Shown here one piece after another: positions 1 to 64,000 of a DNA stretch of 64,000 nucleotides. A model generated the notes under the pieces. That model saw nothing but the letters and a program-made list of their open reading frames with translations. It ran no database searches and was not told the origin of the DNA. The stretch lies in IMG/VR virus record IMGVR_UViG_3300017754_000635; one strand, written 5' to 3'. A program made the position numbers and the translations under genes. Within the stretch, counting starts at the first letter, position 1, and every line of letters starts with the position of its first letter. Source of the DNA: an uncultured virus (IMG/VR IMGVR_UViG_3300017754_000635) (taxonomy: Duplodnaviria > Heunggongvirae > Uroviricota > Caudoviricetes).

Positions 1-2876
1 CCCGCGAGATGACGCAGATTCGTGAGATTGTTGCCGAAGCCGCTGAGAAACCACAGCGTCCTTCCGCTTCGTCAAACCGGTTTAAAGAGTTTCTAAAAAA
101 CATTATTGCTGCGTTTCGCACGGCTATGTACCGCATGGGCTTCTCGGCAATGATGAAGGCTAACACGACCGATGTGTATAACCTGTTACGCAAGTCCAGT
201 GAATCGTTTGATCGAGGCACTATCGGAGCGTACCGCAACCCACATGGCGATATTGTATTTAGCCGCAAGCTAGTAAACGGTAGCGCCGCTCCAGCGTCTG
301 CTTGGGAGACTGTCGATAAAGTAGTTAAAGGTCCGACTTCCACGGCTGACCGGATACGGTCAGAAGTCACTGGCATTGGCGCAGTAACTGCATTTGTTGA
401 CCGCTTTGCCCCGCTGGAAAAAGTAGCCGAGTACATGAAGAAGTCATCGCAAGCAATGCAGATGATGTACTACGCCCGTATGCACGACCAGCGTATGGCT
501 TGGACTGGCGCTACTGTTAACGGTGGTGCGCCGTCTTTGTCCGTGGATGAGAAAGGCAACCGCGTCATCATCTCGCGTGGCGGCGCTAACCTGCAAGACA
601 TTGCATCCGAGCTGTCCAGAGTCAAGGGCTATGGCAACGCCGAAGCAGTACGCAACTTGTTCACTACTTACCTTGCCGCTTACCGTGCGCTGCGTGTTGG
701 CCCAGAAAAACTAAACTTTACGGGCAACGTAACATCGGCTGAACTGGCTGAGATTCGCAAACTTGGCGACAGTATTCCGCAGTTTGTCGAAGCGCGTAGG
801 CTGTACAACGAATACAACGAAGGCTTGATTGACTGGCTGGTGCAGACCGGCGCTATGGACAAGTACCTTGCGCGTGAGCTGACTCGCAACCAAGACTATG
901 TACCGTACTACCGTGCCATTGGCGACAACGTAGTGCTTGAGATTGCTGGCGTTAAACCTATCAATATCGGCAACATCCAGCAGCAGCCGTACCTGCGTGA
1001 GTTGGTAGGCGGCGACCAGAAGATTCAGGACTTCTTCACATCCGCGCTGCAAAACACCTCGTTGTTGGTGGACATGGGCTTGCGTAACTTAGCTACCAAA
1101 GAGTCTGCGTTTGCGCTACGTGAAGCTGGTTTGCTTGAAAACCTTGCCGGCAAAGACAAAGATCCAAAATACTTCGGTCCATCCAAGCGCCGTCCAGCAG
1201 CCCCGAACGTGATCTCGTGGCGTGACAAGGGCGAAGAGTTTTTTGCCATCGTCAACACAGAACCAATAGGCATTCCCTCGGAGCTAACCGTCAAGGGTAT
1301 GCATGGCACTATCGCAACGGTCGGCGGCTTGACCAAGGTCATGGCTGTGCCCGCGCGGTTCCTACGCGCCATGATTACGCGAAGCCCAGTCTACGCAGCA
1401 CGTCAGGTTTTCCGTGACTCGTTGTCAAACTTCATGCTGGCGGGGGGAAATATGACACCCGTTGCGAGCGCCGCAAGAGAGCTGGGCAAGATGTACGCTG
1501 GCGTGAGCGAAGGCGAGAAGATGCTGCAAGAGAGGGGGATAATTGGTGGGCAACTGCTGGCAGGTACTTCCGAAGATATGCAGAAGTTACTGCTGCAACT
1601 GTCCCGAGGCGGGATGGGTTGGGATTTGACGCTGGCTAAGTTGGATCGGATGCACATGAAGGCCGACGCTGCTGCCCGCATTACGCTGTACAACGACTAC
1701 CGCAAGCAGGGCTTGTCGGATATGGAAGCCACGTTGGCTACGCTTGAGTCTATGAACTTTAGTAAGCGCGGCGTTAGCAGCTCGTTGTATGCGCTGAACA
1801 TGATGGTGCCGTTCTTGAACGCCCAGATTCAAGGCTTGAACGTGCTGTACAAGTCGTTCAAAGGCAAGATGCCGTACAACGATAGGCTGCAAGTTCAGCA
1901 AAAGTTGATTACTCGCGGTTTGATGATGGCCGCAGGTACTATGGCCTACATGGCCTTGATGCAAGATGATGAAGCGTACAAAAACGCCAGCTTGCGCGAC
2001 CGCCTGAACAACTGGTTTATCAAAGTGCCGGGGCTGGACGAGCCAATCAAAGTGCCTATCCCATTTGAAGTGGGTATCATCTTCAAGGCAATACCAGAAG
2101 CGGCGCTGATGGCGACAAGCAAAGACGAGGACGCAACCAAGGTTCTGACGGCTTTGGGCGGAGTGATTGCTAACGCTTCACCGGTGGGCATAAACACAAC
2201 GATGCCCGCGGCTACTAAGCCGATTATTGAAGCTGTCTCCAACTACAACTTCTTTACTGGTACAGACATTGAATCCCAGTATGAGCAGCAGCTTCTGCCG
2301 CAAGAGCGGACGCGTGATAAGACCAGCGGTCTGGCAAAAGGCTTGAGTAGCTTCATCGGCACTGTTACAGCCGCCGCCGGTATGCCGTCCAAGGGAGTTT
2401 CGCCAATCATGATCGACCACTTGATCACCGGGTACTCGGGCGGCGTGGGGCTGGCTATTGCGCAGATGATCGGCACAATGGTTCCCGCTGGAAGCGTAAC
2501 TGCACCTGCTGAGAAGCGCCTGTCTGATATGCCGGTGGTGGGTTCGCTGTTCCAGCCAGTCGATGGTTCCGGCCAAATCAACCAGTTCTACGAGAAAGCC
2601 AAAGAGTACGGCGAGATCAAAAAGTCATTCGACAAGATGCTTGGCGAAGGTAGGGTGGATGAAGCGCAGAAGTTGGCGAAGGACTACGCAACACGCATGG
2701 CGCTCGCAGATATGGCGGAGGACTTCAAGAAAGACATGGGTGAGTTCACCCAGCTTGAACGTACCATCCGCGCATCGGATATGTCGCCACGCGAGAAGAG
2801 GGAACAGCTAGATAGTCTGCGGCAAGCAAAGATTCAGTTTGCCAAGACGTTCAACGCCGCCGCCCGTCAACAGTAA
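1..2876 (+). CDS. C-terminal part of a giant polyvalent/ejection protein with LPD38-like domain (5'-partial)
   Basis: Frame open from the window start. C-terminal motifs IPIPFEVGIIFKAIPE, KPIIEAVSNYNFFTGTDIE and SPIMIDHLITGYSGGVG are typical of LPD38. Confidence 0.75.
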   Translation, partial: REMTQIREIVAEAAEKPQRPSASSNRFKEFLKNIIAAFRTAMYRMGFSAMMKANTTDVYNLLRKSSESFDRGTIGAYRNPHGDIVFSRKLVNGSAAPASAWETVDKVVKGPTSTADRIRSEVTGIGAVTAFVDRFAPLEKVAEYMKKSSQAMQMMYYARMHDQRMAWTGATVNGGAPSLSVDEKGNRVIISRGGANLQDIASELSRVKGYGNAEAVRNLFTTYLAAYRALRVGPEKLNFTGNVTSAELAEIRKLGDSIPQFVEARRLYNEYNEGLIDWLVQTGAMDKYLARELTRNQDYVPYYRAIGDNVVLEIAGVKPINIGNIQQQPYLRELVGGDQKIQDFFTSALQNTSLLVDMGLRNLATKESAFALREAGLLENLAGKDKDPKYFGPSKRRPAAPNVISWRDKGEEFFAIVNTEPIGIPSELTVKGMHGTIATVGGLTKVMAVPARFLRAMITRSPVYAARQVFRDSLSNFMLAGGNMTPVASAARELGKMYAGVSEGEKMLQERGIIGGQLLAGTSEDMQKLLLQLSRGGMGWDLTLAKLDRMHMKADAAARITLYNDYRKQGLSDMEATLATLESMNFSKRGVSSSLYALNMMVPFLNAQIQGLNVLYKSFKGKMPYNDRLQVQQKLITRGLMMAAGTMAYMALMQDDEAYKNASLRDRLNNWFIKVPGLDEPIKVPIPFEVGIIFKAIPEAALMATSKDEDATKVLTALGGVIANASPVGINTTMPAATKPIIEAVSNYNFFTGTDIESQYEQQLLPQERTRDKTSGLAKGLSSFIGTVTAAAGMPSKGVSPIMIDHLITGYSGGVGLAIAQMIGTMVPAGSVTAPAEKRLSDMPVVGSLFQPVDGSGQINQFYEKAKEYGEIKKSFDKMLGEGRVDEAQKLAKDYATRMALADMAEDFKKDMGEFTQLERTIRASDMSPREKREQLDSLRQAKIQFAKTFNAAARQQ

Positions 2877-3051
2877 AAAGAACACCGAGCTTGCCATCAA
2901 CGATGGCCGGCTCGGCTTTACCAACTATCCTGACCCGTATGCCTTCCTTTAGGCCGCGCTCACGGGTCTTTCTTACGTCCAGCGTTGGTACAAAAAAGCC
3001 CCCATAGGGGGGCAAAGATTCCCACGGATATTTAATCTTCAGCTTCTTCAT
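2851..3051 (-). CDS. small hypothetical protein
   Basis: 66-aa ORF overlapping the end of the primase gene; last gene of the minus arm. Confidence 0.6.
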   Translation of the reverse strand: MKKLKIKYPWESLPPYGGFFVPTLDVRKTRERGLKEGIRVRIVGKAEPAIVDGKLGVLFTVDGRRR

Positions 3052-5986
3052 TTGACGGGAAGTCCACTCGGGCAGCAGGTTGACTGATCTTCACGACGTT
3101 GACGCGCATCGGTGGGCCGTTGGTTTTGCGTAGCAGGTCAAACTTTCTCAGGTACTCAACGCGATACAGCGCCTCCATATCCTTCTTGAAGTCGGTAAAG
3201 CTAAACCCTGTCGCTGCGCAGTGGCCTTTGAGCAGTTTCTCCTCGATGTACAAGTCAATATAGCCGGGCGATACATCATGCTCGACCCGCCCTGCCACGC
3301 GGTTACGCAGTGTGGTTTTCTCCACTATCGTATCGTCACCGAATTTCACGCCCATCGGATCAGCCGCAGAGAACACCACGAGGTTGCCGTAGAAGGATGT
3401 AGTGTAATCAGACAGAACATCTTCCGCCGTACGTACGCTTGCCTTCATCTGAGCGCGCTGGTCTGCAATCATCTTGCGAAACGCTTCCACTATGCCTTCG
3501 ATCGGCAGGTCGATAATCCCTGCGTGTTTGGAGCCGCACAGGATAGCGCCGACCACAGTTGCTGTACAACCAGCCAGCCAGAAGCGTTCATCGTCCACGA
3601 TCTTGTACAGTACCTTCAACCGCGCCTCGACCTTGGCGTACAGGGTTTTCACCCTGTCAGGGTTCTGCATGACGAACTGCGCCAGAAGAACGCCGGCCAT
3701 GCCGTAATTGTCCTCGTAGGTCTTGATGAGTTTCAGCTCGTCATCTGCCCAACGCAGCTTAGTGCGTGGGTTGTACTCCAACATACGGCGCAGCTCGCCT
3801 TCGGAAGAGTGCTTGCGCTCACCTGTCATGTAGTCCATGACCACGGTGTTTGATGCCATCAAGCCCAAGCCACGCCAGAACGAGGTATTGATACGCTCCT
3901 TGTTAGCGCCCGACTCCATACGATCTTTACCACCGCCCTCGCTGTAACTAAAGCAGAACGCTGGGAACCACTCGTTCTTGTCACGGTTCTTGGTCGTGAT
4001 CTCATCCGAGATTAGCGGCAGACTATTTAGTAGGCCAGCGCGTTGCAGCATGGCGACATCTGAAGTTGCAGCGCCTACACGATAGCGGTCAGGGTTACCC
4101 CAAATGCTTGCTGCCATGCGCAGGGTGTACGACTTACCTGTGCCTGACTCACGGTGGCCGAGGTGAAAGATCAGACCATCAATACCAGAGAAGTGCATGA
4201 TGATCGAACCAAAGCCTGTGCAAGCCATTGCCAGAAGCGGATGCAGCACCTCCGGTGAGTTCATCTTGGAAGAAGCCAAAAGCAAGAACCGCTTGCGCCA
4301 ACCGTCTAGCGTACCGTTACGTCCTGTTGATTGAAAAAGATTCTCCAGCCCCGGCATCGGCATCTTGTGCATGGAGCCGTCGGGGTTATACACCGTGTTG
4401 TTTTGTACAAACGAACCGTTCTTCTGCCAGCCGTAGCTGGACGGAACACTCATTGCACCCTTTCCTGAACTGTATGTCTCAACGCAACCGCGGACATACG
4501 CTGATAAAAATTGATCGTTACCTGCACCGAACGATGCCAAGATGTTTTGCGCTGCTAATGCTTTCGATAGTTCATCCTTACTAATGATTACTTTCTGGGG
4601 GAACAAAATATCCACTACCCCCTCGGGGCGCATGGCGACCATGTGAACAGTATGATCTCCATCGACAGGCTTTAGTATGTCCATGATAAACAGGTCATAC
4701 GGCAGGATCATTTTCAAATCCGTTGTTTTGCGCCCCTGCTCATCCGTAATCGACTCCTCGCGATATATACCGCCATTCTTTCCATACGCGAAACCACGCG
4801 GCGGAGAGGGTCGAACATACGTAAGCGTTGGTTGTGCGTCCACGCTCCCCTCGTCTTCAAACGCAACCGGAGCATCCGGTGTCGCCACTGTAATAGTTTT
4901 CTCTTCTGTATCAACTTGCACCTCCCGCCCAAGGGCTAGTGGGTTAGTGATCTTGCCAAAGTGTGGGCACTTAGTGCAGATGCCAGGGTTCTCGCTGTCG
5001 AACTTCAAGCAAGGATACGGACCTTTGATCTCCCGTATCTTCTGCGCCATGCGCTCTTTGGTGTACGGATGCTTCTCTGTCAGGAAGTTCGCAGCCTTGT
5101 TCCCATCCTCGCACTTGATAGCAATCGACAACAGGCCACGCCATAGCGGCTCCATGCCATCTTCCTGCGCGTTCTCAAGGTAGTGTATGAGCTGGCCGCA
5201 GCCCTTTCCGTCAGTGGATTTTTTGAGGATGGTACGGAAGCTGGTCGAGGAGTTCTCGAACATCTTCAGCGTGGTTGCGTTCTGCGGCAGGGTAGGCTTC
5301 TTGCCCGGCAGCATTGGCAGTGCTTCGACCGGCGGTATCTCAGTCAAGTTGTTGCGCACGAGTTCAGCAAACGCATCCAACTCAAACATCTCCGGTTCAG
5401 GTTCCTGAATAACCATAACAGGCAGCGTGATGCCATACGCACGAACGCGCTTCCAGTTAGTAGTACCCGGTACCCGCAGAACACGAGCAGCATCAGCCGG
5501 TACGCTCATGTCGATCTTCATGCCTTCCTGCTTGCACAGGCGCTTAAAGTTCTCAGCGATGGGCTTCCACGTTGCGATGTCTACGTTCTTTGTCAGCGGC
5601 CAGTAAATGTGAAAGCCGCCGCCTGAGTCAACTATCAAAGGTTTACCCAGCTTATCCAAGCCGGTCTTCTCCATGAACGCGTTGAACGCGGCCATGCCTT
5701 CTTCTTTGGTGCCGTATGTCTTCGGCCCCACTTCAGCGCAATCCAGATCAAGGAAGAAGGAGCGCATGACTTTGGCGTTCTCCGCAGTACGGTCGCCCGA
5801 GTGCTTAAACGCTGCCATCGCAAAGTACGTATCAAGTTCCGCAGCATTGAATCGCTCGGCATTAGCAGCCAGCTCTTCAAAGGACGCGTTGAATACGTGT
5901 TCCTTCTTGCGTGAATCAAATTCTGCTACGCAGTAAATATCTTCTGCGAACGGAAGGATTGCCGCTAGGAAATCAAGCGGTTTCAT
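3032..5986 (-). CDS. primase-helicase (N-terminal AEP/RepB-like primase, Cys cluster, C-terminal DUF927/Cch-like P-loop helicase)
   Basis: FFLDLD, SGGGFHIYW and ARVLRVPGT primase motifs; CxxC cluster; Walker A ESGTGKS; ISDE Walker B. Start placed at MKPLDF (5986) after a GGGGG RBS. Confidence 0.85.
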   Translation of the reverse strand: MKPLDFLAAILPFAEDIYCVAEFDSRKKEHVFNASFEELAANAERFNAAELDTYFAMAAFKHSGDRTAENAKVMRSFFLDLDCAEVGPKTYGTKEEGMAAFNAFMEKTGLDKLGKPLIVDSGGGFHIYWPLTKNVDIATWKPIAENFKRLCKQEGMKIDMSVPADAARVLRVPGTTNWKRVRAYGITLPVMVIQEPEPEMFELDAFAELVRNNLTEIPPVEALPMLPGKKPTLPQNATTLKMFENSSTSFRTILKKSTDGKGCGQLIHYLENAQEDGMEPLWRGLLSIAIKCEDGNKAANFLTEKHPYTKERMAQKIREIKGPYPCLKFDSENPGICTKCPHFGKITNPLALGREVQVDTEEKTITVATPDAPVAFEDEGSVDAQPTLTYVRPSPPRGFAYGKNGGIYREESITDEQGRKTTDLKMILPYDLFIMDILKPVDGDHTVHMVAMRPEGVVDILFPQKVIISKDELSKALAAQNILASFGAGNDQFLSAYVRGCVETYSSGKGAMSVPSSYGWQKNGSFVQNNTVYNPDGSMHKMPMPGLENLFQSTGRNGTLDGWRKRFLLLASSKMNSPEVLHPLLAMACTGFGSIIMHFSGIDGLIFHLGHRESGTGKSYTLRMAASIWGNPDRYRVGAATSDVAMLQRAGLLNSLPLISDEITTKNRDKNEWFPAFCFSYSEGGGKDRMESGANKERINTSFWRGLGLMASNTVVMDYMTGERKHSSEGELRRMLEYNPRTKLRWADDELKLIKTYEDNYGMAGVLLAQFVMQNPDRVKTLYAKVEARLKVLYKIVDDERFWLAGCTATVVGAILCGSKHAGIIDLPIEGIVEAFRKMIADQRAQMKASVRTAEDVLSDYTTSFYGNLVVFSAADPMGVKFGDDTIVEKTTLRNRVAGRVEHDVSPGYIDLYIEEKLLKGHCAATGFSFTDFKKDMEALYRVEYLRKFDLLRKTNGPPMRVNVVKISQPAARVDFPSNEEAED

Positions 5987-6000
5987 TAACGCCCCCATTG

Positions 6001-6153
6001 TTATTGTGCGTTCGTTGAGGGGTAGACTAATTGTTCGAGACGCTTGAGTATCTCTTCCTGCCACTCGTTGGGCAGCTTACCTTGCATTAACAGCAGGTCG
6101 GCGTGGCGGATAAGTTCTTCGTTGGTCAGGCTGGTAGGTTGAATGCCGCACAT
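6001..6153 (-). CDS. small hypothetical protein (50 aa, not in ORF track)
   Basis: Manual translation MCGIQPTSLTNEELIRHADLLLMQGKLPNEWQEEILKRLEQLVYPSTNAQ; fills the gap between the HTH and primase genes; upstream GGAG. Confidence 0.6.
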   Translation of the reverse strand: MCGIQPTSLTNEELIRHADLLLMQGKLPNEWQEEILKRLEQLVYPSTNAQ

Positions 6154-6404
6154 ATTTTTCTCCGCGCTTCTTCTACGTTAGGGGATACCTGCATTATTTT
6201 TAAAACAGTCGTAACCGCAGATCGGTACGGCAGTAGAACTTCGCCGCCATTGAACCAGTTGTATACCGTCTGACGCGTTGCGCCTGTCGCTTGTGCGATG
6301 AAAGTAACTGGAAGGTCAAAGTGAATAGCGTAGCGACCAAGCTGGTTGCCGAGCGTCTTTGGTGCCTTTAGTACGCTTTCTCGTACGGAATCTGAGTAGG
6401 CCAT
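6126..6404 (-). CDS. Cro/XRE-like HTH DNA-binding protein
   Basis: IAQATGATRQTVYNWFNG helix-turn-helix signature. Confidence 0.75.
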   Translation of the reverse strand: MAYSDSVRESVLKAPKTLGNQLGRYAIHFDLPVTFIAQATGATRQTVYNWFNGGEVLLPYRSAVTTVLKIMQVSPNVEEARRKICAAFNLPA

Positions 6405-6424
6405 TGTGTGTAATTAGTAGTTGA

Positions 6425-6514
6425 GGGTGCGGGGTCACTAAGCCTTGGAGGTACAACCGAAAGGATGTGCCTAGCCCCCGCTGCCGGCGTTATATGCGCC
6501 ACCTCCGGCTGGGC
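6425..6514 (-). ncRNA. candidate structured intergenic RNA with anti-Shine-Dalgarno loop
   Basis: Stems GCGGGG/CCCCGC and GCUAGGC/GCUUAGU (two G-U pairs, minus strand only) enclose ACAUCCUUUCGGUUGUACCUCCAAG; preceded by a GCCGG/CCGGC hairpin. Confidence 0.5.
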
Positions 6515-6526
6515 TGTTCGTTACTG

Positions 6527-7471
6527 TTAGTCGTCTGTTTCGTCCCAAGCATCAACGAGTTTCGACAGATCGCCGCCGCCCTTTGGCACGTTAGCGCCAA
6601 CTGCTGCTTCCTTACGAACTGCTGGCTCTGCTGCGCCTTCGTCTTCCTCGGCCTCCACCTGCGCCTTAGTCTTCTTGGTCTTTGCCGGTGGCTTGCCCGC
6701 AACTTCCGCCTGTGCTGCGGCCTGTTGCGCTGCGGTCTTGACACCATCCGTCTGAGACACCGTCATCGTGATTGCATTGATAGCTTCACGCGTCTGGCCT
6801 TTCTCAGTGGCAATACCGTACTCCTCATCAGACAGCCAGCGCAGCGCCTTGAAGAACAGCTTGGGCACAGCGGCCTTGGTATCGAACTTCATGCGGGTAA
6901 CCACAGCATCAGCACCAGCACCCATCGCAGCCATGTAGCGAGCGTAAGCCTGAAGCGGGCGGTTGTCGCCCTCTTCCTTGCCAAAGATCGACTGCGCAGG
7001 AAGCGTCAGCTGCATGACATCGCCCGACATATCGTTAGCCAAGGTAACTGCAAGACGCTGGCTGTACCGGCAAGCTCGGCTAGTGCCATCGCCCGAACCC
7101 GCGATGTTTTGTGGGCAGGAAGCACAGGTTGTGGACTGTGGCTTCTCAGCTTTCGGGTCAGGGCGCTCACCATCTGGCGACCAACAAGCCGGAGCAGATG
7201 CTTGGCCTTCCTCGTACTTGCCGAGGTAGAAGGTACGCGAGACTTTGGGAGCCGCATTGACAATGACGACATCCAGATGGCGGTCATCAATCGACGCGAC
7301 TTCTTCGCCGTTGGAGATCAGACGGAACACGCCGCCCTTGATGGAGATACGCTTACCGCTGGCACCGCTACCCGCAAGGGCTTTGGCAACAGCAGACAGT
7401 TCACCACGCTTGATGAACGATGGGAGGGACGAGGGGTTAAATTCGACAATATTTGACATGGATTTACTCAC
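6527..7471 (-). CDS. putative single-stranded DNA-binding/annealing protein
   Basis: Position in the replication module, Cys motifs (CWS, CASCPQN, ACR), long Ala/Lys/Glu linker and acidic C-terminal tail WDETDD. Confidence 0.55.
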   Translation of the reverse strand: MSKSMSNIVEFNPSSLPSFIKRGELSAVAKALAGSGASGKRISIKGGVFRLISNGEEVASIDDRHLDVVIVNAAPKVSRTFYLGKYEEGQASAPACWSPDGERPDPKAEKPQSTTCASCPQNIAGSGDGTSRACRYSQRLAVTLANDMSGDVMQLTLPAQSIFGKEEGDNRPLQAYARYMAAMGAGADAVVTRMKFDTKAAVPKLFFKALRWLSDEEYGIATEKGQTREAINAITMTVSQTDGVKTAAQQAAAQAEVAGKPPAKTKKTKAQVEAEEDEGAAEPAVRKEAAVGANVPKGGGDLSKLVDAWDETDD

Positions 7472-7872
7472 TTAGTTGGTTTACGAACACTGATCTGATA
7501 CTCGGTATCAGAGTTAAGCCCCGGCGGTACAAGCTCCGGGTTTTCTTCAAGGAACTGCGCCATGTTGCGTTGAGCAATGCGCCGCTCCAGAAGGTCAACG
7601 GCATCGTGCTGGATAACAAACTCCTTGAACGATGCCCAATCTTGGGTGGTGTAGCGGGTCTTGGTGCCAAGCATTACTGTGCCGAACTCGGTACGCATGG
7701 ACTTGGTACCAAGCGCCATCATCTGGGACTTCATGGCTTGCTCGATCTCATCTTCCTGCTTGTCGAGGTCGGCCAGCTCGGTTTCGTACTGCTGGGTTAA
7801 TTCGGACTTAGCGGCTCGGATTTTGAGGTAGACCCTAGCCAGCTTGTCCATGGGGACAATTTCTGTATTCAT
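7468..7872 (-). CDS. coiled-coil replication-module protein
   Basis: 134 aa, GGAG RBS, coupled to the putative SSB gene. Confidence 0.65.
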   Translation of the reverse strand: MNTEIVPMDKLARVYLKIRAAKSELTQQYETELADLDKQEDEIEQAMKSQMMALGTKSMRTEFGTVMLGTKTRYTTQDWASFKEFVIQHDAVDLLERRIAQRNMAQFLEENPELVPPGLNSDTEYQISVRKPTK

Positions 7873-7923
7873 GTGTTTCTCCGTGGTTGGGTGCTGCTGT
7901 CAAAGATTTTACAACCGGCTTTT

Positions 7924-9483
7924 TTAGGATGCAAGCTCTTCTTCGTATAACTTCACCAGTGCCGAGTGTTCAGTCACTCGTGTTGCTAATTGTTTAAACA
8001 TCCGGCGTTCGATGTCGCTGCCCTGAATGTGGACAACGGTCACCTTGTCGGAGTTCTGCCCCACCCGGTCGGTACGGGCGCAGCATTGCAGGTATATCTC
8101 GACCGACATGACCGGTCCCCAGAACACCACCGTATCGGCGGCTGTGAGGGTTACGCCATGGGCGGCTGACTGCGGTTGGATGACCAGTACACGCGGGGAG
8201 GGCGTGGTCTGGAACTGCTTGAAGATTGCGGTACGCTTGGCCGGGGTTACATCGCCGTGGATTTCCATGCAGTCCACATTGTTCTTTTGTAAAAATGTCT
8301 TGATGGTGTCGATGCTGTGCCGGAAGGCGGCAAAGACGATCACCTTGCGTTCGGTCTCTTCCAAGACCTCCAGCAGGACATTCAAGCGCGGGTTGCAGTC
8401 GAACTCGATGACCTCGGCGTTGTCGGTGTAGGCAGCACCGGCGCTGATCTGAAGCAGCTTGTTCACCCCGGCAGCGGCGTTGACTGCTGTTATGGTCTCC
8501 CCTGCGGCTTGCATCACCATGCGATCCTTCAGCAGCCTGTAATACTTGGCTTGCTGTGCGGTCAACGGTACTTCACGCGTCATGGTCACAACCGGCGGCA
8601 AGTCAAGGCACTGCTCTTTGGTAAACCGAATAGCTGGTTGCAACACCTCATGGACTTCAGCCCCCGCTGATTCCTTTGCCATCCACTTAAAGCGCGTCAC
8701 CTGCGACATGACCTTGTCGCGCCAGCCACTATAGAAACGCGGCACAGCTTCTGGGTTCACGAGCTTGGCTAGACCATACGCATCAAGCGGTGACTGTGCT
8801 GCCGGTGTACCTGTCATCATCCACAGCAACGTGCTTGGCTTCAGAATAGAGTTCAGCGTCTTCCACCGTTGCGTCTGCACGTTCTTATATGCGTTGGCTT
8901 CATCGACAATAACGAGATCGAATGTACCGTCTTTGATGATCTCGTCTGCGGTCAGGTTCAAGCCTTCGTAGTTCATGATGACGAACTCATAGCCGCCGCG
9001 AATCATCTCCAGCCTACGTGCTGCTTGCGTGTGGTGGGCTACGATAGCCGAGCGATGGATGATGCTGTTGTTCAAGTCCTGCAACCACGCTGACGACATG
9101 ATCGACAGCGGGCACAAGATCAAACAGCGCCGCACTTCACCCAGCTTCATCAGGTAGTCAGCAGCCCACAATGCTGAGAGCGTCTTGCCTGTGCCGGGTT
9201 CAGAGAATACAAACGACTTGCGGTTTAGCGTCAAGAATGCTGACGTTTCTATCTGGTGCGCGAACGGCTTGAAGCGCCCCGGCCAATCGTACTTGCCCTC
9301 AATAGGCGAGGGTACTTTTCTCACGCCAAGATTACGTAGCACCCGCGCTTCATCAAGACCCCAATGCACCATCACTTCACTGATGCCGTTAATGCTGTTG
9401 ACTACCTTGTGTTTGGGGATGATGCTGTACTTCTCAGGGCTACGGGTTTTTATGAGCAATGCTTTGTTATCGACGATCTGCAT
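7924..9483 (-). CDS. SNF2-family (SF2) helicase
   Basis: EPGTGKT, VIVDEA, MTGTP, HGVTLTAA and QCCARTDRVGQ motifs. Confidence 0.9.
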   Translation of the reverse strand: MQIVDNKALLIKTRSPEKYSIIPKHKVVNSINGISEVMVHWGLDEARVLRNLGVRKVPSPIEGKYDWPGRFKPFAHQIETSAFLTLNRKSFVFSEPGTGKTLSALWAADYLMKLGEVRRCLILCPLSIMSSAWLQDLNNSIIHRSAIVAHHTQAARRLEMIRGGYEFVIMNYEGLNLTADEIIKDGTFDLVIVDEANAYKNVQTQRWKTLNSILKPSTLLWMMTGTPAAQSPLDAYGLAKLVNPEAVPRFYSGWRDKVMSQVTRFKWMAKESAGAEVHEVLQPAIRFTKEQCLDLPPVVTMTREVPLTAQQAKYYRLLKDRMVMQAAGETITAVNAAAGVNKLLQISAGAAYTDNAEVIEFDCNPRLNVLLEVLEETERKVIVFAAFRHSIDTIKTFLQKNNVDCMEIHGDVTPAKRTAIFKQFQTTPSPRVLVIQPQSAAHGVTLTAADTVVFWGPVMSVEIYLQCCARTDRVGQNSDKVTVVHIQGSDIERRMFKQLATRVTEHSALVKLYEEELAS

Positions 9484-9484
9484 T

Positions 9485-9706
9485 TTATTTTATGTCCGCA
9501 AGTAATTGAAAATAAGGTCTAGCAAAATTGGCGTAAATTAAAAAGTTTTTATGGGTTCGTAGATATTTCCAGTGTATCTGTTGTATCCGCGTGGCGCTTC
9601 TGTTTGTTTTCTCGCCTATGGCTTTGTACGTCATGCCCTGCTCTCGCAAGTAGGCTACGTAGTTCTCCCAACCTACCGCTTTTATTTTTATCTCGTCTTC
9701 AGTCAT
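9485..9706 (-). CDS. small HTH protein (sigma region 4-like)
   Basis: GMTYKAIGEKTNRSATRIQQI; AT-rich relative to neighbours. Confidence 0.55.
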   Translation of the reverse strand: MTEDEIKIKAVGWENYVAYLREQGMTYKAIGEKTNRSATRIQQIHWKYLRTHKNFLIYANFARPYFQLLADIK

Positions 9707-9936
9707 TTGTTATCCCCCTCATTCGCCTTCTTGCCACGCAACCGCAGGTTACCTTTGGTTGATGTACCGCCCTTGCGTAACGGCTTGATGTGGTCGATGT
9801 CTTTGCCTTTGCGGTCAATGCCCATCTTGTCGTACATACGCCGCGCGCGTTGGCGCTCATGCTGGTCACTACCGGGACCGGACTTGCCGGTCTCTAGGTC
9901 ACGCTTGTATTCCTTCTTGTAGTTACGAGTTGCCAT
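9703..9936 (-). CDS. small HNH-type endonuclease
   Basis: DIDHIKPLRKGG...NLR...N motif; start at MATRNY with GAGGA RBS. Confidence 0.7.
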   Translation of the reverse strand: MATRNYKKEYKRDLETGKSGPGSDQHERQRARRMYDKMGIDRKGKDIDHIKPLRKGGTSTKGNLRLRGKKANEGDNK

Positions 9937-9943
9937 GATGTCC

Positions 9944-10612
9944 TCAATGTTTTGGGTGATACTCACAAGTGGTAACCGGACACCAAGGGCAGAGTGGTGA
10001 GCGGCTAGGGTTCCATACATCTGCTGCATACACTGCATTAAGCTTTGCTACGCGCTCGCGGTAGTTCCACCAAGCGGGTTCAATATCTTCCAACGACATC
10101 TCGTGCTTGGTCATGGAGTTCTTGACCACAAACAGAAGCGCCGAGTGCACACGCTTGATGTGTGGGAAGTGCGCGAAGACCATCAATGACATAAGCACAA
10201 GCTGGTCTCGATCAGGATACTTGTTGTTGCCGGTTTTGTAGTCAACGATCCATGCGGTCAAGTTATCGTCATCAACAATTACCAAGTCAGCGATGCCACG
10301 CACCCAACGGTTCTCACTATCGAACGCGCAGGGGTTTAACTCTTCAGTCAGCGCCATCTCTAGTTCAGCAAACTTGCGTCCCGGTTTAGCCAGTAGCGAG
10401 TCGAGGGTCGGCTTGACGAACGCGAATTGTGGCGGCAGCTCAGTGCCACTCTTGACGTAATGCTCTGCGGCTTCGTGCAGTTGCTTGCCGTAGCGCGTCT
10501 GCTCGGTGTCTTGCATCGGGTACTTATTAAGTACCTTGACCTCATGGTAGCGACGAGCGCATCCCTCGAAGTCCTTGAGTGCGCTATGTGACCACGTAAC
10601 TTTTTTACTCAT
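9944..10612 (-). CDS. PD-(D/E)XK exonuclease, Cas4/AddB-like with Fe-S Cys ligands
   Basis: GIADL and IVDYKTG; one N-terminal Cys plus C-terminal CPWCPVTTC. Confidence 0.85.
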   Translation of the reverse strand: MSKKVTWSHSALKDFEGCARRYHEVKVLNKYPMQDTEQTRYGKQLHEAAEHYVKSGTELPPQFAFVKPTLDSLLAKPGRKFAELEMALTEELNPCAFDSENRWVRGIADLVIVDDDNLTAWIVDYKTGNNKYPDRDQLVLMSLMVFAHFPHIKRVHSALLFVVKNSMTKHEMSLEDIEPAWWNYRERVAKLNAVYAADVWNPSRSPLCPWCPVTTCEYHPKH

Positions 10613-12579
10613 TGCTTTGCTTCTCCATAGCGGTGCGCTGCGCCGGTCTCAGCGTTCAGTGGGATGCCCGGCATATACTTCGGCTCTTTAACCATCTGCT
10701 CAAACACCCACGGCTCGGCCTCTGAAACCTCAGATTCTGGTACAACAACGACAACTTCATCATGCACTGTCAGGGCACACTGATACCGCTTCTGAATACG
10801 CAGCATCCCATCAGTCATCACGCAGCGAGCCACGGCTTGAACAATGTTCTCCGTGAGTTTCCCACCGTATAGCTTCTTATCGTCGCCATACGTCCACTGC
10901 ATCCGGCCTTGCGCATCAGGCTCACCCTTCAAGTTAGGATAGCGCAGAGACAGGCCGCTTGGCAACTCGATCTCGCCCTTACGGAAGGTGACGCACTTGT
11001 GCTGGAACTCACGCCCGCCATGCAAGGATGTGCCTATCAGATGCTGGCACGTCTCCCAATAGTTCTTAACATCTTCTGAGGTCTCGCGGTACTTGTCGAT
11101 GATCTTCTTGGCGGTGATGCAATGAATGACCAACTCTTGCCACGTACAGGTGTGTGGTATCTGGCGCATCTTCTCCACGTTCACCGGCCAGTCAAGGAAC
11201 TTGTTGATGTACTCGGCTGTCACGCCAAGCTGCTTGGCATCGGACTTGGTATAGCGTAGCGGTGGTGCGCCGAGAAAGCCAGTCAAAAGTTGTGCGGCAA
11301 ACGATGCCCAACCCATGCCGTAACCTGCGCCAAGCAGCGCGGACTTAGCCGACTGCCGTTCGACAGGATGCGTATCTTTGGTCAAGCCGGGGATGTTGAA
11401 CATCTGAGCGCCGAACTGCGAGTAAGCATCTTGGCCTGAGCTAAAGATTTCAAGCAGACTGGTATAGTCAGTCAGCCATGCGAGTACGCGGGGTTCGATT
11501 TGGGAGAGGTCGCAGACCACAAGATCATGGCCTTCGGGAGCGAGAATAGCTTTGCGCAGGAAGGAGCCGCGCTTCATATTCTGCACGTTGATACCGCTGC
11601 CCTTTGATGCAGACCAGCGGCCAGTGTGAGCGCCGTAATAATTCAGAGGTACGGGTAGCCGTCCTCGTTTCGAGATATCGAGGAATCGTTGGGCGCGAGT
11701 ACGTTCGAGCGTGGACTTGACTTTAAGACGAGCCTCACAGAGTAGGGCAACGTCTTCTCGCTCGTGGTTGAGAAGTGCTTGGAAGAGCGCGTCGTTCTTA
11801 GCGAGCGCAAGCGTCTGCTTACCCGTCGTTTTGCTTTTCTTGTATGGCGCGTCGCATCCGAGAGAAACCAATAACTCAGCGAACTTAGGGTTACTCGCCA
11901 ACGTAGCATCGTCCACACCAAGGCGCGACAAAAGTTCTTCACGCTTCTCTTTTTCCTCCAGTATCGCGTCCACAAGCATATTGCTGTCCAGTTCGAGGAC
12001 AGGGTTCGTAAACATCTTGAGCGTAAGGTCGATAAGCTGTAACTCCTTGCGTGGGTAGCCTTCGACCAAGCGTTTGAATATTTCTTCGCATAGAAAGACA
12101 TCGTGCTGACAATAGTCCGCAAGTATCGCTTCGACATTCGGTGGTAGTTCATCGAGAATATTTTCTGACGGGCTAAGACCTTCACCCTTTGGCGGTAGGC
12201 CGAAGTCCTCGGCCATTTTCTTTAGGCTGTTGCCGACTTCAATGCCACGCAAGGCACGACCCATCGACAAAGTATCAAAGATAAACGCAGGATGTACGTT
12301 GTATATCCAAGAGAGGATAGCAACGTCGAACTGTGCGTTCTGTGCAATGACTGCGGTGCGACCCCAGTCAATCGTTTCTGCCCATGCGGGCACATCAACT
12401 CCACGAACCCATACCGCAGGTTCAGGTGAGCCGTAATCCTTCCAGCATAATCCCCACGCCTTGAAGCGTGGATCACGGATGTACTCCTCGGTCGTCTGAC
12501 ACGAGAAGCCGAGCTTTACCCCTCGACCCCAAGAAGTTTCGAAGTCAAGTACGATTACTCGATCATATGGTGCGCTCAA
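10609..12579 (-). CDS. polA: family A DNA polymerase with 3'-5' exonuclease domain
   Basis: ExoI LDFET; HTGRWS; motif A DLSQIEPR; motif B RQSAKSALLGAGYG; motif C VHDE. Confidence 0.95.
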   Translation of the reverse strand: MSAPYDRVIVLDFETSWGRGVKLGFSCQTTEEYIRDPRFKAWGLCWKDYGSPEPAVWVRGVDVPAWAETIDWGRTAVIAQNAQFDVAILSWIYNVHPAFIFDTLSMGRALRGIEVGNSLKKMAEDFGLPPKGEGLSPSENILDELPPNVEAILADYCQHDVFLCEEIFKRLVEGYPRKELQLIDLTLKMFTNPVLELDSNMLVDAILEEKEKREELLSRLGVDDATLASNPKFAELLVSLGCDAPYKKSKTTGKQTLALAKNDALFQALLNHEREDVALLCEARLKVKSTLERTRAQRFLDISKRGRLPVPLNYYGAHTGRWSASKGSGINVQNMKRGSFLRKAILAPEGHDLVVCDLSQIEPRVLAWLTDYTSLLEIFSSGQDAYSQFGAQMFNIPGLTKDTHPVERQSAKSALLGAGYGMGWASFAAQLLTGFLGAPPLRYTKSDAKQLGVTAEYINKFLDWPVNVEKMRQIPHTCTWQELVIHCITAKKIIDKYRETSEDVKNYWETCQHLIGTSLHGGREFQHKCVTFRKGEIELPSGLSLRYPNLKGEPDAQGRMQWTYGDDKKLYGGKLTENIVQAVARCVMTDGMLRIQKRYQCALTVHDEVVVVVPESEVSEAEPWVFEQMVKEPKYMPGIPLNAETGAAHRYGEAKQ

Positions 12580-12842
12580 TTCAGCGTCCTCCGTGGACCG
12601 CCTTCGGCTTCTTGCAGCATCTCGTAGGCGCTTGTCACCATCATCAACAGCGTTGCGAGGCTGGCGTTAAAGGTGTACGTCTGAAGCTTGCCGTCCGCTT
12701 CATCATACGTTAGGAAGACAGCGTGTCTGCTGCCGTCAGGGTCGTTGATTGCTGTGCGGAAAGCGGCCACGGCGTTCTCGATAAAAGCTTCTTTATCTTT
12801 GCCCTCGCTTGCGCTGATAACTTCATCCATTTGCTCGGTCAT
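12576..12842 (-). CDS. hypothetical protein
   Basis: Translationally coupled ORF between VRR-NUC and polymerase. Confidence 0.7.
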   Translation of the reverse strand: MTEQMDEVISASEGKDKEAFIENAVAAFRTAINDPDGSRHAVFLTYDEADGKLQTYTFNASLATLLMMVTSAYEMLQEAEGGPRRTLN

Positions 12843-13123
12843 ATATCAAGTAATTCCTTTTTAAGCTGGTCTACGTTCTCTTCGTTTATCACATACGTCA
12901 GCCCTCCGGCGTGGCGTATCCTGTGCATCTCTGATTCTTGCAGCGGGGTTGGCTTGTTCTTGCCAGCCTTACATTCGATACCAATAAACTGGCTGTTGTA
13001 ACAACAAATCAAATCAGGTATGCCAGAGCGTCCGTACCCACCAGTCTGCGGCGTGAAGTGGTAAATGCCAAGCTCTTTCAGAACACGCACTACCTTCGCT
13101 TTTACTTTACCCTCTGGAGTCAT
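12839..13123 (-). CDS. VRR-NUC domain nuclease (Holliday junction resolvase-like)
   Basis: GIPDL, IECKA and PTPLQ motifs. Confidence 0.85.
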   Translation of the reverse strand: MTPEGKVKAKVVRVLKELGIYHFTPQTGGYGRSGIPDLICCYNSQFIGIECKAGKNKPTPLQESEMHRIRHAGGLTYVINEENVDQLKKELLDI

Positions 13124-13134
13124 TGTTTCCCCCT

Positions 13135-13479
13135 TTATGCGCCTATTATGTTATCCCACGCATCAACGGCGGGGGCGATATGTTGCGTACCGCGAGCCTT
13201 GCGTAAGCGGAACTTGAAGAACTGCTCCAACTCAGGCTCATCCTGTGCCAGCATACGTGCGTACAGCGCGCGGTAGTTATTGTTGAGCTTGAACCCTTCC
13301 TCGTCTTTCGAAGTCAACGACGCTTCGTACCGCAGTGTCTCGTACAGCCCGCCGATTCCGTAATGCTCCACCCCCGCACGACGCATAGCCAAAGCCAACT
13401 CACGCAAGCGTTTGTACACCCACGGATTTGCAGCGTGGAACGTAGCGAAGCTCGCGGCGATACGGTCTTGTTCTTTCAT
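13135..13479 (-). CDS. hypothetical phage protein
   Basis: FHAANPWVY...FKLNNNYRALYAR; GGGAG RBS. Confidence 0.7.
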   Translation of the reverse strand: MKEQDRIAASFATFHAANPWVYKRLRELALAMRRAGVEHYGIGGLYETLRYEASLTSKDEEGFKLNNNYRALYARMLAQDEPELEQFFKFRLRKARGTQHIAPAVDAWDNIIGA

Positions 13480-13480
13480 G

Positions 13481-13804
13481 TCAGCTCCCTATCTGTTGGT
13501 CTGGTGGTAAGGTTGAGTTGTACTCATCCCATACTTCTTCCAGCATCGCCGCTGAAGTCATCAGCATATGTACTAACGCATCATGCTTGTACTCATCCAA
13601 CCCCTCGGCGTAGCCGCGCATCCGGTGCGCCATCGTGTAGTACTGTAATTTCCGTGCGTTTATCATTTGTTTTCCTATGTGGTTGGGGTTATCGAGTGCT
13701 AACCTGCCGCAGTGCGAACATTGCCATGCCTGTTGTCGCTTGCTGCCGATGTATTGCCATGAGTGGTTGCAGCCTTTCTGGTATTGGTTATGGTCTCCGC
13801 TCAT
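13481..13804 (-). CDS. hypothetical protein (Zn-ribbon-like N-terminus)
   Basis: CNHSW...CSHC; coupled ORF. Confidence 0.5.
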   Translation of the reverse strand: MSGDHNQYQKGCNHSWQYIGSKRQQAWQCSHCGRLALDNPNHIGKQMINARKLQYYTMAHRMRGYAEGLDEYKHDALVHMLMTSAAMLEEVWDEYNSTLPPDQQIGS

Positions 13805-14034
13805 GCGTTCCCCACTTTTATTAAGTCAATATACTCCCCATCTGCATGAACAAACCTTACACCTATCAGTTTGTTTTCCTTGTCGTAAGCGCAGCAAAAC
13901 ATATTGCCATCACACCACGGCGCTTTCGGTTGTAGGCCAACGCTAGTCATATGCTCTGGTACAAAGTAGTGCATCACCGATTTAACTTGTGGGTGCAGAA
14001 TCTTCTGGTAGTCGTATAGTTTGATGTCAGGCAT
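13801..14034 (-). CDS. hypothetical protein
   Basis: Coupled ORF in the early cluster. Confidence 0.55.
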   Translation of the reverse strand: MPDIKLYDYQKILHPQVKSVMHYFVPEHMTSVGLQPKAPWCDGNMFCCAYDKENKLIGVRFVHADGEYIDLIKVGNA

Positions 14035-14410
14035 TTTTCTCTTTCAGCTTGGCTTCGATGGTTCGCATAAGTTCCCACGCTTCATGATTCAATAACGCTT
14101 CGCACGGGTCTGCCTCAACCAGACAATCATTACGCTCCTCATCCGTCAGCCCCACCCACGTATCGCCACCTTCCCACGGCAATGGGTGACCGGATAACTC
14201 ATATGCTTTGTGCCGCCAATTCTTGGCGCTCTCTTTGTATCGTTCGCAGTTTGGGCATTTGCGCTTTTCCTTCATAGCTGCTTGCCATCCTTCCCATGCC
14301 CAGTACGCAGGGGTGCCTTGTGTGTAGGGGTTATCTTTAAGTAGTCCATCTGAATCCCACCACTTGTTAAAATCTTCAGTCATAATTTGTGCCCTCTCAG
14401 TTGTCTGCAC
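14027..14410 (-). CDS. hypothetical protein
   Basis: C-terminal WVGLTDEE...IEAKLKEKN module; the true start may be the internal MTEDF. Confidence 0.6.
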   Translation of the reverse strand: MQTTERAQIMTEDFNKWWDSDGLLKDNPYTQGTPAYWAWEGWQAAMKEKRKCPNCERYKESAKNWRHKAYELSGHPLPWEGGDTWVGLTDEERNDCLVEADPCEALLNHEAWELMRTIEAKLKEKNA

Positions 14411-14562
14411 TGCTCCCTGTGCTTGCTATCAAAGTCAGGGCTTATCTCGGCTACTCCGCAAGGTAGCTTCGGCTCCATTGAAGTAACCTTGCTGCCGTAA
14501 TACAAACTGAATAGCGCAACCGCTATGTAAAACGCAACGGCTACGATCTCAGGCGGTTTCAT
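14380..14562 (-). CDS. small membrane-anchored protein
   Basis: N-terminal hydrophobic helix; CGVAEISPDF. Confidence 0.55.
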   Translation of the reverse strand: MKPPEIVAVAFYIAVALFSLYYGSKVTSMEPKLPCGVAEISPDFDSKHREQCRQLRGHKL

Positions 14563-14720
14563 ACAAGAGCTTCCCCATGTGTCTCAGGTGTGGGCTTTGC
14601 TTCTTTGTGCTTGGCTTTGGTCACCAGCTTCCATCCGTTTTGCACAAAGCGTTCAGCTTCTTCCCTGTACCAGAACTTGCGAAACAGTTTGCCGTCCTCG
14701 TCATAAACTTCGAATCTCAT
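14559..14720 (-). CDS. small hypothetical protein (53 aa, not in ORF track)
   Basis: Manual translation MRFEVYDEDGKLFRKFWYREEAERFVQNGWKLVTK...; ATGA-coupled on both sides. Confidence 0.6.
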   Translation of the reverse strand: MRFEVYDEDGKLFRKFWYREEAERFVQNGWKLVTKAKHKEAKPTPETHGEALV

Positions 14721-14935
14721 ACGTTCCCCTTTCCTTTTATCAAGTCAATCATTTCGGAGTAAGCAGCCTTGCTATGCTCGTGCGTCTTGGCTGTCACCAT
14801 CTCGTGCGCTACTTTGAACAGATCAGAGTATTTACGCAACGCTGCGGCTGCTTGGTTGTCCATCTCACCGCGCGCGTTATCGTCAAGGTAATCTGCAAGT
14901 TGTCTCAGTGTCGGCTTGTTCATACCCCTCCTCAA
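14717..14935 (-). CDS. hypothetical protein
   Basis: Coupled ORF; GAGGAGG RBS before the internal MNKP. Confidence 0.55.
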   Translation of the reverse strand: MRRGMNKPTLRQLADYLDDNARGEMDNQAAAALRKYSDLFKVAHEMVTAKTHEHSKAAYSEMIDLIKGKGNV

Positions 14936-15117
14936 ACGCGAAGCATGAACCCAAGCACACGCGAGAACAGCGAGAACTTCGGGTCACGGTATCCAAGCAG
15001 TACACTTTGAGCAAAGCGTTCTTCTGGCGTGTACTGTTCTTCCTTGAACTTCGGTACGTAAAACTGCCCTATCTTGGGCGGGTCTTCCTTGATGAATTGT
15101 CCATCACGTAACATCAA
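14932..15117 (-). CDS. hypothetical protein
   Basis: Coupled ORF. Confidence 0.55.
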   Translation of the reverse strand: MMLRDGQFIKEDPPKIGQFYVPKFKEEQYTPEERFAQSVLLGYRDPKFSLFSRVLGFMLRV

Positions 15118-15419
15118 TAGTCCTCCTCGTCTTCGATGTAGTAGTTTGAAACGCGAAGGCTGCGGTCTTCGTTTAACCGTCGAGCCGCAACCTTGCGCTG
15201 CTTTATTTGACTAGCTTCACTCCGTGTGTAAATGTCTTTCTCCTCTGGTAGAGGAGGCAATGCGGACTGGAGTCGAATTTTTCTGTATTTTGGCTCGACC
15301 CAACTCTCCAGAGTCTGCGAACGAATCCCGCAAGCCGGACACTTGCGCCTACGGAAAACCCCCGCATCACTCTTTACGGTTGACGTTACATTGGTGTCAC
15401 TACCGCATGGGCATTTCAT
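15114..15419 (-). CDS. NrdR-like Zn-ribbon protein
   Basis: MKCPCG...RRRKCPACGIRSQTLE resembles the NrdR N-terminal ribbon; no ATP cone. Confidence 0.65.
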   Translation of the reverse strand: MKCPCGSDTNVTSTVKSDAGVFRRRKCPACGIRSQTLESWVEPKYRKIRLQSALPPLPEEKDIYTRSEASQIKQRKVAARRLNEDRSLRVSNYYIEDEEDY

Positions 15420-15436
15420 TTACACAAACTCCTTAG

Positions 15437-15976
15437 TTAGTCATCAGTGGCTTCGCTATCGACACGGAGGCCGGTCTCGCCGCCCCGCAAGCTTGGAAGC
15501 AACCCGCGGATACCCGCCGTAGGCAGTCGCCACAACTCGACGAACTGCTTGTCACGGGAGACCACGCAGGTGTACGTGCCCTTACCCCACCGGCTCGTAG
15601 CCCTTGCCGCTACGCTGGACTGCAACCGCGCTGCTTCAAAGCCGCCGACAGGAATCTGAACCAGATCATCCGGCTCCATGTTCTCCATGTACGGCAGGTA
15701 GTGGGTTGATAGCGAACCCCAAGGCGTGGCAGAGTCGCTACGCTTGGCGCGTGTGGGCGCTGCTTCTTCTGCTTGCAGTGCGACCGTCCCCAGATCGATC
15801 TTGTGCTCGTCACTGTGGATCAGATAGTCGATGCCGAACCGCTTGTGCAGCAGGTCAAGGGTGAAGGCGCACTGCTCAAGCATACGCTCAAACGTCTCGG
15901 GCAGTGTCGTCTCTTTGCGGAGGGCGCGAATCTCCTTGGGTACTTTGCGCAGGTCTACTTTAGGCAGTTTAGCCAT
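15437..15976 (-). CDS. hypothetical protein (possible DNA-binding)
   Basis: 179 aa, AAGGA RBS, putative promoter upstream. Confidence 0.6.
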   Translation of the reverse strand: MAKLPKVDLRKVPKEIRALRKETTLPETFERMLEQCAFTLDLLHKRFGIDYLIHSDEHKIDLGTVALQAEEAAPTRAKRSDSATPWGSLSTHYLPYMENMEPDDLVQIPVGGFEAARLQSSVAARATSRWGKGTYTCVVSRDKQFVELWRLPTAGIRGLLPSLRGGETGLRVDSEATDD

Positions 15977-16009
15977 GGTTGGATTTCCTTAAAAGTAAAG
16001 GTGGAATGG

Positions 16010-16040
16010 ATGATACAACAGATGTAGCACTTTGTGTCAA
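16010..16040 (-). promoter_or_regulatory. possible sigma70-type promoter
   Basis: TTGACA (16040-16035), 19-nt spacer, TATCAT (16015-16010); spacing is suboptimal. Confidence 0.35.
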
Positions 16041-16687
16041 GCGTTGGACAGCAGATTTATTAAATCTTGGCACAAGTCGTGAACCCGCTGCCGTAGGGCA
16101 GCGTCTTTCCTTACTGCTTTGGGGTCGTAACCGGCTATGGTGTCAACCCCATCGAGCACCGGATACAGGCTGGTGCTCTGGAATAAGCCATCGTTGAACG
16201 CCCGGTACAGCACGTTCTCAGATGACAGGTTAGAAAAAAGAGTATCGTGAAACCGGCGGGGAATAGCCTCCCCACCCCCGTACTCCACCCTCATACGGTC
16301 AGACACATGGTCAAGCGCGTTGGTCATGCGAAGCCGCAAGGCATCCTCGGCTATGTCTTCCCGCTCCTGTAAGTCGCCTTGCAGGACAGCATTGAGCGCG
16401 GGGTCAGCCACCCTACCCACTATCGGGTAGGGCAGCAGCGAGTGGGACATGGATGCCCCGCCCATGCCAAGCAGCATTTGGAACTCGTGCTCGTAGCCCA
16501 TGAGCGTTACGTGTACCTCCTCCCAATACGCTTCCGGTAGGACGCGCAGGGAGTCGGTTCCGAAGGGCAGGGTTTTGTTCCACACCTCGGTACGTGCAGC
16601 GGTTGCCACGCGTGTGAGTTCTCGCGTGAGTTCCTTGGCGTTAACTGAGTTACGGCTGTAACTGACTTTCAACTCAATCAGTAGCAT
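16037..16687 (-). CDS. hypothetical protein
   Basis: 216-aa ORF in the early cluster. Confidence 0.6.
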   Translation of the reverse strand: MLLIELKVSYSRNSVNAKELTRELTRVATAARTEVWNKTLPFGTDSLRVLPEAYWEEVHVTLMGYEHEFQMLLGMGGASMSHSLLPYPIVGRVADPALNAVLQGDLQEREDIAEDALRLRMTNALDHVSDRMRVEYGGGEAIPRRFHDTLFSNLSSENVLYRAFNDGLFQSTSLYPVLDGVDTIAGYDPKAVRKDAALRQRVHDLCQDLINLLSNA

Positions 16688-16928
16688 CGCGCCCCCTTAT
16701 CCGGTCAGCCGCGTGATGGATTGCCGCCAACGCATTAGCCAGTTGCTCAGGGTTTGGTTCTCCTGCGCCGCTCAGTATCTGGTCAGCATGGAGTACGCAG
16801 CGCGTAACTTCCCCCGATACAATCAGGGCGCGTATCAAGTCATTCAACTGGTGCTCAAGCTGCATCACCATGTCGATCAACTCATCCTTACTTAGTTGTT
16901 GATGATCCATCATCGTCTCCTGTTGCAT
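16674..16928 (-). CDS. hypothetical protein
   Basis: Coupled ORF. Confidence 0.5.
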   Translation of the reverse strand: MQQETMMDHQQLSKDELIDMVMQLEHQLNDLIRALIVSGEVTRCVLHADQILSGAGEPNPEQLANALAAIHHAADRIRGRDATD

Positions 16929-17106
16929 CTACGCGGAACCGTATGGTGTCCACTTGAAAGTCATCGAACTCACGTTGTGAGATCGCCCCAGTGCCAGCCG
17001 CTATCGCATCCTCAACGCTGTCGCAGTACACATCCAGCGTCTTGGCAAAGTCAGCACGGCCTACCAACTTGACGGTGTATTTTTTCTTGCTCATGTATTT
17101 CTCCAA
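16888..17106 (-). CDS. hypothetical protein
   Basis: TTGGAG RBS before MSKKKY. Confidence 0.55.
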   Translation of the reverse strand: MEKYMSKKKYTVKLVGRADFAKTLDVYCDSVEDAIAAGTGAISQREFDDFQVDTIRFRVDATGDDDGSSTTK

Positions 17107-17220
17107 TTAAAAAAGCCACAGAAAAAGCGCAGCCAACGCTGCGCCCAGAATCAAACACAAGGCCATTGCGCCAAGCGCAAAGACGAATTCCCTGAACAAA
17201 TCATCGTCATCATTGTCCAT
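17107..17220 (-). CDS. 37-aa single-TM peptide (not in ORF track)
   Basis: MDNDDDDLFREFVFALGAMALCLILGAALAALFLWLF. Confidence 0.5.
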   Translation of the reverse strand: MDNDDDDLFREFVFALGAMALCLILGAALAALFLWLF

Positions 17221-17437
17221 AAGACCCCCGCACCGAGGGGGGAAGAGTGACACCCGTCAGCTCTGGCAGACAGGCCGAGACAAACTTCTCCTTGTTAAAC
17301 TTGGGGTTGTTGAGCGCAAGCTCGTGCGCTGTCCTAAACACCACACCACGCACAATCTTCTTGTGTGTAGGCGTAGCCTCGTCTACCTGCTCTTTCAGTA
17401 TGCGAGCGATCAGCTCGTAGTCTTTCTTGGCTAACAT
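17210..17437 (-). CDS. hypothetical protein
   Basis: MLAKKDYELIA...NPKFNKEKFVSAC; GAAAGGA RBS. Confidence 0.65.
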   Translation of the reverse strand: MLAKKDYELIARILKEQVDEATPTHKKIVRGVVFRTAHELALNNPKFNKEKFVSACLPELTGVTLPPSVRGSYGQ

Positions 17438-17439
17438 GA

Positions 17440-17703
17440 TTAGTATCCTTTCGCTTTGTTGATTGCTTCCATGGCTGTGTTGATTGCATCGCTCGTTTGC
17501 ATACCGAACACGATGTCCTCCACACACTTTCCGAGTATGACCTCAAGGCTTTCGAACTCGTGCATGGCGTTGGACAAGATGTACCCGGTGGTGTACAGCA
17601 GCGAGGGCACAGCGAGTTGCGGTTGAATATCCCCATCAGGATCGCGCAGGGCTTTCATGATGCGGTGCATGATGGCTTGCATTTGTGCTTGATCGTCACT
17701 CAT
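17440..17703 (-). CDS. hypothetical protein
   Basis: GAAAGGA RBS. Confidence 0.6.
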   Translation of the reverse strand: MSDDQAQMQAIMHRIMKALRDPDGDIQPQLAVPSLLYTTGYILSNAMHEFESLEVILGKCVEDIVFGMQTSDAINTAMEAINKAKGY

Positions 17704-18005
17704 TTGGTTGTATCCTTTCTCTCGATTGAAAGTGCTACCTCGATTGCATTAACAACGGCTTCCTTGAACTCAGTTACAAGCGTAACTAAGTCAACCGCAG
17801 TCCACTCTGCATAGGGCGCAAGCGGAACCATCTCTGCGTTGGGTGAGCCGTCAACCTTCACCGCATACTCAAGCGAAGTCTCGGCGCAGTTGTCGAGGAA
17901 CCGCAAGGGGTCAACCGGCCACCCCTCCTCGTCAATGTTGTCGAACACTTGCGACAGTGCTGCATACGCAGCGATCTCATCGATCTTGTATGAACTGATA
18001 GCCAT
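17700..18005 (-). CDS. hypothetical acidic protein
   Basis: AAGGAG RBS. Confidence 0.6.
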   Translation of the reverse strand: MAISSYKIDEIAAYAALSQVFDNIDEEGWPVDPLRFLDNCAETSLEYAVKVDGSPNAEMVPLAPYAEWTAVDLVTLVTEFKEAVVNAIEVALSIERKDTTK

Positions 18006-18016
18006 GTGTCATCTCC

Positions 18017-19063
18017 TTATTGGACATCGTTAGCGTTGATAGAGCCGTCATCGAACAGAGTGCTGATGAGCGATGCTGCCTCGTCTGGGTCACTGTTAAC
18101 AAGCTCTGCCATCTCGCCTTGGTAGTGCTCGCCATACCACTCGATCAACAGATACTCTGCTTTCTGTGGCGCATCAATGATCCAGTCAATCAGCTTGGGC
18201 GCACCACGGCGATAGCAGTTGTACGCAGCGCGCAATACCTTGCGGTAGTTCTGCTTGGTCTTGGGGCGCACCTCGAAGCCGTCATAGTCGTAGTCACCTA
18301 GCGCAGCACCGCCAGTGTCGATGTCGCTGTGCTTGTCCCATGCGTACAGGTCTTTGGAGCTGCTCCTGGTGCTAGTCGTAAAGGTCACGCCCTTGCTGCC
18401 GGTCGTGGTTGTCTTGGAGTACGAGCGCAAGTCTTCATCCCAGTAGTCACCCATGCTGCCGTAACTGTTGTAGTTGTAGCCCTTGCGGTTGTACGAGAAG
18501 CCATGACCATACTTGGATGCAGACCATGCGTAGGTGTTGGACAGCCATGCACCCTCGTGCTTAACACCAGCAGCCTCGTTGATGATGACGCTCTCGCCAC
18601 TGCTGTGCATGAACGCGAACTTGTTAGACCCGCCGATCATGTCAGCGATGTAGTCTTGGAAGTCAACGTCGAAGAGCAGATCAGGATTGCCAGTCAACGC
18701 AGGGCGCAGGATGAACTCGATGAAGTGCCAAGTGTCAGACTTGCGTGGGTCGATTGGGTTACCCATAGACAGGATGCCGTTGTGCGCCATCCACACATCG
18801 TCAGTGACACGATACGGATGGCAGTTGTCCATGTCGATGTCGCCGTGGGTTTTCATGCGGTAGTGAATGATGCACTCACGCCCCTTCAGGGTCTCGTGAT
18901 AGATAGCTTTGATCTCGTCAGGCTTGCCGAGCGTCTTGATGACAACAAGCTTGCCGTTCTCGGAGTAGACAGCGCCGAAGCCGTCAGGGTTGTGTTGATA
19001 GAAGTCGAGCAGCAGCTCGTCGGAGAATACGGTATTGGCTGGGTGTTTGATGAGAATACACAT
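18017..19063 (-). CDS. class II (Ntn) glutamine amidotransferase
   Basis: N-terminal Met-Cys nucleophile; NPDGFG, HYRMKTHG, NCHPY, HNG and SDT motifs. Confidence 0.9.
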   Translation of the reverse strand: MCILIKHPANTVFSDELLLDFYQHNPDGFGAVYSENGKLVVIKTLGKPDEIKAIYHETLKGRECIIHYRMKTHGDIDMDNCHPYRVTDDVWMAHNGILSMGNPIDPRKSDTWHFIEFILRPALTGNPDLLFDVDFQDYIADMIGGSNKFAFMHSSGESVIINEAAGVKHEGAWLSNTYAWSASKYGHGFSYNRKGYNYNSYGSMGDYWDEDLRSYSKTTTTGSKGVTFTTSTRSSSKDLYAWDKHSDIDTGGAALGDYDYDGFEVRPKTKQNYRKVLRAAYNCYRRGAPKLIDWIIDAPQKAEYLLIEWYGEHYQGEMAELVNSDPDEAASLISTLFDDGSINANDVQ

Positions 19064-19092
19064 GGTTAGTTTCCTTTCGTGGTTGTGGTTGG

Positions 19093-21360
19093 TTAGGCGA
19101 TAAGCCCTGATTCTTTGAGATAGCTTCTGAGATAGCGAGTCTCCGAGCGTTGGGTAGGGTCTGCGATGAACCGTATGAAGCGTTCAGTCGAGAGGTTGAA
19201 GCCCGCAGGTGACGCAGGGGCAGTGAAGTTGACGACAGCGTTAGCGAACTCCAATGCAGCCATCAGCGACCCATGCTTCAACGTACCCTTGAAGATGCGG
19301 AACTCGACAGTCTTGTCGTTCTCAAGGTTCAGTGCGTCATAGCGGTCGATGGCGTAGTGCGCTTTGCCCATCTGCTTGTCACGGATGCGAGCGTAGTTGG
19401 TAGCATAGCGACGAGCGACAGCCTTGACCAACGGCGCATTGTCAGGATGGTTGATGAACACGTTCATGCGGTTGAGCTGCAAGTCATGCAGGTTCTTGCG
19501 AGAGACATGGACATGAAGACCGCAGGTCGAAGTGTCATGCGAGCGCAGATGCCTGACTAGCTCTTTGTCTTGCAGCCATTCCCAGAAGTCTGCATGAGTG
19601 TCGAGACCCATCGGGTTGGTAATCATCTCGAAGCCAGAGTCAGACAGCGAGCCATCGTTCTCGAACCAGACCTTGCGACCGATCTCACCCTCGTTGAGTG
19701 TGTTGTTCAAACGCTCGACTGCATCGAACCTATCGGAGCGGCACTCGATCTCAAGCTCGACACCGATGAACCTATCGTTACGCTTGACCCAGTCAGACTC
19801 GATGAACTTGAAGCCATGACGCTTGGTCGAATGATACGAAGCGATCAACTCCGCACGATACTCGTAGTCACGATGGCGATGGCGATCCATGTTGTCGTCA
19901 TACATAAACTCTTCGTCATTCTCGTGGATGGTCACCTCGTCGCCGTAACGATCAATCGCAGTAACAGCTGCCCCACGATAGATGTAGTCATCGTAGTAGT
20001 CCGAGTACACATAGTCGCTGTTCAAGCATGACCGGCACACACCCTCGTCGTGGTTGTACGGTGTGCGAAGCGCATCCTCCAACTCCCAGTCACCGCAGTC
20101 CTGACACATGGTGTAGCCATTGCACTCCAGATGGTCAGTCATTTCATCGTGGTCATTGGTTCCGAGACTAAGCAGACTGTCCAAGATAGAGCGCACATGG
20201 TGCAGTCGCATACTGTCTGCGCGGCGCAGACGACCACGAGCCATTGCATACTCCAGCGCGAACAAGCCCTCGCCTGACTTGGTTGAAACGTCAAGCAGGA
20301 AGTCAAAGATTAGCTTGCGTACTGCATCGCGCACCTCGGCATACGTATCGCGCATCCCGTTGTACTCAGGCCAGAGCATATGGAAGTCAGTGTTGTTGGC
20401 ACGAACTACTACGTCTTCCTGAATCTCAGAGATCATCTCGATGACACGGTCATGCCTGTCAGGGCTTGCGGTGATGCTCTCCATGCTGTTGGCGATAGCG
20501 TCAAAGAAGCGTTGCAGCGTAGCGCGCGCTGCCGCAACCTCGCTGTCTGGATACGCACCGGTTGGGATGCGCGGAGCCAGCATCGCACTCTGCACTCTGT
20601 TGACTGCAAGCACAAGCACTGCGTGTTTCAAGCGAGTCATCATACGGTCGCCTTGCATGATGCGAGTGCTGAACTCATACGGCAGCGGATGCCGGTATTC
20701 CAGGTTGATGTCCATCGCTGCGCGGTGGTTTGCTACGAGTGCTTCACTGATTGTGTTGAAGCTTGACGCTTCGATTAGTAGTTCTTGCATAGCTTCCTCC
20801 TGTGGTTGGTTGGTACTACGGTGGTACTCGGTGATGCTTTGCTGCTCGGTGCTACTCTGACTCATGAAGATGTAAGTCTTGTATGACGGCACTATTGTCG
20901 GCACGTTGTCGTCGAGCATCACGCCCTCGTATCTGGGGTGGCTTGATGATTCCCGTGATGTGAAGCGCCAGTTGGACTCGTACTCTTGCTCCCACCCAAA
21001 CCCGCCAAAGCCGTCAACGCTGTTGGCTCTGTATATTGCTGTTTGAATTATCCCGCTGGCCTTGCGCTTCTCGAGCATCAACCTGTCAAGCAAGGGCAGG
21101 TAGACAACAAGCTCTACGGCATCGGACACAAACAACTCGCGCAGACCGAGGAACTGATCTGATTGATGAATGCGATGCAGGGTAGGGCGGTAGTCGATGG
21201 GCGGCTCGTTTGTTTCAGCCACTATGCGTTTGCCTTGCAGCCAGTCGCTTAACTGGGGCGAGGTCATGGTGATGATTGAGCCGAGCGAGTTTTGCGGGAG
21301 CCAGTAAGGGGCTGGCGAGTGCATATCGTAGATACGCGGGCTTTCATAGATCATAGGCAT
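19093..21360 (-). CDS. COOH-NH2 ligase (amidoligase, glutamine synthetase/GCS fold) with long N-terminal extension
   Basis: IGVELEIE, NDGSL...FEMIT, CGLHVHV and TVEFRIFKGT; Zn-ribbon CQDC...CRSC. Probable internal start at 20790. Confidence 0.85.
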   Translation of the reverse strand: MPMIYESPRIYDMHSPAPYWLPQNSLGSIITMTSPQLSDWLQGKRIVAETNEPPIDYRPTLHRIHQSDQFLGLRELFVSDAVELVVYLPLLDRLMLEKRKASGIIQTAIYRANSVDGFGGFGWEQEYESNWRFTSRESSSHPRYEGVMLDDNVPTIVPSYKTYIFMSQSSTEQQSITEYHRSTNQPQEEAMQELLIEASSFNTISEALVANHRAAMDINLEYRHPLPYEFSTRIMQGDRMMTRLKHAVLVLAVNRVQSAMLAPRIPTGAYPDSEVAAARATLQRFFDAIANSMESITASPDRHDRVIEMISEIQEDVVVRANNTDFHMLWPEYNGMRDTYAEVRDAVRKLIFDFLLDVSTKSGEGLFALEYAMARGRLRRADSMRLHHVRSILDSLLSLGTNDHDEMTDHLECNGYTMCQDCGDWELEDALRTPYNHDEGVCRSCLNSDYVYSDYYDDYIYRGAAVTAIDRYGDEVTIHENDEEFMYDDNMDRHRHRDYEYRAELIASYHSTKRHGFKFIESDWVKRNDRFIGVELEIECRSDRFDAVERLNNTLNEGEIGRKVWFENDGSLSDSGFEMITNPMGLDTHADFWEWLQDKELVRHLRSHDTSTCGLHVHVSRKNLHDLQLNRMNVFINHPDNAPLVKAVARRYATNYARIRDKQMGKAHYAIDRYDALNLENDKTVEFRIFKGTLKHGSLMAALEFANAVVNFTAPASPAGFNLSTERFIRFIADPTQRSETRYLRSYLKESGLIA

Positions 21361-21414
21361 GATGATTCTCCTTGTAGTTGTACTTCGTGGTTGTGGTTGG
21401 TTCTGTTAACTCAG

Positions 21415-21639
21415 TTACTTCATGTAACCCAGATACTGGATTTGCCGCTGGTGGTGCGCGATCTTCTCTTCGAGTATGTCCATCTCCTTTCTCAGGTTGT
21501 TGATCTGTATGCGGTAGAGCGTTGCTCTGGCCTCGATGGCCGCGTTCTGGGTTGGCTGCGGTTGCAGGTCAAGGTTTAGTTGGGTTTGGCTGTTCAGTTG
21601 TGCTTTGAACTGCGCGACTAGCTTTTCTGCTTGGTTCAT
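21415..21639 (-). CDS. hypothetical coiled-coil protein
   Basis: TTGGAG RBS; Gln-rich. Confidence 0.6.
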   Translation of the reverse strand: MNQAEKLVAQFKAQLNSQTQLNLDLQPQPTQNAAIEARATLYRIQINNLRKEMDILEEKIAHHQRQIQYLGYMK

Positions 21640-21753
21640 GTTGTTGCTCCAATAAAAATGGGGAGCGGTTGCCCCCCGTTGAGAAAGAGACTGACACCCG
21701 TCAGCCTCGCAGAAAACTCGGTTACGGTATGTAACTGAGTTAATAAAAAGAAA

Positions 21754-22665
21754 TTAGTCCTCATGCCAGTACGCATCGAACTGATCCAACGTGGGTTGCT
21801 CGACTGATTGGTTGCTCGGCCTTGCTTGCCAGTCTGGGTCGGCCTCGCGCATGGCGGTTGCCCTCTCCTCTGCGGATATGTACCGGCTCCACGATGGGTG
21901 AAGCTTCTCGGTAAAGGGCTTGCCCTCCACTTTGGTCAACGCTATTTGAATCAGGGAAGCCTGTGCTTCTTCGAGCTGTCGCGTACCTGCCGGTGATCTG
22001 TCGATCACATCGAGCAAGCCATTGAGTTCATTTGTCCATGCCTGACGCACCTCATCGTGCTGCCGCTTGTTGCGGTTCGTTCTGTCCGGCACACGTTGGA
22101 ACAGCGGGGTCATGCGCCGCGCACTGGGGTTCTGAATGGCATTGTGCGCTTGGCGTAGCTTGACCTTCGTATCGTTGTACGCCCAGTCAACCCACGACAT
22201 ACCCCATTCAGGTTCAACCGTAGTCATGGGCGGGGTGTGGTGTTGCCGGTATGCTTCGACAGGTAGTAGCTTGCCCGCTTGATAAGTACGCAACAACCCA
22301 AGCGTTCCACGCAAGGATTCAGCATACGGTTCATATACAGATAGCTTCTCCCGCTCACGCTGACTGTCGGTCTGGGCGATCTTCTTTCGCATGATTGAAA
22401 GCCTCGATGCAATGGTTGCCTGTTCGCGCAGCAGCGGCTCGATCACCTTCTCCCACTCTGCATGGAACGCACCTTTAACCTTCTTCTTCTCACGAAGTTC
22501 CTCACGTTGTTGTTTAACTTCTGCTGCGATCTTCCGCACATAAGCCTCGTCATACATGAAGGAACCATCGCTGTTCTTGCGGGCGTTGAGCATGGTGATT
22601 AGCTCCTTGTGGGTCATTCGGATGTACGATTTCTTCTTTGGGTTAGTCTTTTTTGCAGTTGCCAT
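21754..22665 (-). CDS. hypothetical helical protein
   Basis: Long ORF; start placed at MATAKK after AGGA. Confidence 0.7.
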   Translation of the reverse strand: MATAKKTNPKKKSYIRMTHKELITMLNARKNSDGSFMYDEAYVRKIAAEVKQQREELREKKKVKGAFHAEWEKVIEPLLREQATIASRLSIMRKKIAQTDSQREREKLSVYEPYAESLRGTLGLLRTYQAGKLLPVEAYRQHHTPPMTTVEPEWGMSWVDWAYNDTKVKLRQAHNAIQNPSARRMTPLFQRVPDRTNRNKRQHDEVRQAWTNELNGLLDVIDRSPAGTRQLEEAQASLIQIALTKVEGKPFTEKLHPSWSRYISAEERATAMREADPDWQARPSNQSVEQPTLDQFDAYWHED

Positions 22666-22692
22666 CGGTTTTGTCCTATAAGTGAAATAGAC

Positions 22693-22993
22693 TTTTCGGC
22701 GCATCTGGACACAGGCAAAGTGTAGTATCCATGCGGGTTCTCAGGCGATTGCGGAGGGTTTTGTCCACAATTCCTTGCTTTGCACACACCTAAGCTCGCC
22801 AGCCAGATGTGAAAGTAAATAGTAATACAAAAAAGCATAAAGGCAAAACCTAATGTTTACTTTCACTTGTTCCCAGAGGCCTTAGCTATTTTTAAATCAA
22901 GGAAAAATGGACACACTCATATATATATCTATAAGAAAGTAAGTATATATGAGGGTTTTCGCCTGATTTTTTTGTGTCCAGATGCGCCGAAAA
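22693..22993. repeat. nested long inverted repeat (candidate replication origin)
   Basis: Perfect 21-bp IR 22693-22713/22973-22993 plus inner IRs sharing one centre at 22837/22838. Confidence 0.8.
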
Positions 22994-23025
22994 ACGTATT
23001 GCACTTCTGGACACTCGGACAAGGC

Positions 23026-23196
23026 TTAACTTTCTGAGAACATGGCGCTGAAAGCATCACGCTCACGCTGCGTGAGTGTCTCCCAGTCTTGCTTTGGCTC
23101 GGTTACATCGTGTAACTGAGTTTTGCGCTTACGTACTTCCTTCTGCTTCTGAAAGCCTACGCTGATGAGTGCCTGTTCGAGTTGGTTGTTACGCAT
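23026..23196 (-). CDS. small hypothetical protein (56 aa)
   Basis: MRNNQLEQALISVGFQKQKEVRKRK...; AAAGGAG RBS. Confidence 0.55.
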   Translation of the reverse strand: MRNNQLEQALISVGFQKQKEVRKRKTQLHDVTEPKQDWETLTQRERDAFSAMFSES

Positions 23197-23198
23197 GG

Positions 23199-23348
23199 TC
23201 ATTCTCCTTTTGAGTTGAGGGTTGCTACTGTGTATTCGACAAGCCAGTATGGAAGGCGTGTTGCCCAGATGATTAGCTCGGTTGGTACGCCTGCTTCGAT
23301 CAGCTCGACCATTGCGTCAAGCTGCCCGTCTTCGAATGGTTCAATCAT
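23199..23348 (-). CDS. small hypothetical protein (49 aa)
   Basis: MIEPFEDGQLDAMVELIEAG...; GAGG RBS; coupled. Confidence 0.55.
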   Translation of the reverse strand: MIEPFEDGQLDAMVELIEAGVPTELIIWATRLPYWLVEYTVATLNSKGE

Positions 23349-23527
23349 TATTTACCTCGGATGATGTAGTTGAACTTGTTGGTGATGACAACTACGCCGA
23401 AGGTATAGCCGATGATGCCCAGATAGCTGACGTTCTCTAGCAGTTCGGGCAGGGTGATGGCTATGCAAGCAGTCGCGGTGATTGCGCCGAGCAGACCGGC
23501 CAAGCGCAGGGATTTTTCGTTTTGCAT
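23348..23527 (-). CDS. small 2-TM membrane protein (59 aa)
   Basis: MQNEKSLRLAGLLGAITATACIAITLPELLENVSYLGIIGYTFGVVVITNK...; GAAAGGA RBS. Confidence 0.55.
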   Translation of the reverse strand: MQNEKSLRLAGLLGAITATACIAITLPELLENVSYLGIIGYTFGVVVITNKFNYIIRGK

Positions 23528-23543
23528 GATGTTTCCTTTCTGG

Positions 23544-23624
23544 TTAGTAGAACAGAGCGAGAATCCCGCCGATGAAGGCGAGGGTGAGAAAGTAGAACGT
23601 GGTGATGTGGATTTTGCGTTTCAT
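23544..23624 (-). CDS. 26-aa membrane peptide
   Basis: MKRKIHITTFYFLTLAFIGGILALFY; GAAAGGA RBS. Confidence 0.5.
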   Translation of the reverse strand: MKRKIHITTFYFLTLAFIGGILALFY

Positions 23625-23722
23625 GGGTAGTTCCTTTCTGGATTGACAGACAGCAGAATCCGCGAGAGGGGTTGATTCTCTCGCGGTGACGGGGAAAAAC
23701 TCGGTTACACAAAGTAACTGAG

Positions 23723-24112
23723 TTACCAAGCAGCCAAGATTTTCTCGAGCTGCGCTTTCGTATACCGCGCCTTCAATGCCTTCGCTGCTTTCTCGGCGTT
23801 GAACTTCGGCTTGGCCTTCTCATCCTTCATGACTGCGCCAACCTTCGGTACGGCGTACAGAAAAGCAAGTACGCGGTAGACAGCCATGTATGCCGCGTTA
23901 CCCTTCGGGGTAGAACGATCGAAGCTCGCATCACTGCGCTGCGTCTTCTTCAGCGGCGCGCCGTACTTCTTGCTCGCCCACTCCATGCAAAGCGGATGCG
24001 CGTCATCCTTGCAGCCAATGCCCAACTCCATCAACTGCGTGGCGAGCGTGACTGACTGATCGTCTGCTGCGTCAAAGACAGCGAACACTGCGGTTTTGTT
24101 GAATTGCGTCAT
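23723..24112 (-). CDS. first early gene, hypothetical basic protein
   Basis: Start at MTQFNK with TTGGAG RBS; flanked by two operator palindromes. Confidence 0.65.
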   Translation of the reverse strand: MTQFNKTAVFAVFDAADDQSVTLATQLMELGIGCKDDAHPLCMEWASKKYGAPLKKTQRSDASFDRSTPKGNAAYMAVYRVLAFLYAVPKVGAVMKDEKAKPKFNAEKAAKALKARYTKAQLEKILAAW

Positions 24113-24200
24113 GATTGTTCTCCAAATAAAAATGCACTCGGTTACACGATGTAACTGAGTGCGGCATCGTCGTGAGCTGCTGCCCCGAACCGATGACTCT

Positions 24201-24209
24201 ATTATACCA
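24201..24209 (-). promoter_or_regulatory. extended -10 early promoter
   Basis: TGGTATAAT (TGnTATAAT) on the minus strand, 40 bp upstream of operator 24136-24160. Confidence 0.55.
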
Positions 24210-24416
24210 TACACGTCATTTCAGAACCCTTGACAGAGGGAAAGCAGACCCCACCATGCCCCCACCCCATCAAACTAGGCAGCGGCGGGGCTTCGCCATA
24301 TAACACTATTCCCCACACGCTCCACAACTTTTCTTAATATTTTGTCAACTACCAAAACCCAAAAATTTTTTATAAAAATCCCATCAAGCTTTGTCAAACA
24401 TTAGACAGGCTCCCAT

Positions 24417-24447
24417 AAAAAAAGCCCCCGGAGATAAAGCCGGGGGC
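24417..24447 (-). terminator. intrinsic terminator
   Basis: 8-bp GC stem followed by TTTTTTT on the minus strand. Confidence 0.75.
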
Positions 24448-24526
24448 CGAAAGCACACGGGGGTGTGCGCTCATTGCTTCTTCCAACCACGGAAGCGCCA
24501 TCGTGTAGGAGATGTACACAATGGCA
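24417..24526 (-). ncRNA. candidate ~110-nt antisense sRNA with three hairpins and an intrinsic terminator
   Basis: Promoter TTGTAC-17-TATACT (24561-24533); hairpins with loops CAUCUCC, GUGGUU and CCCC; then GCCCCCGG/CCGGGGGC followed by U7. Confidence 0.6.
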
Positions 24527-24532
24527 AATTTG

Positions 24533-24561
24533 AGTATATACTCCGCCCAACTCGGGTACAA
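24533..24561 (-). promoter_or_regulatory. sigma70-like promoter; palindromic AGTATATACT also gives a plus-strand -10 upstream of the terminase genes
   Basis: TTGTAC-N17-TATACT on the minus strand; TATACT at 24537-24542 on the plus strand. Confidence 0.5.
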
Positions 24562-24576
24562 GTCCCCGCACTGCCT

Positions 24577-25191
24577 ATGCTTGAGCACTTGATTGATGAA
24601 GTTGTATTAACCCCCGACGTGCTTACCGCGCCGGAGGGCAAACTTGTCTCCAAAGCAACTCCCCAAGAAGTAGTTGACGCGCAAATCGAAACGGCCAAAT
24701 GGCTAGAAGAACTGGGCTGCGCCGACGACTCCGATGTGTTTGATCAGATCCAAGAGAACAACGCCCGCGATGCCTTCGCCGCTATGGTGTCAAACGCCCC
24801 ACCTGATCAGCAAAAAACCCAACTGGTACGAATAAATACCCCACAGGCCGTAAAACATCTGGTCGGTATGCTAACTGCGTACGACTGGCACTTTGTCGAA
24901 CAAGCCAAAGAGATTCGCGGCTACGCTGTGGCCCAGCTAGTCGAGGAAACCAAGCACCCAGACGCAAAGATCCGGCTAAAAGCCTTGGAGTTGCTGGGTA
25001 AAGTCACCGAAGTGGCGTTGTTTACTGAGCGCGTTGAGGTTAAAAAGACCGAACTGTCCGACGCAGAGCTGGAAGACCGCATCAAAGACAAGCTTGAGCG
25101 TATGGCAAAGATCATCGACGTGACGGACGTGACCGAGGTCGAGGTAAAACCAGTGGAGGACAGCGGTGAACCTGACGAAACAGGAAATTGA
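24577..25191 (+). CDS. putative terminase small subunit
   Basis: Directly upstream of and overlapping TerL; RLKALELLGK motif; start placed at MLEHLI. Confidence 0.65.
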   Translation: MLEHLIDEVVLTPDVLTAPEGKLVSKATPQEVVDAQIETAKWLEELGCADDSDVFDQIQENNARDAFAAMVSNAPPDQQKTQLVRINTPQAVKHLVGMLTAYDWHFVEQAKEIRGYAVAQLVEETKHPDAKIRLKALELLGKVTEVALFTERVEVKKTELSDAELEDRIKDKLERMAKIIDVTDVTEVEVKPVEDSGEPDETGN

Positions 25192-26704
25192 TGCGCTGCA
25201 AAAGATCCTTCCGACGCTCTCGCCGACGGAGAAAGCCGAGTTATTGGCTGATTTGGAGGAAAGGGCGACTCGTGCGGCTAAGAAAGCTGCTCAAACTAAC
25301 ATGCTCGGCTTCGCTACGCAGGTTTATCCGGGGTTTAAGATCGGCCCTCACCACCGGAAGTTAGCAAAAGTCTTCCAAGACGTTATCGACGGCAAGAAAA
25401 AGCGCGTAATTATCAATATTGCGCCGCGTATGGGTAAGTCGGAGTTCTCCTCCTACCTGTTTCCTGCGTATTTCCTTGGAAACTTCCCCGAAAAGAAGAT
25501 CATCATGGGCACCCACACCGCTGGCCTGTCCGAAGACTTTGGTCGTAGGGTCCGAAACTTGCTTGAAAGCGAGGAATACCGTGAGATTTTCCCCAAGACG
25601 CAGGTCGCTGACGATCAAAAAGCTGCTGGTAAGTGGTCTACTTCTTCTGGCGGTCAGTATTACGCTGCCGGTGTTGGCGGTGCTCTGGCTGGTCGCGGCG
25701 CGGACTTGTTCGTTATTGACGACCCCCACTCAGAACAGGATATGAAGGCCAACTCACGGCTTGCGTTCGACAGCGCGTGGTCGTGGTTCCAGCAAGGTCC
25801 CTTGCAACGTCTGATGCCGGGCGGTGCGATCATCGTAATCATGACCCGCTGGTCGCTGGTGGACTTAACCGGGCGGCTTATTGACTTTTCCATCAAGAAC
25901 CCCGATGCTGACCAGTGGGAAGTGATCGAGCTTCCTGCCATCTTCAACGAAGACACCGAGGACGAGAAGAGCCTGTGGCCGGAGCAGTGGCCTCTGGACA
26001 TGTTGAAGGCGAAGAAGGCCAACATGGACCCGCGTTATTGGAACGCGCAGTACATGCAAAACCCAACATCGGATGCGTCCGCTGTTATTTCCCGTGGAGC
26101 TTGGCAAGTCTGGGAGCATGAGCGCCCGCCTGAGTGCGAGTTCGTGATCCAGAGCTGGGATACCGCGCACGAGACCAAAACCACCTCCGACTACAGCGCC
26201 TGTACAACATGGGGTGTTTGGTACAACGAAGAGGACGGCAACTCCCCCAACCTCATTCTGCTCGATGCCTTCAAAGACAGGATGGCGTTCCCTGAACTTA
26301 AAGCAACGGCACTAAAGCATTGGAAGGAGTGGGAGCCAGATGCGTTCATTGTGGAGAAAAAGGCAGCAGGTGCCCCACTTATTCAAGAACTACGTGCAAT
26401 GGGTATTCCGGTTCAAGAGTTCACGCCCTCGCGTGGCCGCACTGCCGGCTCCACCGACAAAGTTGCGCGATTAAACGCCGTCTCTGACTTGTTTGCCTCT
26501 GGCAAAGTGTGGGCACCAGATACACGTTGGGCACGGGAAGTGATTGAAGAAGTAGCAGCCTTCCCGGTTGGCGAGCATGACGACTATGTGGATACGGTCT
26601 CGCAAGCCTTGCTGCGCTTCCGTCAGGGCGGTTTCATTAACCTGCCGTCGGACTACCAAGACGAGCCGAGCTTCTTTCGGCGTAAGACACACGCTTATTA
26701 TTAG
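25166..26704 (+). CDS. terL: terminase large subunit
   Basis: APRMGKS Walker A, VIDDP Walker B, MTRW; nuclease motifs SWDTA and HDDYVD. Confidence 0.95.
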   Translation: MNLTKQEIDALQKILPTLSPTEKAELLADLEERATRAAKKAAQTNMLGFATQVYPGFKIGPHHRKLAKVFQDVIDGKKKRVIINIAPRMGKSEFSSYLFPAYFLGNFPEKKIIMGTHTAGLSEDFGRRVRNLLESEEYREIFPKTQVADDQKAAGKWSTSSGGQYYAAGVGGALAGRGADLFVIDDPHSEQDMKANSRLAFDSAWSWFQQGPLQRLMPGGAIIVIMTRWSLVDLTGRLIDFSIKNPDADQWEVIELPAIFNEDTEDEKSLWPEQWPLDMLKAKKANMDPRYWNAQYMQNPTSDASAVISRGAWQVWEHERPPECEFVIQSWDTAHETKTTSDYSACTTWGVWYNEEDGNSPNLILLDAFKDRMAFPELKATALKHWKEWEPDAFIVEKKAAGAPLIQELRAMGIPVQEFTPSRGRTAGSTDKVARLNAVSDLFASGKVWAPDTRWAREVIEEVAAFPVGEHDDYVDTVSQALLRFRQGGFINLPSDYQDEPSFFRRKTHAYY

Positions 26705-26712
26705 GACACAAC

Positions 26713-29208
26713 ATGGCAATCGATAAAGCATTAAACCGCGCCCCCTTGGGCTTGAGCGGTTTGGGTATGGAAGAGGAAGATGGCGCTCCTGATCTGGAGA
26801 TTGAGATCGAGGACCCTGAGTCCGTTAGCATCAAGTCCGGCGACTTGGAGATTGAGATTGTGCCGGGGCGCGAGGGCAGCGATGATTTTAACGCCAACCT
26901 TGCCGAGGAAATGGATGAGGGCGAGATGCAGTCCATTGTGGGCGAGCTGCTTGATAACGTTAAAAACGATCTGGCCTCCCGCAAGGACTGGGAAGATACA
27001 TATAAAGAGGGCTTGACGCTGCTTGGTCTGAAATATGAGGAGCGTACAGAGCCGTGGGCAGGTGCGTGTGGCGTGTTCCACCCCATGATGACCGAAGCGG
27101 TAGTACGCTTCCAGTCAGAGACTATTACCGAGACTTTCCCGGCCAAAGGTCCGGTGCGCACCAAGATCATCGGTAAAGAAACGCCCAAGAAGAAGCAAGC
27201 CGCGGTTCGTGTCGAAGAAGACATGAACTACCAGTTGACAGACCGCATGACGGAGTTTCGTCCAGAGCAAGAGCGTATGCTCTTCTCCCTGCCAGCAACC
27301 GGATCGGCGTTCAAAAAAGTTTACAAAGACCCGAGCTTGGGCCGTCAGACTTCAGTGTTTGTGCCGGCTGAAGATGTCATCCTGCCGTACGGTACTACTG
27401 AGCTAAGTACGTGTGAGCGCCTCACACACCGTATGCGCAAGACGGAGAATGACATCGTCAGGCTGCAAGTGGCGGGCTTCTATCGTGATATTAATCTTGG
27501 CGAGCCGCCCAAGGTTACAAACGAGCTACAGCAAAAGAAAGACAAAGAGAGTGGTTTAAGTGCGTCTTTCGACGACCGCTACGAGATATACGAGATTCAC
27601 GCCGACCTTGATCTGCCGGGGTATGAGGATGTGGATGACGACGGAAACCCCACAGGGATTGCGCTGCCGTATGTGGTGACAATACTTAAAGGTTCTGACG
27701 ATGTGCTGGCTATTCGCCGCAACTGGCGCGAAGACGACCCGCTAAAGCAAAAGCGGCAGCACTTTGTACACTACGTGTACATCCCCGGCTTCGGTGCTTA
27801 CGGCTTTGGTCTGTTCCATTTGATCGGTGGTTACGCTCGGTCCGCTACTAGCTTGATGAGACAGTTGGTTGACGCAGGTACGCTGTCGAACTTGCCGGGC
27901 GGTCTGAAGTCCCGTGGGTTGCGTATTAAAGGAGACGACACGCCTATCGCTCCGGGCGAGTGGCGCGATGTAGATACTGGTTCGGGAGCTATCCGTGACA
28001 ACATATTGCCGCTACCTTACAAAGAACCATCGGCTACTTTATACCAACTCCTTGGTACTATCGTTGAGGAGGGCCGACGTTTCGCAGCGACTGCCGACAT
28101 CCAAGTGTCCGATATGTCGGCTAATACGCCAGTGGGAACAACTCTGGCCGTACTTGAACGAACCCTCAAAGTTATGTCCGCCGTACAAGCGCGGGTCCAC
28201 TACGCGCTCAAGCAAGAACTCCGGCTCCTAGCAGACATCATTCGTGACTTCTCCCCAGATGATTACGACTACGAGCCAGAAGAAGGCTCCCGCCGTGCCA
28301 AGAAGTCTGACTACTCCGATGTCGAGATCATTCCGGTAAGCGACCCGAATGCTGCAACTCTTTCGCAGCGCGTCGTGCAATACCAAGCGGTACTACAACT
28401 TGCACAAGGCGCACCGCAGATTTACGACATGCCACTGCTTCACCGGCAGATGCTTGAAGTTTTGGGTATCAAGAACGCTACTAAGTTGGTCCCCATGGAC
28501 GACGACAAGAAGCCGGAAGATCCCATCACGGAAAACATGAACATCTTGAATCTGAAGCCGGTCAAGGCGTTCCTGTATCAGGATCACGAGGCGCACATCA
28601 AGGTCCACATGAGCGCCATGCAAGACCCGCTAATTCAACAATTGGCCGGGCAAAACCCGCAAGCGCCGATGATTATGCAAGCAGCGCAAGCGCACATCAT
28701 GGAGCACATCGCCTTTGCTTATCGAGCAAAGATTCAACAGGCTTTGGGTGCGGACCTTCCACCTCCGGGCGAGGGCTTGGACCAAGCAGTCGAGGTTCAG
28801 CTTTCACGCTTGGTTGCCCAAGCAGCACCGATGGTTCTCCAGCAGAGCCAGACGCAAGTAGCACAACAAAAAGCTCAACAGCAAGCGCAGCAAGCTGCAC
28901 AAGACCCGGTTATTCAGATGCAACAGCAGGAGTTGCAGTTGAAACAGCAAGAGCTGCAATTAAAAGCGCAAGAGATGCAGATGAAAGCTGCGGCGGAGGC
29001 CGACAAGCTGGAGCTGGAGAAACAACGCCTCGAAGCCGAGATGGAGCTAAAAGGCATACAGCAAGGCGTAAAGATGCAGCTCGACCGCGACAAGTTCGAA
29101 GCGGACAACGAGAAAGAAGGTGTGCGCCTTGGTTCCGAGATTGCTCGCAATCGCGCAGAACAGACCATGCGGCAGCAAGAAATGTCCAAACCAACTAAAG
29201 GAGAGTAA
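26713..29208 (+). CDS. portal protein
   Basis: 831 aa directly after TerL; Gln-rich C-terminal coiled-coil like P22-type portals. Confidence 0.85.
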   Translation: MAIDKALNRAPLGLSGLGMEEEDGAPDLEIEIEDPESVSIKSGDLEIEIVPGREGSDDFNANLAEEMDEGEMQSIVGELLDNVKNDLASRKDWEDTYKEGLTLLGLKYEERTEPWAGACGVFHPMMTEAVVRFQSETITETFPAKGPVRTKIIGKETPKKKQAAVRVEEDMNYQLTDRMTEFRPEQERMLFSLPATGSAFKKVYKDPSLGRQTSVFVPAEDVILPYGTTELSTCERLTHRMRKTENDIVRLQVAGFYRDINLGEPPKVTNELQQKKDKESGLSASFDDRYEIYEIHADLDLPGYEDVDDDGNPTGIALPYVVTILKGSDDVLAIRRNWREDDPLKQKRQHFVHYVYIPGFGAYGFGLFHLIGGYARSATSLMRQLVDAGTLSNLPGGLKSRGLRIKGDDTPIAPGEWRDVDTGSGAIRDNILPLPYKEPSATLYQLLGTIVEEGRRFAATADIQVSDMSANTPVGTTLAVLERTLKVMSAVQARVHYALKQELRLLADIIRDFSPDDYDYEPEEGSRRAKKSDYSDVEIIPVSDPNAATLSQRVVQYQAVLQLAQGAPQIYDMPLLHRQMLEVLGIKNATKLVPMDDDKKPEDPITENMNILNLKPVKAFLYQDHEAHIKVHMSAMQDPLIQQLAGQNPQAPMIMQAAQAHIMEHIAFAYRAKIQQALGADLPPPGEGLDQAVEVQLSRLVAQAAPMVLQQSQTQVAQQKAQQQAQQAAQDPVIQMQQQELQLKQQELQLKAQEMQMKAAAEADKLELEKQRLEAEMELKGIQQGVKMQLDRDKFEADNEKEGVRLGSEIARNRAEQTMRQQEMSKPTKGE

Positions 29209-29411
29209 TGAACGAGTACACATCCTTCGTAGATGTTCTGCGCAAGCTAATCCGTGAGGACATGAACAACTACGCCGACGATCTGGCAGGTGGTGCCTGT
29301 GCAGATTACGCGTCTTATACCAAGCTGTGCGGGGTGATTCAGGGTCTAGCCCTAGCAGAGCGCCACCTACTTGACCTTGCAAAGAAAGTGACGGAACAAG
29401 ACGATGAGTGA
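29208..29411 (+). CDS. small conserved head-module protein
   Basis: Coupled to the portal gene; YTKLCGVIQGL. Confidence 0.7.
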   Translation: MNEYTSFVDVLRKLIREDMNNYADDLAGGACADYASYTKLCGVIQGLALAERHLLDLAKKVTEQDDE

Positions 29412-29841
29412 AATCATTCTCCCAAAGTACTTGAAAGATCTGATCGAGGAAGAGACTGAGTTACAGGAAGAAAAAATTGATTCTCCCGGTGATGACGTAA
29501 AAGCTCGCCAGCTACCCAAACCATCAGGGTTCAAGATTCTCTGCGCCGTGCCTCCGGCTGACGACAAGTTTGACGATTCGGTCATTGTCAAAGCCAGCAT
29601 ATCGCAACGAGTCGAAGAACAGACCACAACCGTGCTGTTTGTTGTGGCCGTTGGCCCGGATGCGTACAAGGATACCGAGAAGTTCCCAAGCGGCCCTTGG
29701 TGTAAGGAAGGGGATTTTGTGTTGGTTCGCGCTTATTCAGGCACCCGGTTCAAGATCCATGGACGTGAATTCCGCATGATCTATGACGACATGGTGGAAG
29801 GTACGGTTGATGACCCACGCGGCTACGCCCGCGCTGCATAA
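29404..29841 (+). CDS. groES: GroES-like co-chaperonin
   Basis: P.G.KIL, VVAVGPDAY, KEGDFVL...YSGT...IHGREFRMIYDDMV match the Cpn10 fold. Confidence 0.8.
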   Translation: MSEIILPKYLKDLIEEETELQEEKIDSPGDDVKARQLPKPSGFKILCAVPPADDKFDDSVIVKASISQRVEEQTTTVLFVVAVGPDAYKDTEKFPSGPWCKEGDFVLVRAYSGTRFKIHGREFRMIYDDMVEGTVDDPRGYARAA

Positions 29842-29850
29842 GGAGGCAAT

Positions 29851-30840
29851 ATGCCCAAAGAAGAGTACATGGAAGAGTTTAAGTTTCCCGATGAGAAACA
29901 GGCGGAAGCGAAAAATGAGGATGTGGATATCGAGCTTGATGTGTCGGGTGAGACCGACATCGAGATTGAAATCGAAGACGATACCCCTGCCCAAGATCGT
30001 GGTCGCCGCCCACTGGAACGTGAAGTCGAAGACCCAACCGATGAGGAGGTCGAGCAGTACAGCGACAAAGTCCAGAAGCGCATCAAGGAGTTGGCTCATG
30101 CCCGTCACGACGAACGTCGGGCTAAAGAGTCTGCACTTCGCGAGCGCGAAGAGGCTATCCGGGTTGCGCAGTCACTTGTGGAAGAAAACAAGAAGCTGCG
30201 TGGATATGTTTCCCATGGGGAGCAAACTTATGCTGGCGTTCTGAAGGAGAAAGCCGAAGCCGAGCTGGAAATGGCTCGTCGGAAGTACAAGGAAGCCGCC
30301 GAGTCTTACGACTCCGACGCTATGCTGGAGGCGCAGGAAGCTCTGCAAGATGCCAAAATGAAGTTGGCACAAGCGCAAAATTTTAAGCCAGCCCCTTTAC
30401 AAACAGAAAACGAAGAGGTATATAGTCAACCAACAACTTCTTCGGCTCCGCGTCCAGACGAAAAGACCTTGCGCTGGCAAGCTAAAAACCAGTGGTTTGG
30501 CGCACCGGGGTACGAGGAAATGACTGCCATGGCGCTGGCTATGCACCAGCGTCTTACGACAGAAAACGGGATCGAATACGCCCGCACCGATGAGTATTTC
30601 GAGCGAATCGACGCTCGCCTACACGAGAAATTCCCCGAAGTGTTCGGTGAGCGTCAGCCGGCACGGGAAACTCAGTCTAAAAAGCCCGCAGCTACGGTGG
30701 TAGCACCCGCTGCTCGCTCTACCCCATCCAAGAAATCTGTCAAATTGACAAAAACGCAACAAGCTGTTGCGGCAAAACTTGGACTGACCGCACAGCAATA
30801 TGCTGTTGAACTCATGAGACTGGAGAACCGTAATGGCTAA
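29851..30840 (+). CDS. capsid scaffolding protein
   Basis: Acidic N-terminus, coiled-coil, position before the capsid genes. Confidence 0.7.
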   Translation: MPKEEYMEEFKFPDEKQAEAKNEDVDIELDVSGETDIEIEIEDDTPAQDRGRRPLEREVEDPTDEEVEQYSDKVQKRIKELAHARHDERRAKESALREREEAIRVAQSLVEENKKLRGYVSHGEQTYAGVLKEKAEAELEMARRKYKEAAESYDSDAMLEAQEALQDAKMKLAQAQNFKPAPLQTENEEVYSQPTTSSAPRPDEKTLRWQAKNQWFGAPGYEEMTAMALAMHQRLTTENGIEYARTDEYFERIDARLHEKFPEVFGERQPARETQSKKPAATVVAPAARSTPSKKSVKLTKTQQAVAAKLGLTAQQYAVELMRLENRNG

Positions 30841-31267
30841 TCGCACCCCCCGTGATCTTGAAACACGCGAAAAAACTACTCGTGCCGCGTATGTGCCGCC
30901 GAGCGTATTACCTGAGCCAACCCCTGAACCGGGGTATTCATACCGCTGGATTGCAACCCATGTGTATGGCACCGCAGACCCATCCAACGTGTCCAAAAAG
31001 ACGCGTGAAGGCTGGGAACCTGTAAAGGCTTCGGACCACCCTGAATTGATGCTCCCGTCCAATACGGCGGGGAATGTTGAGCTAGGCGGCCTGATGCTTT
31101 GCAAAATGCCAACAGAAATGGTTCATGCCCGCAATGAATACTTTCAGCGTCAAGCGGAAGGCCAGATGCAATCGGTTGACAACAACCTTATGCGCCAAAG
31201 TGATCCGCGGATGCCACTCTTTAATGAGCGCAAGTCCACGTCTACTTTTGGCTCTGGTAACAAATAG
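30833..31267 (+). CDS. conserved head-module protein
   Basis: GYSYRWI...EGWEPV motif. Confidence 0.65.
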   Translation: MANRTPRDLETREKTTRAAYVPPSVLPEPTPEPGYSYRWIATHVYGTADPSNVSKKTREGWEPVKASDHPELMLPSNTAGNVELGGLMLCKMPTEMVHARNEYFQRQAEGQMQSVDNNLMRQSDPRMPLFNERKSTSTFGSGNK

Positions 31268-31290
31268 CCTTTTATTAATTAGGAGCTAAC

Positions 31291-31989
31291 ATGGCTTATC
31301 CGACTGTATCAGCCCCCTACGGGCTAAAACCGATCAATCTGATCGGCGGTCAGGTGTTCGCCGGCCAAACCCGCGAACTCCCGATTGCAAGCAACTACGC
31401 TACTGTTATTAATAACGGTGACGTAGTTAAGTTCAACACCACTGACGGCACTATCGTCAAAGAGACCGGCACGGCTACTATTAGCGCCAATGGTATTGTG
31501 GGTGTGTTCCTTGGTTGCAGCTACACCAACCCTTCGACGGGCCAGAAGCTGTTTGCCAACTCGTACCCCGGCACTATTGTTGCTGATGACATTCTGACTT
31601 ACGTAGCAGATGATCCTGACCAGCTGTTCAAAGTTGCTGTGACTGGCGGCTCGACTTCGACCACCATCACTCCTATTGCTGGCACTATTCTTGGCAGCAA
31701 CTTGGGTATTTCGCAGCCTTCGACTAACACCACAATCTCTGGCAATTCCAACATCGGCGCATACAATGCGGCAGATAGCACTGTCGCTACGCTTCCACTG
31801 CGTGTCGTTGGTTTGGTTCCTGAGACCACTAATTCCAGTGGCGATTACAGCGAAGTGATTGTTAAGTGGAACGCAGCAAGCATCGTATCTTCCACGACTG
31901 CATCCGGAAGCCCGCTGGTCTATGTAACTACTAGTACCGTGACAGGTGGTCATTGCTACCTGAACCCGAACGGTCAGTTCAACGTATAA
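31291..31989 (+). CDS. putative capsid decoration/minor capsid protein
   Basis: Beta-rich; immediately before the MCP; strong RBS. Confidence 0.6.
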   Translation: MAYPTVSAPYGLKPINLIGGQVFAGQTRELPIASNYATVINNGDVVKFNTTDGTIVKETGTATISANGIVGVFLGCSYTNPSTGQKLFANSYPGTIVADDILTYVADDPDQLFKVAVTGGSTSTTITPIAGTILGSNLGISQPSTNTTISGNSNIGAYNAADSTVATLPLRVVGLVPETTNSSGDYSEVIVKWNAASIVSSTTASGSPLVYVTTSTVTGGHCYLNPNGQFNV

Positions 31990-32001
31990 GGGAGTTAAAT
32001 C

Positions 32002-32916
32002 ATGGCTATTTCACGCGCACAACTACTGAAAGAGCTGCTCCCCGGCTTGAACGCATTGTTCGGTCTGGAGTATGCACGTTACGGCGAAGAGCACAAAGAG
32101 ATCTACGAAACCGAGACCTCCGAGCGTTCGTTCGAAGAAGAAACCAAGCTGTCGGGCTTCTCCGCAGCGGCTGTCAAGAATGAAGGTAGTGCAATTCAGT
32201 ACGACAACGCACAAGAAGCTTGGACTGCTCGATATAACCACGAGACTATCGCTCAGGGCTTCTCCCTGACCGAAGAAGCGATCGAAGATAACCTGTACGA
32301 CTCCCTGTCGGCTCGTTACACCAAGTCGCTGGCTCGCTCGATGGCTTATACCAAGCAAGTCAAAGCAGCTAACGTCCTGAACAACGGCTTTACTAACTCC
32401 GCGCAGTACTACGGCGGCGACGGTGTGCCTCTGTTCTCGGCATCCCACCCGCTGGTATCTGGTGGCACCAACAGTAACATTCCGACAACCCCGGCTGACC
32501 TGAATGAAACTTCGCTGGAAGCAGCAGTCATTCAAATCGCAGCTTGGACTGACGAACGTGGTCTGTTGATCGCCGCTAAACCACGCAAACTGGTCATCCC
32601 ATCGGCACTGCAATTCGTTGCAACCCGTCTGTTGGAGACTTCGCTGCGTGTCGGTACTAACGACAACGACATCAACGCACTGAAGAACAATGGTTCGATC
32701 CCAGAAGGCTATGCGATCAACCACTTCTTGACCGATCCAAACGCATGGTTCCTGACCACTGACGTTCCAAACGGCATGAAGCACTTTGTTCGTGTGCCGA
32801 TGTCTACTGGCATGGATGGCGACTTCGATACTGGTAACGTCCGTTACAAGGCTCGTGAGCGTTATTCGTTCGGCTGGTCAGACCCATTGGGTATGTACGG
32901 CTCGCAAGGCGCGTAA
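32002..32916 (+). CDS. major capsid protein (Mu gpT-like)
   Basis: GGDGVPLFSASHP, PRKLVIPSAL, AWFL and RYKARERYSFGWSD; followed by a terminator. Confidence 0.85.
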   Translation: MAISRAQLLKELLPGLNALFGLEYARYGEEHKEIYETETSERSFEEETKLSGFSAAAVKNEGSAIQYDNAQEAWTARYNHETIAQGFSLTEEAIEDNLYDSLSARYTKSLARSMAYTKQVKAANVLNNGFTNSAQYYGGDGVPLFSASHPLVSGGTNSNIPTTPADLNETSLEAAVIQIAAWTDERGLLIAAKPRKLVIPSALQFVATRLLETSLRVGTNDNDINALKNNGSIPEGYAINHFLTDPNAWFLTTDVPNGMKHFVRVPMSTGMDGDFDTGNVRYKARERYSFGWSDPLGMYGSQGA

Positions 32917-32921
32917 TGAAG

Positions 32922-32948
32922 AGGGGGGCTTTACCGCCCCCCTTTTTT
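32922..32948 (+). terminator. intrinsic terminator after the MCP
   Basis: AGGGGGGC/GCCCCCCT stem plus T-tract. Confidence 0.8.
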
Positions 32949-32968
32949 GCTATATAAAGTACTGAATT

Positions 32969-33047
32969 CCGGGAATATCCGGCGCTTACGAACAGGCTCC
33001 CGGCCTGACGACATGCAGATCGTTTGCGCTTAACTCGCATGTGAGGA
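32969..33047 (+). ncRNA. candidate pseudoknotted cis-regulatory leader RNA
   Basis: Four interleaved complementary segment pairs ending directly at SD GAGGA. Confidence 0.45.
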
Positions 33048-33055
33048 CAACTCAA

Positions 33056-33520
33056 ATGGCACTTTCTACTACCCAAAGCATCTGGCGTTCGGGCGGCGGC
33101 GACCAAACTCGTACCGCGTACTGTGGTTCTGGCCTGATGGCTGCACAGTTTTACATTGCCGATGCGTCCCCAGCTACTGCTGGCACTAATGTCGCAGTCT
33201 CGTCCGCTTCTGGCGCTCCTGCTCTTATTCTTCCTGCTGGCGCTGTTGTCGTATCTGTCAGCATCACTGCTGAAACCGGCTCCGGCTCGTTTGACCTTGG
33301 CGCAACCGGCTACACCTCTGGCACTGCTGACAACAACTACATCGCTTCTGGCGTGACTGTAGCTGTTGGCACAACTTCGGTTGGCTCGGTGGTCTCTGGC
33401 GCGGCTTTGACTGAGATGTCGTATGTGACTGTAACCGACAATACTTCAGGTTCGGGCACTGTGACAGGCTTCATCACTTACTTCGTCACCGATCCTCTGG
33501 TTGGTCAGCAGAACGTCTAA
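33056..33520 (+). CDS. virion structural protein
   Basis: GAGGA RBS; S/T/G-rich beta protein. Confidence 0.65.
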   Translation: MALSTTQSIWRSGGGDQTRTAYCGSGLMAAQFYIADASPATAGTNVAVSSASGAPALILPAGAVVVSVSITAETGSGSFDLGATGYTSGTADNNYIASGVTVAVGTTSVGSVVSGAALTEMSYVTVTDNTSGSGTVTGFITYFVTDPLVGQQNV

Positions 33521-33535
33521 TAAGGAGGCATCACC

Positions 33536-33817
33536 ATGATGCAAACAGACGTTAAATCCTCGCACGTTGAAGCAACCGGCACTTTGGTGTCTGGTCGTGT
33601 TCGCGTGAAAGGCTATCAGTGCTTGTCTGGTGGTACGGCAGGGGACATTATTTTTCGGGATGGGGGTGCCAGCGGTACCATTCGCCTGCAATTTAATATC
33701 CCCAACAACACGAACAATCCGTTTGCAAATTTGATTCCCGGCGAGGGTATTCTGTTCACGACGGATGTGCACGTAACGCTACCAACCGCAGCTAAAGTAA
33801 CGGTGTTCTATGGCTAA
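33536..33817 (+). CDS. small virion protein
   Basis: AGGAGG RBS; PGEGILF motif. Confidence 0.65.
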   Translation: MMQTDVKSSHVEATGTLVSGRVRVKGYQCLSGGTAGDIIFRDGGASGTIRLQFNIPNNTNNPFANLIPGEGILFTTDVHVTLPTAAKVTVFYG

Positions 33818-34064
33818 GACCCCGGCATGGCAAAGGAAGGAAGGCAAAAACCCCAAAGGCGGATTGAACGCCAAGGGGCGCGCTTCGTATAACGCTGCCA
33901 ATCCGGGTAAGCCCGGACTGAAAGCCCCACAGCCAGAAGGCGGAGCTAGGAAGAAGTCGTTTTGTGCCCGGATGTCTGGGATGAAAAAGAAGCTGACTTC
34001 TGCGAAAACCGCGAACGACCCGAACAGCCGGATTAACAAATCATTAAGAGCTTGGAAGTGCTGA
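33810..34064 (+). CDS. small basic protein
   Basis: KNPKGGLNAKGR...RKKSFCARM...SLRAWKC. Confidence 0.7.
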   Translation: MAKTPAWQRKEGKNPKGGLNAKGRASYNAANPGKPGLKAPQPEGGARKKSFCARMSGMKKKLTSAKTANDPNSRINKSLRAWKC

Positions 34065-34065
34065 C

Positions 34066-34254
34066 ATGAGCGATATTGAACTAACAGATCGTGAAAGGCT
34101 AATTGCCAAAGAAGCGGCAAAGCTTGCGCTTGAAGAACTATCTTCTGAGTTTTATAAGAAGGTAGGGAAAACTGTTGTGGATAAATTTTTGATCGTCATT
34201 GGTATTTTGGCGGTTGGGTTTGTGTTGGGTAAGGGCTGGGTCATAAAGGTCTGA
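34066..34254 (+). CDS. small membrane protein
   Basis: C-terminal TM helix. Confidence 0.6.
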   Translation: MSDIELTDRERLIAKEAAKLALEELSSEFYKKVGKTVVDKFLIVIGILAVGFVLGKGWVIKV

Positions 34255-34255
34255 T

Positions 34256-34549
34256 ATGCCAACAGTATCTAAAAAGCAAGAGCGGTTCATGCAAGCTGTG
34301 GCTCATAACCCCAAGTTTGCTAAGGCAGCAGGAGTCCCACAATCCGTGGGTAAAGAGTTCACTAAATCAGGAGGCGGTATGAAGAAAATGGCTAAAGGCG
34401 GTATGGGTGCATCGAAGATGGGTGCTGTTAAAACTGCGGCTCCTAGCCGTGATGGCGTTGCTGTTAAAGGCAAAACCAAGGGCAAACAGATTGTCATGCC
34501 GGGTAACAAGATGACTGGCAAGGGCATGAAAAAAGGCGGCTACTGCTAA
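34256..34549 (+). CDS. small basic xGG-motif protein
   Basis: MPTVSKKQ; MAKGG and MKKGG; DGVAVKGKTKG. Confidence 0.65.
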   Translation: MPTVSKKQERFMQAVAHNPKFAKAAGVPQSVGKEFTKSGGGMKKMAKGGMGASKMGAVKTAAPSRDGVAVKGKTKGKQIVMPGNKMTGKGMKKGGYC

Positions 34550-34563
34550 TTAAGGAGCATCCC

Positions 34564-35193
34564 ATGAAACGCAGAACAAAACGGTTTGACGAAGGCGGCG
34601 AGGCTAGGGCGGTACAAGCGTCGAAGGGTCGTCCTGAGATGGGCAGTGCTGATTTAGGCGGAACCGGCTTAAAGCGCGAAACGTTTAGCGATGCGTTTGC
34701 TCGCGCGCGTCGTAACAAAGAAAAGACGTTTGAGTACAACGGCAAAAAGTACGGCACCGCCCTGAAAGGCGAAACCGGCACTTCTAAAGCGCAAACGTCC
34801 TCTAGTATTGATACGGGCATAGCTGCCGGTAAAGCTTCAACAGGTCGGACTCGCGCGCGCCCAGAAGACTATGAGCAAGATGTGTATAAAAAAGGCCGGT
34901 TTGAGAACAAAATGAACAGGTCTATTGGGCGTACTACAGACCCAGAAAATGCGGCAAAAATACAGGCATACGAAGATGCTCGCAGAAAAACGGCAGCAGA
35001 ACGTAAAGCAACCGCAGAGCAAACCCAATCTGCGGGCGTATCTGACATGGGAACTTTGCGAAGGAGCGGCATGGATGCGTATGTTCCTGTGGACGAGCAG
35101 CGCATTTATTCGCAGTTCAAAAAGGGCGGCAAAGTTAAGTCTGCTTCTGCCCGTGCAGACGGTTGTGCTGTTCGCGGGAAAACAAGAGCATGA
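34564..35193 (+). CDS. basic xGG-motif protein
   Basis: FDEGG, FKKGG, ADGCAVRGKT. Confidence 0.65.
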   Translation: MKRRTKRFDEGGEARAVQASKGRPEMGSADLGGTGLKRETFSDAFARARRNKEKTFEYNGKKYGTALKGETGTSKAQTSSSIDTGIAAGKASTGRTRARPEDYEQDVYKKGRFENKMNRSIGRTTDPENAAKIQAYEDARRKTAAERKATAEQTQSAGVSDMGTLRRSGMDAYVPVDEQRIYSQFKKGGKVKSASARADGCAVRGKTRA

Positions 35194-35465
35194 GGCCCTC
35201 TCGCGGTATGGGAGCAATTAACCCATCCAAGATGCCCGGCGGGAAGAAGAAAGCCCGTCGGGATGACACCGACTTTACGCAGTACAAAGAAGGCGGGAAG
35301 GTCAACGCTGCCGGTAACTACACCAAGCCAGAACTGCGCAAGCGGATTGTGTCACAGGTGAAAGCCGCAGCGACTCATGGCACAGGTGCTGGTCAGTGGT
35401 CAGCCCGTAAAGCGCAGTTGGTTGCTAAAAAGTACAAAGCCGCAGGTGGGGGGTACCGCGATTGA
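35190..35465 (+). CDS. small basic protein
   Basis: YKEGG; GQWSARKAQ; GGGY. Confidence 0.65.
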   Translation: MRPSRGMGAINPSKMPGGKKKARRDDTDFTQYKEGGKVNAAGNYTKPELRKRIVSQVKAAATHGTGAGQWSARKAQLVAKKYKAAGGGYRD

Positions 35466-35695
35466 AAGCCCCGCAACAGTCGCTGAAAAACTGGGGAGAC
35501 CAGAAATGGAGAACCAAAAGTGGGAAGCCATCGTCAAAGACTGGGGAGAGGTACCTCCCGGAAAAGGCAATCAAGGCTCTAAGCCCAGCCGAGTATGCCG
35601 CCACAACGAGGGCAAAGCGGGCAGGGAAGAAAGCGGGAAAGCAGTTCGTGGCACAACCCAAGAGCATCGCAAAGAAAACGGCAGGGTTTAGATAA
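35462..35695 (+). CDS. small basic protein
   Basis: WGDQKWRTKSGKPS...GERYLP. Confidence 0.65.
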   Translation: MKAPQQSLKNWGDQKWRTKSGKPSSKTGERYLPEKAIKALSPAEYAATTRAKRAGKKAGKQFVAQPKSIAKKTAGFR

Positions 35696-36438
35696 TGGCG
35701 TACACGTCGGATACAACCAGCTTTAACCCAGACCTCAACGAGATATTCGAAGAGGCATTTGAACGCTGTGGGCGAGAGCTTCGTACGGGCTATGATTTTC
35801 GTACTATCCGGCGCAGCCTGAACTTCCTGATTACTGAGTGGGCTAACCGCGGTATCAACCTGTGGACAATTGAGCAGGGGCAGATTTCGCTGGTGCAAGG
35901 CCAAGCAACTTACGACCTACCGCTTGATACAGTGGACCTGTTGGAGCATGTGATTCGTACGTTTGAAGGGCAGTACCCAAACCAGACGGACTTGAACATT
36001 ACGCGCATCTCGGTTTCAACGTATTCGACTATCCCCAACAAGCTGGCGCAAGGTCGTCCAATTCAGGTCTGGATCAATCGTCAGTCGGGGCAAAAGGTCG
36101 GATCAAACGCGGCAACTCCGCTGTATCCGCAGATTAATGTCTGGCCGACCCCAGATCAGGGCACGGCGCAAGATCCGTACTACATCTTTTATTACTGGCG
36201 TATGCGCCGTATTCAGGATGCTGGTAACGGCATAAACGTGGTTGATATTCCGTTTCGTTTCCAGAACTGCTTGGTGGCAGGGCTGGCGTATATGATGGCA
36301 ACTAAGCTCGATGGCATATCCCCAGACCGAATCATGCTGTTAAAGGCACAGTACGACGAGGCTTGGGACTTGGCCGCTGGCGAAGACCGCGAGAAAGCCG
36401 CTGATCGGCTGGTTCCGCGTCAGATGTTTATTGTGTAA
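35695..36438 (+). CDS. head-tail adaptor / tail tubular A-like protein
   Basis: Position and size; EWANRGINLW and NVWPTPD. Confidence 0.6.
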   Translation: MAYTSDTTSFNPDLNEIFEEAFERCGRELRTGYDFRTIRRSLNFLITEWANRGINLWTIEQGQISLVQGQATYDLPLDTVDLLEHVIRTFEGQYPNQTDLNITRISVSTYSTIPNKLAQGRPIQVWINRQSGQKVGSNAATPLYPQINVWPTPDQGTAQDPYYIFYYWRMRRIQDAGNGINVVDIPFRFQNCLVAGLAYMMATKLDGISPDRIMLLKAQYDEAWDLAAGEDREKAADRLVPRQMFIV

Positions 36439-36440
36439 CT

Positions 36441-36866
36441 ATGGGCAACAGGTTTTCCAGTGGTAAGCACAGTATTGCGGAGTGCGACCGCTGCGGGCAA
36501 CGGTATAAGCTAAAAGAGCTAACGAAGCTGGTCATCAAAACCAAACAGGTAACGATTAAAGTGTGTCGTACGTGTTGGGACCCTGACCACCCACAGCTCC
36601 AGTTGGGCATGTATCCGATAGATGATCCGCAAGCAGTGCGTGAACCACGTCCCGATACTAGCTACTACCAATCTGGCTTTACGGGGTTGCAGTTAACCGT
36701 TTCGCCACCGGAGGCAACAACGGATTCGTTCGGTGATCCAAGCGGCGGTAGTCGGGTCTTTCAGTGGGGTTGGAGGCCGGTTGGCGGGGCAAGCGCAAGT
36801 GATGTAGGGTTAACGCCCAACTATTTAACGTCAGCAGGTGTCGTTGGCACCGTGACAATTTCGTAG
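36441..36866 (+). CDS. Zn-ribbon-containing virion assembly protein
   Basis: CDRCG...CRTC. Confidence 0.6.
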   Translation: MGNRFSSGKHSIAECDRCGQRYKLKELTKLVIKTKQVTIKVCRTCWDPDHPQLQLGMYPIDDPQAVREPRPDTSYYQSGFTGLQLTVSPPEATTDSFGDPSGGSRVFQWGWRPVGGASASDVGLTPNYLTSAGVVGTVTIS

Positions 36867-36874
36867 GAGTTGAC

Positions 36875-37030
36875 ATGAACAACATGAAAAAAGTAGCCAA
36901 GGCGGAAGTTAAAGCGCACGAAAAACGTATGCACGGAGCCAAAAAGATGGCAAAAGGCGGCGTGACTTCGGAGCAGATGAAGTCCATGGGCCGCAATCTG
37001 GCGCGTGTGGCTAATCAGAAATCGGGCTGA
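36875..37030 (+). CDS. 51-aa basic xGG-motif protein (not in ORF track)
   Basis: MNNMKKVAKAEVKAHEKRMHGAKKMAKGGV...; AGGAG RBS. Confidence 0.6.
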   Translation: MNNMKKVAKAEVKAHEKRMHGAKKMAKGGVTSEQMKSMGRNLARVANQKSG

Positions 37031-37032
37031 TA

Positions 37033-37290
37033 ATGCCTAAATACTCACACAAGCAGGGCGGCAAAGAAGTCGGCCAAGCTGCTACTTATGCGGAGCCACA
37101 TACTATGGACGGTAAAAAAGCTAAAGCGCAAGTACCTGAGAAGTCAGGCAGAGCGTACATGGATGAGATGAACATCTCGGCTGGCGGGGTTAGCAAAGGT
37201 AACTACAAAGAAACCAAGACCACTGGTATTAAAATCCGTGGTACTGGCGCAGCAACTAAGGGCACTATGGCTCGTGGTCCGATGGGTTAA
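37033..37290 (+). CDS. small basic protein
   Basis: RGTGAATKG...RGPMG C-terminus. Confidence 0.6.
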   Translation: MPKYSHKQGGKEVGQAATYAEPHTMDGKKAKAQVPEKSGRAYMDEMNISAGGVSKGNYKETKTTGIKIRGTGAATKGTMARGPMG

Positions 37291-37292
37291 TC

Positions 37293-38012
37293 ATGACGTA
37301 CAACGAACTGTTCATTGCTGTTAAGAACTACCTGCAAAACGACTTCCCCACAAATACGTGGACGGACGTAGCAGGTACAGGCACGACCACGTCTGACGGC
37401 ACTGAGCAGATCAATGGGTTTATTACGCAAGCTGAAGAGCGCATATATAACAGCGTTCAGGTTCCTCCGCTACGTAAGAACGTCACAGGCTTGACCACAT
37501 CAGGCAACAAGTACTTGTCGTGCCCATCTGATTTCATGTCGGTGTTCTCGATGGCAGTTGTTGATGGTGACGGTAATTACGAGTACCTGCTGAACAAAGA
37601 TGTGAACTTCATCCGCGCAGCGTACCCCAACCCCAGTGACCAAGATATTCCCAAGTACTACGCCCTGTTTGGCCCCACCGTTGTGACCAGTGTTATTACG
37701 GATGAGTTGAGCTTTATTCTTGGCCCCACCCCCGATGACGCTTATACCGTAGAGCTGCACTATTACGCTTACCCAGAGTCAATCACAGTGGCTGCTGACG
37801 GACGCACATGGCTTGGCGACAACTATTCGCCGGTTCTGCTGTACGGTACTATGCTGGAAGCGTATGTGTTTCTGAAGGGTGAAGTTGACGTGATGGCGAC
37901 GTACAAGGCTAAGTACGACGAAGCTATGGCACAGCTCAACCGTCTGGGCACAGGTCTTGAGCGTGGTGATGCATACCGTGATGGTCAGGCTAAGATTAAG
38001 GTGAATCCGTAA
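37293..38012 (+). CDS. tail adaptor-like protein
   Basis: PKYYALF, GPTPD...VELHYY and LLYGTMLEAY. Confidence 0.6.
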   Translation: MTYNELFIAVKNYLQNDFPTNTWTDVAGTGTTTSDGTEQINGFITQAEERIYNSVQVPPLRKNVTGLTTSGNKYLSCPSDFMSVFSMAVVDGDGNYEYLLNKDVNFIRAAYPNPSDQDIPKYYALFGPTVVTSVITDELSFILGPTPDDAYTVELHYYAYPESITVAADGRTWLGDNYSPVLLYGTMLEAYVFLKGEVDVMATYKAKYDEAMAQLNRLGTGLERGDAYRDGQAKIKVNP

Positions 38013-38446
38013 TGGCAATTCAACAGGGCCTTACAAACAGTTTCAAACAAGAGATGCTCCAAGCGGGGCAGAACTTGGCAACCGACACGTTGAAAATGGC
38101 GTTGTACACGGCTTTCTCTGATATTGGTCCACTGACCACTGCGTACACGACAACGGATGAAGTAACAGGTACTGGATATGTAGCGGGTGGGGTTGCGGTC
38201 ACTGGGGCAACGATAAGTACACAAACGACTGGTCCCAACGCCGGCACGGTGTATGTGGACTTTAATAACGTGTCGTGGCCGGGGGCTAACTTTGTGGCGC
38301 GTGGCGCATTGATTTACAACGTGACCCGTAGTAATAAGTCGGTGGCTGTTCTGGATTTTGGTTCGGACAAGACGTTTACTTCAACCAACAATACCGTCAC
38401 TATGCCTGTTAATTCAGCGACGACGGCGCTAATTCGTTTTCCTTGA
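38012..38446 (+). CDS. virion fibre/structural protein
   Basis: KMALYT...GYVAGG...ARGALIYN. Confidence 0.6.
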   Translation: MAIQQGLTNSFKQEMLQAGQNLATDTLKMALYTAFSDIGPLTTAYTTTDEVTGTGYVAGGVAVTGATISTQTTGPNAGTVYVDFNNVSWPGANFVARGALIYNVTRSNKSVAVLDFGSDKTFTSTNNTVTMPVNSATTALIRFP

Positions 38447-38455
38447 GAGGTAGTC

Positions 38456-39034
38456 ATGAGCACAAAAGAGAAATCCAACGTAGCTGATAGCGTGGATGCT
38501 ACGGTCATCACAAACAAAGGACTGCGCGAAGGTCTGGGCGCATCTGGCGTATATACCGTGGTATGTATCGGCGCTGACGGCGTTGAGAAGTGGCGTGATA
38601 CGTTCCCCAATCTGGTGGTCAACTCTGGCTTGCAGTTGATGAACAACACCTTCTTCGCTGGCACTAGCTACACCGCCGTTTGGTATCTGGGCTTGATTAC
38701 CGGTCCCGGATCGGGCACATCGTTTAGCGCAACAGACACCATGTCTTCGCACCTTGGCTGGACAGAGGATGTAACCTATTCCAACGCCAACCGCCCAACA
38801 GTGACGTTTGGTACCGCTACGCTGGCTGATCCCTCGGTGATTGCAACGACTGCGACTTCGTTCTCGATCAACGGTGCGACAACTGTGGCAGGTGCGTTTC
38901 TGACGACTGACAACACCAAGGGCGGCACAACCGGTACGCTGTTCTCAGCAAGTGACTTTACAGGCGGCGACCGTATCTTGGCCTCTGGCGATACACTGAA
39001 TGTGACGTACACCTTCACTCTGGAAGCACCGTAA
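38456..39034 (+). CDS. virion fibre/structural protein
   Basis: Thr/Gly-rich beta protein. Confidence 0.6.
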   Translation: MSTKEKSNVADSVDATVITNKGLREGLGASGVYTVVCIGADGVEKWRDTFPNLVVNSGLQLMNNTFFAGTSYTAVWYLGLITGPGSGTSFSATDTMSSHLGWTEDVTYSNANRPTVTFGTATLADPSVIATTATSFSINGATTVAGAFLTTDNTKGGTTGTLFSASDFTGGDRILASGDTLNVTYTFTLEAP

Positions 39035-39046
39035 TGGGAGTAGGGC

Positions 39047-39430
39047 ATGGCGCTTGTTCTTGCAGATCGCGTTAGAGAGACAACGACCACAACCGGTAAC
39101 GGCACAATCACGCTGGCTGGGGCTGTCGTTGGCTTTCAGTCTTTTGCCGCTGTTGGCAACGGCAACGTCACCTATTACACCATCGCAGGTCAGGGCACTT
39201 CCGAGTGGGAAGTGGGTATCGGCACATACACTTCATCTGGTACAACACTAAGCCGGGACACGGTTCTCTCCTCCAGTGCGGGGGGTACGACCAAAGTGAC
39301 TTTCTCTGCGGGAACCAAGGATGTGTTTGTGGTGTATCCGTCCGAACGTGCTGTGTACTACAACGCCGCAAACGAGCCGCCATTTGACCCGGCGGGAACG
39401 GCAGTGGCCTTATCCATAGCTTTGGGCTGA
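39047..39430 (+). CDS. virion fibre protein
   Basis: MALVLADRVRET...; AVALSIALG C-terminus. Confidence 0.6.
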   Translation: MALVLADRVRETTTTTGNGTITLAGAVVGFQSFAAVGNGNVTYYTIAGQGTSEWEVGIGTYTSSGTTLSRDTVLSSSAGGTTKVTFSAGTKDVFVVYPSERAVYYNAANEPPFDPAGTAVALSIALG

Positions 39431-39434
39431 GAAC

Positions 39435-39761
39435 ATGGCAAATCTATTTAAATCATATCCAAGCAAAAACGTCGGCACATCACCGGCGACTGTCTATACC
39501 TGCCCGTCAGCCACACAGACCACATTGATTGGTTTGTCGATGGCAAACACTTCGGCCTCACCCATTACAGCAGACGCTTATGTGACTCGCTCTGCGGTGG
39601 ACTACTACTTGATCAAGTCGGGGGTGGTTCCAGTTGGCGGCACGTTGGTGATTGTGGGCGGTGAGCAGAAGGTAGTGTTGGAGCCGTCTGATGTGCTGAA
39701 GGTTGTGACTAGTGCTGCTTCGTCTGCGGATTGCTTCGCTTCGCTGTTGGAGATCACCTGA
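39435..39761 (+). CDS. virion fibre-associated protein
   Basis: Beta-sandwich-like, 108 aa. Confidence 0.6.
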   Translation: MANLFKSYPSKNVGTSPATVYTCPSATQTTLIGLSMANTSASPITADAYVTRSAVDYYLIKSGVVPVGGTLVIVGGEQKVVLEPSDVLKVVTSAASSADCFASLLEIT

Positions 39762-40276
39762 TGAGCTACATCGGCTCCACCCCAACGACACAGAGCTTCA
39801 TTGCTGGGACGGACTCGTTCAACGGCACGGGTTCGCAGACGAACTTTACTCTGTCGCGCTTGGTTAACTCGGTCAACGATATACAGGTCGTGGTCAACAA
39901 CGTGGTGCAATACCCACCGAATTACTCGGTATCTGGGACTACGCTAACCATCTCCCCGGCTCCGTCTGCTGGGACGAACAATGTGTACGTGCGGTATTTG
40001 AGCACAACACTGCAAACCTTTGCACCTTCGCAGGGTACGGTGGGGTTAAATCAGCTTGCAACTACAGGAACGCCTAGCACTTCGACTTATTTACGTGGTG
40101 ATATGGCTTGGGCTGCTGCTGGTGCGCAGGACAATATTTTTTACGAGAACGGTCAGACAGTGACAGCAAACCGCACGATTGGCAGTACAACTAACGCTAT
40201 GAGTTCAGGCCCGATTACGATCAATACAGGCGTAACGGTGACGATTGATACTGGCGGTAACTGGGCGATTGTATGA
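39761..40276 (+). CDS. fibre module protein (MSYIG paralogue 1)
   Basis: N-terminus paralogous to 42631..43707. Confidence 0.6.
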   Translation: MSYIGSTPTTQSFIAGTDSFNGTGSQTNFTLSRLVNSVNDIQVVVNNVVQYPPNYSVSGTTLTISPAPSAGTNNVYVRYLSTTLQTFAPSQGTVGLNQLATTGTPSTSTYLRGDMAWAAAGAQDNIFYENGQTVTANRTIGSTTNAMSSGPITINTGVTVTIDTGGNWAIV

Positions 40277-40632
40277 GTACCTTACGAGTCACAACCCTTG
40301 CAACTCAGGCTGGTGTAGAGGTCTACACGGCGAAGGCTTGGGTAAATTTTAATGGCTCAGGTACGGTTGCGATCAGAGCGAGTGGGAATGTGAGTTCGAT
40401 TACGGATAATGGTGTAGGTGACTACACTGTAAATTTTACGGTGGCGCTGGCGGATGCGAATTATGCTTTATCGGTAACACCCGGAGCGGACACAACAAAC
40501 GGGGCTGTTGGATATCAAAACAGTTTAACGGCACCAACCACAACAGCGTGTCGAATTGCAACAAGATTATTAAATACTACCCCCGCCCCGGCGGCTGATA
40601 GGGATTTGGTAATGGCTATATTTTTCCGATAA
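40273..40632 (+). CDS. fibre/receptor-binding module (AKAWVNFNG paralogue 1)
   Basis: Shared core AKAWVNFNG...NVSSITDNG.G.YTVNF. Confidence 0.65.
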   Translation: MSTLRVTTLATQAGVEVYTAKAWVNFNGSGTVAIRASGNVSSITDNGVGDYTVNFTVALADANYALSVTPGADTTNGAVGYQNSLTAPTTTACRIATRLLNTTPAPAADRDLVMAIFFR

Positions 40633-40635
40633 CCC

Positions 40636-40989
40636 ATGAGCACACTAAGACTAACCACCATATCCAACCAGACAGGTTCCTCATCGGTTCCGTCTGAGAC
40701 CGTGATTAACGGTAGTGCCAAGGCATGGGTGAACTTTAACGGTACAGGCACAGTAGCTATCCGGGCGAGCTTTAATGTGAGTTCGATTACGGATAACGGG
40801 GCGGGTAACTATACGGTTAACTTTACAACAGCTTTTGCAGACGCAAACTATGCTACGCAATACATGAACGACAACGGTGCGAGATATTTGTGGATCGACA
40901 CTGTTACTACGTCTTCCGTAAAAGTTTATTGCTTTGGCCCCTCGGCGTATTTTGATACCGGCATTAATTGCGTTTCTGTTTTCCGCTAA
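40636..40989 (+). CDS. fibre/receptor-binding module (AKAWVNFNG paralogue 2)
   Basis: Same core. Confidence 0.65.
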   Translation: MSTLRLTTISNQTGSSSVPSETVINGSAKAWVNFNGTGTVAIRASFNVSSITDNGAGNYTVNFTTAFADANYATQYMNDNGARYLWIDTVTTSSVKVYCFGPSAYFDTGINCVSVFR

Positions 40990-40995
40990 AAGACC

Positions 40996-41394
40996 ATGAG
41001 CACACTACGAGTCACCACAGTAACGAACCCATCAGGCGGGCAACCGACGATTGCTGGCTTGGCAAAAGCTTGGGTCAACTTTAACGGAACCGGAACGCCA
41101 GCTATTCGCGCATCATTGAATGTGTCGAGCATTACGGATAACGGGGTGGGTGACTATACGGTGAATTTTACCAATGCGCTTGAGGATGCGAATTATGCTG
41201 TTGTGGGTATAGGTAGAAGAAATGGTGGGGCGTCTAACAGCGGGTATGGCCCTGTTGTATCAATAAGCGGGGCAAATGACCCTACTACAACCACACTTAG
41301 ACTTTGGACGGTGGATGTTCAGGCATCTAGTTCTGCGGCAAGTATTGTTGTTGTTTCTGATCTATTAAGTGTTAATGTCGCTATTTTCGATTAA
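40996..41394 (+). CDS. fibre/receptor-binding module (AKAWVNFNG paralogue 3)
   Basis: Same core. Confidence 0.65.
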   Translation: MSTLRVTTVTNPSGGQPTIAGLAKAWVNFNGTGTPAIRASLNVSSITDNGVGDYTVNFTNALEDANYAVVGIGRRNGGASNSGYGPVVSISGANDPTTTTLRLWTVDVQASSSAASIVVVSDLLSVNVAIFD

Positions 41395-41406
41395 CAAGGA
41401 GTAACA

Positions 41407-41598
41407 ATGAGCCAGAGAATTATTTACCCAACTGATGACGGCGGTGTCGCTGTCATTATCCCAACGGCTGAGTGTGGCCTGACGATTCAACAGATCGCAG
41501 CCAAGGATGTCCCGATGGGCAAGCCATATAAAATTGTGGATGTAAGCGACGTGCCATCAGACCGCACGTTCCGTAACGCATGGGAGTATGAAGCATGA
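41407..41598 (+). CDS. putative fibre assembly chaperone
   Basis: Small protein following the fibre genes; DRTFRNAW. Confidence 0.55.
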   Translation: MSQRIIYPTDDGGVAVIIPTAECGLTIQQIAAKDVPMGKPYKIVDVSDVPSDRTFRNAWEYEA

Positions 41599-41825
41599 TT
41601 AAGATCAACATTACCAAAGCCAAAACCATTGGTCACGATATGCGTCGTGCTGCTCGTGCTGAAGAATTCAAGCCTTACGACGACGCTATTGCCAAGCAGA
41701 TTCCGGGTCAAGCCGAAGGCGCAGAAGCCGCCCGTCAAGCTATCCGTGAGAAGTACGCAGCTATCCAGACTAGTATTGATGCAGCAGCAACACCTGACGA
41801 GATTAAAGCAGCACTGGGGATTTAA
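41595..41825 (+). CDS. putative fibre assembly chaperone
   Basis: Small helical protein, coupled. Confidence 0.55.
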   Translation: MIKINITKAKTIGHDMRRAARAEEFKPYDDAIAKQIPGQAEGAEAARQAIREKYAAIQTSIDAAATPDEIKAALGI

Positions 41826-42359
41826 ATGGCAATCGACAAGATACCAAGTGTGGCACTAGATAGCGGCGTTCCGACGAGGGCGCAGTTGCCCGCTGGGTCT
41901 GTGTTGCAGGTTGTAAGCGCAACTAAGACAAATACGTTTTCTTCAGCGTCTAGTACATTTACTGACATTACTGGGTTGTCTGTAACTATTACACCAACTA
42001 GTTCAACCAGCAAAATTTTAGTTATGGCGACGACAAATGCTTCTGGGTCAGGTGGTAGTTATACAGCAAGTACAAGATTAGTTAGGGACAGCACGGCTAT
42101 TTATGTTGGTGATGCCGCAGGGTCTAGAATACAGGCAAGCGTTTCAGCAAGAAACACTGATACCGGCGACTCTCGTATGCACGTAATGGTGTTTTTAGAT
42201 TCTCCGGCAACAACTTCCGCAACCACTTATAAAGTACAACTAGCTTGTCAGGAGAGTAATACAATTTATGTAAATCGCGTTTTTGATGACCAAGATGTCG
42301 GAAATGCTGCAAGAGCACGAACTGCATCTTCAATCACTGTTATGGAGATAGCAGCATGA
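41826..42359 (+). CDS. fibre module (paralogue of 43711..44202)
   Basis: LQVVS...TDITGLSVTITP...DSPATTS..TYK...MEIA. Confidence 0.65.
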   Translation: MAIDKIPSVALDSGVPTRAQLPAGSVLQVVSATKTNTFSSASSTFTDITGLSVTITPTSSTSKILVMATTNASGSGGSYTASTRLVRDSTAIYVGDAAGSRIQASVSARNTDTGDSRMHVMVFLDSPATTSATTYKVQLACQESNTIYVNRVFDDQDVGNAARARTASSITVMEIAA

Positions 42360-42631
42360 ACCACGATGCTATTTACGCTCTCTATCCTAATGTGGTCACG
42401 GTTGATGACGGCACTGGTGCGTTTGATGCACAAGGCAATAAAGTTGAAATCGACATGGCAGCGGTTGCTGCTTGGGTAAACCCCAACGCCTACAAGTACC
42501 AACGCGCAGCAGAATACCCAGATTTCCGCGACTACCTTGACGGCGTAGTAAAAGGCGACCAAGCGCAGATTGATGCGTACATGGCAGCTTGTCTTGCAGT
42601 GAAAGCGAAGTATCCGAAACCGGAGCAATAA
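42356..42631 (+). CDS. putative fibre chaperone (paralogue of 44199..44462)
   Basis: AIYALYPNVVT...YQRAAEYP...VKAKYPKP. Confidence 0.6.
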   Translation: MNHDAIYALYPNVVTVDDGTGAFDAQGNKVEIDMAAVAAWVNPNAYKYQRAAEYPDFRDYLDGVVKGDQAQIDAYMAACLAVKAKYPKPEQ

Positions 42632-43707
42632 TGTCATACATCGGCGCACAACCAACCACCGGCTCGTTCCCGTTTGATCAGTTCAGCGGTAACGGATCAA
42701 CTACGGCTTTTACGCTGACGTATGCGCCAGCAAGTACGACTTCGATCATCGTTGCGGTATCAGGTGTAGTTCAGAACCCAAACACCTATAGTTGCATCGG
42801 CACGACCCTGACATTTACGGGCGCACCGCCATCGGGTACGAACAATATTTCCGTCCTCTACTTAGGACTCCCCGTCATCGGGGTCTCATCCCCCGGCAAT
42901 ACGGCGTACTTCTCATCGACTTCGTTTACAGCAACTGCAAGCCAGACTACGTTCACCCCAAGCGGCAGCTACCAAGTAGGCTTCATCAACGTCATCCGTA
43001 ACGGCTCCCAGCTTGCCCCTGCTGACTACACAGCAACGAACGGAACGACAGTAGTGCTGAACAACGCTTGCACGGCTGGCGACATCGTAGTCATTGAGGT
43101 CTATACCCTGACTTCTATCGCTAACGCAATCCCACAAGGCGGCGGCACATTCACAGGCGGGGTTGCTGGTACGACGTTTACGGGGTCTAGTTTTACTGTA
43201 CCTACTGGTACGCTGTATCCGCTGGTGTCTGGTACTGCGGTAAGTGCATCTGGTACGTCTGTTGACTTCACAGGTATTCCAAGTACGGCAAAACGGGTTA
43301 CCGTGATGTTTAATAACGTATCAACCAGCAGCACGAACGCGCCGGTGCTACAAATTGGGCCGGGAACTAGCCCAGAAACTTCTGGGTATACCGGTTATTC
43401 TGTTACGCATGGTGGTGCTGGTGTTAGCTATCACGCATACAGTGCTGCATATTCAAGCGATATTAAACTTTACGCTACAACATGGTCAGCCGCATACCCG
43501 CTTACTGGAAAAGTTGTTTTTGATTTACTGGATGCCACGACAAATACTTGGGTTGTTGGTGGAATGATCGTTATTATAGGTAACACTAATACTGAGACTA
43601 CAATTGTTGGCGCTAAAGCATTGGCTTCATCTTTGGGTATGGTTCGCGTAACTATTAACGGCACAGACACCTTCGACGCTGGCACAATCAACATCATGTG
43701 GGAGTAA
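42631..43707 (+). CDS. tail fibre protein (MSYIG paralogue 2)
   Basis: Repeated beta modules; DTFDAGTINIMWE C-terminus. Confidence 0.65.
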   Translation: MSYIGAQPTTGSFPFDQFSGNGSTTAFTLTYAPASTTSIIVAVSGVVQNPNTYSCIGTTLTFTGAPPSGTNNISVLYLGLPVIGVSSPGNTAYFSSTSFTATASQTTFTPSGSYQVGFINVIRNGSQLAPADYTATNGTTVVLNNACTAGDIVVIEVYTLTSIANAIPQGGGTFTGGVAGTTFTGSSFTVPTGTLYPLVSGTAVSASGTSVDFTGIPSTAKRVTVMFNNVSTSSTNAPVLQIGPGTSPETSGYTGYSVTHGGAGVSYHAYSAAYSSDIKLYATTWSAAYPLTGKVVFDLLDATTNTWVVGGMIVIIGNTNTETTIVGAKALASSLGMVRVTINGTDTFDAGTINIMWE

Positions 43708-43710
43708 CAA

Positions 43711-44202
43711 ATGACACGCGCAGTTAATACAGCGTTAGCCGGAGCGGGCGGTATTTTGCAAGTGGTGAGCGTGGCTAAGACGGATGTGTTTAGCACAACA
43801 GCTACTTCGTTTACCGACGTGACGGGGCTGACAGTGACGATTACCCCCAAGAGCGCCAGCAATTATATTTTAGTACTTGGCTCAGTTGAGTTGGGTGCAG
43901 GGCCTGACGTTGGGTTTATACGCCTCATGCGAGATTCAACGCCTATTCAAATTGGTGACGCTGCGGGGGTTAGAATTCAATCTACCGCGCAGATGCGGAA
44001 CAGTGTCGATACAGCAGATGCGGACTCTTGTGCGATTGCTTATAAAGATTCACCGGCTACAACATCGCCCGTAACTTACAAAATACAAACCTATGCGTAT
44101 GGGGGTGTAACTGTAAGAATTAACGCTTCTGCGGATGATGCAAATCAAGCCAACCGTGGTCGAACAGCGTCTACGCTAATTCTTATGGAGATAGCAGGAT
44201 GA
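43711..44202 (+). CDS. fibre module
   Basis: Paralogue of 41826..42359. Confidence 0.65.
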   Translation: MTRAVNTALAGAGGILQVVSVAKTDVFSTTATSFTDVTGLTVTITPKSASNYILVLGSVELGAGPDVGFIRLMRDSTPIQIGDAAGVRIQSTAQMRNSVDTADADSCAIAYKDSPATTSPVTYKIQTYAYGGVTVRINASADDANQANRGRTASTLILMEIAG

Positions 44203-44462
44203 ACCACACCGCTATTCGCGCTTTATACCCCAACGTGGTCACGATTGATGACGGCACAGGCGCGTTCGATGCGCAGGGCAACAAGGTTGAGATTGACGAG
44301 GCCGCAGTTAATGCGTGGGTAAACCCCAACGCCTATAAATATCAACGCGCAGCCGAGTACCCATCATTTGCGGATCAGTTTGACCTGTTGTACCACGGCG
44401 GCTATGACGCATGGAAAGCTGCGATTGATGCAGTCAAGACAAAGTATCCGAAACCGGAGTAA
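44199..44462 (+). CDS. putative fibre chaperone
   Basis: Paralogue of 42356..42631. Confidence 0.6.
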   Translation: MNHTAIRALYPNVVTIDDGTGAFDAQGNKVEIDEAAVNAWVNPNAYKYQRAAEYPSFADQFDLLYHGGYDAWKAAIDAVKTKYPKPE

Positions 44463-44465
44463 AAC

Positions 44466-45485
44466 ATGGCATTAACAACCGTCTCCCCCGGACTGCTCGA
44501 CTCCACCGCGCAGTATTACAGCTTCAAGAACCGGATTATTAACGGTGCGATGGGTATTTGGCAGCGTGGCACTTCTTTTGCGGCTCCTGCGAACTTAGCC
44601 TACACGGCTGATAGATGGTTTTCTATATGGGGGACTGCAAATAGAACCATATCAAGACAGGCTGGGTTTTCTGGCTCTCAGTATTGTATGCGTGTTGCTC
44701 GTAACTCAGGAACAACAGATGCCGCATATTCTGGGGTAATTCAAATAATTGAAACAAATAATCTTATTGATCTTCAAGGACAAACTGTAACATTATCTTT
44801 TTCGGCAAGGCGCGGTGCAAATTATTCAGCCGCGTCTAATGCAATGATTGTTTATTTGCAATGCGGAACAGCAGCAGACCAAGGAAGTTCAGTATATTGG
44901 AGTCCGGGGTGGACAGGCTTAACAAGCCCAATAGTTTCAAACGTAACTTTATCTACTACAGAACAAACGTTTTCTTTACAGGCAGCTATACCAGCCAACT
45001 GCCAAGAGATCGCTATTACTTTTCAATATTTATCGGCGGGTACTGCTGGCGCAAATGATTACTTTGAGATAACAAACGTACAACTCGAAAAAGGCAGCAC
45101 AGCCACCAGCTTTGACTACAGGCCGTATGGTACGGAGTTGGCGTTGTGTCAGAGGTATTACTTTAGGTATGACGGTGGTCAAGGAAGTGGCACATATGCT
45201 TTTTGTTCTGGCTCAATATACGGCGCAACAACAACGTTAAGAGCTTATCTGAAATTTCCAGTAACAATGCGCGCTGGTCCAACACTTTCTTATGCTGGTG
45301 CTCTTGTCGGAAGTGGCGGTAGTAATGATAACAATGTGTCCGCCATTGCAACACAGTTTACAGGCACAGACTCTGCACTAGTGGATTTTACAGTTGCTGC
45401 TGGAACGGTTGGACAAGGAAAAATTATATATGTTACTAGTGCTGCTTACGGGACCAACTTTATTCAAGGAGCAGCAGAACTATGA
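44466..45485 (+). CDS. tail fibre/receptor-binding protein with carbohydrate-binding-like domain
   Basis: KNRIING.M.IWQRG, ADRW and VQLEKGSTATSF...ELALCQRYY. Confidence 0.7.
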   Translation: MALTTVSPGLLDSTAQYYSFKNRIINGAMGIWQRGTSFAAPANLAYTADRWFSIWGTANRTISRQAGFSGSQYCMRVARNSGTTDAAYSGVIQIIETNNLIDLQGQTVTLSFSARRGANYSAASNAMIVYLQCGTAADQGSSVYWSPGWTGLTSPIVSNVTLSTTEQTFSLQAAIPANCQEIAITFQYLSAGTAGANDYFEITNVQLEKGSTATSFDYRPYGTELALCQRYYFRYDGGQGSGTYAFCSGSIYGATTTLRAYLKFPVTMRAGPTLSYAGALVGSGGSNDNNVSAIATQFTGTDSALVDFTVAAGTVGQGKIIYVTSAAYGTNFIQGAAEL

Positions 45486-45646
45486 TGTACAAACTAACAA
45501 AACCGATTTTTGAAGGCGCTACAGTAGGTTGCATAATCCGCATAGAAGATGGCGCTGCTATCCCCTTCGATCCAGCCAACACCGACTACCAAGCGTATTT
45601 AAAGTGGCTTGAAGAAGGCAACGTACCGGAGCCAGCGGAGGAATAA
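45482..45646 (+). CDS. putative fibre chaperone (54 aa, not in ORF track)
   Basis: IPFDPANTDYQAYLKWLEEGN. Confidence 0.65.
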   Translation: MMYKLTKPIFEGATVGCIIRIEDGAAIPFDPANTDYQAYLKWLEEGNVPEPAEE

Positions 45647-46431
45647 TGCTATTTGCTGACGGCTCGTTTTGTGCTGTACCGTTTTGTACGCCTACCCCGC
45701 GTACGTGGAACACTGATGTCTCCGAAACGGCACAAGGCACGGACTCCGTCACAGCAGTAGCCACCATCCCGGTCAGCATCTCTGAAATAGCGCAAGGTCA
45801 AGATACGGTCGCAAACATCGCAACCCTGTTGGCTGACATCGCAGAGACCGCCGAAGGCACAGACACTGTTACCAACGTAGCTACAATCCCGGTCAATATC
45901 GCCGAAACAGCCGAAGGCACAGATACGGTCACAAACACACTGGATGCCGCCGCTGCGATTGCCGAAATACTGCAAGGGGTTGAAACCGTCTCAGCCCAGC
46001 TTGACGCTGTAGCAAACATTGACCCATACGCGCAGGTGTCCGATACCATTACGTCTGCCGGGTCGGTACAAAGCGTTGTCTGTGCTGAAGTAGCGGATTT
46101 GACTGACACACCGACGAACACCGCAGTCCTTTTAGCCAGCCTGTCTGAAACAGCGAACATCGCCGACTCTGTTGCCAACACCCTGACTGCCGTAGCTTTC
46201 GTATCGGAAACTGGAACAGCCGTTGCTTCTGTGGTAAACAGCCTTATTGCCGTAGCCGTCGTGGCAGAGACAGCCCAAGCGTTTGACTCCATCGTCCAGC
46301 GCCTATTGTGGGAGTTGATCGACGACAACCAGACGGTAAACTGGCAGGTAATTAATTCGAACACGAACTCTGGCTGGGTGGTGATTGACACAGACACGCC
46401 ACCGGGCTGGACCAAGATAGATACGATATAG
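45646..46431 (+). CDS. acidic 20-aa-repeat virion protein
   Basis: About 10 repeats of ETAxGxDxV-type units. Confidence 0.65.
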   Translation: MLFADGSFCAVPFCTPTPRTWNTDVSETAQGTDSVTAVATIPVSISEIAQGQDTVANIATLLADIAETAEGTDTVTNVATIPVNIAETAEGTDTVTNTLDAAAAIAEILQGVETVSAQLDAVANIDPYAQVSDTITSAGSVQSVVCAEVADLTDTPTNTAVLLASLSETANIADSVANTLTAVAFVSETGTAVASVVNSLIAVAVVAETAQAFDSIVQRLLWELIDDNQTVNWQVINSNTNSGWVVIDTDTPPGWTKIDTI

Positions 46432-46433
46432 AA

Positions 46434-47051
46434 ATGATTGATCCGGTAACAATTGGCTTGGCTGTTGCAGGGGTTAAGGCGGTTGTCACCGGAGTAAAGG
46501 AAGCCGCCGCTCTTGCCAAGGAAGCGTTCGATGAGATCAACGGCGCGGTAGAGTCAGGTAAAACGCTGGCTGATTCGATGTCGGGGGTCACCAAGTTCTT
46601 CTCGGCGGCGGGCAAGTACGAGACTAAGCGCAGCCAGCTTGAAGAAGCCAAGGTAGCGCAAGAAGCAGCGGTCGCTAAAGGTGAGCCTGTACCGGATTAT
46701 GTGTCTGATGCCGAGTACGTCATGGAGCTAATGATTATTGATCGTCAGATCAAGCAGTACTACGACAATATCAAGCATATTTTTACCTACCACTTCCAAG
46801 AAGCCGGGATGTGGGATGAGTTCTGGCAGCGCATGAATAAACTGCGCTCTGAGCGAGAAGCAAAAGCTGAAGCCGCCAGACAGGCTGAAACAGAAAAAAG
46901 GCTTGAGGCAAAACGTATTGAAATGAAGAAGCGCCGCGAACGGCAGCGCCTAATAGATGGTATTGAAGCAGTAGGTGCAGGTATCGTTATCGTCATTATT
47001 ATTTTGATGTTCTGCTGGGCTATATGGTGGATGTTTCAACAAGGAGGTTGA
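46434..47051 (+). CDS. membrane protein of the lysis region
   Basis: MIDPVTI N-terminus, coiled-coil, C-terminal TM. Confidence 0.6.
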   Translation: MIDPVTIGLAVAGVKAVVTGVKEAAALAKEAFDEINGAVESGKTLADSMSGVTKFFSAAGKYETKRSQLEEAKVAQEAAVAKGEPVPDYVSDAEYVMELMIIDRQIKQYYDNIKHIFTYHFQEAGMWDEFWQRMNKLRSEREAKAEAARQAETEKRLEAKRIEMKKRRERQRLIDGIEAVGAGIVIVIIILMFCWAIWWMFQQGG

Positions 47052-47052
47052 C

Positions 47053-47463
47053 ATGCTAGGACTAGACGCGCTGCTGGGTATCGGCGGCAAACTGATCGAC
47101 AAACTGATTCCTGACCCTGAACAGAAGGCCAAGGCGCAGTTAGAACTCGCCAAGATGGCGCAGGATGGTGAACTTGCCAAGATGGCAAATGAAACCGACT
47201 TGTACAAGACGGAGCAGAATAACCTGACCGAGCGGCTAAAGGCCGACATGGGTAGTGACAGTTGGCTGTCAAAAAATATCCGTCCGCTAACGCTTGTCTA
47301 CATCTTGGTGGCCTACATGGCACTCGCCATTCTTGACGCTGCGCTGGTTGACATTGCCGACTCGTTCGTAGAGCTGCTGGGGCAGTGGGGGATGCTTGTG
47401 ATGTCGTTTTACTTTGGCGGCAGAACGCTTGAGAAGATCATTGATATGCGGGCAAAGAAATGA
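47053..47463 (+). CDS. holin (3TM GTA-type)
   Basis: IDKLIPDP, SWLSKNIRPL and YFGGRTLEK; coupled to the endolysin. Confidence 0.8.
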   Translation: MLGLDALLGIGGKLIDKLIPDPEQKAKAQLELAKMAQDGELAKMANETDLYKTEQNNLTERLKADMGSDSWLSKNIRPLTLVYILVAYMALAILDAALVDIADSFVELLGQWGMLVMSFYFGGRTLEKIIDMRAKK

Positions 47464-47972
47464 AAGAAAACTTCAACGAAGCCCTTAAGGCCATTCTTAA
47501 ACACGAGGGTGGGTTCGTCAATCACCCGAAAGACCCCGGCGGCATGACCAATCTGGGCGTGACCAAAAAAGTCTGGGAAGAGTGGGTAGGCCACCCTGTT
47601 GACGAAAAGGCAATGCGCGCCCTGACACCCGAGGTGGTGGGTCCTATGTACAGGAAGAAGTATTGGGATGCTGTTAAGGCTGATGATCTGCCTGATGGTT
47701 TGGACTACCTGATGTTTGACTTCGCTATTAACGCGGGTCCCGGTCGTGCGATTAAGACCATGCAAAAAGCCATCGGTACCACGCCTGACGGCGCTATTGG
47801 TCCCAAGACCATGCAAGCATTAAAAGATGCCAATCAGAGCGAATTAGTGGCAAAATTCAGTGCAGAAAAGGAAGCGTTTTACCGCAGTCTGCCTACGTTT
47901 GCAACATTCGGTAAAGGGTGGCTGCGCCGCGTCGCCGAGGCTAAGACTCACGCTGAAACGATGATTGCCTAA
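47460..47972 (+). CDS. endolysin, glycoside hydrolase family 108 with PG-binding domain
   Basis: HEGGFVNHPKDPGGMTNLGVT, DGAIGPKT and FGKGWLRR. Confidence 0.92.
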   Translation: MKENFNEALKAILKHEGGFVNHPKDPGGMTNLGVTKKVWEEWVGHPVDEKAMRALTPEVVGPMYRKKYWDAVKADDLPDGLDYLMFDFAINAGPGRAIKTMQKAIGTTPDGAIGPKTMQALKDANQSELVAKFSAEKEAFYRSLPTFATFGKGWLRRVAEAKTHAETMIA

Positions 47973-47983
47973 AAGGAAATACG

Positions 47984-48700
47984 ATGCCAAGTACATACTC
48001 CCCCGATCTGCGGATCGAGCTAATTGCCAACGGTGAAAAATCCGGTACGTGGGGCACGATCACCAACGACAACCTCGGTGTCATTATCGAGGACGCTATC
48101 TCGGGCTTGGCATCGGTTTCCATCACGTCAGCAAACCAAGCACTGACAGCCCAGAACGGCGCAGTAGACCAAGCGCGGTGTGCAGCGGTTAGCCTGACCA
48201 CAACGACCACCGCCCCATTCAACGTCTACGTACCCCCGGTCACCAAGTTGTACGTAGTCACTAACCCATCAGGGTATACGGCAACAATCTATTGCTCAAC
48301 CGTCCTTGGTAATACCACAGCAGCAGGTACAGGCGTAGCTATCCCCACAGGCAAGTCAGTCTTGCTTCGTGCAGACGGCACCAACGTGGTGGAGCAGCTA
48401 AACCACATCACAGGCAACCTATCGATTGGCGGTACGCTAAACGTCACCGGCGCGGTGGCTGGCGCTAGTTTTACCGGACCACTGACAGGCAACGTCACAG
48501 GCAATGTGGCAGGTAATGTGACGGGCAATCTGACAGGCAACGTAGCCGCAGGTGCGGGGACAATTGCGACAACCAACTTCACCTTTACCGAAGTGGGCGG
48601 GGTGTTGTATCTGAAGAATGGCGCAACCAATATTTTGAAGATTGACTCGCTGGGCAATGTCACTGCTCTGGCTAACCTGACCGCCTACGGCACGGTGTAA
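47984..48700 (+). CDS. tail fibre protein
   Basis: GTWGTITN anchor; GNVT repeats. Confidence 0.7.
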   Translation: MPSTYSPDLRIELIANGEKSGTWGTITNDNLGVIIEDAISGLASVSITSANQALTAQNGAVDQARCAAVSLTTTTTAPFNVYVPPVTKLYVVTNPSGYTATIYCSTVLGNTTAAGTGVAIPTGKSVLLRADGTNVVEQLNHITGNLSIGGTLNVTGAVAGASFTGPLTGNVTGNVAGNVTGNLTGNVAAGAGTIATTNFTFTEVGGVLYLKNGATNILKIDSLGNVTALANLTAYGTV

Positions 48701-48702
48701 AT

Positions 48703-49578
48703 ATGGCGCTGCCCTCGTCTGGCCCGCTGGCGTTTACCAACATCCAAACTGAGTTTGGTGGCACGAATCCTATTGGTCTGAACGAATACTACCGGGGTGG
48801 TCCTTTTGTGCCGGTAAGCAGTAATACAACCACGATCCCGTCGTCAGGCACGATTGCGGCAAATAACTTCTACGGCACTGCCAAGCGGGTTGATGTTCCT
48901 TTGACCATCGGCTCACCAGTCTACAACTACGATGTATACACACAAGCCTCCGCAGCACCCAGTTATGTGGCAGGTATTTCAAATGTAAATGTCACAGTGT
49001 CCCCCGGCGTACAGGTAGGCAGCACTTCAACGGGCACATACGCCATGCTGGTGCCAAGCTCATTTAGCCCCGGCGATACAGTTGCCATTACCAACAACGG
49101 CGTTATCCAAGGTCGTGGCGGCGATGGAGGTGGTGGGCAGTTTGGTGCAAGCAACGGTAATCCCGGTGGTGGCGGAGGCAACGCACTGTACGTCAACCGT
49201 CCTGTGACCATTACGAACAATAGCGTCATCGCTGGTGGCGGCGGTGGTGGTGGCGCAGGTGCAGGTTTGACCCCCAATAAAGGCCCTTCTGATTGGGGTG
49301 GCGGTGGTGGAGGCGGTGCAGGCTTTGACGGTGGTTCTGGCGGCGGGGGGGGCTATCCCGGTGGTGGCGGTAATAGCAGCTCGGGTGGAGGCGGTGGTGG
49401 TGGCCCCGGACCCGGTGGACCGGGTGGTGGTAGAGGTGCTGCTGGAAGTAATGGTAGCCCGATTGGTGGTGCAAACCCACGTTCTGGAGGTCCCGGAGGC
49501 GGCGCTGGCTACTACATTATTGGTAATCCGTTTGTGACATGGGCGGCAACAGGAACGAGACAAGGGCCAGCGGGGTGA
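48703..49578 (+). CDS. glycine-rich adhesin (T-even gp38-like)
   Basis: GRGGDGG...NNSVIAGGGGGGG polyglycine motifs; MALPSSGPL...EFGG N-terminus. Confidence 0.7.
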   Translation: MALPSSGPLAFTNIQTEFGGTNPIGLNEYYRGGPFVPVSSNTTTIPSSGTIAANNFYGTAKRVDVPLTIGSPVYNYDVYTQASAAPSYVAGISNVNVTVSPGVQVGSTSTGTYAMLVPSSFSPGDTVAITNNGVIQGRGGDGGGGQFGASNGNPGGGGGNALYVNRPVTITNNSVIAGGGGGGGAGAGLTPNKGPSDWGGGGGGGAGFDGGSGGGGGYPGGGGNSSSGGGGGGGPGPGGPGGGRGAAGSNGSPIGGANPRSGGPGGGAGYYIIGNPFVTWAATGTRQGPAG

Positions 49579-49579
49579 T

Positions 49580-49921
49580 ATGGATAAAGTAAGAATGCGA
49601 ATTGTTGGGTACGACGACATCAGCCACTCGCTGGTAGTTTGTTTTGCGTCGGATACTACCAAGAGCCAAGACCCGATGGACTACCCAACCTATGCTTTTC
49701 AACCACTGACCATGTGGCCTGACGTGACAGACCCTAACGAAATCAAAAAGCGTATCGCTATGGCGGGGATGCACCACGCTCAGATGCAGGAAGCCAAGGA
49801 AAACTTTATTGCTGACCAACAGCGCGTCAACGCATTCAAGCAGATGGTAGGGCAAGTGCATGAGTTCACAGTCAACGAGTTGACCGTCGTGGCGCACGAG
49901 ACTCCATTTCAGGTGGTATGA
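49580..49921 (+). CDS. hypothetical protein (possible adhesin chaperone)
   Basis: Directly after the adhesin. Confidence 0.55.
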   Translation: MDKVRMRIVGYDDISHSLVVCFASDTTKSQDPMDYPTYAFQPLTMWPDVTDPNEIKKRIAMAGMHHAQMQEAKENFIADQQRVNAFKQMVGQVHEFTVNELTVVAHETPFQVV

Positions 49922-50394
49922 TGAGACGCAAACCCTACGCTGCATTTGGCCGCGTCCTATACGCAAACTACTACGACAAAGGCGATGTGGTCGAGGTGCA
50001 GACCAACGCTTCCAGCCGGATCGTATTGTTCTTCAGCGAGGGTAACTTCACGGCGCGGGACAAATACACAGGCGAAGTGCAGCTTCAGTGCAACACGGGT
50101 TGGTTCTCTTACGGCGACCATCAAGACCGACTGATGCTGTGTACTGCCAACGAGCCGACTGTGTGCTGGTGTTATGACCCGGAGATCAACCAAGGGTATG
50201 TGCCGCCCATTAGCGTGTTTGAAATGAAGCAGGGGCAGGAGATGTTCTTGGATTCAAATACAACGCTGTTCCTGTGCAAGGGCACCATGCTGGTTAACGA
50301 GCGCCAGTACATGGGTCCGTATCAGTTGGCGGTGCGTACTAACGGCAACAAAGCTGTGGCAATAACCGATGTCAACGGACTACTGTTTAGATGA
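49918..50394 (+). CDS. hypothetical protein (possible cupin-like beta fold)
   Basis: Coupled ORF, beta-rich. Confidence 0.5.
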   Translation: MMRRKPYAAFGRVLYANYYDKGDVVEVQTNASSRIVLFFSEGNFTARDKYTGEVQLQCNTGWFSYGDHQDRLMLCTANEPTVCWCYDPEINQGYVPPISVFEMKQGQEMFLDSNTTLFLCKGTMLVNERQYMGPYQLAVRTNGNKAVAITDVNGLLFR

Positions 50395-50921
50395 AACATG
50401 CGACGAAGCTGCCGATCAGTATTGATCTGTCCCCGTTCAGGGAAGAGCTTCTTGCGCCCCATCAAAAGTATTACCGTGTTCAGAAGTACGCCCGCAACTT
50501 AGACGGCACATCCATTCCTTACACTGAGACGCTGAGGGTTTTGAATGAAGCAGAATTTGTGGCGCAGCTACCAGAAGCGTTGGTTGCTATCGAATGGCCT
50601 AGCGTGTTCTTGCTTGAACTCCCTGCCTTGGATGCGCAAAACCCCGTGCTACCTGCACACGTAGACATCAACAAGACCTGCGGTATCAACGTCTATCTGC
50701 ATACGCATGGTGAAGTAACTAAGTTTTACCGATGGGGGCGAGATAGCCGACAGTCTGAGTATGTAGAAGAGTTCTGCGCAGACACTGGGGATGTGTGGCT
50801 GATGGATACATCGGTGCCGCATTCGGTGGACATGCTGCCTAATAAGTCACGCAGGATGCTGACGTTTTCCTTTACCAAGGCCAAGTATGCGGAGGTGCTT
50901 TCGTGCTTCGCAACCAGATAA
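50391..50921 (+). CDS. Fe(II)/2OG oxygenase-like protein
   Basis: HVD...WLMDTSVPHSV...RRMLTF. Confidence 0.65.
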   Translation: MKHATKLPISIDLSPFREELLAPHQKYYRVQKYARNLDGTSIPYTETLRVLNEAEFVAQLPEALVAIEWPSVFLLELPALDAQNPVLPAHVDINKTCGINVYLHTHGEVTKFYRWGRDSRQSEYVEEFCADTGDVWLMDTSVPHSVDMLPNKSRRMLTFSFTKAKYAEVLSCFATR

Positions 50922-51463
50922 TCCGGGACATAAAGGCGGACAACGGCAGAAGGCTTACGGTTTACGACAACGTATTGGATTTTGAGTTTCGCAATAGGGT
51001 GTACAACTTTGCGCAGAGTTCACTGTTCCAAATAGGCTGGGCGGACGGGTGCATCGTAGAGAATAAACAGCACAGGTTTTTGCACTCGGTGTATTCGGAC
51101 GAAGACTTGGCTCGGTTGGGAATATTGGAAAGGTTGGCAGAAACGCCGGTAGCGCAAGAAGTGGTGGGGTACAAGCGGACTAAGTGCATATTGAACCTGT
51201 CCACCCCAGCGGATGCCAACTTTGTGCATTCGCATCCAGAAGAAAAGATTTTGCTGTACTACGTCAATCTGGAATGGAAGGACGGATGGCATGGCGAGAC
51301 GCTGTTCTTTGATGAGTCGTGTAAGGACGTTGTGTACACAAGCCCGTATACACCGGGACGCATTATTGCTTTTGATGGGAGAACGCCGCACACCATCAGG
51401 CCGCAGTCGTTCTTGTCGCCGTTTTACAGATTTACCCTAACGCTGATCTACACAAAATGCTGA
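50903..51463 (+). CDS. Fe(II)/2OG oxygenase-like protein (HxH variant)
   Basis: VHSH, LLYYVN..W...WHGETLF, FDGRTPH and RFTL. Confidence 0.7.
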   Translation: MLRNQIIRDIKADNGRRLTVYDNVLDFEFRNRVYNFAQSSLFQIGWADGCIVENKQHRFLHSVYSDEDLARLGILERLAETPVAQEVVGYKRTKCILNLSTPADANFVHSHPEEKILLYYVNLEWKDGWHGETLFFDESCKDVVYTSPYTPGRIIAFDGRTPHTIRPQSFLSPFYRFTLTLIYTKC

Positions 51464-51942
51464 TCGTGTTGGATGACGTTTTAAGCGAGCCGCACCGACA
51501 GGCGGTAGTGGGTTTTTTCTCCCAAAGCGACGAGGCGCGGGCGATGAAGTGGGAGCCGGGTGGGGTAGACAAGTTACACGGTAATAACTCACCAATGGCG
51601 CTTTTGTTGAAACGGGCGGCTGATTATTTTGATTTGTCCTTGATGGTTGGCAGTGAATACTGGGCGCATTACGGAACCCGACCAGACTGGCATATTGACA
51701 GGGATGAGAAGCTGCACCAGATGTCGGGCAATACGGAGTGCCCGATTTGCAGCATTGTCTACTACGCCGACATTGACGTGGTGGGCGGCAACTTTGTAAC
51801 GGAGACGATCTCTGTGCAGCCAGTAACGAACAGGATGATTGTGTTTCCCCCCGGCTTGATGCATGGGGTGGAGAAATATACCGGGACGCGCTTATCGGTG
51901 GCTGTAAATCCGTGGGCGCATAAACCTTTGGGATACGTATGA
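51457..51942 (+). CDS. Fe(II)/2OG oxygenase
   Basis: WHID, GG, NRMIVFP...HGV...RLSVAVN. Confidence 0.75.
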   Translation: MLIVLDDVLSEPHRQAVVGFFSQSDEARAMKWEPGGVDKLHGNNSPMALLLKRAADYFDLSLMVGSEYWAHYGTRPDWHIDRDEKLHQMSGNTECPICSIVYYADIDVVGGNFVTETISVQPVTNRMIVFPPGLMHGVEKYTGTRLSVAVNPWAHKPLGYV

Positions 51943-52538
51943 TTATTGCAATACCGCCGCGCATGAACTACGGACAGGAGGAGATCGCCTTTTGGGACGG
52001 CTTTCTGACCGAGGAAGAGATCAACTTCCTTTTAGCCCAGCCTGAGTGGGTGCAGCGCGAGGCGGGTTGCGTTGGGGGTGTTGGCGGTGCAGTAGTTGAC
52101 CCAAGCATCCGGGAGACAAGTGTTGGCTGGATAGGGCCAAAGCCCGAGATGGAAGCTTTGTGGGGCAAGCTCTCCCGAGTAGTGGCAGAGGTCAACCGAC
52201 GCTACTTCCATTTTGATCTGACCGGCTTCCATGAGCCTATGCAACTGGGGGTTTACACCGGCGATACGGGTGGGCATTATGGCTGGCATACGGATGCGTC
52301 TTCGCAGGATTCTGGGGTGCCGCGCAAGCTGTCGATGGCGCTTCTATTGTCAGACCCGTCCGAGTTTGAAGGTGGTGAATTTCAGGTAAAGACAACGAAT
52401 GATGAAGCCAAGACGTTGGAGTCAAAGCGCGGCAGGGCTTGGTTCTTTCCGTCCTACACGTTGCATCGAGTGACCCCTGTGACCAAAGGCGTTCGGCGTT
52501 CGTTGGTGTTATGGGTCGGTGGCCCACCGTTTAAATAG
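51939..52538 (+). CDS. prolyl-4-hydroxylase/PKHD-type Fe(II)/2OG oxygenase
   Basis: WHTD, RKLS..LLLS...FEGGEF and FPSYTLHRVTPVTKGVRRSLV. Confidence 0.88.
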   Translation: MIIAIPPRMNYGQEEIAFWDGFLTEEEINFLLAQPEWVQREAGCVGGVGGAVVDPSIRETSVGWIGPKPEMEALWGKLSRVVAEVNRRYFHFDLTGFHEPMQLGVYTGDTGGHYGWHTDASSQDSGVPRKLSMALLLSDPSEFEGGEFQVKTTNDEAKTLESKRGRAWFFPSYTLHRVTPVTKGVRRSLVLWVGGPPFK

Positions 52539-52545
52539 GTCAACT

Positions 52546-54453
52546 ATGCCATTACAGAAATTACAATTTCGCCCCGGCGTAAACCGCGAAGGCACAACGC
52601 TTGCCAACGAGGGCGGCTGGTACGACTGCGACAAGATTCGGTTCCGCTCTGGCTACCCCGAGAAGATTGGCGGCTGGGCTGCGCTGTCGTACAACACGTT
52701 TCTTGGCGTGTGTCGGTCATTGTGGAATTGGGTAACACTTAAAAGCTACAACCTGCTGGGCGTTGGCACGAACCTGAAGTTCTATGTTGAAGACGGCGGT
52801 GATTACTACGACATCACACCCATACGCGAGATAAACGGCAACACCCCTTCTGCGGGGCCACCCGTAGTCAACGCCTCTACAATCACGCTTACTGCCAGCG
52901 GCACAACAATGACGGTGTCGGACAGCGCCGCAGATAGCCTACAGGCTAATGATTTTGTAACCATTGCCGGTGCCGGTACGATTGGCGGCGTGAACGTTAA
53001 TGGCGAATATCAAATTACGACCGTTACATCAGGCACTACTTACACAGTTACGCTAACTACACCAGCAACAGGGTCTAACTCTGCGGCAACAATTACAATT
53101 GCTTACCAGATCAATACAGGCTTTCCTATCTACACCATCGGTACTGGCTGGGGCACTGGTTCTTGGTCCCGTGGTACATGGGGTTCCGGCTTTACAACCG
53201 GCTTTGGTTTGCAATTGCGCCTCTGGAGTCAGTCTAATTTTGGTGAAGACCTTCTATTCTCACCACGCGGCGGCGCTCTTTACTTGTGGCAACCCGGTGC
53301 TGGGGCAACACCTGCATACGGTACTCGCGGTACTTTGATTTCTGGTTTGGATGTGCCGTCCCAGATTAACCAGATTATGGTGTCAGACACCTCACGGATT
53401 GTGATTGCGTTTGGCTGTAACGACTACGGCGCTTATGGCACAACCACCCAAGACCCCCTGCTTATCCGCTGGACAGAGCAAGAGAGCTATACAAACTGGA
53501 CTCCGGCGGCGACAAACCAAGCAGGTAGCTACCGCCTTTCACATGGCTCAGAAATTGTTGGCGCGATGCAGACTCGTCAAGAAATCGTGGTATGGACTGA
53601 CGCATCAATTTACTCAATGCAGTATCTTGGACCCCCGTTTGTCTACGGCTTCACACTGCTTGCCGACAACATCTCCATCGTCTCTCCCAACGCTATGGCA
53701 ACTGCTGCCGGTGTGGTGTACTGGATGGGGGTCGATAAGTTTTACATTTACTCTGGCCGTGTGGAGACACTGCCCTGCTCGGTGCGTCAGTTTATCTTCA
53801 ACGACATTAACCGTGACCAAGAAGCGCAGTTTAACGCTGGCACCAACGAGGGCTACTCAGAAGTCTGGTGGAATTACTGCTCCAAGAACTCGACTGTCGT
53901 AGACCGCTACGTCATCTTTAACTACCTTGACCGAGTCTGGTATTACGGTACGCTAGATCGTACGGCTTGGCTGGACTCACCGCTGCGTCAGTTCCCAATG
54001 GGGGCAACTGCTGGGAATATTATTGTGTTCCACGAAGCGGCGGTGGACGACGGTAGTACAAACCCACCCAGCCCAATCAATGCGTACATACAGTCGTCAG
54101 ACTTTGATATTGGTGACGGGCACAACTACGGGTTTGTTTGGCGTATCCTGCCCGATATTACGTTTGATGGGTCAGATACCACAGGTGCCACAAGCGACAA
54201 GCCGTTTGTCACGTTTACAGTGCGCCCACGTCAAAACCCCGGCTCTGCATACGGTGTGGCGGCAACCCCGAATGTGACCTCAGCGCAAAGCTACGCTGGG
54301 CAGACTACCTACACTGTGCAGCAGTTCACAGAGATTGTGTATAGCCGAGTGCGCGGCAGACAGATGGCATTTAAAGTTGAATCAGATTCAATCGGTACGC
54401 AGTGGCAGTTGGGTGTCCCCCGTATGGATGTTCGTCCGGATGGTAGAAACTAA
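52546..54453 (+). CDS. tail stabilisation / tail tubular B-like (nozzle) protein
   Basis: ~635-aa beta-propeller-like protein; position typical for podoviruses. Confidence 0.65.
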   Translation: MPLQKLQFRPGVNREGTTLANEGGWYDCDKIRFRSGYPEKIGGWAALSYNTFLGVCRSLWNWVTLKSYNLLGVGTNLKFYVEDGGDYYDITPIREINGNTPSAGPPVVNASTITLTASGTTMTVSDSAADSLQANDFVTIAGAGTIGGVNVNGEYQITTVTSGTTYTVTLTTPATGSNSAATITIAYQINTGFPIYTIGTGWGTGSWSRGTWGSGFTTGFGLQLRLWSQSNFGEDLLFSPRGGALYLWQPGAGATPAYGTRGTLISGLDVPSQINQIMVSDTSRIVIAFGCNDYGAYGTTTQDPLLIRWTEQESYTNWTPAATNQAGSYRLSHGSEIVGAMQTRQEIVVWTDASIYSMQYLGPPFVYGFTLLADNISIVSPNAMATAAGVVYWMGVDKFYIYSGRVETLPCSVRQFIFNDINRDQEAQFNAGTNEGYSEVWWNYCSKNSTVVDRYVIFNYLDRVWYYGTLDRTAWLDSPLRQFPMGATAGNIIVFHEAAVDDGSTNPPSPINAYIQSSDFDIGDGHNYGFVWRILPDITFDGSDTTGATSDKPFVTFTVRPRQNPGSAYGVAATPNVTSAQSYAGQTTYTVQQFTEIVYSRVRGRQMAFKVESDSIGTQWQLGVPRMDVRPDGRN

Positions 54454-55124
54454 TGGCTGGCAGAGACAAACTTGATGTCACGAAAGCCCCGGCGCTGCCG
54501 TTTGCGCCGGTTCAGTACGACCGCTCCTATTCCGACACTACCCACAACATCCTGCGGCAGTACTTCAATACGCTGGACAATGTAACAGGCCAGCTTCTGT
54601 CCAACGCGGGTGGGCACTACCTGACTTTCCCCCACATAGCGGCGCGGGACACTACGGATCAATACGCCACGGCAAATAACACGCCGACCAAGGTTCTGTG
54701 GAATACGCTGGACTCGGGACTTGGGTTTACCTTGAACCCAAATAGCACGGCAACGCCTGAGTACACAGGTGTGTACAACATCGAATTTACTTTACAATTT
54801 TTTAACACAGCTACCCAGATTCACGATGCGTATATCTGGCTGCGTATAGACAATGTGGATGTTGATGGGTCTGGCAGTATCTTCTCCATCCCAAACAGCC
54901 ACGGCGGCACCCCCGGTGCGCTGGCAGCAACAGCTAGTGTTACGTTTCAAATCACAGGTGGGGAAGAAGTGGCATTGTGGTGGGTAACTGATTTAGCGGC
55001 AACGTCAGGAGGGGTGAATGGTGTATACCTGCACGAAGCCCCAGCCCGAACCGTCCCATTTGCGATGCCCAGTATTCCTTCGGCCAGAGGGGCAATTACC
55101 TTTGTTAGTGGGGTAATCGCATGA
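54453..55124 (+). CDS. virion tail protein
   Basis: Coupled to the nozzle gene; C-terminal beta sandwich. Confidence 0.55.
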   Translation: MAGRDKLDVTKAPALPFAPVQYDRSYSDTTHNILRQYFNTLDNVTGQLLSNAGGHYLTFPHIAARDTTDQYATANNTPTKVLWNTLDSGLGFTLNPNSTATPEYTGVYNIEFTLQFFNTATQIHDAYIWLRIDNVDVDGSGSIFSIPNSHGGTPGALAATASVTFQITGGEEVALWWVTDLAATSGGVNGVYLHEAPARTVPFAMPSIPSARGAITFVSGVIA

Positions 55125-55158
55125 TAAACTTTGACAAATTTTTCAGGATGAGGTAGCG

Positions 55159-57555
55159 ATGAGCCTCCACGATTCAGCCAACCAAGTACAGTCCGCCGGG
55201 CGCGGAGACGACAAAGTCCTCGTTCATATGACCCCCGGTGAGGTCAGCGGACTTCAATCCCTTGCGATGGCGCACGGTGGCTCCCTCACGATCAACCCCC
55301 ACACAGGTCTGCCCGAAGCAGGGTTCTTGTCATCGCTTCTGCCAATGGCTATTGGCTTTGGTCTGGCCCCGCTTACCGGCGGTTTGTCCGCCGCGCTTAT
55401 TACAGGTGCTGGATATACCGCTGCCACCGGCAGTCTGAAGAAAGGCATCATGGCGGGTCTCGGCGCTTACAGCGGCGCTGGGTTGGCTGGCGGGTTAAAT
55501 GCTATGGGCGCGCAAGCAAGTCAGGGCGCTGGGATTGGCGTAAATGCAGCAAATGCGGGTAAGGAAATTGGGGTAAACCTTGCAAACGCCGGGACGAACA
55601 TTGGGGCGCAAGTGCCCTCAAACATGCTTGCTAACACAGCTAACATAGTTGACGATGCCGCACTAGCCAACCTTAACAGTTTTGGCCCAAACGCAGGGGG
55701 TATAGGGCTAAACACAGGACTTGGCGCAAACACAGGTGTAGGGCTAAAGGCGGGCTATACAGGTTATGGACCGCAGCTAAATGCAATGGGCGGTCCTTCC
55801 GCACCAATTAATGCGCCTGTTGACGCGGGTTTCCAGTCTCCAATCAGTCCGGGGTCTGAATACTTTAAAGAAATCGGCACCAAAATCCGAGACGTACCGG
55901 CTGTATCACACGGCCCAACACAACTGCATTTCAGCCCTGCGGACAAGGCGGCGCTTTACCCAGAGGCACCTACCATAATTGACCCGCTGAACCCCAACGC
56001 GTACGTAAGAACAAGCGTAGGACCTTACGAACAAGGGTTGCTTGCGCCCGGAGCTGGGGAACCACCTTGGGCAATAGCGGCAAAAATGCGTAACGCCCCA
56101 GTTCCATCCCCATCCCCCATAGATGCAAACTCTACGTACTTTAAAGACATTAACGCCAAAATCCGAGACGTACCGGCTGTATCAGAAACAACCGCCGTAA
56201 AACGAGGTTTTGTTGGCCGAGAAGAAATTCCACCGCTTCCTGATGCAGCTGTACAAACGGCACCAATCAGCCGCCCTTATACCGACTACATGACACAGGT
56301 TGGTCGGGGCGCTAAAAATGTATACGAAGGCGGTATGCAGGGGTTGAAAGATTTGTATGCAGCATCGGAGGCCGCAGCACCTTATTCGGGTTTGGCTGGG
56401 CTGGGCAGCACCGCGTACACATACTACGACGAGAAGCGGCAGGAGATGGAAGATGAGATGCGCCGCCGTGCGCAGCAGTCCCCCGGCATGATCCGTCCAT
56501 ATACGTTTGACTACGGCGCAGGAAATGTATCTGCTCAACCATATTACGGTAGTGCGGAGCGCACGTACTTTCAACCAACCTATACTGAACTTCCCGCATA
56601 CGAAGCGCCGGGGCCTGAGTACAACAAAGCAGCAGAGGGCGGTTTGATGGAGTACGCAGTTGGGGGGCCGGTTGAGCAGATGTCGGCCATGAACGCTATT
56701 GGTGCAAATGCAGGATACCCGATGGCAAATATCAACACGCCGTTGTACAGCAACCCCATGATGCAGCGTCCCGAAGCCACGAATGTAATTGCGCCGAGTG
56801 CCGGAGCCAATGTGGGTGCTTACTCTGGTGAAGCACGGTTTGCAAAAGGCGGCGGAACCGCAGAACCAGCAAGCTCTGGGTACACATACTCTTACGATCC
56901 AAACACAACCCAGTTTACACAGACGGGTGGTCCGGGAGCAATGCCATCTGGCAAAGATTTAGCTAACGGTCTTGGTGCGCAAGACATGCTTCATCGTTTT
57001 ATTGAGATGCAAGCAACTGGCAAGCCGTATAACTTTACGCCAAGCTGGGCGCAAAGCACCGCAACACCCAACGGACCAGTTAGCGGCGGCGTAGCTGCTC
57101 CCATGATGCAACCCGCAGCTCCGGCTCAATCGTTTATTCCAAACATCAACGTCCCTGCGTATCAGACACCTGAGCAGCAGCTTGGTCTGGGCGGGTTCTA
57201 TGACTACATGAACCAGCAGATGGGTGGTTACGGTGGTTACGCTGGAGGCGGTAACGTTGGTGGCGTGTCAACACTTGGGGATTATTCTGATGGTGGTCGT
57301 CTTTTGAAAGGTCCGGGCGATGGTGTTTCTGACTCTATTCCTGCTTCTATTGGTAATCGCCAGCCTGCCCGTCTTGCTGATGGAGAATTTGTCGTGCCTG
57401 CCCGAATTGTTTCGGAGATCGGTAACGGCAGTACTGAAGCGGGTGCGCGAAAGCTTTACGCGATGATGGATCGTGTGCAGAAAGCACGACGCAAGACTGT
57501 TGGCAAAAATCAGGTAGCACGTAATACGAAAGCTGAAAAACTGTTACCCGCATGA
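55159..57555 (+). CDS. putative internal virion/ejection protein with xGG motifs
   Basis: Gly/Ala-rich TM-like segments; terminal GPGDGVSDSIPA...LADGEFVV module. Confidence 0.6.
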   Translation: MSLHDSANQVQSAGRGDDKVLVHMTPGEVSGLQSLAMAHGGSLTINPHTGLPEAGFLSSLLPMAIGFGLAPLTGGLSAALITGAGYTAATGSLKKGIMAGLGAYSGAGLAGGLNAMGAQASQGAGIGVNAANAGKEIGVNLANAGTNIGAQVPSNMLANTANIVDDAALANLNSFGPNAGGIGLNTGLGANTGVGLKAGYTGYGPQLNAMGGPSAPINAPVDAGFQSPISPGSEYFKEIGTKIRDVPAVSHGPTQLHFSPADKAALYPEAPTIIDPLNPNAYVRTSVGPYEQGLLAPGAGEPPWAIAAKMRNAPVPSPSPIDANSTYFKDINAKIRDVPAVSETTAVKRGFVGREEIPPLPDAAVQTAPISRPYTDYMTQVGRGAKNVYEGGMQGLKDLYAASEAAAPYSGLAGLGSTAYTYYDEKRQEMEDEMRRRAQQSPGMIRPYTFDYGAGNVSAQPYYGSAERTYFQPTYTELPAYEAPGPEYNKAAEGGLMEYAVGGPVEQMSAMNAIGANAGYPMANINTPLYSNPMMQRPEATNVIAPSAGANVGAYSGEARFAKGGGTAEPASSGYTYSYDPNTTQFTQTGGPGAMPSGKDLANGLGAQDMLHRFIEMQATGKPYNFTPSWAQSTATPNGPVSGGVAAPMMQPAAPAQSFIPNINVPAYQTPEQQLGLGGFYDYMNQQMGGYGGYAGGGNVGGVSTLGDYSDGGRLLKGPGDGVSDSIPASIGNRQPARLADGEFVVPARIVSEIGNGSTEAGARKLYAMMDRVQKARRKTVGKNQVARNTKAEKLLPA

Positions 57556-58004
57556 CAACGCTTGTTTATGCAGACTGCGACCCGTTTGCATTTGTGGAAG
57601 AACTTAAAAAACTCTTCCCACTGCATTATGAAGAGTTGTGTGTGACTAAAGATTTTCCGTTGACCCCTGACTACGATGCGTACAAGAGGCTGGCAGATGC
57701 AGGGATGTTGCGTTGTATTACGGTACGTGCAGATGAAGAAGTAATTGGGTACGCAATCTTTATTGTCCAACCCCACCTGCACTACATGACTTGCAAAACG
57801 GCATTCGAAGATATTTATTACATACGCCCGGATTATCGCAAAGGGCGCGTTGGCATCAGGCTGTTTAAATACGCTGAAGAAGTGCTGAAAGGTATTGGGG
57901 TAAATCGAATCATCATGCACACAAAAATTCATATGGACAACTCCAAGTTGTTTGAATACTTGGGGTATAAGTGGACAGATAAACTGTTCACCAAGATTTT
58001 GTAG
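57552..58004 (+). CDS. GNAT acetyltransferase
   Basis: YYIRPDYRKGRVGIRL acetyl-CoA motif A; FEYLGY. Confidence 0.85.
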   Translation: MTTLVYADCDPFAFVEELKKLFPLHYEELCVTKDFPLTPDYDAYKRLADAGMLRCITVRADEEVIGYAIFIVQPHLHYMTCKTAFEDIYYIRPDYRKGRVGIRLFKYAEEVLKGIGVNRIIMHTKIHMDNSKLFEYLGYKWTDKLFTKIL

Positions 58005-58012
58005 GGGTCATA

Positions 58013-59107
58013 ATGACTTACTCACGCAGACAACTTGAATACTTTGGCGAGCCGTTGGGAGAGTGCGTAACACGCTTAAAGCCCGGCGGTCGTATCTATG
58101 GTGGCGGCAGCTCACCTTCCACGCCTGAAAAGCAAACCATTGAGCAAACCAGTATCCCAGAATACGCCAAGCCGTATGTGGAGAAGATGCTGGGTAAGAC
58201 GGAAGCACTTACAAACGCCCCTTACCAAACATACCAAGGTGAGCGGATTGCCGGGTTTACCCCGATGCAGCAACAGTCGCAGCAAGCAGCGGCAAACTTG
58301 GGGCCAGCCAAGCAGTTGGGTGTTGGTACACAGATGGCAGGTCTTGCCGGTCTAGGTGCAATGGGTGCGGGTCAGCAATATCAGCAGATGGCTACAAACC
58401 CCTACGCTATGCAAGCGTATATGTCGCCGTATGTGGAAAGCGCATTAGCTCCTCAGTTGCGTGAAGCGCAACGGCAATCCGCCATACTGGGCCAACAAAA
58501 CCAAGCACAAGCTGTACAGCAAGGTGCTTTTGGTGGTTCGCGGTCGGCCATCGTAGAAGCAGAACGCCAGCGTAATCTGCAAAACCAGATGGGGGACATT
58601 TACGGCAGGGGTATGCAGTCAGCCTTTGAGCAAGCTCAACGCGCACAGCAGTTTGGCTCCACGCTGGGGCTGCAAGGTATGCAAACCGCAGGTCAACTGG
58701 CAGGTACATTGGGTCAGTTGGGGCAGACGCAGTTTGGGCAGCAGCAACAAGCACTTCAAACTCAAGCTCAGATGGGGCAGCAGCAACAGGCTCTGGAGCA
58801 ACAGCGTCTGGCACAACAGTATCAAGACTTTGCAGACCAACGTCAGCACCCCTATCAGCAGCTGGCATTTATGTCCGACATGCTGCGCGGCTTGCCCCTG
58901 TCTCAAACAGCGCAGACAATGTACCAAGCGCCGCCATCCATGATTTCTCAGCTTGGTGGTTTGGGTCTGGCTGCGTACGGTATGTTTGGTAACCCACAAG
59001 CCCCACAATCAACGGGAAGAGCTGAAGGCGGCTTGCTTGAAGAAAATGATTCGGCTCCGGGTTTGGGCGAGCTGGCGCTGCAAAACATGATGAAAAAGAA
59101 AGCGTGA
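58013..59107 (+). CDS. putative internal virion/ejection protein, Gln-rich
   Basis: GAFGGSR; Q/G/A-rich amphipathic repeats. Confidence 0.6.
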   Translation: MTYSRRQLEYFGEPLGECVTRLKPGGRIYGGGSSPSTPEKQTIEQTSIPEYAKPYVEKMLGKTEALTNAPYQTYQGERIAGFTPMQQQSQQAAANLGPAKQLGVGTQMAGLAGLGAMGAGQQYQQMATNPYAMQAYMSPYVESALAPQLREAQRQSAILGQQNQAQAVQQGAFGGSRSAIVEAERQRNLQNQMGDIYGRGMQSAFEQAQRAQQFGSTLGLQGMQTAGQLAGTLGQLGQTQFGQQQQALQTQAQMGQQQQALEQQRLAQQYQDFADQRQHPYQQLAFMSDMLRGLPLSQTAQTMYQAPPSMISQLGGLGLAAYGMFGNPQAPQSTGRAEGGLLEENDSAPGLGELALQNMMKKKA

Positions 59108-59114
59108 GGCAACT

Positions 59115-61043
59115 ATGACTATGCGCACTGGCGTGACTGACGGCTTGAAATCGATCAATGCTTACTACAAAGCAGCAATGATGCTGCCGGTTGAACAGCT
59201 GCAAGCTATTGTTCGTGGTACAGATAAAGGCAGTGCAGTCCGTATCCCAGCAACGATTGCAATGATGGCGCTTGAAGCCAAGATGCCGCAGGTTACTGCC
59301 GCCCAAGGTCAACAAGCTATACAACAGCCACAACAGCCGTCCGTCCGCGATGAGTTAGCCCAAAAAGTTAGTATGCTGCCGGAAAACATCGGTGTGGGCG
59401 CTTTGCCAGCTCAGAACATGGAGTCCATGGATATGGCCGAAGGCGGCATCGTGGCGTTTGCTGGAAAAGATAGCAGTGTGGTTGAGGATACATCTTCCCC
59501 AATAGGGCGGTTTTTTGAAAATTTTAGATCACCAACAGCCGCCCAAGATTACGCTGCACAACAAAAACGTCTTGAGCAAGAAAGAGCGTTGGCTGCAAAG
59601 TTGCAACAACTTGAAGGGTATGGTTTTGCGCAGCAGACTCCCGCACAGCAAGCAGAAGCAGAAAGAGTACGAAAAGAACTTGACGCGTTAAGAGGTAGTC
59701 GCACACCAACAGCAACAACAACAGCAGCTCCTGCACTAGAGCAGTACCAAGCCCCACCTCCTGTGGAGAAAAAAGCAGGTTGGGCGGTTGAAGGCACAAA
59801 GCCGGGTCGCCGAGTGGTGGACAAAAAGGGCAATGTAACTTTTATACCGGGCGATCCTTCACGCGCGTTACCCCCAATAAACGAGGGGGACGTTTATACG
59901 CATCGTCCTCTTCCCCCCAATTCGCCGTACTTAGACCCAAACACGTATCAAAATGTTGGGGGTCCTTTTAATTTAAAAACAGAGGCCGGCAGAAACGCCG
60001 CAGCAAATCAAAGGCGCGGCGTTGTAACGCAAAATAACAAAGACGTTCCTACAACAGAAACTAAAAGAGACGGCACCCCACCGTCAGCAGCAACTCCGTC
60101 CGATTTGAAGAGCCTTATTAAAGACGTATCTGATGCGTCGGGCGCTAATAAAATTGCTGAAGGGTATACCGGCATTGAGCGCCTTATTGAAAAGCAAAAC
60201 CAAGACGAACTTAAACGCTACAAAGAACGTCCGCAGTACGAGCCGTACAAAAAGTACGAAGAAAGCTTAAAGAGCGAAGAAGAGAAAGTAAAAGACAAGA
60301 AAAACGAAAACTTTCAGTTGGCGCTTATCAATGCAGGTCTGGCTATTGCGGGCGGCAGCTCTCGTTACGCGCTTCAAAACATTGGTCAAGGAGCACAGGT
60401 TGGTACCAAGCAGTACGCTGAAGGCTTAAAAACTCTGGAGGCTGCGGCAAAAGAACGCCAGAAAGCGTTTGCCATGATTGAAGAAGCCCGTAACGCCAAG
60501 GCCGAAAAAGACTTTGACCGTTACGACACAATGATGAACAGGCAGTCAGAGCGGGCAATTAGGGCAAAAGAGCTTGGTATTGAGGGTCTTGCAAAAGTAC
60601 TGAACATAACGGTGCCGCAAGCTACAAATATTTACACCACCTTGAAGACCAACGCATCGCGTGAAGCAATTGCTGCGGCAAACGATCAAGTGCAACGAGA
60701 GAAAATTGCTGCGGATGAACGTGGCAATCTGTTGCAATATAAAGTAGGCATGGCTAATGCGGCTTCAAACGCAGGGTACAGAGATGCAATGCTAGAGCAG
60801 AATATGATTCAAAAGCGGTTGACGGCAGAGCAGCGCGGTCAGACGGAGTACGATAACTTCATGAAAACGCCGCAAGGCAATGCTTTGTCGATTAAATCTA
60901 TGACTGACCCGGCAACGGCAAAGTATTTGAACGAGTTGCGTAATTACTTTAAACAGGAGGCTTATACAGGGGTAGGTTTGACATATGCTCCAATAAAAAA
61001 CCCTTCTGATAGTGGTTTTAAAGTACTCGGCCCCGTAAAATAA
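59115..61043 (+). CDS. putative internal virion/ejection protein
   Basis: MAEGGIVAF motif, coiled-coils, position. Confidence 0.6.
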   Translation: MTMRTGVTDGLKSINAYYKAAMMLPVEQLQAIVRGTDKGSAVRIPATIAMMALEAKMPQVTAAQGQQAIQQPQQPSVRDELAQKVSMLPENIGVGALPAQNMESMDMAEGGIVAFAGKDSSVVEDTSSPIGRFFENFRSPTAAQDYAAQQKRLEQERALAAKLQQLEGYGFAQQTPAQQAEAERVRKELDALRGSRTPTATTTAAPALEQYQAPPPVEKKAGWAVEGTKPGRRVVDKKGNVTFIPGDPSRALPPINEGDVYTHRPLPPNSPYLDPNTYQNVGGPFNLKTEAGRNAAANQRRGVVTQNNKDVPTTETKRDGTPPSAATPSDLKSLIKDVSDASGANKIAEGYTGIERLIEKQNQDELKRYKERPQYEPYKKYEESLKSEEEKVKDKKNENFQLALINAGLAIAGGSSRYALQNIGQGAQVGTKQYAEGLKTLEAAAKERQKAFAMIEEARNAKAEKDFDRYDTMMNRQSERAIRAKELGIEGLAKVLNITVPQATNIYTTLKTNASREAIAAANDQVQREKIAADERGNLLQYKVGMANAASNAGYRDAMLEQNMIQKRLTAEQRGQTEYDNFMKTPQGNALSIKSMTDPATAKYLNELRNYFKQEAYTGVGLTYAPIKNPSDSGFKVLGPVK

Positions 61044-61055
61044 ACAGGAACGCAC

Positions 61056-64000
61056 ATGCCGATTTATCAAATCCAAGGCCCGGATAAACGGATTTACCAA
61101 ATTGAAGGCCCGGCGGGAGCTTCTGACGCGCAACTTATTAACGCGCTAAAAAACTACTTGGGCGGGGGGCGCAGCGAAATGCCCATGCCGCCTATGCCAA
61201 AACAAGAACCCTCCGCCCCCGGCATGGGGTCAGCCTTTGGTCGTGGCCTTGAACAACTAATATCGACTGGCAAAACAGCCTTTGGTGCAACTTTTGGCGA
61301 CCCCCGTGCCGCCTTGCAAGAATCTTTGCAGCGCCGCGAAGCAATCGGCGCTAAGTACGGCGAATCCCCCGGTTTTGAAGAAGTCAAAAAAGCGTACCAA
61401 GAGCGCGGTCTGTTTCCCGCTATCGGCGAGTACATCAGCCAGATACCAAGCGCCATAGCAGAACAGGCACCACAAATTGGTACCACTATTGGTTTAGCTA
61501 GGATGGGGGCTGCGGCAGGTCCGTATGGTGCCATTGCTGGTGCTACCGGTCCTTCTTACGGGCTGGCTTACGGCTCCCTGCTAGAACGTGAAGCTGAAGA
61601 ACAGCGCCGCCGTGGTGAAGCTGTTGACCCTAGCCGCGCTAAAGCCGCGGCTCTTGCCGTTCCGTACGCTGCCCTTGATGTGGCGGCTACCTTTATCCCA
61701 ATGGGTAGGGGCTTAGTGAAGTCCATATTTGGTGACGATGTTGCCAAGCTACTGTCCCGAGGAGCTACCAAAGAAGCCGAGCAACTTGCTGCTAAAAAAT
61801 TAAGCGGTGAAGGATTTTTCAAATCGCTGGGCGTAGGTACAGTCAAAGGTGTTGCAATTGAAGTGCCGACCGAGATCGGCCAGCAAGCTCTTGAACGCTT
61901 CCAAGCTGGACTGCCTTTGCTTGATAATTCCGCTATGGCCGAATACGGTCAGACTGCGTTTGAAGTATCCAAGCTTGGCCCGATTGGTGCAATCGGTCGG
62001 TTTAGTAACAAAGCAGCAGCGCGGGATCAAGTTAGAACTTTTGAAGCTGAAGAATCTGCACGTACGCGCAAAGAAGCCGCCGACGCAGAAGAGGCGCGCA
62101 GACAAACGCCTGAATACCTGCAACAGTTGCAGAAAGACTTTACTGAGCTTTCGACACAAGAGAAAGCACTGCGGGATGAGCTAAAGCCGTATCAGGGTAA
62201 GAAAGGCAAGAAGGCGCTGGCTGCGCTGGATGAAGAAGAACGCGCGGTAGTTCTTGAAAAATTTGATGAGCTAAAAGACGTTCGCTCGCGTCTATCCGAC
62301 ATCGGCCCCGAGTACGGCAAACGCAAGACGGCTATTGCTGCGCTGGAAGAAGAAGCGCGCCGCGCCGGTATGACACCTGAAGAGTTCTTCCTTGAGCGTG
62401 TGGGCGGTAAAGAAGCTGCGCAAGCAGCAAAAGCCCCAGCTGCCGAACCTGAGACACGCACTATGGCGGACCTCATGAGCGAGGATTTTTCTTCGCTGTC
62501 TGCCGCTGCGCCGAAAGAAGAAGTCGAAGATCGCGTTGCCCGTTTAACAGAAGGGTTGAAGCGTTCGGCTGAAATTCAGCCAATGTCCGAGGACGAGTAC
62601 CGTAACGCCACTGTTGAAGTTCTTATGCGCAACCCCGCGCTTGCCCAGCGCATGGTGGATGAACAGATGCGCATACCGGGGGTATCTGCTAAAGAAAGCA
62701 GAACAATTCTGTCGATACTCAAAGGACAGCTTAAAGCCGCGCCGGGACAGAAAGTTGCCGCTGAGACAGAGGCTTTACAACGCATGGGCGAGCGTGAACG
62801 CCCAACTGCGGAACAGCTTGAAGCCGAACGCCAGCAGATGCGCATCGATGAAGAGCGTTACGCGCTACGCAATATTGCCCAAGACGAGTCAAACCCTGTT
62901 GGCGTTAACGAAAAGCTCAACGAGATCATCGACCTGCTTGGCAAAAAGATGGCACAGCCCGCCGTGCCGAGCGATATTAAACGCGGCGTTGGTGCAGTAG
63001 AGTCCCGCACTATCAAAGAAGACAACGCTAATAACGCAGAGCTTGTTGCTTTGATTGAACAGTACCGCTTGCTGCAACGGCAAAAAGGCGCTGCGCGTGA
63101 TGATACGGCGATGGCCGACATGCTGGAAAAGATCCGCATACTGGCGCAACCAAAAAGTGAAGAGGTTGTTACCGAGCCAGTTGGCGAGGATGTGCCGGGC
63201 ATGGGCACAACCCCAGAGAAAGGCAAGTACCTTGCGGAAGTTAGCCGCCTACGCGATGAGCAAAATGCGGCGTTTCCAGAGGCTATGTCAAATATCCTCA
63301 AAGCTGAAGAGTATCGTCGCGCTAATCCGCCAGCCGGTACCATCCAAGGCCCGACAGCTAAAGCCGAGCGCCAAACGCTGGTTGATGCTGAAGCCGCTTC
63401 GACTAAGCGGTTTGTTAATGCCGTTCTGCAAGAGATTGAAAACAACCGTCGTGCAGCTGACCTGCCAAGCGTAACGGCTGAAGAAGCCAAAACCATCACT
63501 GGGCGCATTAACAATATTTTGCGTGAAGCCGCGCTACGCCAGTTTGTGCGGCCAGAAGAAGCCATCAACCGTCTGCGCGAGAACATTGATCAGATCCGCC
63601 GTGATGCCAGCGTTGTTGAACGCAAGCCAAAACAAAAGGCTGAAGAGTACGAAGGCCGTCTGCGCCGTCAGTTTAATGCCCCGGCTCCCGAGGGTACCTT
63701 GGCTGAACGCAAAGCCGCGCTCCGTGGCCGCATTGAAGATGCTGTAGCCCAGTATGACCTGCCGGCGCAGGATGCTGCCACGCTACGCGATGCTGCTCGG
63801 ATGCTTGAAGAGGGTGCTGGCAGTAAAGAGCTGGTTACCGACCTTGAAGATCAGATGTATCGCTACACCACCGGCGACATGGCGATGCTTCCAGAGATTG
63901 CCGAGCAGTTAAAGCTTGATAAGTCGGTACGTGTTGAAGGCGAACAAGGCAGTCTCTTTACTCCCGGCCAGCAGGAACGTGCTGATGTGCGTGTGGCTAA
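61056..64000 (+). CDS. N-terminal part of a giant ejection/polyvalent protein (3'-partial; not in ORF track)
   Basis: ATG at 61056 after AGGA; MPIYQIQGPDKRIYQIEGPAGAS...; frame appears open to the window end. Confidence 0.75.
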   Translation, partial: MPIYQIQGPDKRIYQIEGPAGASDAQLINALKNYLGGGRSEMPMPPMPKQEPSAPGMGSAFGRGLEQLISTGKTAFGATFGDPRAALQESLQRREAIGAKYGESPGFEEVKKAYQERGLFPAIGEYISQIPSAIAEQAPQIGTTIGLARMGAAAGPYGAIAGATGPSYGLAYGSLLEREAEEQRRRGEAVDPSRAKAAALAVPYAALDVAATFIPMGRGLVKSIFGDDVAKLLSRGATKEAEQLAAKKLSGEGFFKSLGVGTVKGVAIEVPTEIGQQALERFQAGLPLLDNSAMAEYGQTAFEVSKLGPIGAIGRFSNKAAARDQVRTFEAEESARTRKEAADAEEARRQTPEYLQQLQKDFTELSTQEKALRDELKPYQGKKGKKALAALDEEERAVVLEKFDELKDVRSRLSDIGPEYGKRKTAIAALEEEARRAGMTPEEFFLERVGGKEAAQAAKAPAAEPETRTMADLMSEDFSSLSAAAPKEEVEDRVARLTEGLKRSAEIQPMSEDEYRNATVEVLMRNPALAQRMVDEQMRIPGVSAKESRTILSILKGQLKAAPGQKVAAETEALQRMGERERPTAEQLEAERQQMRIDEERYALRNIAQDESNPVGVNEKLNEIIDLLGKKMAQPAVPSDIKRGVGAVESRTIKEDNANNAELVALIEQYRLLQRQKGAARDDTAMADMLEKIRILAQPKSEEVVTEPVGEDVPGMGTTPEKGKYLAEVSRLRDEQNAAFPEAMSNILKAEEYRRANPPAGTIQGPTAKAERQTLVDAEAASTKRFVNAVLQEIENNRRAADLPSVTAEEAKTITGRINNILREAALRQFVRPEEAINRLRENIDQIRRDASVVERKPKQKAEEYEGRLRRQFNAPAPEGTLAERKAALRGRIEDAVAQYDLPAQDAATLRDAARMLEEGAGSKELVTDLEDQMYRYTTGDMAMLPEIAEQLKLDKSVRVEGEQGSLFTPGQQERADVRVA

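What the first reader, a model, noticed from the sequence alone, without database searches (positions are those of the whole stretch)
6425..6514. Second anti-SD RNA embedded in the replication operon, with a tRNA-like end
Seen in sequence: between the putative SSB and HTH genes, the minus strand folds into a GCCGG/CCGGC hairpin followed by a long stem (GCGGGG/CCCCGC, GA bulge, GCUAGGC/GCUUAGU with two G-U pairs) ending in unpaired ACC, which resembles a tRNA acceptor end. The 25-nt loop carries UCCUUUC and ACCUCC, both 16S-3'-end mimics. ATCCTTTCG matches 17445-17453 exactly, TCCTTTCG(TG)GTTGT matches 19072-19086 (GATase SD), and TCCTTTC recurs in the SDs at 17713, 23534 and 23632. ACCUCC could alternatively pair with GGAGGU in the upstream hairpin, giving a switch or pseudoknot. 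Established: C4 and CI antisense RNAs are cut from longer transcripts by RNase P. Inference: a processed antisense RNA silencing GAAAGGA-type early RBSs, working alongside the 24417-24526 RNA.
Basis: partly seen in the sequence, partly recalled or inferred. Interest (0 to 1): 0.75.

Follow-up and report, generated by a model that had tools for sequence, protein, structure and literature searches.

The report
Conserved pseudoknot RNA inside phage operon
The flagged stretch is a real, evolutionarily conserved folded RNA that sits between two genes of a freshwater phage and belongs to a widespread but functionally unexplained family of phage RNAs, and there is no good evidence that it is a ribosome-site-blocking antisense RNA.

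Summary
Folding energy is ordinary (z -0.19). Comparison shows it is real: 71 distinct copies from uncultured phage contigs keep 99.7% of 19 tested pairs, and 8 pairs show compensatory changes. A model built from them finds one copy in the window (90 bits) and one strong copy in each of 5 complete ~65-kb relatives.

The fold is an H-type pseudoknot with an invariant A-rich loop, one unpaired A, then a two-part hairpin with a fixed G/UGA internal loop and a variable tip.

It reaches no Rfam threshold. It is a divergent relative of the orphan motif Proteo-phage-1 (RF03044) and of an unannotated element in the late operons of P22 and HK022.

It lies 16-35 nt before a start codon in 70 of 72 distinct copies, ahead of at least ten unrelated gene types.

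The anti-SD and tRNA-end reading is weakly founded:
- CCUUU is kept in 63 of 71 tips.
- CCUCC is kept in only 3 of 71, and an ACC tail in 20 of 71.
- The most conserved part is elsewhere.

I favour a cis-acting operon-junction element. Function is untested.

The parts
6425..6520 (-). Whole conserved RNA element ('Element B'), 96 nt, read on the minus strand
   Evidence: The covariance model R1 matches it full length at 90.4 bits, E 9.8e-19, and it is the only significant hit in the window. 71 distinct homologues are aligned in A1.
6512..6514 (-). Pseudoknot stem S1, 5' strand (GCC)
   Evidence: It pairs with 6498-6500. In the alignment the first pair is G-C in 69 sequences and C-G in 2, with none unpaired. 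The equivalent stem is 5 bp in Proteo-phage-1 and CCC/GGG in HK022.
6505..6509 (-).
   Evidence: It pairs with 6483-6487. The third pair is C-G in 61 sequences and G-C in 10, with none broken.
6498..6504 (-). Loop L2 (AGGU) and S1 3' strand (GGC). Together with 6505-6506 this reads GGAGGUGG, which is Shine-Dalgarno-like.
   Evidence: These positions are invariant or nearly so in A1, with A replaced by C in 4 of 71. Much of this stretch was fixed by the search pattern, so invariance there is partly by construction. The 15 copies found through the neighbouring protein show the same sequence.
6488..6497 (-). A-rich loop L3 (GCAUAUAACG here; GCUAAUAACA in most relatives)
   Evidence: UAAC is invariant and the three bases before it vary freely. 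The same ..AAnAACA-CCGGC-AGC run ends the Rfam Proteo-phage-1 consensus.
6483..6487 (-). Stem S2, 3' strand CCGGC, followed by a single unpaired A (6482)
6476..6481 (-). Lower stem P2, 5' strand GCGGGG (then unpaired or wobble G at 6475)
   Evidence: It pairs with 6429-6434. The first pair is G-C in 58, G-U in 12 and A-U in 1. The second pair is C-G in 63 and U-A in 8.
6469..6474 (-). Upper stem P3, 5' strand CUAGGC
   Evidence: It pairs with 6438-6443. Four of the 5 tested pairs show changes on both sides across 71 sequences.
6444..6468 (-). Variable 25-nt tip with UCCUUUC (6459-6465) and ACCUCC (6447-6452)
   Evidence: Across 71 copies, CCUUU is in 63, UCCUUUC in 31 and CCUCC in 3. Tip length and sequence are otherwise variable.
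6438..6443 (-). Upper stem P3, 3' strand GCUUAG
6435..6437 (-). Invariant internal-loop bases UGA
   Evidence: GUGACCCC is invariant in all 71 copies and lay outside the search pattern. A comparable UG bulge sits at the same place in the HK022/P22 and Proteo-phage-1 downstream hairpins, judged by eye on the sequences.
6429..6434 (-). Lower stem P2, 3' strand CCCCGC, followed by tail ACCC (6425-6428)
   Evidence: The tail is ACC in 20 of 71 and ACU in 40 of 71.
6527..7471 (-).
   Evidence: ORF. There are no Pfam, NCBIfam or PDB sequence matches, and only function-unknown PHROGs. Its stop codon lies about 12 nt before the conserved GCC (6514). 138 of 139 candidate stretches in viral contigs encode relatives.
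6126..6404 (-). Downstream gene: 92-aa protein, weakly HTH-like. It starts 23 nt after the end anchor of the motif and has no Shine-Dalgarno sequence.
   Evidence: ORF. Pfam HTH matches are all below cut-off (E 0.012 and worse). All 23 distinct copies that lack an SD-like sequence may be of this gene type (one search gives 23 for each count; the overlap was not cross-checked).
2998..3013 (-). Strong intrinsic terminator ending the operon after the DUF927 primase/helicase gene (3032-6064)
   Evidence: GCCCCCCTATGGGGGC followed by TTTTTTG. The gene is identified.

Best explanation
It is a cis-encoded structured RNA domain carried by the phage's replication-operon transcript. It is a divergent member of the superfamily that includes the orphan Rfam motif Proteo-phage-1 and an unannotated element in the late operons of P22 and HK022.

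Shown:
- The fold is a compact H-type pseudoknot (S1 GCC/GGC, S2 GCCGG/CCGGC, A-rich third loop). It is joined by one A to a two-part GC-rich hairpin with a fixed G/UGA internal loop and a variable tip.
- There is one copy per genome.
- It always lies on the gene strand and always directly ahead of the next cistron.

Inferred:
- It works on the RNA that carries it as an operon-junction element.
- The rigid knot-plus-rod marks a transcript boundary between the upstream gene (inferred, not shown, to be heavily expressed) and the downstream regulatory and primase genes.
- It would do this by partial, possibly conditional, termination or processing. The result would be a protected 3' end for the upstream message and a structured 5' leader for the downstream one, and so a fixed ratio of expression across the junction.

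I put about 40% on this class of mechanism. What reads the invariant unpaired bases (RNA polymerase, a nuclease or another protein) is unknown.
For: Real and selected:
- 71 distinct copies keep 99.7% of cells paired against 90.6% in shuffles, with 8 pairs showing compensatory changes. Slid controls give 36-52% paired.
- RNAalifold independently recovers S2, P2 and P3.
- G-U pairs are common on the gene strand, which argues for RNA of that strand.

Copy number and range:
- One hit in the window.
- One strong hit in each of 5 of 5 complete relatives.
- 0 matches in one genome for each of 185,579 bacterial and archaeal species.

Junction behaviour:
- In 70 of 72 distinct copies a start codon follows within 16-35 nt. 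The distance to the previous gene ranges from -1 to 299 nt.
- Wherever I looked at copies with long upstream gaps, the extra items (a second RNA element, small ORFs, a tRNA-Gly, long hairpins) lay upstream of it.
- Downstream genes fall into at least ten unrelated types, so the element does not serve one gene's product.

What fills the same slot elsewhere:
- In relatives without the element the slot holds a plain GC-rich hairpin. In three loci (L026-L028, identical downstream sequences) it holds a hairpin with a U-run.
- UUUU follows the lower stem within 10 nt in 33 of 71 copies.

Superfamily context:
- Genuine Proteo-phage-1 copies sit in late-operon leaders, flanked by intrinsic-terminator-like hairpins. 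This is seen in Pseudomonas phages Solano and phiAH14a, and by eye in many viral contigs.
- The HK022/P22 relative sits inside the late operon between rha or the lysis genes and the terminase genes.

Weak hint: the only 100%-identical contig in a freshwater metatranscriptome run spans 6431-6652. That is the end of the upstream gene plus the element, stopping in the 3' strand of the lower stem.
Against: - No experiment or read-end data bear on function. The metatranscriptome piece is one low-depth contig (depth 2.5) whose ends prove nothing, and it may be DNA carry-over.
- The window's own copy has no U-run after the stem and is not called terminator-like. Only 21 of 71 copies have 5 or more U in the 8 nt after the stem.
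- A boundary or stability role does not explain why some 25 unpaired bases are invariant. That degree of conservation is more typical of a ligand-, protein- or polymerase-binding site or a catalytic core.
- In the window the element lies near the end of its operon, not at its head. No sigma-70-like promoter was found near it.
- The core of alignment A1 was partly fixed by the search pattern.
Confidence: 0.4

Rival explanations
1. RNA-only processive antiterminator, working like HK022 put. The nascent knot-plus-hairpin binds the host RNA polymerase that made it. It makes the polymerase resistant to pausing, intrinsic terminators and Rho for the rest of the operon.
For: - Architecture is analogous to put as described in passages of PMC9378689. 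Put is about 70 nt, with two stem-loops in a V shape. Its first stem has a minor-groove triplex. It acts in cis with no protein, sitting just after PL or about 270 nt after the PR start.
- Here an H-type pseudoknot with an A-rich third strand is followed, after one base, by a long bulged hairpin.
- Proteo-phage-1 copies lie upstream of terminator-like hairpins that precede the lysis genes.
- In L087, L109 and L151 the element lies a few hundred nt downstream of a consensus TTGACA-17-TATACT promoter.
- The SD-less, C-rich, G-poor leader of the downstream gene is the kind of RNA on which Rho loads. This last point is inference.
Against: - No sequence or model similarity to put. R1 gives no hit in the HK022 immunity region where put lies; its HK022 hits are elsewhere.
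- In the window only about 3.4 kb of operon and no convincing internal terminator lie downstream.
- P22 and HK022 already have a Q-type late antiterminator (annotation; for P22 by recall).
- Polymerase binding cannot be tested with these tools.
Confidence: 0.15
2. Operator or sensor for the downstream cistron. The pseudoknot binds a phage or host protein, or a small molecule, and thereby controls translation initiation of the gene that starts 16-35 nt downstream.
For: - Spacing to the next start codon is tight (70 of 72 distinct copies).
- The unpaired bases are invariant.
- The fold is pseudoknot plus helix, as in small riboswitch aptamers and in the T4 gene 32 operator. The latter is mentioned in section 2.6 of PMC10690425.
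- The element carries an SD-like GGAGGUGG and a CCUUU motif.
Against: - Downstream genes are unrelated to each other.
- 23 of 71 copies with a called downstream start precede genes with no Shine-Dalgarno sequence to sequester.
- Neither GGAGG nor the short spacing is kept in the HK022/P22 and Proteo-phage-1 relatives.
- No alternative pairing that would occlude the start region was found.
Confidence: 0.15
3. A discrete small RNA is cut out of the operon transcript (RNase P at a tRNA-like end), and its tip (UCCUUUC, ACCUCC) pairs in trans with GAAAGGA-type ribosome-binding sites of early genes to silence them.
For: - CCUUU is kept in 63 of 71 tips at a fixed position.
- GAAAGGA is a real Shine-Dalgarno sequence at 5 of 6 sites in the early region.
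- The 9-mer ATCCTTTCG matches one of them exactly.
- In L103 a tRNA-Gly abuts the element, so tRNA processing would free its 5' end there.
Against: - TCCTTTC occurs at the chance count (7 against 6.8). Any pyrimidine loop is complementary to Shine-Dalgarno sequences.
- CCUCC is in only 3 of 71 tips, and the ACC tail in only 20 of 71.
- The tip is the least conserved part, and the invariant core has no anti-SD character.
- There is no match to C4 or other antisense families.
- A 7-nt loop would have to compete with ribosomes themselves (inference).
Confidence: 0.08
4. A new self-cleaving ribozyme that cuts the polycistronic RNA at the junction.
For: - Many invariant unpaired bases sit around a pseudoknot and an internal loop.
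- The topology (hairpin or pseudoknot, short linker, bipartite hairpin with variable tip) recalls the pistol ribozyme (recalled, not tested).
- Phage intergenic location.
Against: - No match to any Rfam ribozyme family, even at E<=10.
- The prior for a new class is low.
- Nothing here can test cleavage.
Confidence: 0.05
5. A DNA-level signal (replication origin or single-strand hairpin recognised by the neighbouring primase/helicase) rather than an RNA.
For: - One copy per genome, within the replication module, next to helicase, primase and exonuclease genes.
Against: - G-U (G-T) pairs are abundant on one strand only. One P3 pair is G-U or U-G in 33 of 71 sequences, and G-U is invariant at G46/U91. 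They would be A-C mismatches on the other strand.
- Relatives lie in late operons far from replication genes.
- Many close relatives of this phage lack the element (65 of 80 protein-anchored loci).
Confidence: 0.03

Closest known systems
Proteo-phage-1 RNA motif (Rfam RF03044; typed 'Gene; sRNA'; function unknown; attribution to the Weinberg et al. 2017 survey is by recall)
   Same: - Same H-type pseudoknot topology, with an identical second stem GCCGG/CCGGC.
- Same 3' run ..AAnAACA-CCGGC-AGC.
- Followed at once by a two-part GC-rich hairpin with a small UG(A) bulge on the 3' side.
- In 5 of 5 complete relatives of the window's phage the best RF03044 hit falls on this element.
- R1's best hit in 7 of 7 Proteo-phage-1 loci overlaps the motif.
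- Both are phage-borne, intergenic, on the gene strand and within long operons.
   Different: - Scores are far below the family cut-off (13.7-16.6 bits against 42). The window's own copy is not reported at all at E<=10.
- The 5' hairpin of RF03044 is absent.
- Stem S1 is 3 bp rather than 5.
- Loop L2 reads AGGU within GGAGGUGG.
- The extra GRAAGA-loop hairpin and flanking terminators seen in Proteo-phage-1 loci are missing.
- The setting is a replication operon of freshwater phages rather than a late leader.
Unannotated element of P22-like and lambdoid enterobacterial phages (HK022 39761-39857; P22 40194-40292)
   Same: - Best cross-family match of the model: 25.2 and 21.9 bits, E 3e-4 and 2e-3, over all 96 positions.
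- S1 is CCC/GGG. S2 is GCCAG/CUGGC, a compensated variant.
- Loop GAAAUAACA, one A, then a bipartite hairpin with a UG bulge and a CCUCC-containing tip.
   Different: - No GGAGG in the pseudoknot.
- It lies between rha or the lysis genes and the terminase genes of the late operon, about 125 nt or more from the next gene.
- It has no name or annotation: features under the match are 'none', hypothetical proteins or Rha.
HK022 put RNAs (putL, putR), RNA-only processive antiterminators
   Same: - About 70-90 nt, acting in cis from within an operon.
- Two-domain shape. The first domain has a third strand in a helix groove and is followed closely by a long bulged hairpin (passages of PMC9378689; structure here).
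   Different: - No detectable sequence or model similarity.
- The window's copy is not promoter-proximal.
- Polymerase binding is untested.
Intercistronic processing and stability hairpins of phage early operons (T7 RNase III sites; recalled)
   Same: - Conserved structured RNA between cistrons.
- Lies just ahead of the next ribosome-binding site.
- Would leave a 3' hairpin on the upstream message.
   Different: - Those are simple bulged hairpins without a pseudoknot or long invariant loops.
- No nuclease site is known here.
P1/P7 C4 and P4 CI antisense RNAs
   Same: - Small structured phage RNAs embedded in a longer transcript.
   Different: - No Rfam match to the C4 family or any other at threshold.
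- The ACC tail is not conserved.
- No complementary target repeats flank the element.

Membership tests
Proteo-phage-1 (RF03044) | Reaches the curated gathering score (42 bits) | tested here: not met
   The window's copy is not listed at E<=10. L006's copy scores 14.6 bits. Copies in 5 complete relatives score 13.7-16.6 bits. Genuine members score 63.8-87.9 bits.
Proteo-phage-1 (RF03044) | Loop GCCGG pairs with a 3' CCGGC to close an H-type pseudoknot, with the A-rich run ..AAaAACa before it and AGCC after it | tested here: met
   S2 GCCGG/CCGGC is 100% paired, with a C-G to G-C swap in 10 of 71. The loop ends in UAAC-A/G and is followed by CCGGC-AGC, the same letters as Rfam consensus positions 66-82. 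In Rfam's own structure line this pairing is not drawn. I read it from the sequences.
Proteo-phage-1 (RF03044) | 5' hairpin 1 (GCCaGg...cCuGG with nested stem) | tested here: not met
   No counterpart is present. The element begins 8-12 nt after the upstream stop codon in 38 of 72 distinct copies.
Proteo-phage-1 (RF03044) | Stem of hairpin 2 (5 bp) flanking the GCCGG loop | tested here: inconclusive
   A 3-bp counterpart (GCC/GGC) is present. Compensatory change is seen in only 2 of 71 sequences.
   ARAGORN finds 0 genes and Rfam gives no tRNA-clan match. The tail after the stem is ACC in 20 of 71, ACU in 40 and other in 11. The bulge lies on the 3' strand, unlike a stacked tRNA acceptor/T helix (inference).
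C4/CI-type antisense RNA | Match to the curated family; complementary target sequences in the same operon | tested here: not met
   No Rfam match at gathering score or at E<=10. The only complementarity is to generic Shine-Dalgarno sequences, at the chance count.
HK022 put RNA | Sequence or structure similarity to putL/putR | tested here: not met
   R1 run with filters off on the whole HK022 genome gives no hit in the immunity or early region. Its significant hit is at 39761-39857.
HK022 put RNA | Binds RNA polymerase and suppresses downstream terminators in cis | not testable with these tools
   This needs transcription assays.
Intrinsic terminator | GC-rich hairpin followed directly by a U-run | tested here: not met
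   The window's copy is followed by ACCCUCAACUAC and is not called by the scan. Across the family, 21 of 71 have 5 or more U in 8 nt and 33 of 71 have UUUU within 10 nt.
IMES-2 (RF02035) | Match to the curated family | tested here: not met
   There is only a 27-nt hairpin match of 10.9 bits, E 1.6, in the window. In 0 of 5 complete relatives does an IMES-2 hit fall on the element.

The most novel reading that the evidence does not exclude
The whole superfamily would be a protein-independent, put-like RNA. The superfamily comprises this freshwater-phage element, Rfam's orphan Proteo-phage-1, and the unannotated P22/HK022 late-operon element carried by prophages in about a fifth of complete E. 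coli genomes. On this reading the RNA docks on the RNA polymerase that transcribes it and reprograms elongation and termination for the rest of the operon. RNA-only processive antitermination would then be a common phage strategy rather than an HK022 curiosity.
Probability: 0.12. Interest if true: 0.85.

Novelty: new variant of a known kind. Interest (0 to 1): 0.45.

Why it matters
The element adds a well-supported, sharply defined branch to an orphan family of phage RNAs that nobody has explained. That branch has 71 distinct sequences and one copy per genome. Comparing three branches shows which parts are common to all: the GCCGG/CCGGC pseudoknot, the A-rich loop, the single-base linker and the bulged hairpin. 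Those parts should hold the function.

The comparison also ties the family to P22 and HK022, phages in which a deletion or a reporter test is easy. The relative there is unannotated, although it occurs in 184 phage records and in 1120 of 5426 complete E. coli genomes.

If the family controls transcription or message boundaries inside long phage operons, it is a missing piece of phage gene regulation. If it is only a stability hairpin, it is ordinary.

Tried and rejected
- **IMES-2 kinship.** The only Rfam line for the window at E<=10 was a 27-nt hairpin match to IMES-2 (10.9 bits, E 1.6). It did not recur on the element in any of 5 relatives, so I treat it as chance.
- **tRNA-like reading.** By eye the 5' flank looks like a tRNA D-arm (recalled consensus). 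ARAGORN and Rfam find nothing, and the supposed D-loop is base-paired with covariation.
- **Tertiary pairing of GGAGGUGG with the tip (ACCUCC, CACCU, CCUUU).** It is no better than for shuffled tips. The 4 copies with GGCGG show no compensating change.
- **Close DNA relatives among deposited phages.** None found. The protein-level matches of the upstream gene are all below 60% identity.
- **Bacterial and archaeal genomes.** 0 pattern matches. A looser pattern was not tried.
- **Own assembly.** It is not held. The nearest record G001 has no match to 6000-7000.
- **Coliphage N4.** No RF03044 or R1 hit at E<=1.
- **Second element ('Element A') in the window.** Absent.
- **Sequencing runs.** Three of the four runs laid are probably DNA, all are contigs, and no read ends are available. 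Uncovered parts say nothing.
- **Literature by sequence strings.** No relevant paper was found. One search returned 63 papers holding one of the strings, and the 10 listed are unrelated. One search returned 0 papers. 'IMES-2' gave 2 irrelevant papers and 'Proteo-phage-1' gave 0.
- **The 2023 catalogue of about 10,000 viral candidate RNAs (PMC10690425).** It may contain this motif. Six supplementary files searched held none of the strings or contig names, and three files could not be searched.
- **The Weinberg 2017 supplement.** It could not be read, and the main text does not name the motif.
- **A 2026 preprint on prophage Pas sRNAs.** It has no passage on the rha-terminase region.
- **Family assignment of the 314-aa 'SSB'.** Nothing in Pfam, NCBIfam or PDB sequences, and only function-unknown PHROGs.
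Full report
**What is there**

The window is a phage-like genome. The genes around the finding run on the minus strand, in this order:
- an SNF2 helicase (7924-9483);
- a DUF7307-like protein (7468-7872);
- the flagged gap;
- a 92-aa protein that is weakly HTH-like (6126-6404);
- a DUF927 primase/helicase (3032-6064);
- a strong terminator at 3013-2998.

The 'SSB' label has no family support.

**Is it more than chance?**

By energy, no. The fold is -33.5 kcal/mol, with z -0.19, and 72 of 200 shuffles fold as well. The plus strand is no different.

By comparison, clearly yes.
- A search with the 314-aa protein found 138 related stretches among 139 candidates in viral contigs, of which 80 were kept.
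- In 15 of those 80 loci the DNA after the gene carries the same element, with a nearly invariant core and a freely varying upper stem.
- A degenerate pattern of the core then found 97 stretches in viral contigs.
- Together with the first set and the window, these gave 113 locus records. Several contigs were fetched twice. They yield 72 distinct sequences, of which 71 were aligned as A1.

On A1 the 19 pairs I named are standard pairs in 99.7% of cells, against 90.6% after shuffling and 36-52% when partners are slid by 1-3 columns. Eight pairs show changes on both sides. Examples:
- the third pair of the first hairpin is C-G in 61 sequences and G-C in 10;
- the two outer pairs of the lower stem run G-C / G-U / A-U (58/12/1) and C-G / U-A (63/8);
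- four of five upper-stem pairs covary.

RNAalifold finds the same helices on its own.

One caveat applies. The search pattern fixed about 20 core positions, so invariance there is partly by construction. The covarying positions and the 3' half (GUGACCCC...) lay outside the pattern.

G-U pairs are frequent on this strand. They would be A-C mismatches on the other strand, so the structure belongs to the gene-strand RNA.

**Anatomy**

| Part | Window coordinates (minus strand) | Sequence or note |
|---|---|---|
| S1 | 6514-6512 pairs with 6500-6498 | GCC / GGC |
| S2 | 6509-6505 pairs with 6487-6483 | GCCGG / CCGGC |
| Loop 1 | between S1 and S2 | CA |
| Loop 2 | between S2 and S1 | AGGU |
| A-rich loop 3 | 6497-6488 | most relatives read GCUAAUAACA |
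| Linker | 6482 | one unpaired A |
| Lower stem P2 | 6481-6476 and 6434-6429 | GCGGGG / CCCCGC |
| Internal loop | 6475 and 6437-6435 | G opposite invariant UGA |
| Upper stem P3 | 6474-6469 and 6443-6438 | covarying |
| Tip | 6468-6444 | variable |

S1 and S2 together make an H-type pseudoknot. S1 rests on only two compensated sequences here. It has clear counterparts in the related families described below.

A covariance model built from A1 finds one significant hit in the window (90.4 bits). It finds one strong hit in each of 5 of 5 complete ~65-kb relatives. The pattern is absent from one genome for each of 185,579 bacterial and archaeal species. DNA runs that hold the stretch are freshwater, lake and drinking-water metagenomes.

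**Context**

- Among 72 distinct copies a start codon follows within 16-35 nt in 70. One locus is cut off and one start is mis-called.
- The distance back to the previous gene runs from an overlapping stop codon to 299 nt.
- The upstream gene is the 314-aa protein in 56 of 113 records. Elsewhere it is an SNF2 helicase, a Cas4-like nuclease, other proteins, or a tRNA-Gly(UCC) that abuts the element.
- The downstream gene falls into at least ten unrelated types.
- 48 copies precede a Shine-Dalgarno-like sequence and 23 do not.
- Wherever I inspected copies with long upstream gaps, the extra features lay upstream of the element.
- In L087, L109 and L151 a consensus TTGACA-17-TATACT promoter follows the helicase gene. 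After it come a different conserved hairpin ('Element A'), a small Cys-rich ORF, and then this element.
- Relatives that lack the element have, in the same slot, Element A or a plain GGGGGCUUCGGCCCCC hairpin. In three loci (L026-L028) the hairpin has a U-run.

**Kinship**

No Rfam family reaches threshold in the window. At E<=10 only a short IMES-2 hairpin match appears, and it did not recur in relatives.

Scanning a relative's copy gave a weak match to Proteo-phage-1, RF03044 (14.6 bits). In 5 of 5 complete relatives the best RF03044 hit lies on this element (13.7-16.6 bits; cut-off 42).

I fetched genuine Proteo-phage-1 copies. Of 10 loci scanned, 8 pass the cut-off at 65-88 bits. They show:
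- the same knot, with a loop GCCGG pairing to a 3' CCGGC;
- the same preceding ..AAaAACa and following AGCC;
- a two-part GC-rich hairpin with a UG bulge immediately after.

They also carry an extra 5' hairpin, a longer S1 and a further GRAAGA-loop hairpin.

In Pseudomonas phages phiAH14a and Solano the motif lies in the leader of the late operon. It sits between terminator-like hairpins and ahead of the lysis genes.

My model also hits HK022 at 39761-39857 (25.2 bits, E 3e-4) and P22 at 40194-40292 (21.9 bits). This element is unannotated. Its S2 is the compensated variant GCCAG/CUGGC, and it lies between rha or the lysis genes and the terminase genes. It occurs in 184 phage records and in prophages of 1120 of 5426 complete E. 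coli genomes.

The window's element is therefore a new, compact branch of a known but unexplained kind.

Earlier notes of this scan, from other agents and unchecked, report other Proteo-phage-1 relatives in other phages. I reached the link independently. I could not reproduce one note's mention of N4 with the two models I had.

The matches it cites are real, and 5 of the 6 other TCCTTTC sites are true ribosome-binding sites. But the count is what chance gives (7 against 6.8), and any pyrimidine loop complements such sites.

Across the family:
- CCUUU is well kept (63 of 71) at a fixed place, so the tip is not free of constraint;
- CCUCC is in 3 of 71;
- the ACC tail is in 20 of 71;
- pairing of the tip with GGAGGUGG is no better than for shuffled tips;
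- the invariant parts are elsewhere.

There is no tRNA-like or C4-like match.

The only RNA-library evidence is one 222-nt, 100%-identical, low-depth contig covering 6431-6652 in a freshwater metatranscriptome. It fits an RNA that ends at the element, but it proves nothing.

**How it most likely works**

Shown: a selected, compact fold on the operon transcript. It is present once per genome, is anchored just ahead of the next cistron, and is indifferent to what that cistron encodes.

Inferred: it acts in cis as a junction element that sets how much RNA continues from the upstream gene into the downstream ones. It would do so by partial or conditional termination or processing, leaving protected ends (about 40%).

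The invariant unpaired bases suggest that something specific reads it. The most interesting candidate is RNA polymerase itself, as with HK022 put. Put has a broadly similar two-domain shape (passages of PMC9378689) but no detectable similarity to this element. I give that about 15%.

The other readings:
- an operator or sensor for the downstream gene, about 15%;
- the trans anti-SD RNA, about 8%;
- a ribozyme, about 5%;
- a DNA signal, about 3%.

These readings total about 86%; the remainder is unassigned.

All of these need the experiments listed under next steps. HK022 in E. coli K-12 is the easiest place to run them.

Noticed in passing
L004-L010, L020, L021, L035, L038, L040, L041, L052, L070 (downstream of the 314-aa gene's homologue); also L087, L109, L111, L113, L117, L123: A second conserved RNA-like element ('Element A') reads GGGGG-AAAG-CGG...variable hairpin...CCG-YGAGUA-CCCCC-ACC. 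Its internal loop reads like a loop-E / sarcin-ricin module (AGUA opposite GAA; recalled motif). It often lies just upstream of the element studied here. In L087, L109 and L151 it starts a few bases after a consensus TTGACA-17-TATACT promoter. It is absent from the window. Rfam gave no family for the L006 copy at E<=10.
   Followed up: partly
HK022 (L306) 39761-39857; P22 (L307 = NC_002371 40194-40292): An unannotated pseudoknot-plus-hairpin element related to the one studied lies between rha or the lysis genes and the terminase genes. It is present in 184 phage records and in 1120 of 5426 complete E. coli genomes. Features under the match are 'none', hypothetical proteins or the end of a Rha gene.
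   Followed up: partly
L052 and L063, about 3500-3590 (inside their Element A): The variable part of Element A carries two hairpins with T-loop-like sequences (GGUUCGACUCC, GGUUUGAUUCC), judged by eye. ARAGORN finds no tRNA in L052.
   Followed up: partly
L103 1546-1621 (-): A tRNA-Gly (anticodon UCC) ends directly against the 5' flank of the element. tRNA processing would therefore cut the transcript right at its start.
   Followed up: yes
L087, L092, L106, L109 (between promoter or Element A and the element): Small ORFs of about 50 aa have a signal-like N-terminus and a Cys-rich C-terminal half (...CTTCCDPNGNNCN...), read by eye from the DNA.
   Followed up: no
L123 and L151, the 150-200 nt before the element: Further long imperfect hairpins (about 130-180 nt) with conserved-looking internal sequence occupy the same gap. 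They may be other structured RNAs.
   Followed up: no
That is a terminator-like hairpin at the divergence point between the minus-strand early block and the plus-strand late block.
   Followed up: no
window 6405-6424 (-) and homologous leaders: The 92-aa gene and its homologues (23 distinct copies) have no Shine-Dalgarno sequence. Their leaders are C/A-rich and G-poor (for example CCCUCAACUACUAAUUACACACA-AUG). Other early genes of the same phage use GAAAGGA.
   Followed up: partly
L304 (phiAH14a) 3265-3795, annotated CDS on the opposite strand: The deposited hypothetical protein AH14a_p55 overlaps, on the opposite strand, a region that holds a terminator, a small ORF and the Proteo-phage-1 RNA. 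The CDS call looks doubtful.
   Followed up: no

What the first reader, a model, noticed from the sequence alone, without database searches (positions are those of the whole stretch)
24417..24561. Candidate phage-encoded multi-target antisense sRNA aimed at the phage's own early-gene RBSs
Seen in sequence: the minus strand has a TTGTAC-17-TATACT promoter, then ~110 nt folding into three hairpins and an intrinsic terminator with U7. A U-G pair in stem 1 (GCCAUUGUGUA/UACACGAUGGC) works only on this strand. Its arms and loops match plus-strand sequence, and so are antisense to the minus-strand mRNA, at translation starts: GCCAT(T)GTGT(A)CATCTCCT vs 18001-18017 (start codon plus SD of 17700..18005, two 1-nt bulges); GCCATTGTGT exact at 6400-6409 (HTH start codon); TCCGTGGTTGG exact at 7880-7890 (SD of 7468..7872); and CGTGGTTG/GTGGTTGG/TGGTTGGA at 19078, 21386, 20802 and 15976 (leaders of the GATase, amidoligase and another early gene). 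The third loop is CCCC, and several genes use GGGG-type SDs. Inference: an RNA switch expressed back-to-back with the terminase promoter that shuts off early and replication translation, or confers superinfection immunity, analogous to P1 C4 and P4 CI RNAs but multi-target.
Basis: partly seen in the sequence, partly recalled or inferred. Interest (0 to 1): 0.85.

Follow-up and report, generated by a model that had tools for sequence, protein, structure and literature searches.

The report
Phage small RNA mirroring early ribosome sites
Between the packaging genes and the replication genes of this uncultured freshwater phage lies a conserved gene for a small non-coding RNA whose most conserved stretch is the mirror image of the ribosome-landing sequence shared by several of the phage's own early genes, so it probably switches their translation off.

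Summary
On the minus strand at 24561..24417 there is a promoter, three hairpins and a strong intrinsic terminator with U7. The fold is far better than shuffles (z -5.9).

It is a real, strand-specific RNA gene. All 59 usable terS-upstream regions from related uncultured freshwater phages keep the same unit. Helices covary, about a quarter of paired cells are G.U, and no ORF is conserved.

What is conserved in sequence is a UCUCC-centred seed. Its flanks differ between clades in step with the extended ribosome-binding site of that clade's early genes:
- Window clade: CUCC-GUGGUUGG against CCAACCAC(A)GGAG at 3-5 early starts per genome.
- Distant clade: UUGCUUCUCCUUGA against UCAAGGAGAAnCAA at 14-22 of 34-49 early starts and 0-1 late starts.

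The hairpin-1 matches (18001, 6400) are not conserved and are at chance level.

Best reading: a trans-acting anti-RBS sRNA repressing a set of the phage's own early genes. No transcript data, host or timing is known. It matches no Rfam family at threshold. It most resembles the CU-rich double-hairpin ('toxic') sRNAs of Betaproteobacteria, and P1 c4 in logic. I rate it a new variant of a known kind.

The parts
24533..24561 (-). Promoter of the small RNA: -35 TTGTAC (24561..24556), 17-nt spacer, -10 TATACT (24538..24533). The -10 lies in the palindrome AGTATATACT (24533..24542).
   Evidence: Sequence. In 59 of 59 related terS-upstream regions a TTG-starting -35 lies 16-18 nt (57 at 17 nt) from a TA(T/C)A(C/A)T-type -10, while the last three -35 letters vary. 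Not listed by the consensus scan because the -35 scores 3 of 6.
24496..24526 (-). Hairpin 1 (GCCAUUGUGUA / UACACGAUGGC, loop CAUCUCC at 24514..24508). The predicted 5' end of the RNA is about 24526.
   Evidence: Fold. In the 19-sequence alignment the helix is 94.7% paired, with 3 pairs changed on both sides and many G.U pairs. Loop sequence is not conserved.
24480..24495 (-). Hairpin 2 carrying the seed: CUUCC-GUGGUU-GGAAG. CCGUGGUUGG is invariant in the near clade. It is antisense to CCAACCAC-GG(A), the early-gene RBS box.
   Evidence: T40..A51 of the alignment are invariant in 19 sequences, while the two outer pairs switch C-G/U-A to U-A/C-G. Lowest opening energy of the RNA. Best non-self target genome-wide uses this segment.
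24451..24472 (-). Hairpin 3 (GCGCACAC / GUGUGCU, loop rich in C).
   Evidence: Fold. The stem differs and the CCCC(C) loop is kept in L081 and L083 only. Other relatives have other or extra hairpins here, or none.
24417..24448 (-). Intrinsic terminator: GGCCCCCGG / CCGGGGGC(U), loop CUUUAUCU(CC), then U7 (24423..24417).
   Evidence: Every one of the 51 distinct related RNAs ends in a G+C hairpin followed by a run of at least 6 T on this strand.
24513..24542 (+). Plus-strand promoter-like site for terS: TGTACA, 18-nt spacer, TATACT. It shares the palindromic -10 region with the small-RNA promoter.
   Evidence: Listed. 58 of 59 relatives have TATACT/TACACT on this strand. The best -35 match is 5 of 6 in 20 relatives and 3 of 6 in 33. 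The -10 lies a median 33 nt before the terS ATG.
24577..25191 (+). terS (small terminase subunit), the first gene of the plus-strand structural block. No Shine-Dalgarno sequence was seen upstream.
   Evidence: PHROG 51, E 1.2e-4. Followed by terL (25166..26704) and portal. Upstream sequence.
24369..24407 (-). Strong early promoter just after the terminator: TTGACA (24397..24392), 17-nt spacer, TATAAA (24374..24369). Its -35 lies inside the operator-like palindrome TGTCTAATGTTTGACA (24407..24392).
   Evidence: Sequence. The palindrome is perfect in relatives (TGTCTAATATTAGACA, TGTCAAACGTTTGACA). A strict pattern for the promoter is met in 36 of 59 relatives.
7870..7892 (-). Candidate target 1: start region of 7468..7872 (DUF7307, Pam3 gp33-like), CCCAACCACGGAGAAACACAUG.
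   Evidence: Best non-self site on both strands of the window (-15.3 kcal/mol including opening). Cofold gain -13.9. Orthologues in G002-G004 keep CCAACCAC-A-GGAG.
19061..19092 (-). Candidate target 2: start region of 18017..19063 (GATase-like), CCAACCACAACCACGAAAGGAAACUAACCAUG.
   Evidence: Cofold gain -9.1. The orthologues' starts in G002, G003 and G004 carry CCAACCAC + SD.
21358..21400 (-). Candidate target 3: start region of 19093..21360 (amidoligase-domain ORF), CCAACCACAACCACGAAG...AAGGAG...AUG.
   Evidence: Cofold gain -7.8.
20788..20813 (-). Candidate target 4: CCAACCAACCACAGGAGGAAGCUAUG, an RBS box plus AUG (20790..20788) inside the 755-aa ORF.
   Evidence: Cofold gain -12.1. Whether it is a true start was not settled.
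15972..15986 (-). Candidate target 5: start of 15437..15976, UCCAACCAUGG. The pairing covers the AUG.
   Evidence: -13.1. The orthologues (MAK..PK proteins) carry CCAACCAC + SD in G002-G004.
13664..13686 (-). Further RBS-box site CCAACCACAUAGGAAAACAAAUG, inside the called ORF 13481..13804.
   Evidence: Cofold gain -8.7. Status as a start not settled.

Best explanation
The locus is a stand-alone gene for a non-coding RNA of about 105-110 nt (5' end about 24526, 3' end 24417-24423, minus strand).

Host RNA polymerase transcribes it from a sigma-70-type promoter. That promoter shares a palindromic -10 region with the divergent terS promoter. Transcription stops at an intrinsic terminator, just before the strong early promoter.

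The RNA acts in trans by base pairing. Its conserved UCUCC-centred seed is CUUCCGUGGUUGG in the window, displayed as hairpin 2 with the loop GUGGUU. The loop pairs first with CCAACCAC, which sits directly upstream of the Shine-Dalgarno sequence of a subset of early genes. Pairing then spreads over the GGAG, so the ribosome cannot land and translation falls (and perhaps mRNA stability too). The early genes concerned are the DUF7307 gene, the GATase-like and amidoligase genes, 15437..15976, and two further sites.

Shown:
- The RNA gene, its strand, its structure and its conservation.
- Seed-to-RBS complementarity that changes clade by clade.

Inferred:
- That the RNA is made.
- That the pairing occurs and represses.
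- That it serves an early-to-late change in translation.
For: (1) Gene anatomy: promoter, three hairpins, terminator + U7. z -5.94 against 200 shuffles.

(2) Conservation:
- 59 of 59 usable terS-upstream regions of relatives have TTG -35 / 16-18 nt / -10. All 51 distinct RNAs end in hairpin + T6-8.
- A covariance model built only from the distant clade finds the window RNA (27.5 bits, E 7e-4) and 50 of 80 terL loci, always on the same strand.

(3) Structure and strand:
- Near clade: 94.9% of 356 cells paired, 5 pairs changed on both sides, 0 of 500 shuffles reach the covariation score.
- Distant clade: 97.5% of 314 cells paired, 0 of 500.
- G.U cells are 88 of 356 and 89 of 314, so the opposite strand would pair only 71.3% and 69.4%.

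(4) Non-coding: plus-strand ORFs are absent (8), start-stop (15), short (10) or run into terS in all three frames (18) among 51 distinct sequences. Length differences between relatives are not multiples of three.

(5) Seed: the invariant stretch lies between covarying helices. It is CCGUGGUUGG in 19 near-clade sequences and TTGCTTCTCCTTGA in 22 distant-clade sequences.

(6) Targets:
- CCAACCAC occurs 5-9 times on the early strand of the window, G002, G003 and G004. Of these, 3-4 per genome are at called gene starts, and 2 more in the window and 1 in G004 sit before SD+ATG. No copy on the other strand adjoins a Shine-Dalgarno sequence; the one other-strand copy with a called start within 60 nt (G002 50488) lies in the early-leader intergenic region.
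- It is the commonest non-SD 7-mer of early start regions in G002-G004.

(7) Clade-matched change. With the CUCC core kept and the flanks shuffled:
- The real seed binds its own early start regions better than all 300 shuffles in the window (z -3.1), G007 (-3.8), G009 (-3.3) and G010 (-4.0).
- It does not do so for late start regions, except in G009, which has only 9.
- Starts at -14 kcal/mol or better with the own seed: G007 22 of 49 early against 1 of 22 late; G009 14 of 42 against 1 of 9; G010 21 of 34 against 0 of 34.
- The G008 seed CUCCUGU matches its frequent early ACAGGAG (5 of 38).

(8) Window scan of both strands:
- The best non-self site is the DUF7307 start region (-15.3).
- 3 of 9 distinct sites at -12 or better are start-proximal, against roughly 5% of the search space (my estimate).
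- Cofolding the full RNA with 70-nt targets gains -7.7 to -13.9 kcal/mol.
Against: - No transcript evidence: no RNA run holds the region.
- The -35 is weak (3 of 6) and the consensus scan does not call the promoter.
- Any CUCC-bearing RNA is complementary to any Shine-Dalgarno sequence, so part of the signal is trivial.
- In the three near-clade relatives the mean-energy test is not significant (z -1.2, -1.0, -1.3; 32, 50 and 30 of 300 shuffles do as well). The same holds for G008 (z -1.4; 24 of 300).
- In the whole-genome scan of G002 the top non-self sites are internal, not start regions. The bulged DUF7307 site is not among the 30 rows printed.
- In the window, enrichment at start regions vanishes at weaker cut-offs: 7 of 121 windows at -10 or better.
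- In the near clade the UCUCC is paired inside hairpin 2, and the window has CUUCC, giving a G.U and a mismatch against GGAGA.
- Exact k-mer matches are equally common on the control strand.
- CAACCAC is generally enriched in sense strands.
- The plus strand of the RNA gene necessarily carries a perfect 'early-type RBS box' followed by a start codon in 43 of 51 sequences. That could be the selected feature.
- Host and host targets are unknown.
Confidence: 0.55

Rival explanations
1. The RNA is real and trans-acting, but its main targets are host mRNAs. It would be a phage copy or mimic of the CU-rich 'double-hairpin'/toxic small RNAs of Betaproteobacteria, which cover ribosome-binding sites of metabolic genes and slow growth. 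The match to phage early genes would be secondary. This is not exclusive of the best explanation.
For: - Sub-threshold but repeated full-length matches to RF02278: window 23.4 bits; L094 27.9, L099 25.4, L122 25.0, L137 24.7. The family's 5' UGUCUCC aligns to the phage (C)GUCUCC.
- Weaker matches to two other Burkholderia sRNA families: RF02837 at 24-26 bits; RF02871 at 34.7 bits in L083, against a gathering score of 43.
- Passages of PMC5688073 state three things: these host RNAs carry unpaired CU-rich stretches that are the reverse complement of RBSs; 55-80% of predicted interactions fall at gene starts; and ncS27 overexpression slows growth.
- One close terL relative sits in a Burkholderiaceae MAG bin.
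Against: - All scores are about half the gathering score (50), apart from RF02871 at 34.7 against 43, and they rest largely on the terminator.
- The seed flanks follow the phage's own early-gene RBS context clade by clade, which host targets would not explain.
- MAG bins of relatives span many phyla, so no host can be named.
Confidence: 0.2
2. The short transcript has no trans function. It would be the terminated by-product of the divergent arm of a symmetric (bidirectional) terS promoter, with the terminator acting as an insulator for the early promoter. Alternatively it would be a cis-acting leader whose read-through into the early genes is regulated, like lambda pR'-6S-tR' or HK022 put.
For: - The -10 region is a perfect palindrome with promoter-like hexamers on both strands in 58-59 of 59 relatives.
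- The unit lies in tandem with, and directly upstream of, the early genes.
- There are no expression data.
Against: - A by-product would not keep covarying helices and an invariant unpaired 14-mer across clades.
- The TTG of the minus-strand -35 is invariant while its other letters vary.
- The early genes have their own consensus promoter after the terminator (TTGACA-17-TATAAA; 36 of 59 by a strict pattern). They therefore do not depend on read-through.
- The middle of the RNA gains and loses whole hairpins, unlike a switch with alternative folds.
- No Q-like or other antiterminator family was found among the 46 proteins scanned.
Confidence: 0.12
3. The selected feature is on the plus strand: a structured leader of the terS mRNA with a masked Shine-Dalgarno sequence and a tiny upstream ORF (start-stop, or an N-terminal extension of terS) that couples or controls terS translation.
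For: - The plus strand folds almost as well (z -5.06).
- It carries CCAACCAC-GGA(A/G) followed by a start codon 5-11 nt later in 43 of 51 sequences. This includes GTG-TAG in the window, and ATG-TAA or GTG-TAA in the near-clade sequences classed as start-stop (15 in all, window included).
- terS has no visible Shine-Dalgarno sequence.
- In L081 the ORF is in frame with terS.
Against: - G.U pairs make the helices 23-28 percentage points worse on the plus strand.
- The T-run follows the terminator only on the minus strand.
- No promoter-like site lies to the left of the element on the plus strand. The one promoter-like site there lies downstream of the putative RBS.
- ORFs are absent in 8 sequences, are a bare start-stop in 15, and use all three frames in the rest.
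Confidence: 0.05

Closest known systems
Double-hairpin / 'toxic' small RNAs of Betaproteobacteria (Rfam RF02278; Burkholderia ncS03, ncS05, ncS27, ncS62)
   Same: [quoted passage not shown]
- The family's 5' UGUCUCC aligns with the phage UGUCUCC/CGUCUCC.
   Different: - Scores are 23-28 bits against a gathering score of 50, so it is not a member.
- The phage RNA has an extra 5' hairpin.
- In the window clade the CUCC is paired in a hairpin.
- It is phage-borne.
- Its seed flanks match the phage's own early-gene RBS boxes.
c4 antisense RNA of phages P1 and P7 (Rfam C4, RF01695)
   Same: A phage-encoded structured RNA whose exposed segments pair with complementary sequences around the ribosome-binding site of a phage mRNA encoded elsewhere, blocking translation. 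This is stated in passages of the 2025 review PMC12197685.
   Different: - No match to the C4 model even at E up to 10.
- c4 controls one operon (ant) for immunity of a temperate phage. By my recollection it is cut out of the same transcript as its target.
- Here there is a separate promoter, several dispersed targets, and no lysogeny genes seen among the 46 proteins scanned.
RegA of phage T4 (protein translational repressor of many early mRNAs)
   Same: Functional logic only: one phage product binding the start regions of many early messages to turn their translation down. RegA's role is recalled; a review on T4 post-transcriptional control, PMC3014915, was seen only in a search listing.
   Different: RegA is a protein. 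Here the proposed repressor is an RNA, and recognition is by base pairing.
NmsR sRNAs of Neisseria, and C-rich-loop sRNAs such as RsaE/RoxS
   Same: Pyrimidine-rich unpaired motifs that cover Shine-Dalgarno sequences of several mRNAs. NmsRs are as described in PMC5688073. RsaE/RoxS is recalled.
   Different: These are host chromosomal regulators of metabolism, with no sequence or model match here.

Membership tests
Stand-alone bacterial-type small RNA gene | Own promoter | tested here: met
   TTG -35 at 16-18 nt from a TAYAMT-type -10 in 59 of 59 relatives. Caveat: the window's -35 matches 3 of 6 and the consensus scan does not list it.
Stand-alone bacterial-type small RNA gene | Intrinsic terminator on the same strand | tested here: met
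   9-pair stem with 8 G-C pairs, plus T7. Present in all 51 distinct relatives.
Stand-alone bacterial-type small RNA gene | Conserved secondary structure with covariation, specific to one strand | tested here: met
   94.9% and 97.5% of cells paired; 0 of 500 shuffles reach the covariation score. The opposite strand pairs 71.3% and 69.4%.
Stand-alone bacterial-type small RNA gene | No conserved reading frame | tested here: met
   The plus-strand ORF survey of 51 sequences found no conserved frame or length. Indels between relatives are not multiples of three.
Stand-alone bacterial-type small RNA gene | A transcript of the predicted size is made | not testable with these tools
   No run on record as RNA holds the region.
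Betaproteobacteria toxic small RNA (RF02278) | Score at or above Rfam's gathering score (50 bits) | tested here: not met
   23.4 bits in the window; 24.7-27.9 bits in four relatives.
Betaproteobacteria toxic small RNA (RF02278) | Unpaired CU-rich stretch complementary to ribosome-binding sites | tested here: met
   UUCUCCUUGA is unpaired between helices in the distant clade. In the window the equivalents are the loop CAUCUCC and the half-paired CUUCC of hairpin 2.
C4 antisense RNA (RF01695, P1/P7 c4) | Match to the family model | tested here: not met
   No C4 match among 13 matches listed at E up to 10 in 24300..24650. None at gathering score in the whole window.
C4 antisense RNA (RF01695, P1/P7 c4) | Encoded in and processed from the transcript it controls; part of an immunity region | tested here: not met
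   It has its own promoter and terminator. Candidate targets lie 3-17 kb away. No repressor or integrase family among the 46 proteins scanned. The c4 features themselves are recalled.
Promoter-proximal terminated leader with regulated read-through (lambda pR'-6S-tR', HK022 put) | Downstream operon depends on read-through of the terminator | tested here: not met
   A consensus promoter (TTGACA-17-TATAAA) lies between the terminator and the first early gene. A strict pattern for it is met in 36 of 59 relatives.
Promoter-proximal terminated leader with regulated read-through (lambda pR'-6S-tR', HK022 put) | Antiterminator protein (Q-like) or put-type two-hairpin element | tested here: inconclusive
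   No such Pfam or PHROG family among the 46 proteins scanned. Most early proteins have no family at all. I know of no Rfam model for put.

The most novel reading that the evidence does not exclude
An RNA counterpart of T4 RegA. In a large family of uncultured freshwater phages, one arm of a symmetric promoter fires the packaging/late operon. The other arm makes a small RNA whose seed co-evolves with a shared 'RBS box' of the early genes. Turning on late transcription would then, through the same DNA element, silence translation of the early regulon and hand the ribosomes to late messages that carry a different RBS context.
Probability: 0.3. Interest if true: 0.8.

Novelty: new variant of a known kind. 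Interest (0 to 1): 0.62.

Why it matters
Known phage regulatory RNAs mostly control one neighbouring gene, serve lysogenic immunity, or act on the host. The 2025 review PMC12197685 (passages only) gives c4 as the RBS-binding example.

A conserved RNA in apparently lytic phages that recognises a family of the phage's own early messages through a shared, co-evolving ribosome-site box would be a new way for a virus to time its gene expression. It would also give a ready-made, programmable seed/box pair.

The element is widespread. It was found in 59 of 59 usable terS loci and in 50 of 80 terL loci from lake, river and drinking-water metagenomes. It could therefore serve as a marker and as an annotation feature for this uncultured group.

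Tried and rejected
- tRNA/tmRNA: none in the window.
- Rfam at gathering scores: no match in the window.
- Own genome: not held. The nearest record, G001, is a 20-kb fragment without the region.
- Expression: no RNA holder listed among 21 runs.
- Cultured relatives: the closest phage records have at most 52.6% terL identity. The two inspected (DSL-LC04, MinM2) have a different gene order upstream of terL and no hit to model R1. No cultured carrier was found.
- Host: terL relatives in genome collections are short MAG contigs binned to many phyla, so there is no inference.
- Plus-strand small ORF or terS extension: rejected as a conserved gene.
- Exact k-mer counting as a test of targeting: uninformative, because the two strands are alike.
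It was repeated for G002 only; G003 and G004 were not scanned in that way.
- Earlier notes of this scan: nothing for this place or sequence. A word search gave other anti-SD RNA candidates in other genomes; these were not used as evidence.
- Kimelman et al. 2012 (the source of the 'toxic small RNA' name) is not held. What is said about that family comes from passages of PMC4603805 and PMC5688073. Supplementary files were not seen.
Full report
**Setting**

The window is most of a large phage genome.
- Minus-strand genes from 3032 to 24214 include a DUF927 primase/helicase, an SNF2 helicase, a PD-(D/E)XK exonuclease, a family-A DNA polymerase, and an amidoligase / GATase-like pair.
- Plus-strand genes from 24577 onward are terS, terL, portal and further structural genes.
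- The finding lies in the 360-nt divergent spacer between the two blocks.

No integrase, repressor, RNA polymerase or antiterminator family was found among the 46 proteins scanned. Most early proteins match nothing.

The phage is uncultured. The best phage records reach at most 52.6% terL identity, and the DNA occurs in freshwater, lake and drinking-water metagenome runs.

**The observation**

Read on the minus strand, the stretch is:
- TTGTAC (24561..24556), 17 nt, TATACT (24538..24533);
- then hairpin 1 (24526..24496, loop CAUCUCC);
- hairpin 2 (24495..24480, CUUCC-GUGGUU-GGAAG);
- hairpin 3 (24472..24451, C-rich loop);
- and a 9-pair G+C terminator followed by seven T (24448..24417).

The fold is -53.6 kcal/mol against -32.5 +/- 3.6 for shuffles (z -5.94). 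The terminator is the strongest terminator-like site in 19 kb around it.

- The -35 is weak (3 of 6), so the consensus scan does not call this promoter. It calls instead a plus-strand promoter that uses the same -10 region, which is the perfect palindrome AGTATATACT. That palindrome is unique in the window.
- The opposite strand folds almost as well on its own (z -5.06), so one U-G pair is thin evidence for the strand.

There is no tRNA and no Rfam family at gathering score.

**It is a conserved RNA gene on the minus strand**

terS and terL relatives were fetched from IMG/VR. Of 70 terS loci with upstream sequence, 60 are distinct and 59 are long enough to judge. All 59 have the same unit in the same place.

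Promoter:
- A TTG-starting -35 lies 16-18 nt (57 at 17 nt) from a TATACT / TACACT / TACAAT-type -10.
- The other -35 letters vary (TTGTTG, TTGCAG, TTGTGG, TTGTAC ...).

RNA and terminator:
- The RNA is 82-137 nt. One relative (L112) has an RNA of 182 nt because of an insertion.
- All 51 distinct RNAs end in a G+C hairpin with T6-8.

Structure in the near clade (19 sequences, alignment A1):
- Hairpins 1 and 2 are 94.9% paired over 356 cells.
- Five pairs are changed on both sides.
- None of 500 shuffles reaches the covariation score, and slid controls drop to 34-51% paired.

Structure in a distant clade (22 sequences, A2):
- 97.5% of 314 cells pair, again 0 of 500.

Strand:
- 88 of 356 cells and 89 of 314 cells are G.U.
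- On the plus strand the same helices would therefore pair only 71.3% and 69.4%.
- With the T-run and the promoter, this fixes the strand.

Homology between clades: a covariance model built from the distant clade alone finds the window's RNA at 24417..24533 (27.5 bits, E 7e-4). It also finds 50 of 80 terL loci, always on the strand opposite to terL and about 0.7 kb upstream. Eight of the 30 misses have too little upstream DNA.

Non-coding: the middle of the RNA gains and loses whole hairpins, and length differences are not multiples of three. A survey of the plus strand finds no conserved ORF.

**What is conserved in sequence**

Outside the promoter and terminator, the invariant letters form one block after hairpin 1:
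- Near clade: (C)UGUCUCC-GUGGUUGG-AGA, or CUUCC...GGAAG in the window, L081 and L083. Here UCUCC pairs with GGAGA to display the loop GUGGUU.
- Distant clade: UUGCUUCUCCUUGA. Its UCUCCUU lies unpaired between hairpin 1 and a hairpin 2 whose stem covaries (GAUGG/CCAUC, GAGG/CCUC).
- Other clades: UUUCUCCUUG, ACUUCUCCUAG, UAUCUCCUGU.

An invariant unpaired stretch between covarying helices is what the seed of a base-pairing RNA looks like. That is inference from established knowledge of bacterial sRNAs.

**What the seed matches**

Window and three near-clade genomes. The genomes are G002 (67 kb, rated complete), G003 and G004, fetched.
- The word CCAACCAC occurs 5-9 times on the RNA's own strand, that is, in early messages.
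- 3-4 copies per genome lie at called gene starts, immediately (0-5 nt) before the Shine-Dalgarno sequence. In the window two further copies, and in G004 one, precede SD+ATG at uncalled starts.
- No copy on the other strand adjoins a Shine-Dalgarno sequence. One other-strand copy (G002 50488) lies within 60 nt of a called start, but it sits in the early-leader intergenic region.
- The genes are orthologous across genomes: DUF7307, the GATase-like gene, the MAK..PK protein, and the first gene of the amidoligase cluster.
- Counted without reference to the RNA, CAACCAC / CCAACCA are the commonest non-SD 7-mers of early start regions in G002-G004. They are absent from the late lists.
- CCAACCAC-GGAG is the exact complement of CUCC-GUGGUUGG. 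Most real sites carry one extra A between the two halves.

Distant clade.
- Early starts share (AA)UCAAGGAGAAnCAAA-AUG.
- This is complementary to the seed over 13-15 nt.
- AAGGAGA / AGGAGAA occur in 8-18 of 34-49 early start regions and are absent from the late top-8 lists.

G008. The frequent early word is ACAGGAG (5 of 38), and the seed reads CUCCUGU.

**Controls**

Flank-shuffle control. The CUCC core was kept and the twelve flanking letters shuffled, 300 times.
- The true seed binds its own early start regions better than every shuffle in the window (z -3.1), G007 (-3.8), G009 (-3.3) and G010 (-4.0).
- It shows no such excess on late start regions, except in G009, which has only nine.
- In G002, G003, G004 and G008 the mean-energy statistic is not significant (z -1.0 to -1.4; 24-50 of 300 shuffles as good). 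This is as expected if only four or five of about 40 genes are targets, but it is still a negative result.

Counts of strong sites. Starts at -14 kcal/mol or better with the own seed:
- G007: 22 of 49 early against 1 of 22 late.
- G009: 14 of 42 early against 1 of 9 late.
- G010: 21 of 34 early against 0 of 34 late.

Window scan. Accessibility-weighted 12-nt windows of the RNA were scanned against every 38-nt window of both strands.
- The best non-self site is the DUF7307 start region (-15.3 kcal/mol).
- Three of the nine distinct sites at -12 or better are start-proximal (7872, 17437, 15976), against roughly 5% of the search space (my estimate).
- At -10 or better the share falls to 7 of 121 windows, so there is no general enrichment.

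G002 scan. The same scan of G002 puts internal sites on top and misses the bulged DUF7307 site.

Cofolding. Cofolding the whole RNA with 70-nt targets still gains 7.7-13.9 kcal/mol in the window.

Caveats from base counts.
- Exact k-mer matches are equally frequent on the control strand.
- CAACCAC is enriched in sense strands in general.

Hairpin-1 matches. The matches at 18001-18017 and 6400-6409 fail on conservation. L081, with 98% identical terS, has a different hairpin 1 without CUCC. They also fail on accessibility, with opening energies of 10-14 kcal/mol.

**Mechanism proposed**

The RNA is made by host polymerase. The loop GUGGUU meets CCAACCAC in the leaders of a set of early messages. 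Pairing then extends into the 5' arm (CUCC) over the GGAG, and the ribosome is excluded. In the distant clade an already unpaired seed does the same on a much larger share of early genes.

The U-rich stretch before the terminator and the long U tail fit an Hfq-type chaperone site. That is recalled knowledge and was not tested.

The -10 region is shared with a plus-strand promoter. 58 of 59 relatives have TATACT/TACACT there, a median 33 nt before the terS ATG. The RNA and the packaging operon may therefore be fired from one symmetric element. That would make the RNA a late product that shuts early translation. This is inference only.

The operator-like palindrome over the -35 of the early promoter (24407..24392; perfect in relatives) would be the matching control at the level of transcription. 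This is speculation.

**Rivals**

Host targets.
- This is suggested by sub-threshold but repeated, full-length matches to Burkholderia sRNA families. They include RF02278, whose 5' UGUCUCC aligns to the phage motif.
- It is also suggested by the published anti-RBS character of those RNAs (PMC5688073 and PMC4603805, passages).
- It is not exclusive of self-targeting, and it cannot explain the clade-matched flanks.
- The host is unknown.

By-product, insulator or read-through leader.
- This fits the symmetric promoter and the tandem position.
- It does not fit the covarying helices, the invariant seed, or the consensus promoter that follows the terminator.

Plus-strand leader or mini-ORF.
- The plus strand carries an RBS box plus a start codon in 43 of 51 sequences, often as a bare start-stop.
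- Against this reading stand the G.U pairs, the direction of the T-run, the lack of a promoter to its left, and the absence of any conserved frame.

**Comparison and novelty**

It is not a member of any Rfam family. There are no matches at gathering score and no C4 match even at E up to 10. Scores are 23-28 bits against 50 for RF02278.

It works like:
- the CU-rich double-hairpin RNAs of Betaproteobacteria and the NmsRs;
- P1 c4, in being a phage RNA that covers a phage RBS in trans;
- T4 RegA, in regulatory logic (recalled).

Text searches and the passages read from a 2025 review showed no phage RNA described as targeting a family of the phage's own early start regions. Those searches cover open-access papers and preprints only, and supplements were closed.

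Verdict: a real and widespread new small-RNA family of uncultured freshwater phages, a new variant of the anti-RBS sRNA kind, with expression, timing and effect still to be shown.

Noticed in passing
window 24533..24542 and relatives (L081-L158): The -10 region between terS and the RNA gene is a perfect 10-bp palindrome that stays palindromic as it changes (AGTATATACT, AGTGTACACT). It gives -10 hexamers on both strands in 58-59 of 59 relatives, so it is a candidate symmetric bidirectional promoter or the site of a dimeric protein. It is unique in the window.
   Followed up: partly
window 24392..24407; relatives: A 16-bp palindrome (TGTCTAATATTAGACA / TGTCAAACGTTTGACA; imperfect in the window) overlaps the -35 TTGACA of the strong early promoter just after the terminator. 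It looks like an operator for an unidentified repressor.
   Followed up: no
window 24249..24270; relatives about 45 nt after the early -35: A G-rich box (GGGGGGTGGGG-type; in the window GATGGGGTGGGGGCATGGTGGGG) is conserved near the predicted start of the early transcript. Its role is unknown.
   Followed up: no
window 24577 (terS start): terS has no recognisable Shine-Dalgarno sequence (upstream ...GTCCCCGCACTGCCT-ATG), and the same holds in relatives. Most other genes of the phage have one.
   Followed up: no
window 24484..24512 plus strand; L081, L090 and others: The plus strand of the RNA gene reads as an early-type RBS box followed by a start and an immediate stop (window GTG-TAG; relatives ATG-TAA or GTG-TAA). 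In L081 the box instead opens an ORF in frame with terS.
   Followed up: partly
L112:1080-1261: One relative carries an insertion of about 100 nt, with its own G+C hairpin, between hairpin 1 and the seed of the RNA.
   Followed up: no
window 20788..20813 and 13664..13686: Two RBS-box + ATG signals lie inside longer called ORFs (the 755-aa amidoligase ORF, and 13481..13804). These ORFs may be two genes each, or may have internal starts.
   Followed up: no
G002 33496, G003 38196, G004 24811 (coordinates as printed): A conserved site ACCAACCACAGAUGACC... has the box directly abutting an AUG without a Shine-Dalgarno sequence. The predicted pairing gain with the RNA is about -12 to -13 kcal/mol. 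It may be an unannotated start.
   Followed up: no
   Followed up: partly
window 24415..24514; L081, L083, L094, L099, L122, L137: The only Rfam families that come near (RF02278, RF02837, RF02871) are all Burkholderia sRNAs. One close terL relative sits in a Burkholderiaceae MAG bin, while others sit in unrelated phyla. This is at most a weak hint at a betaproteobacterial host.
   Followed up: partly
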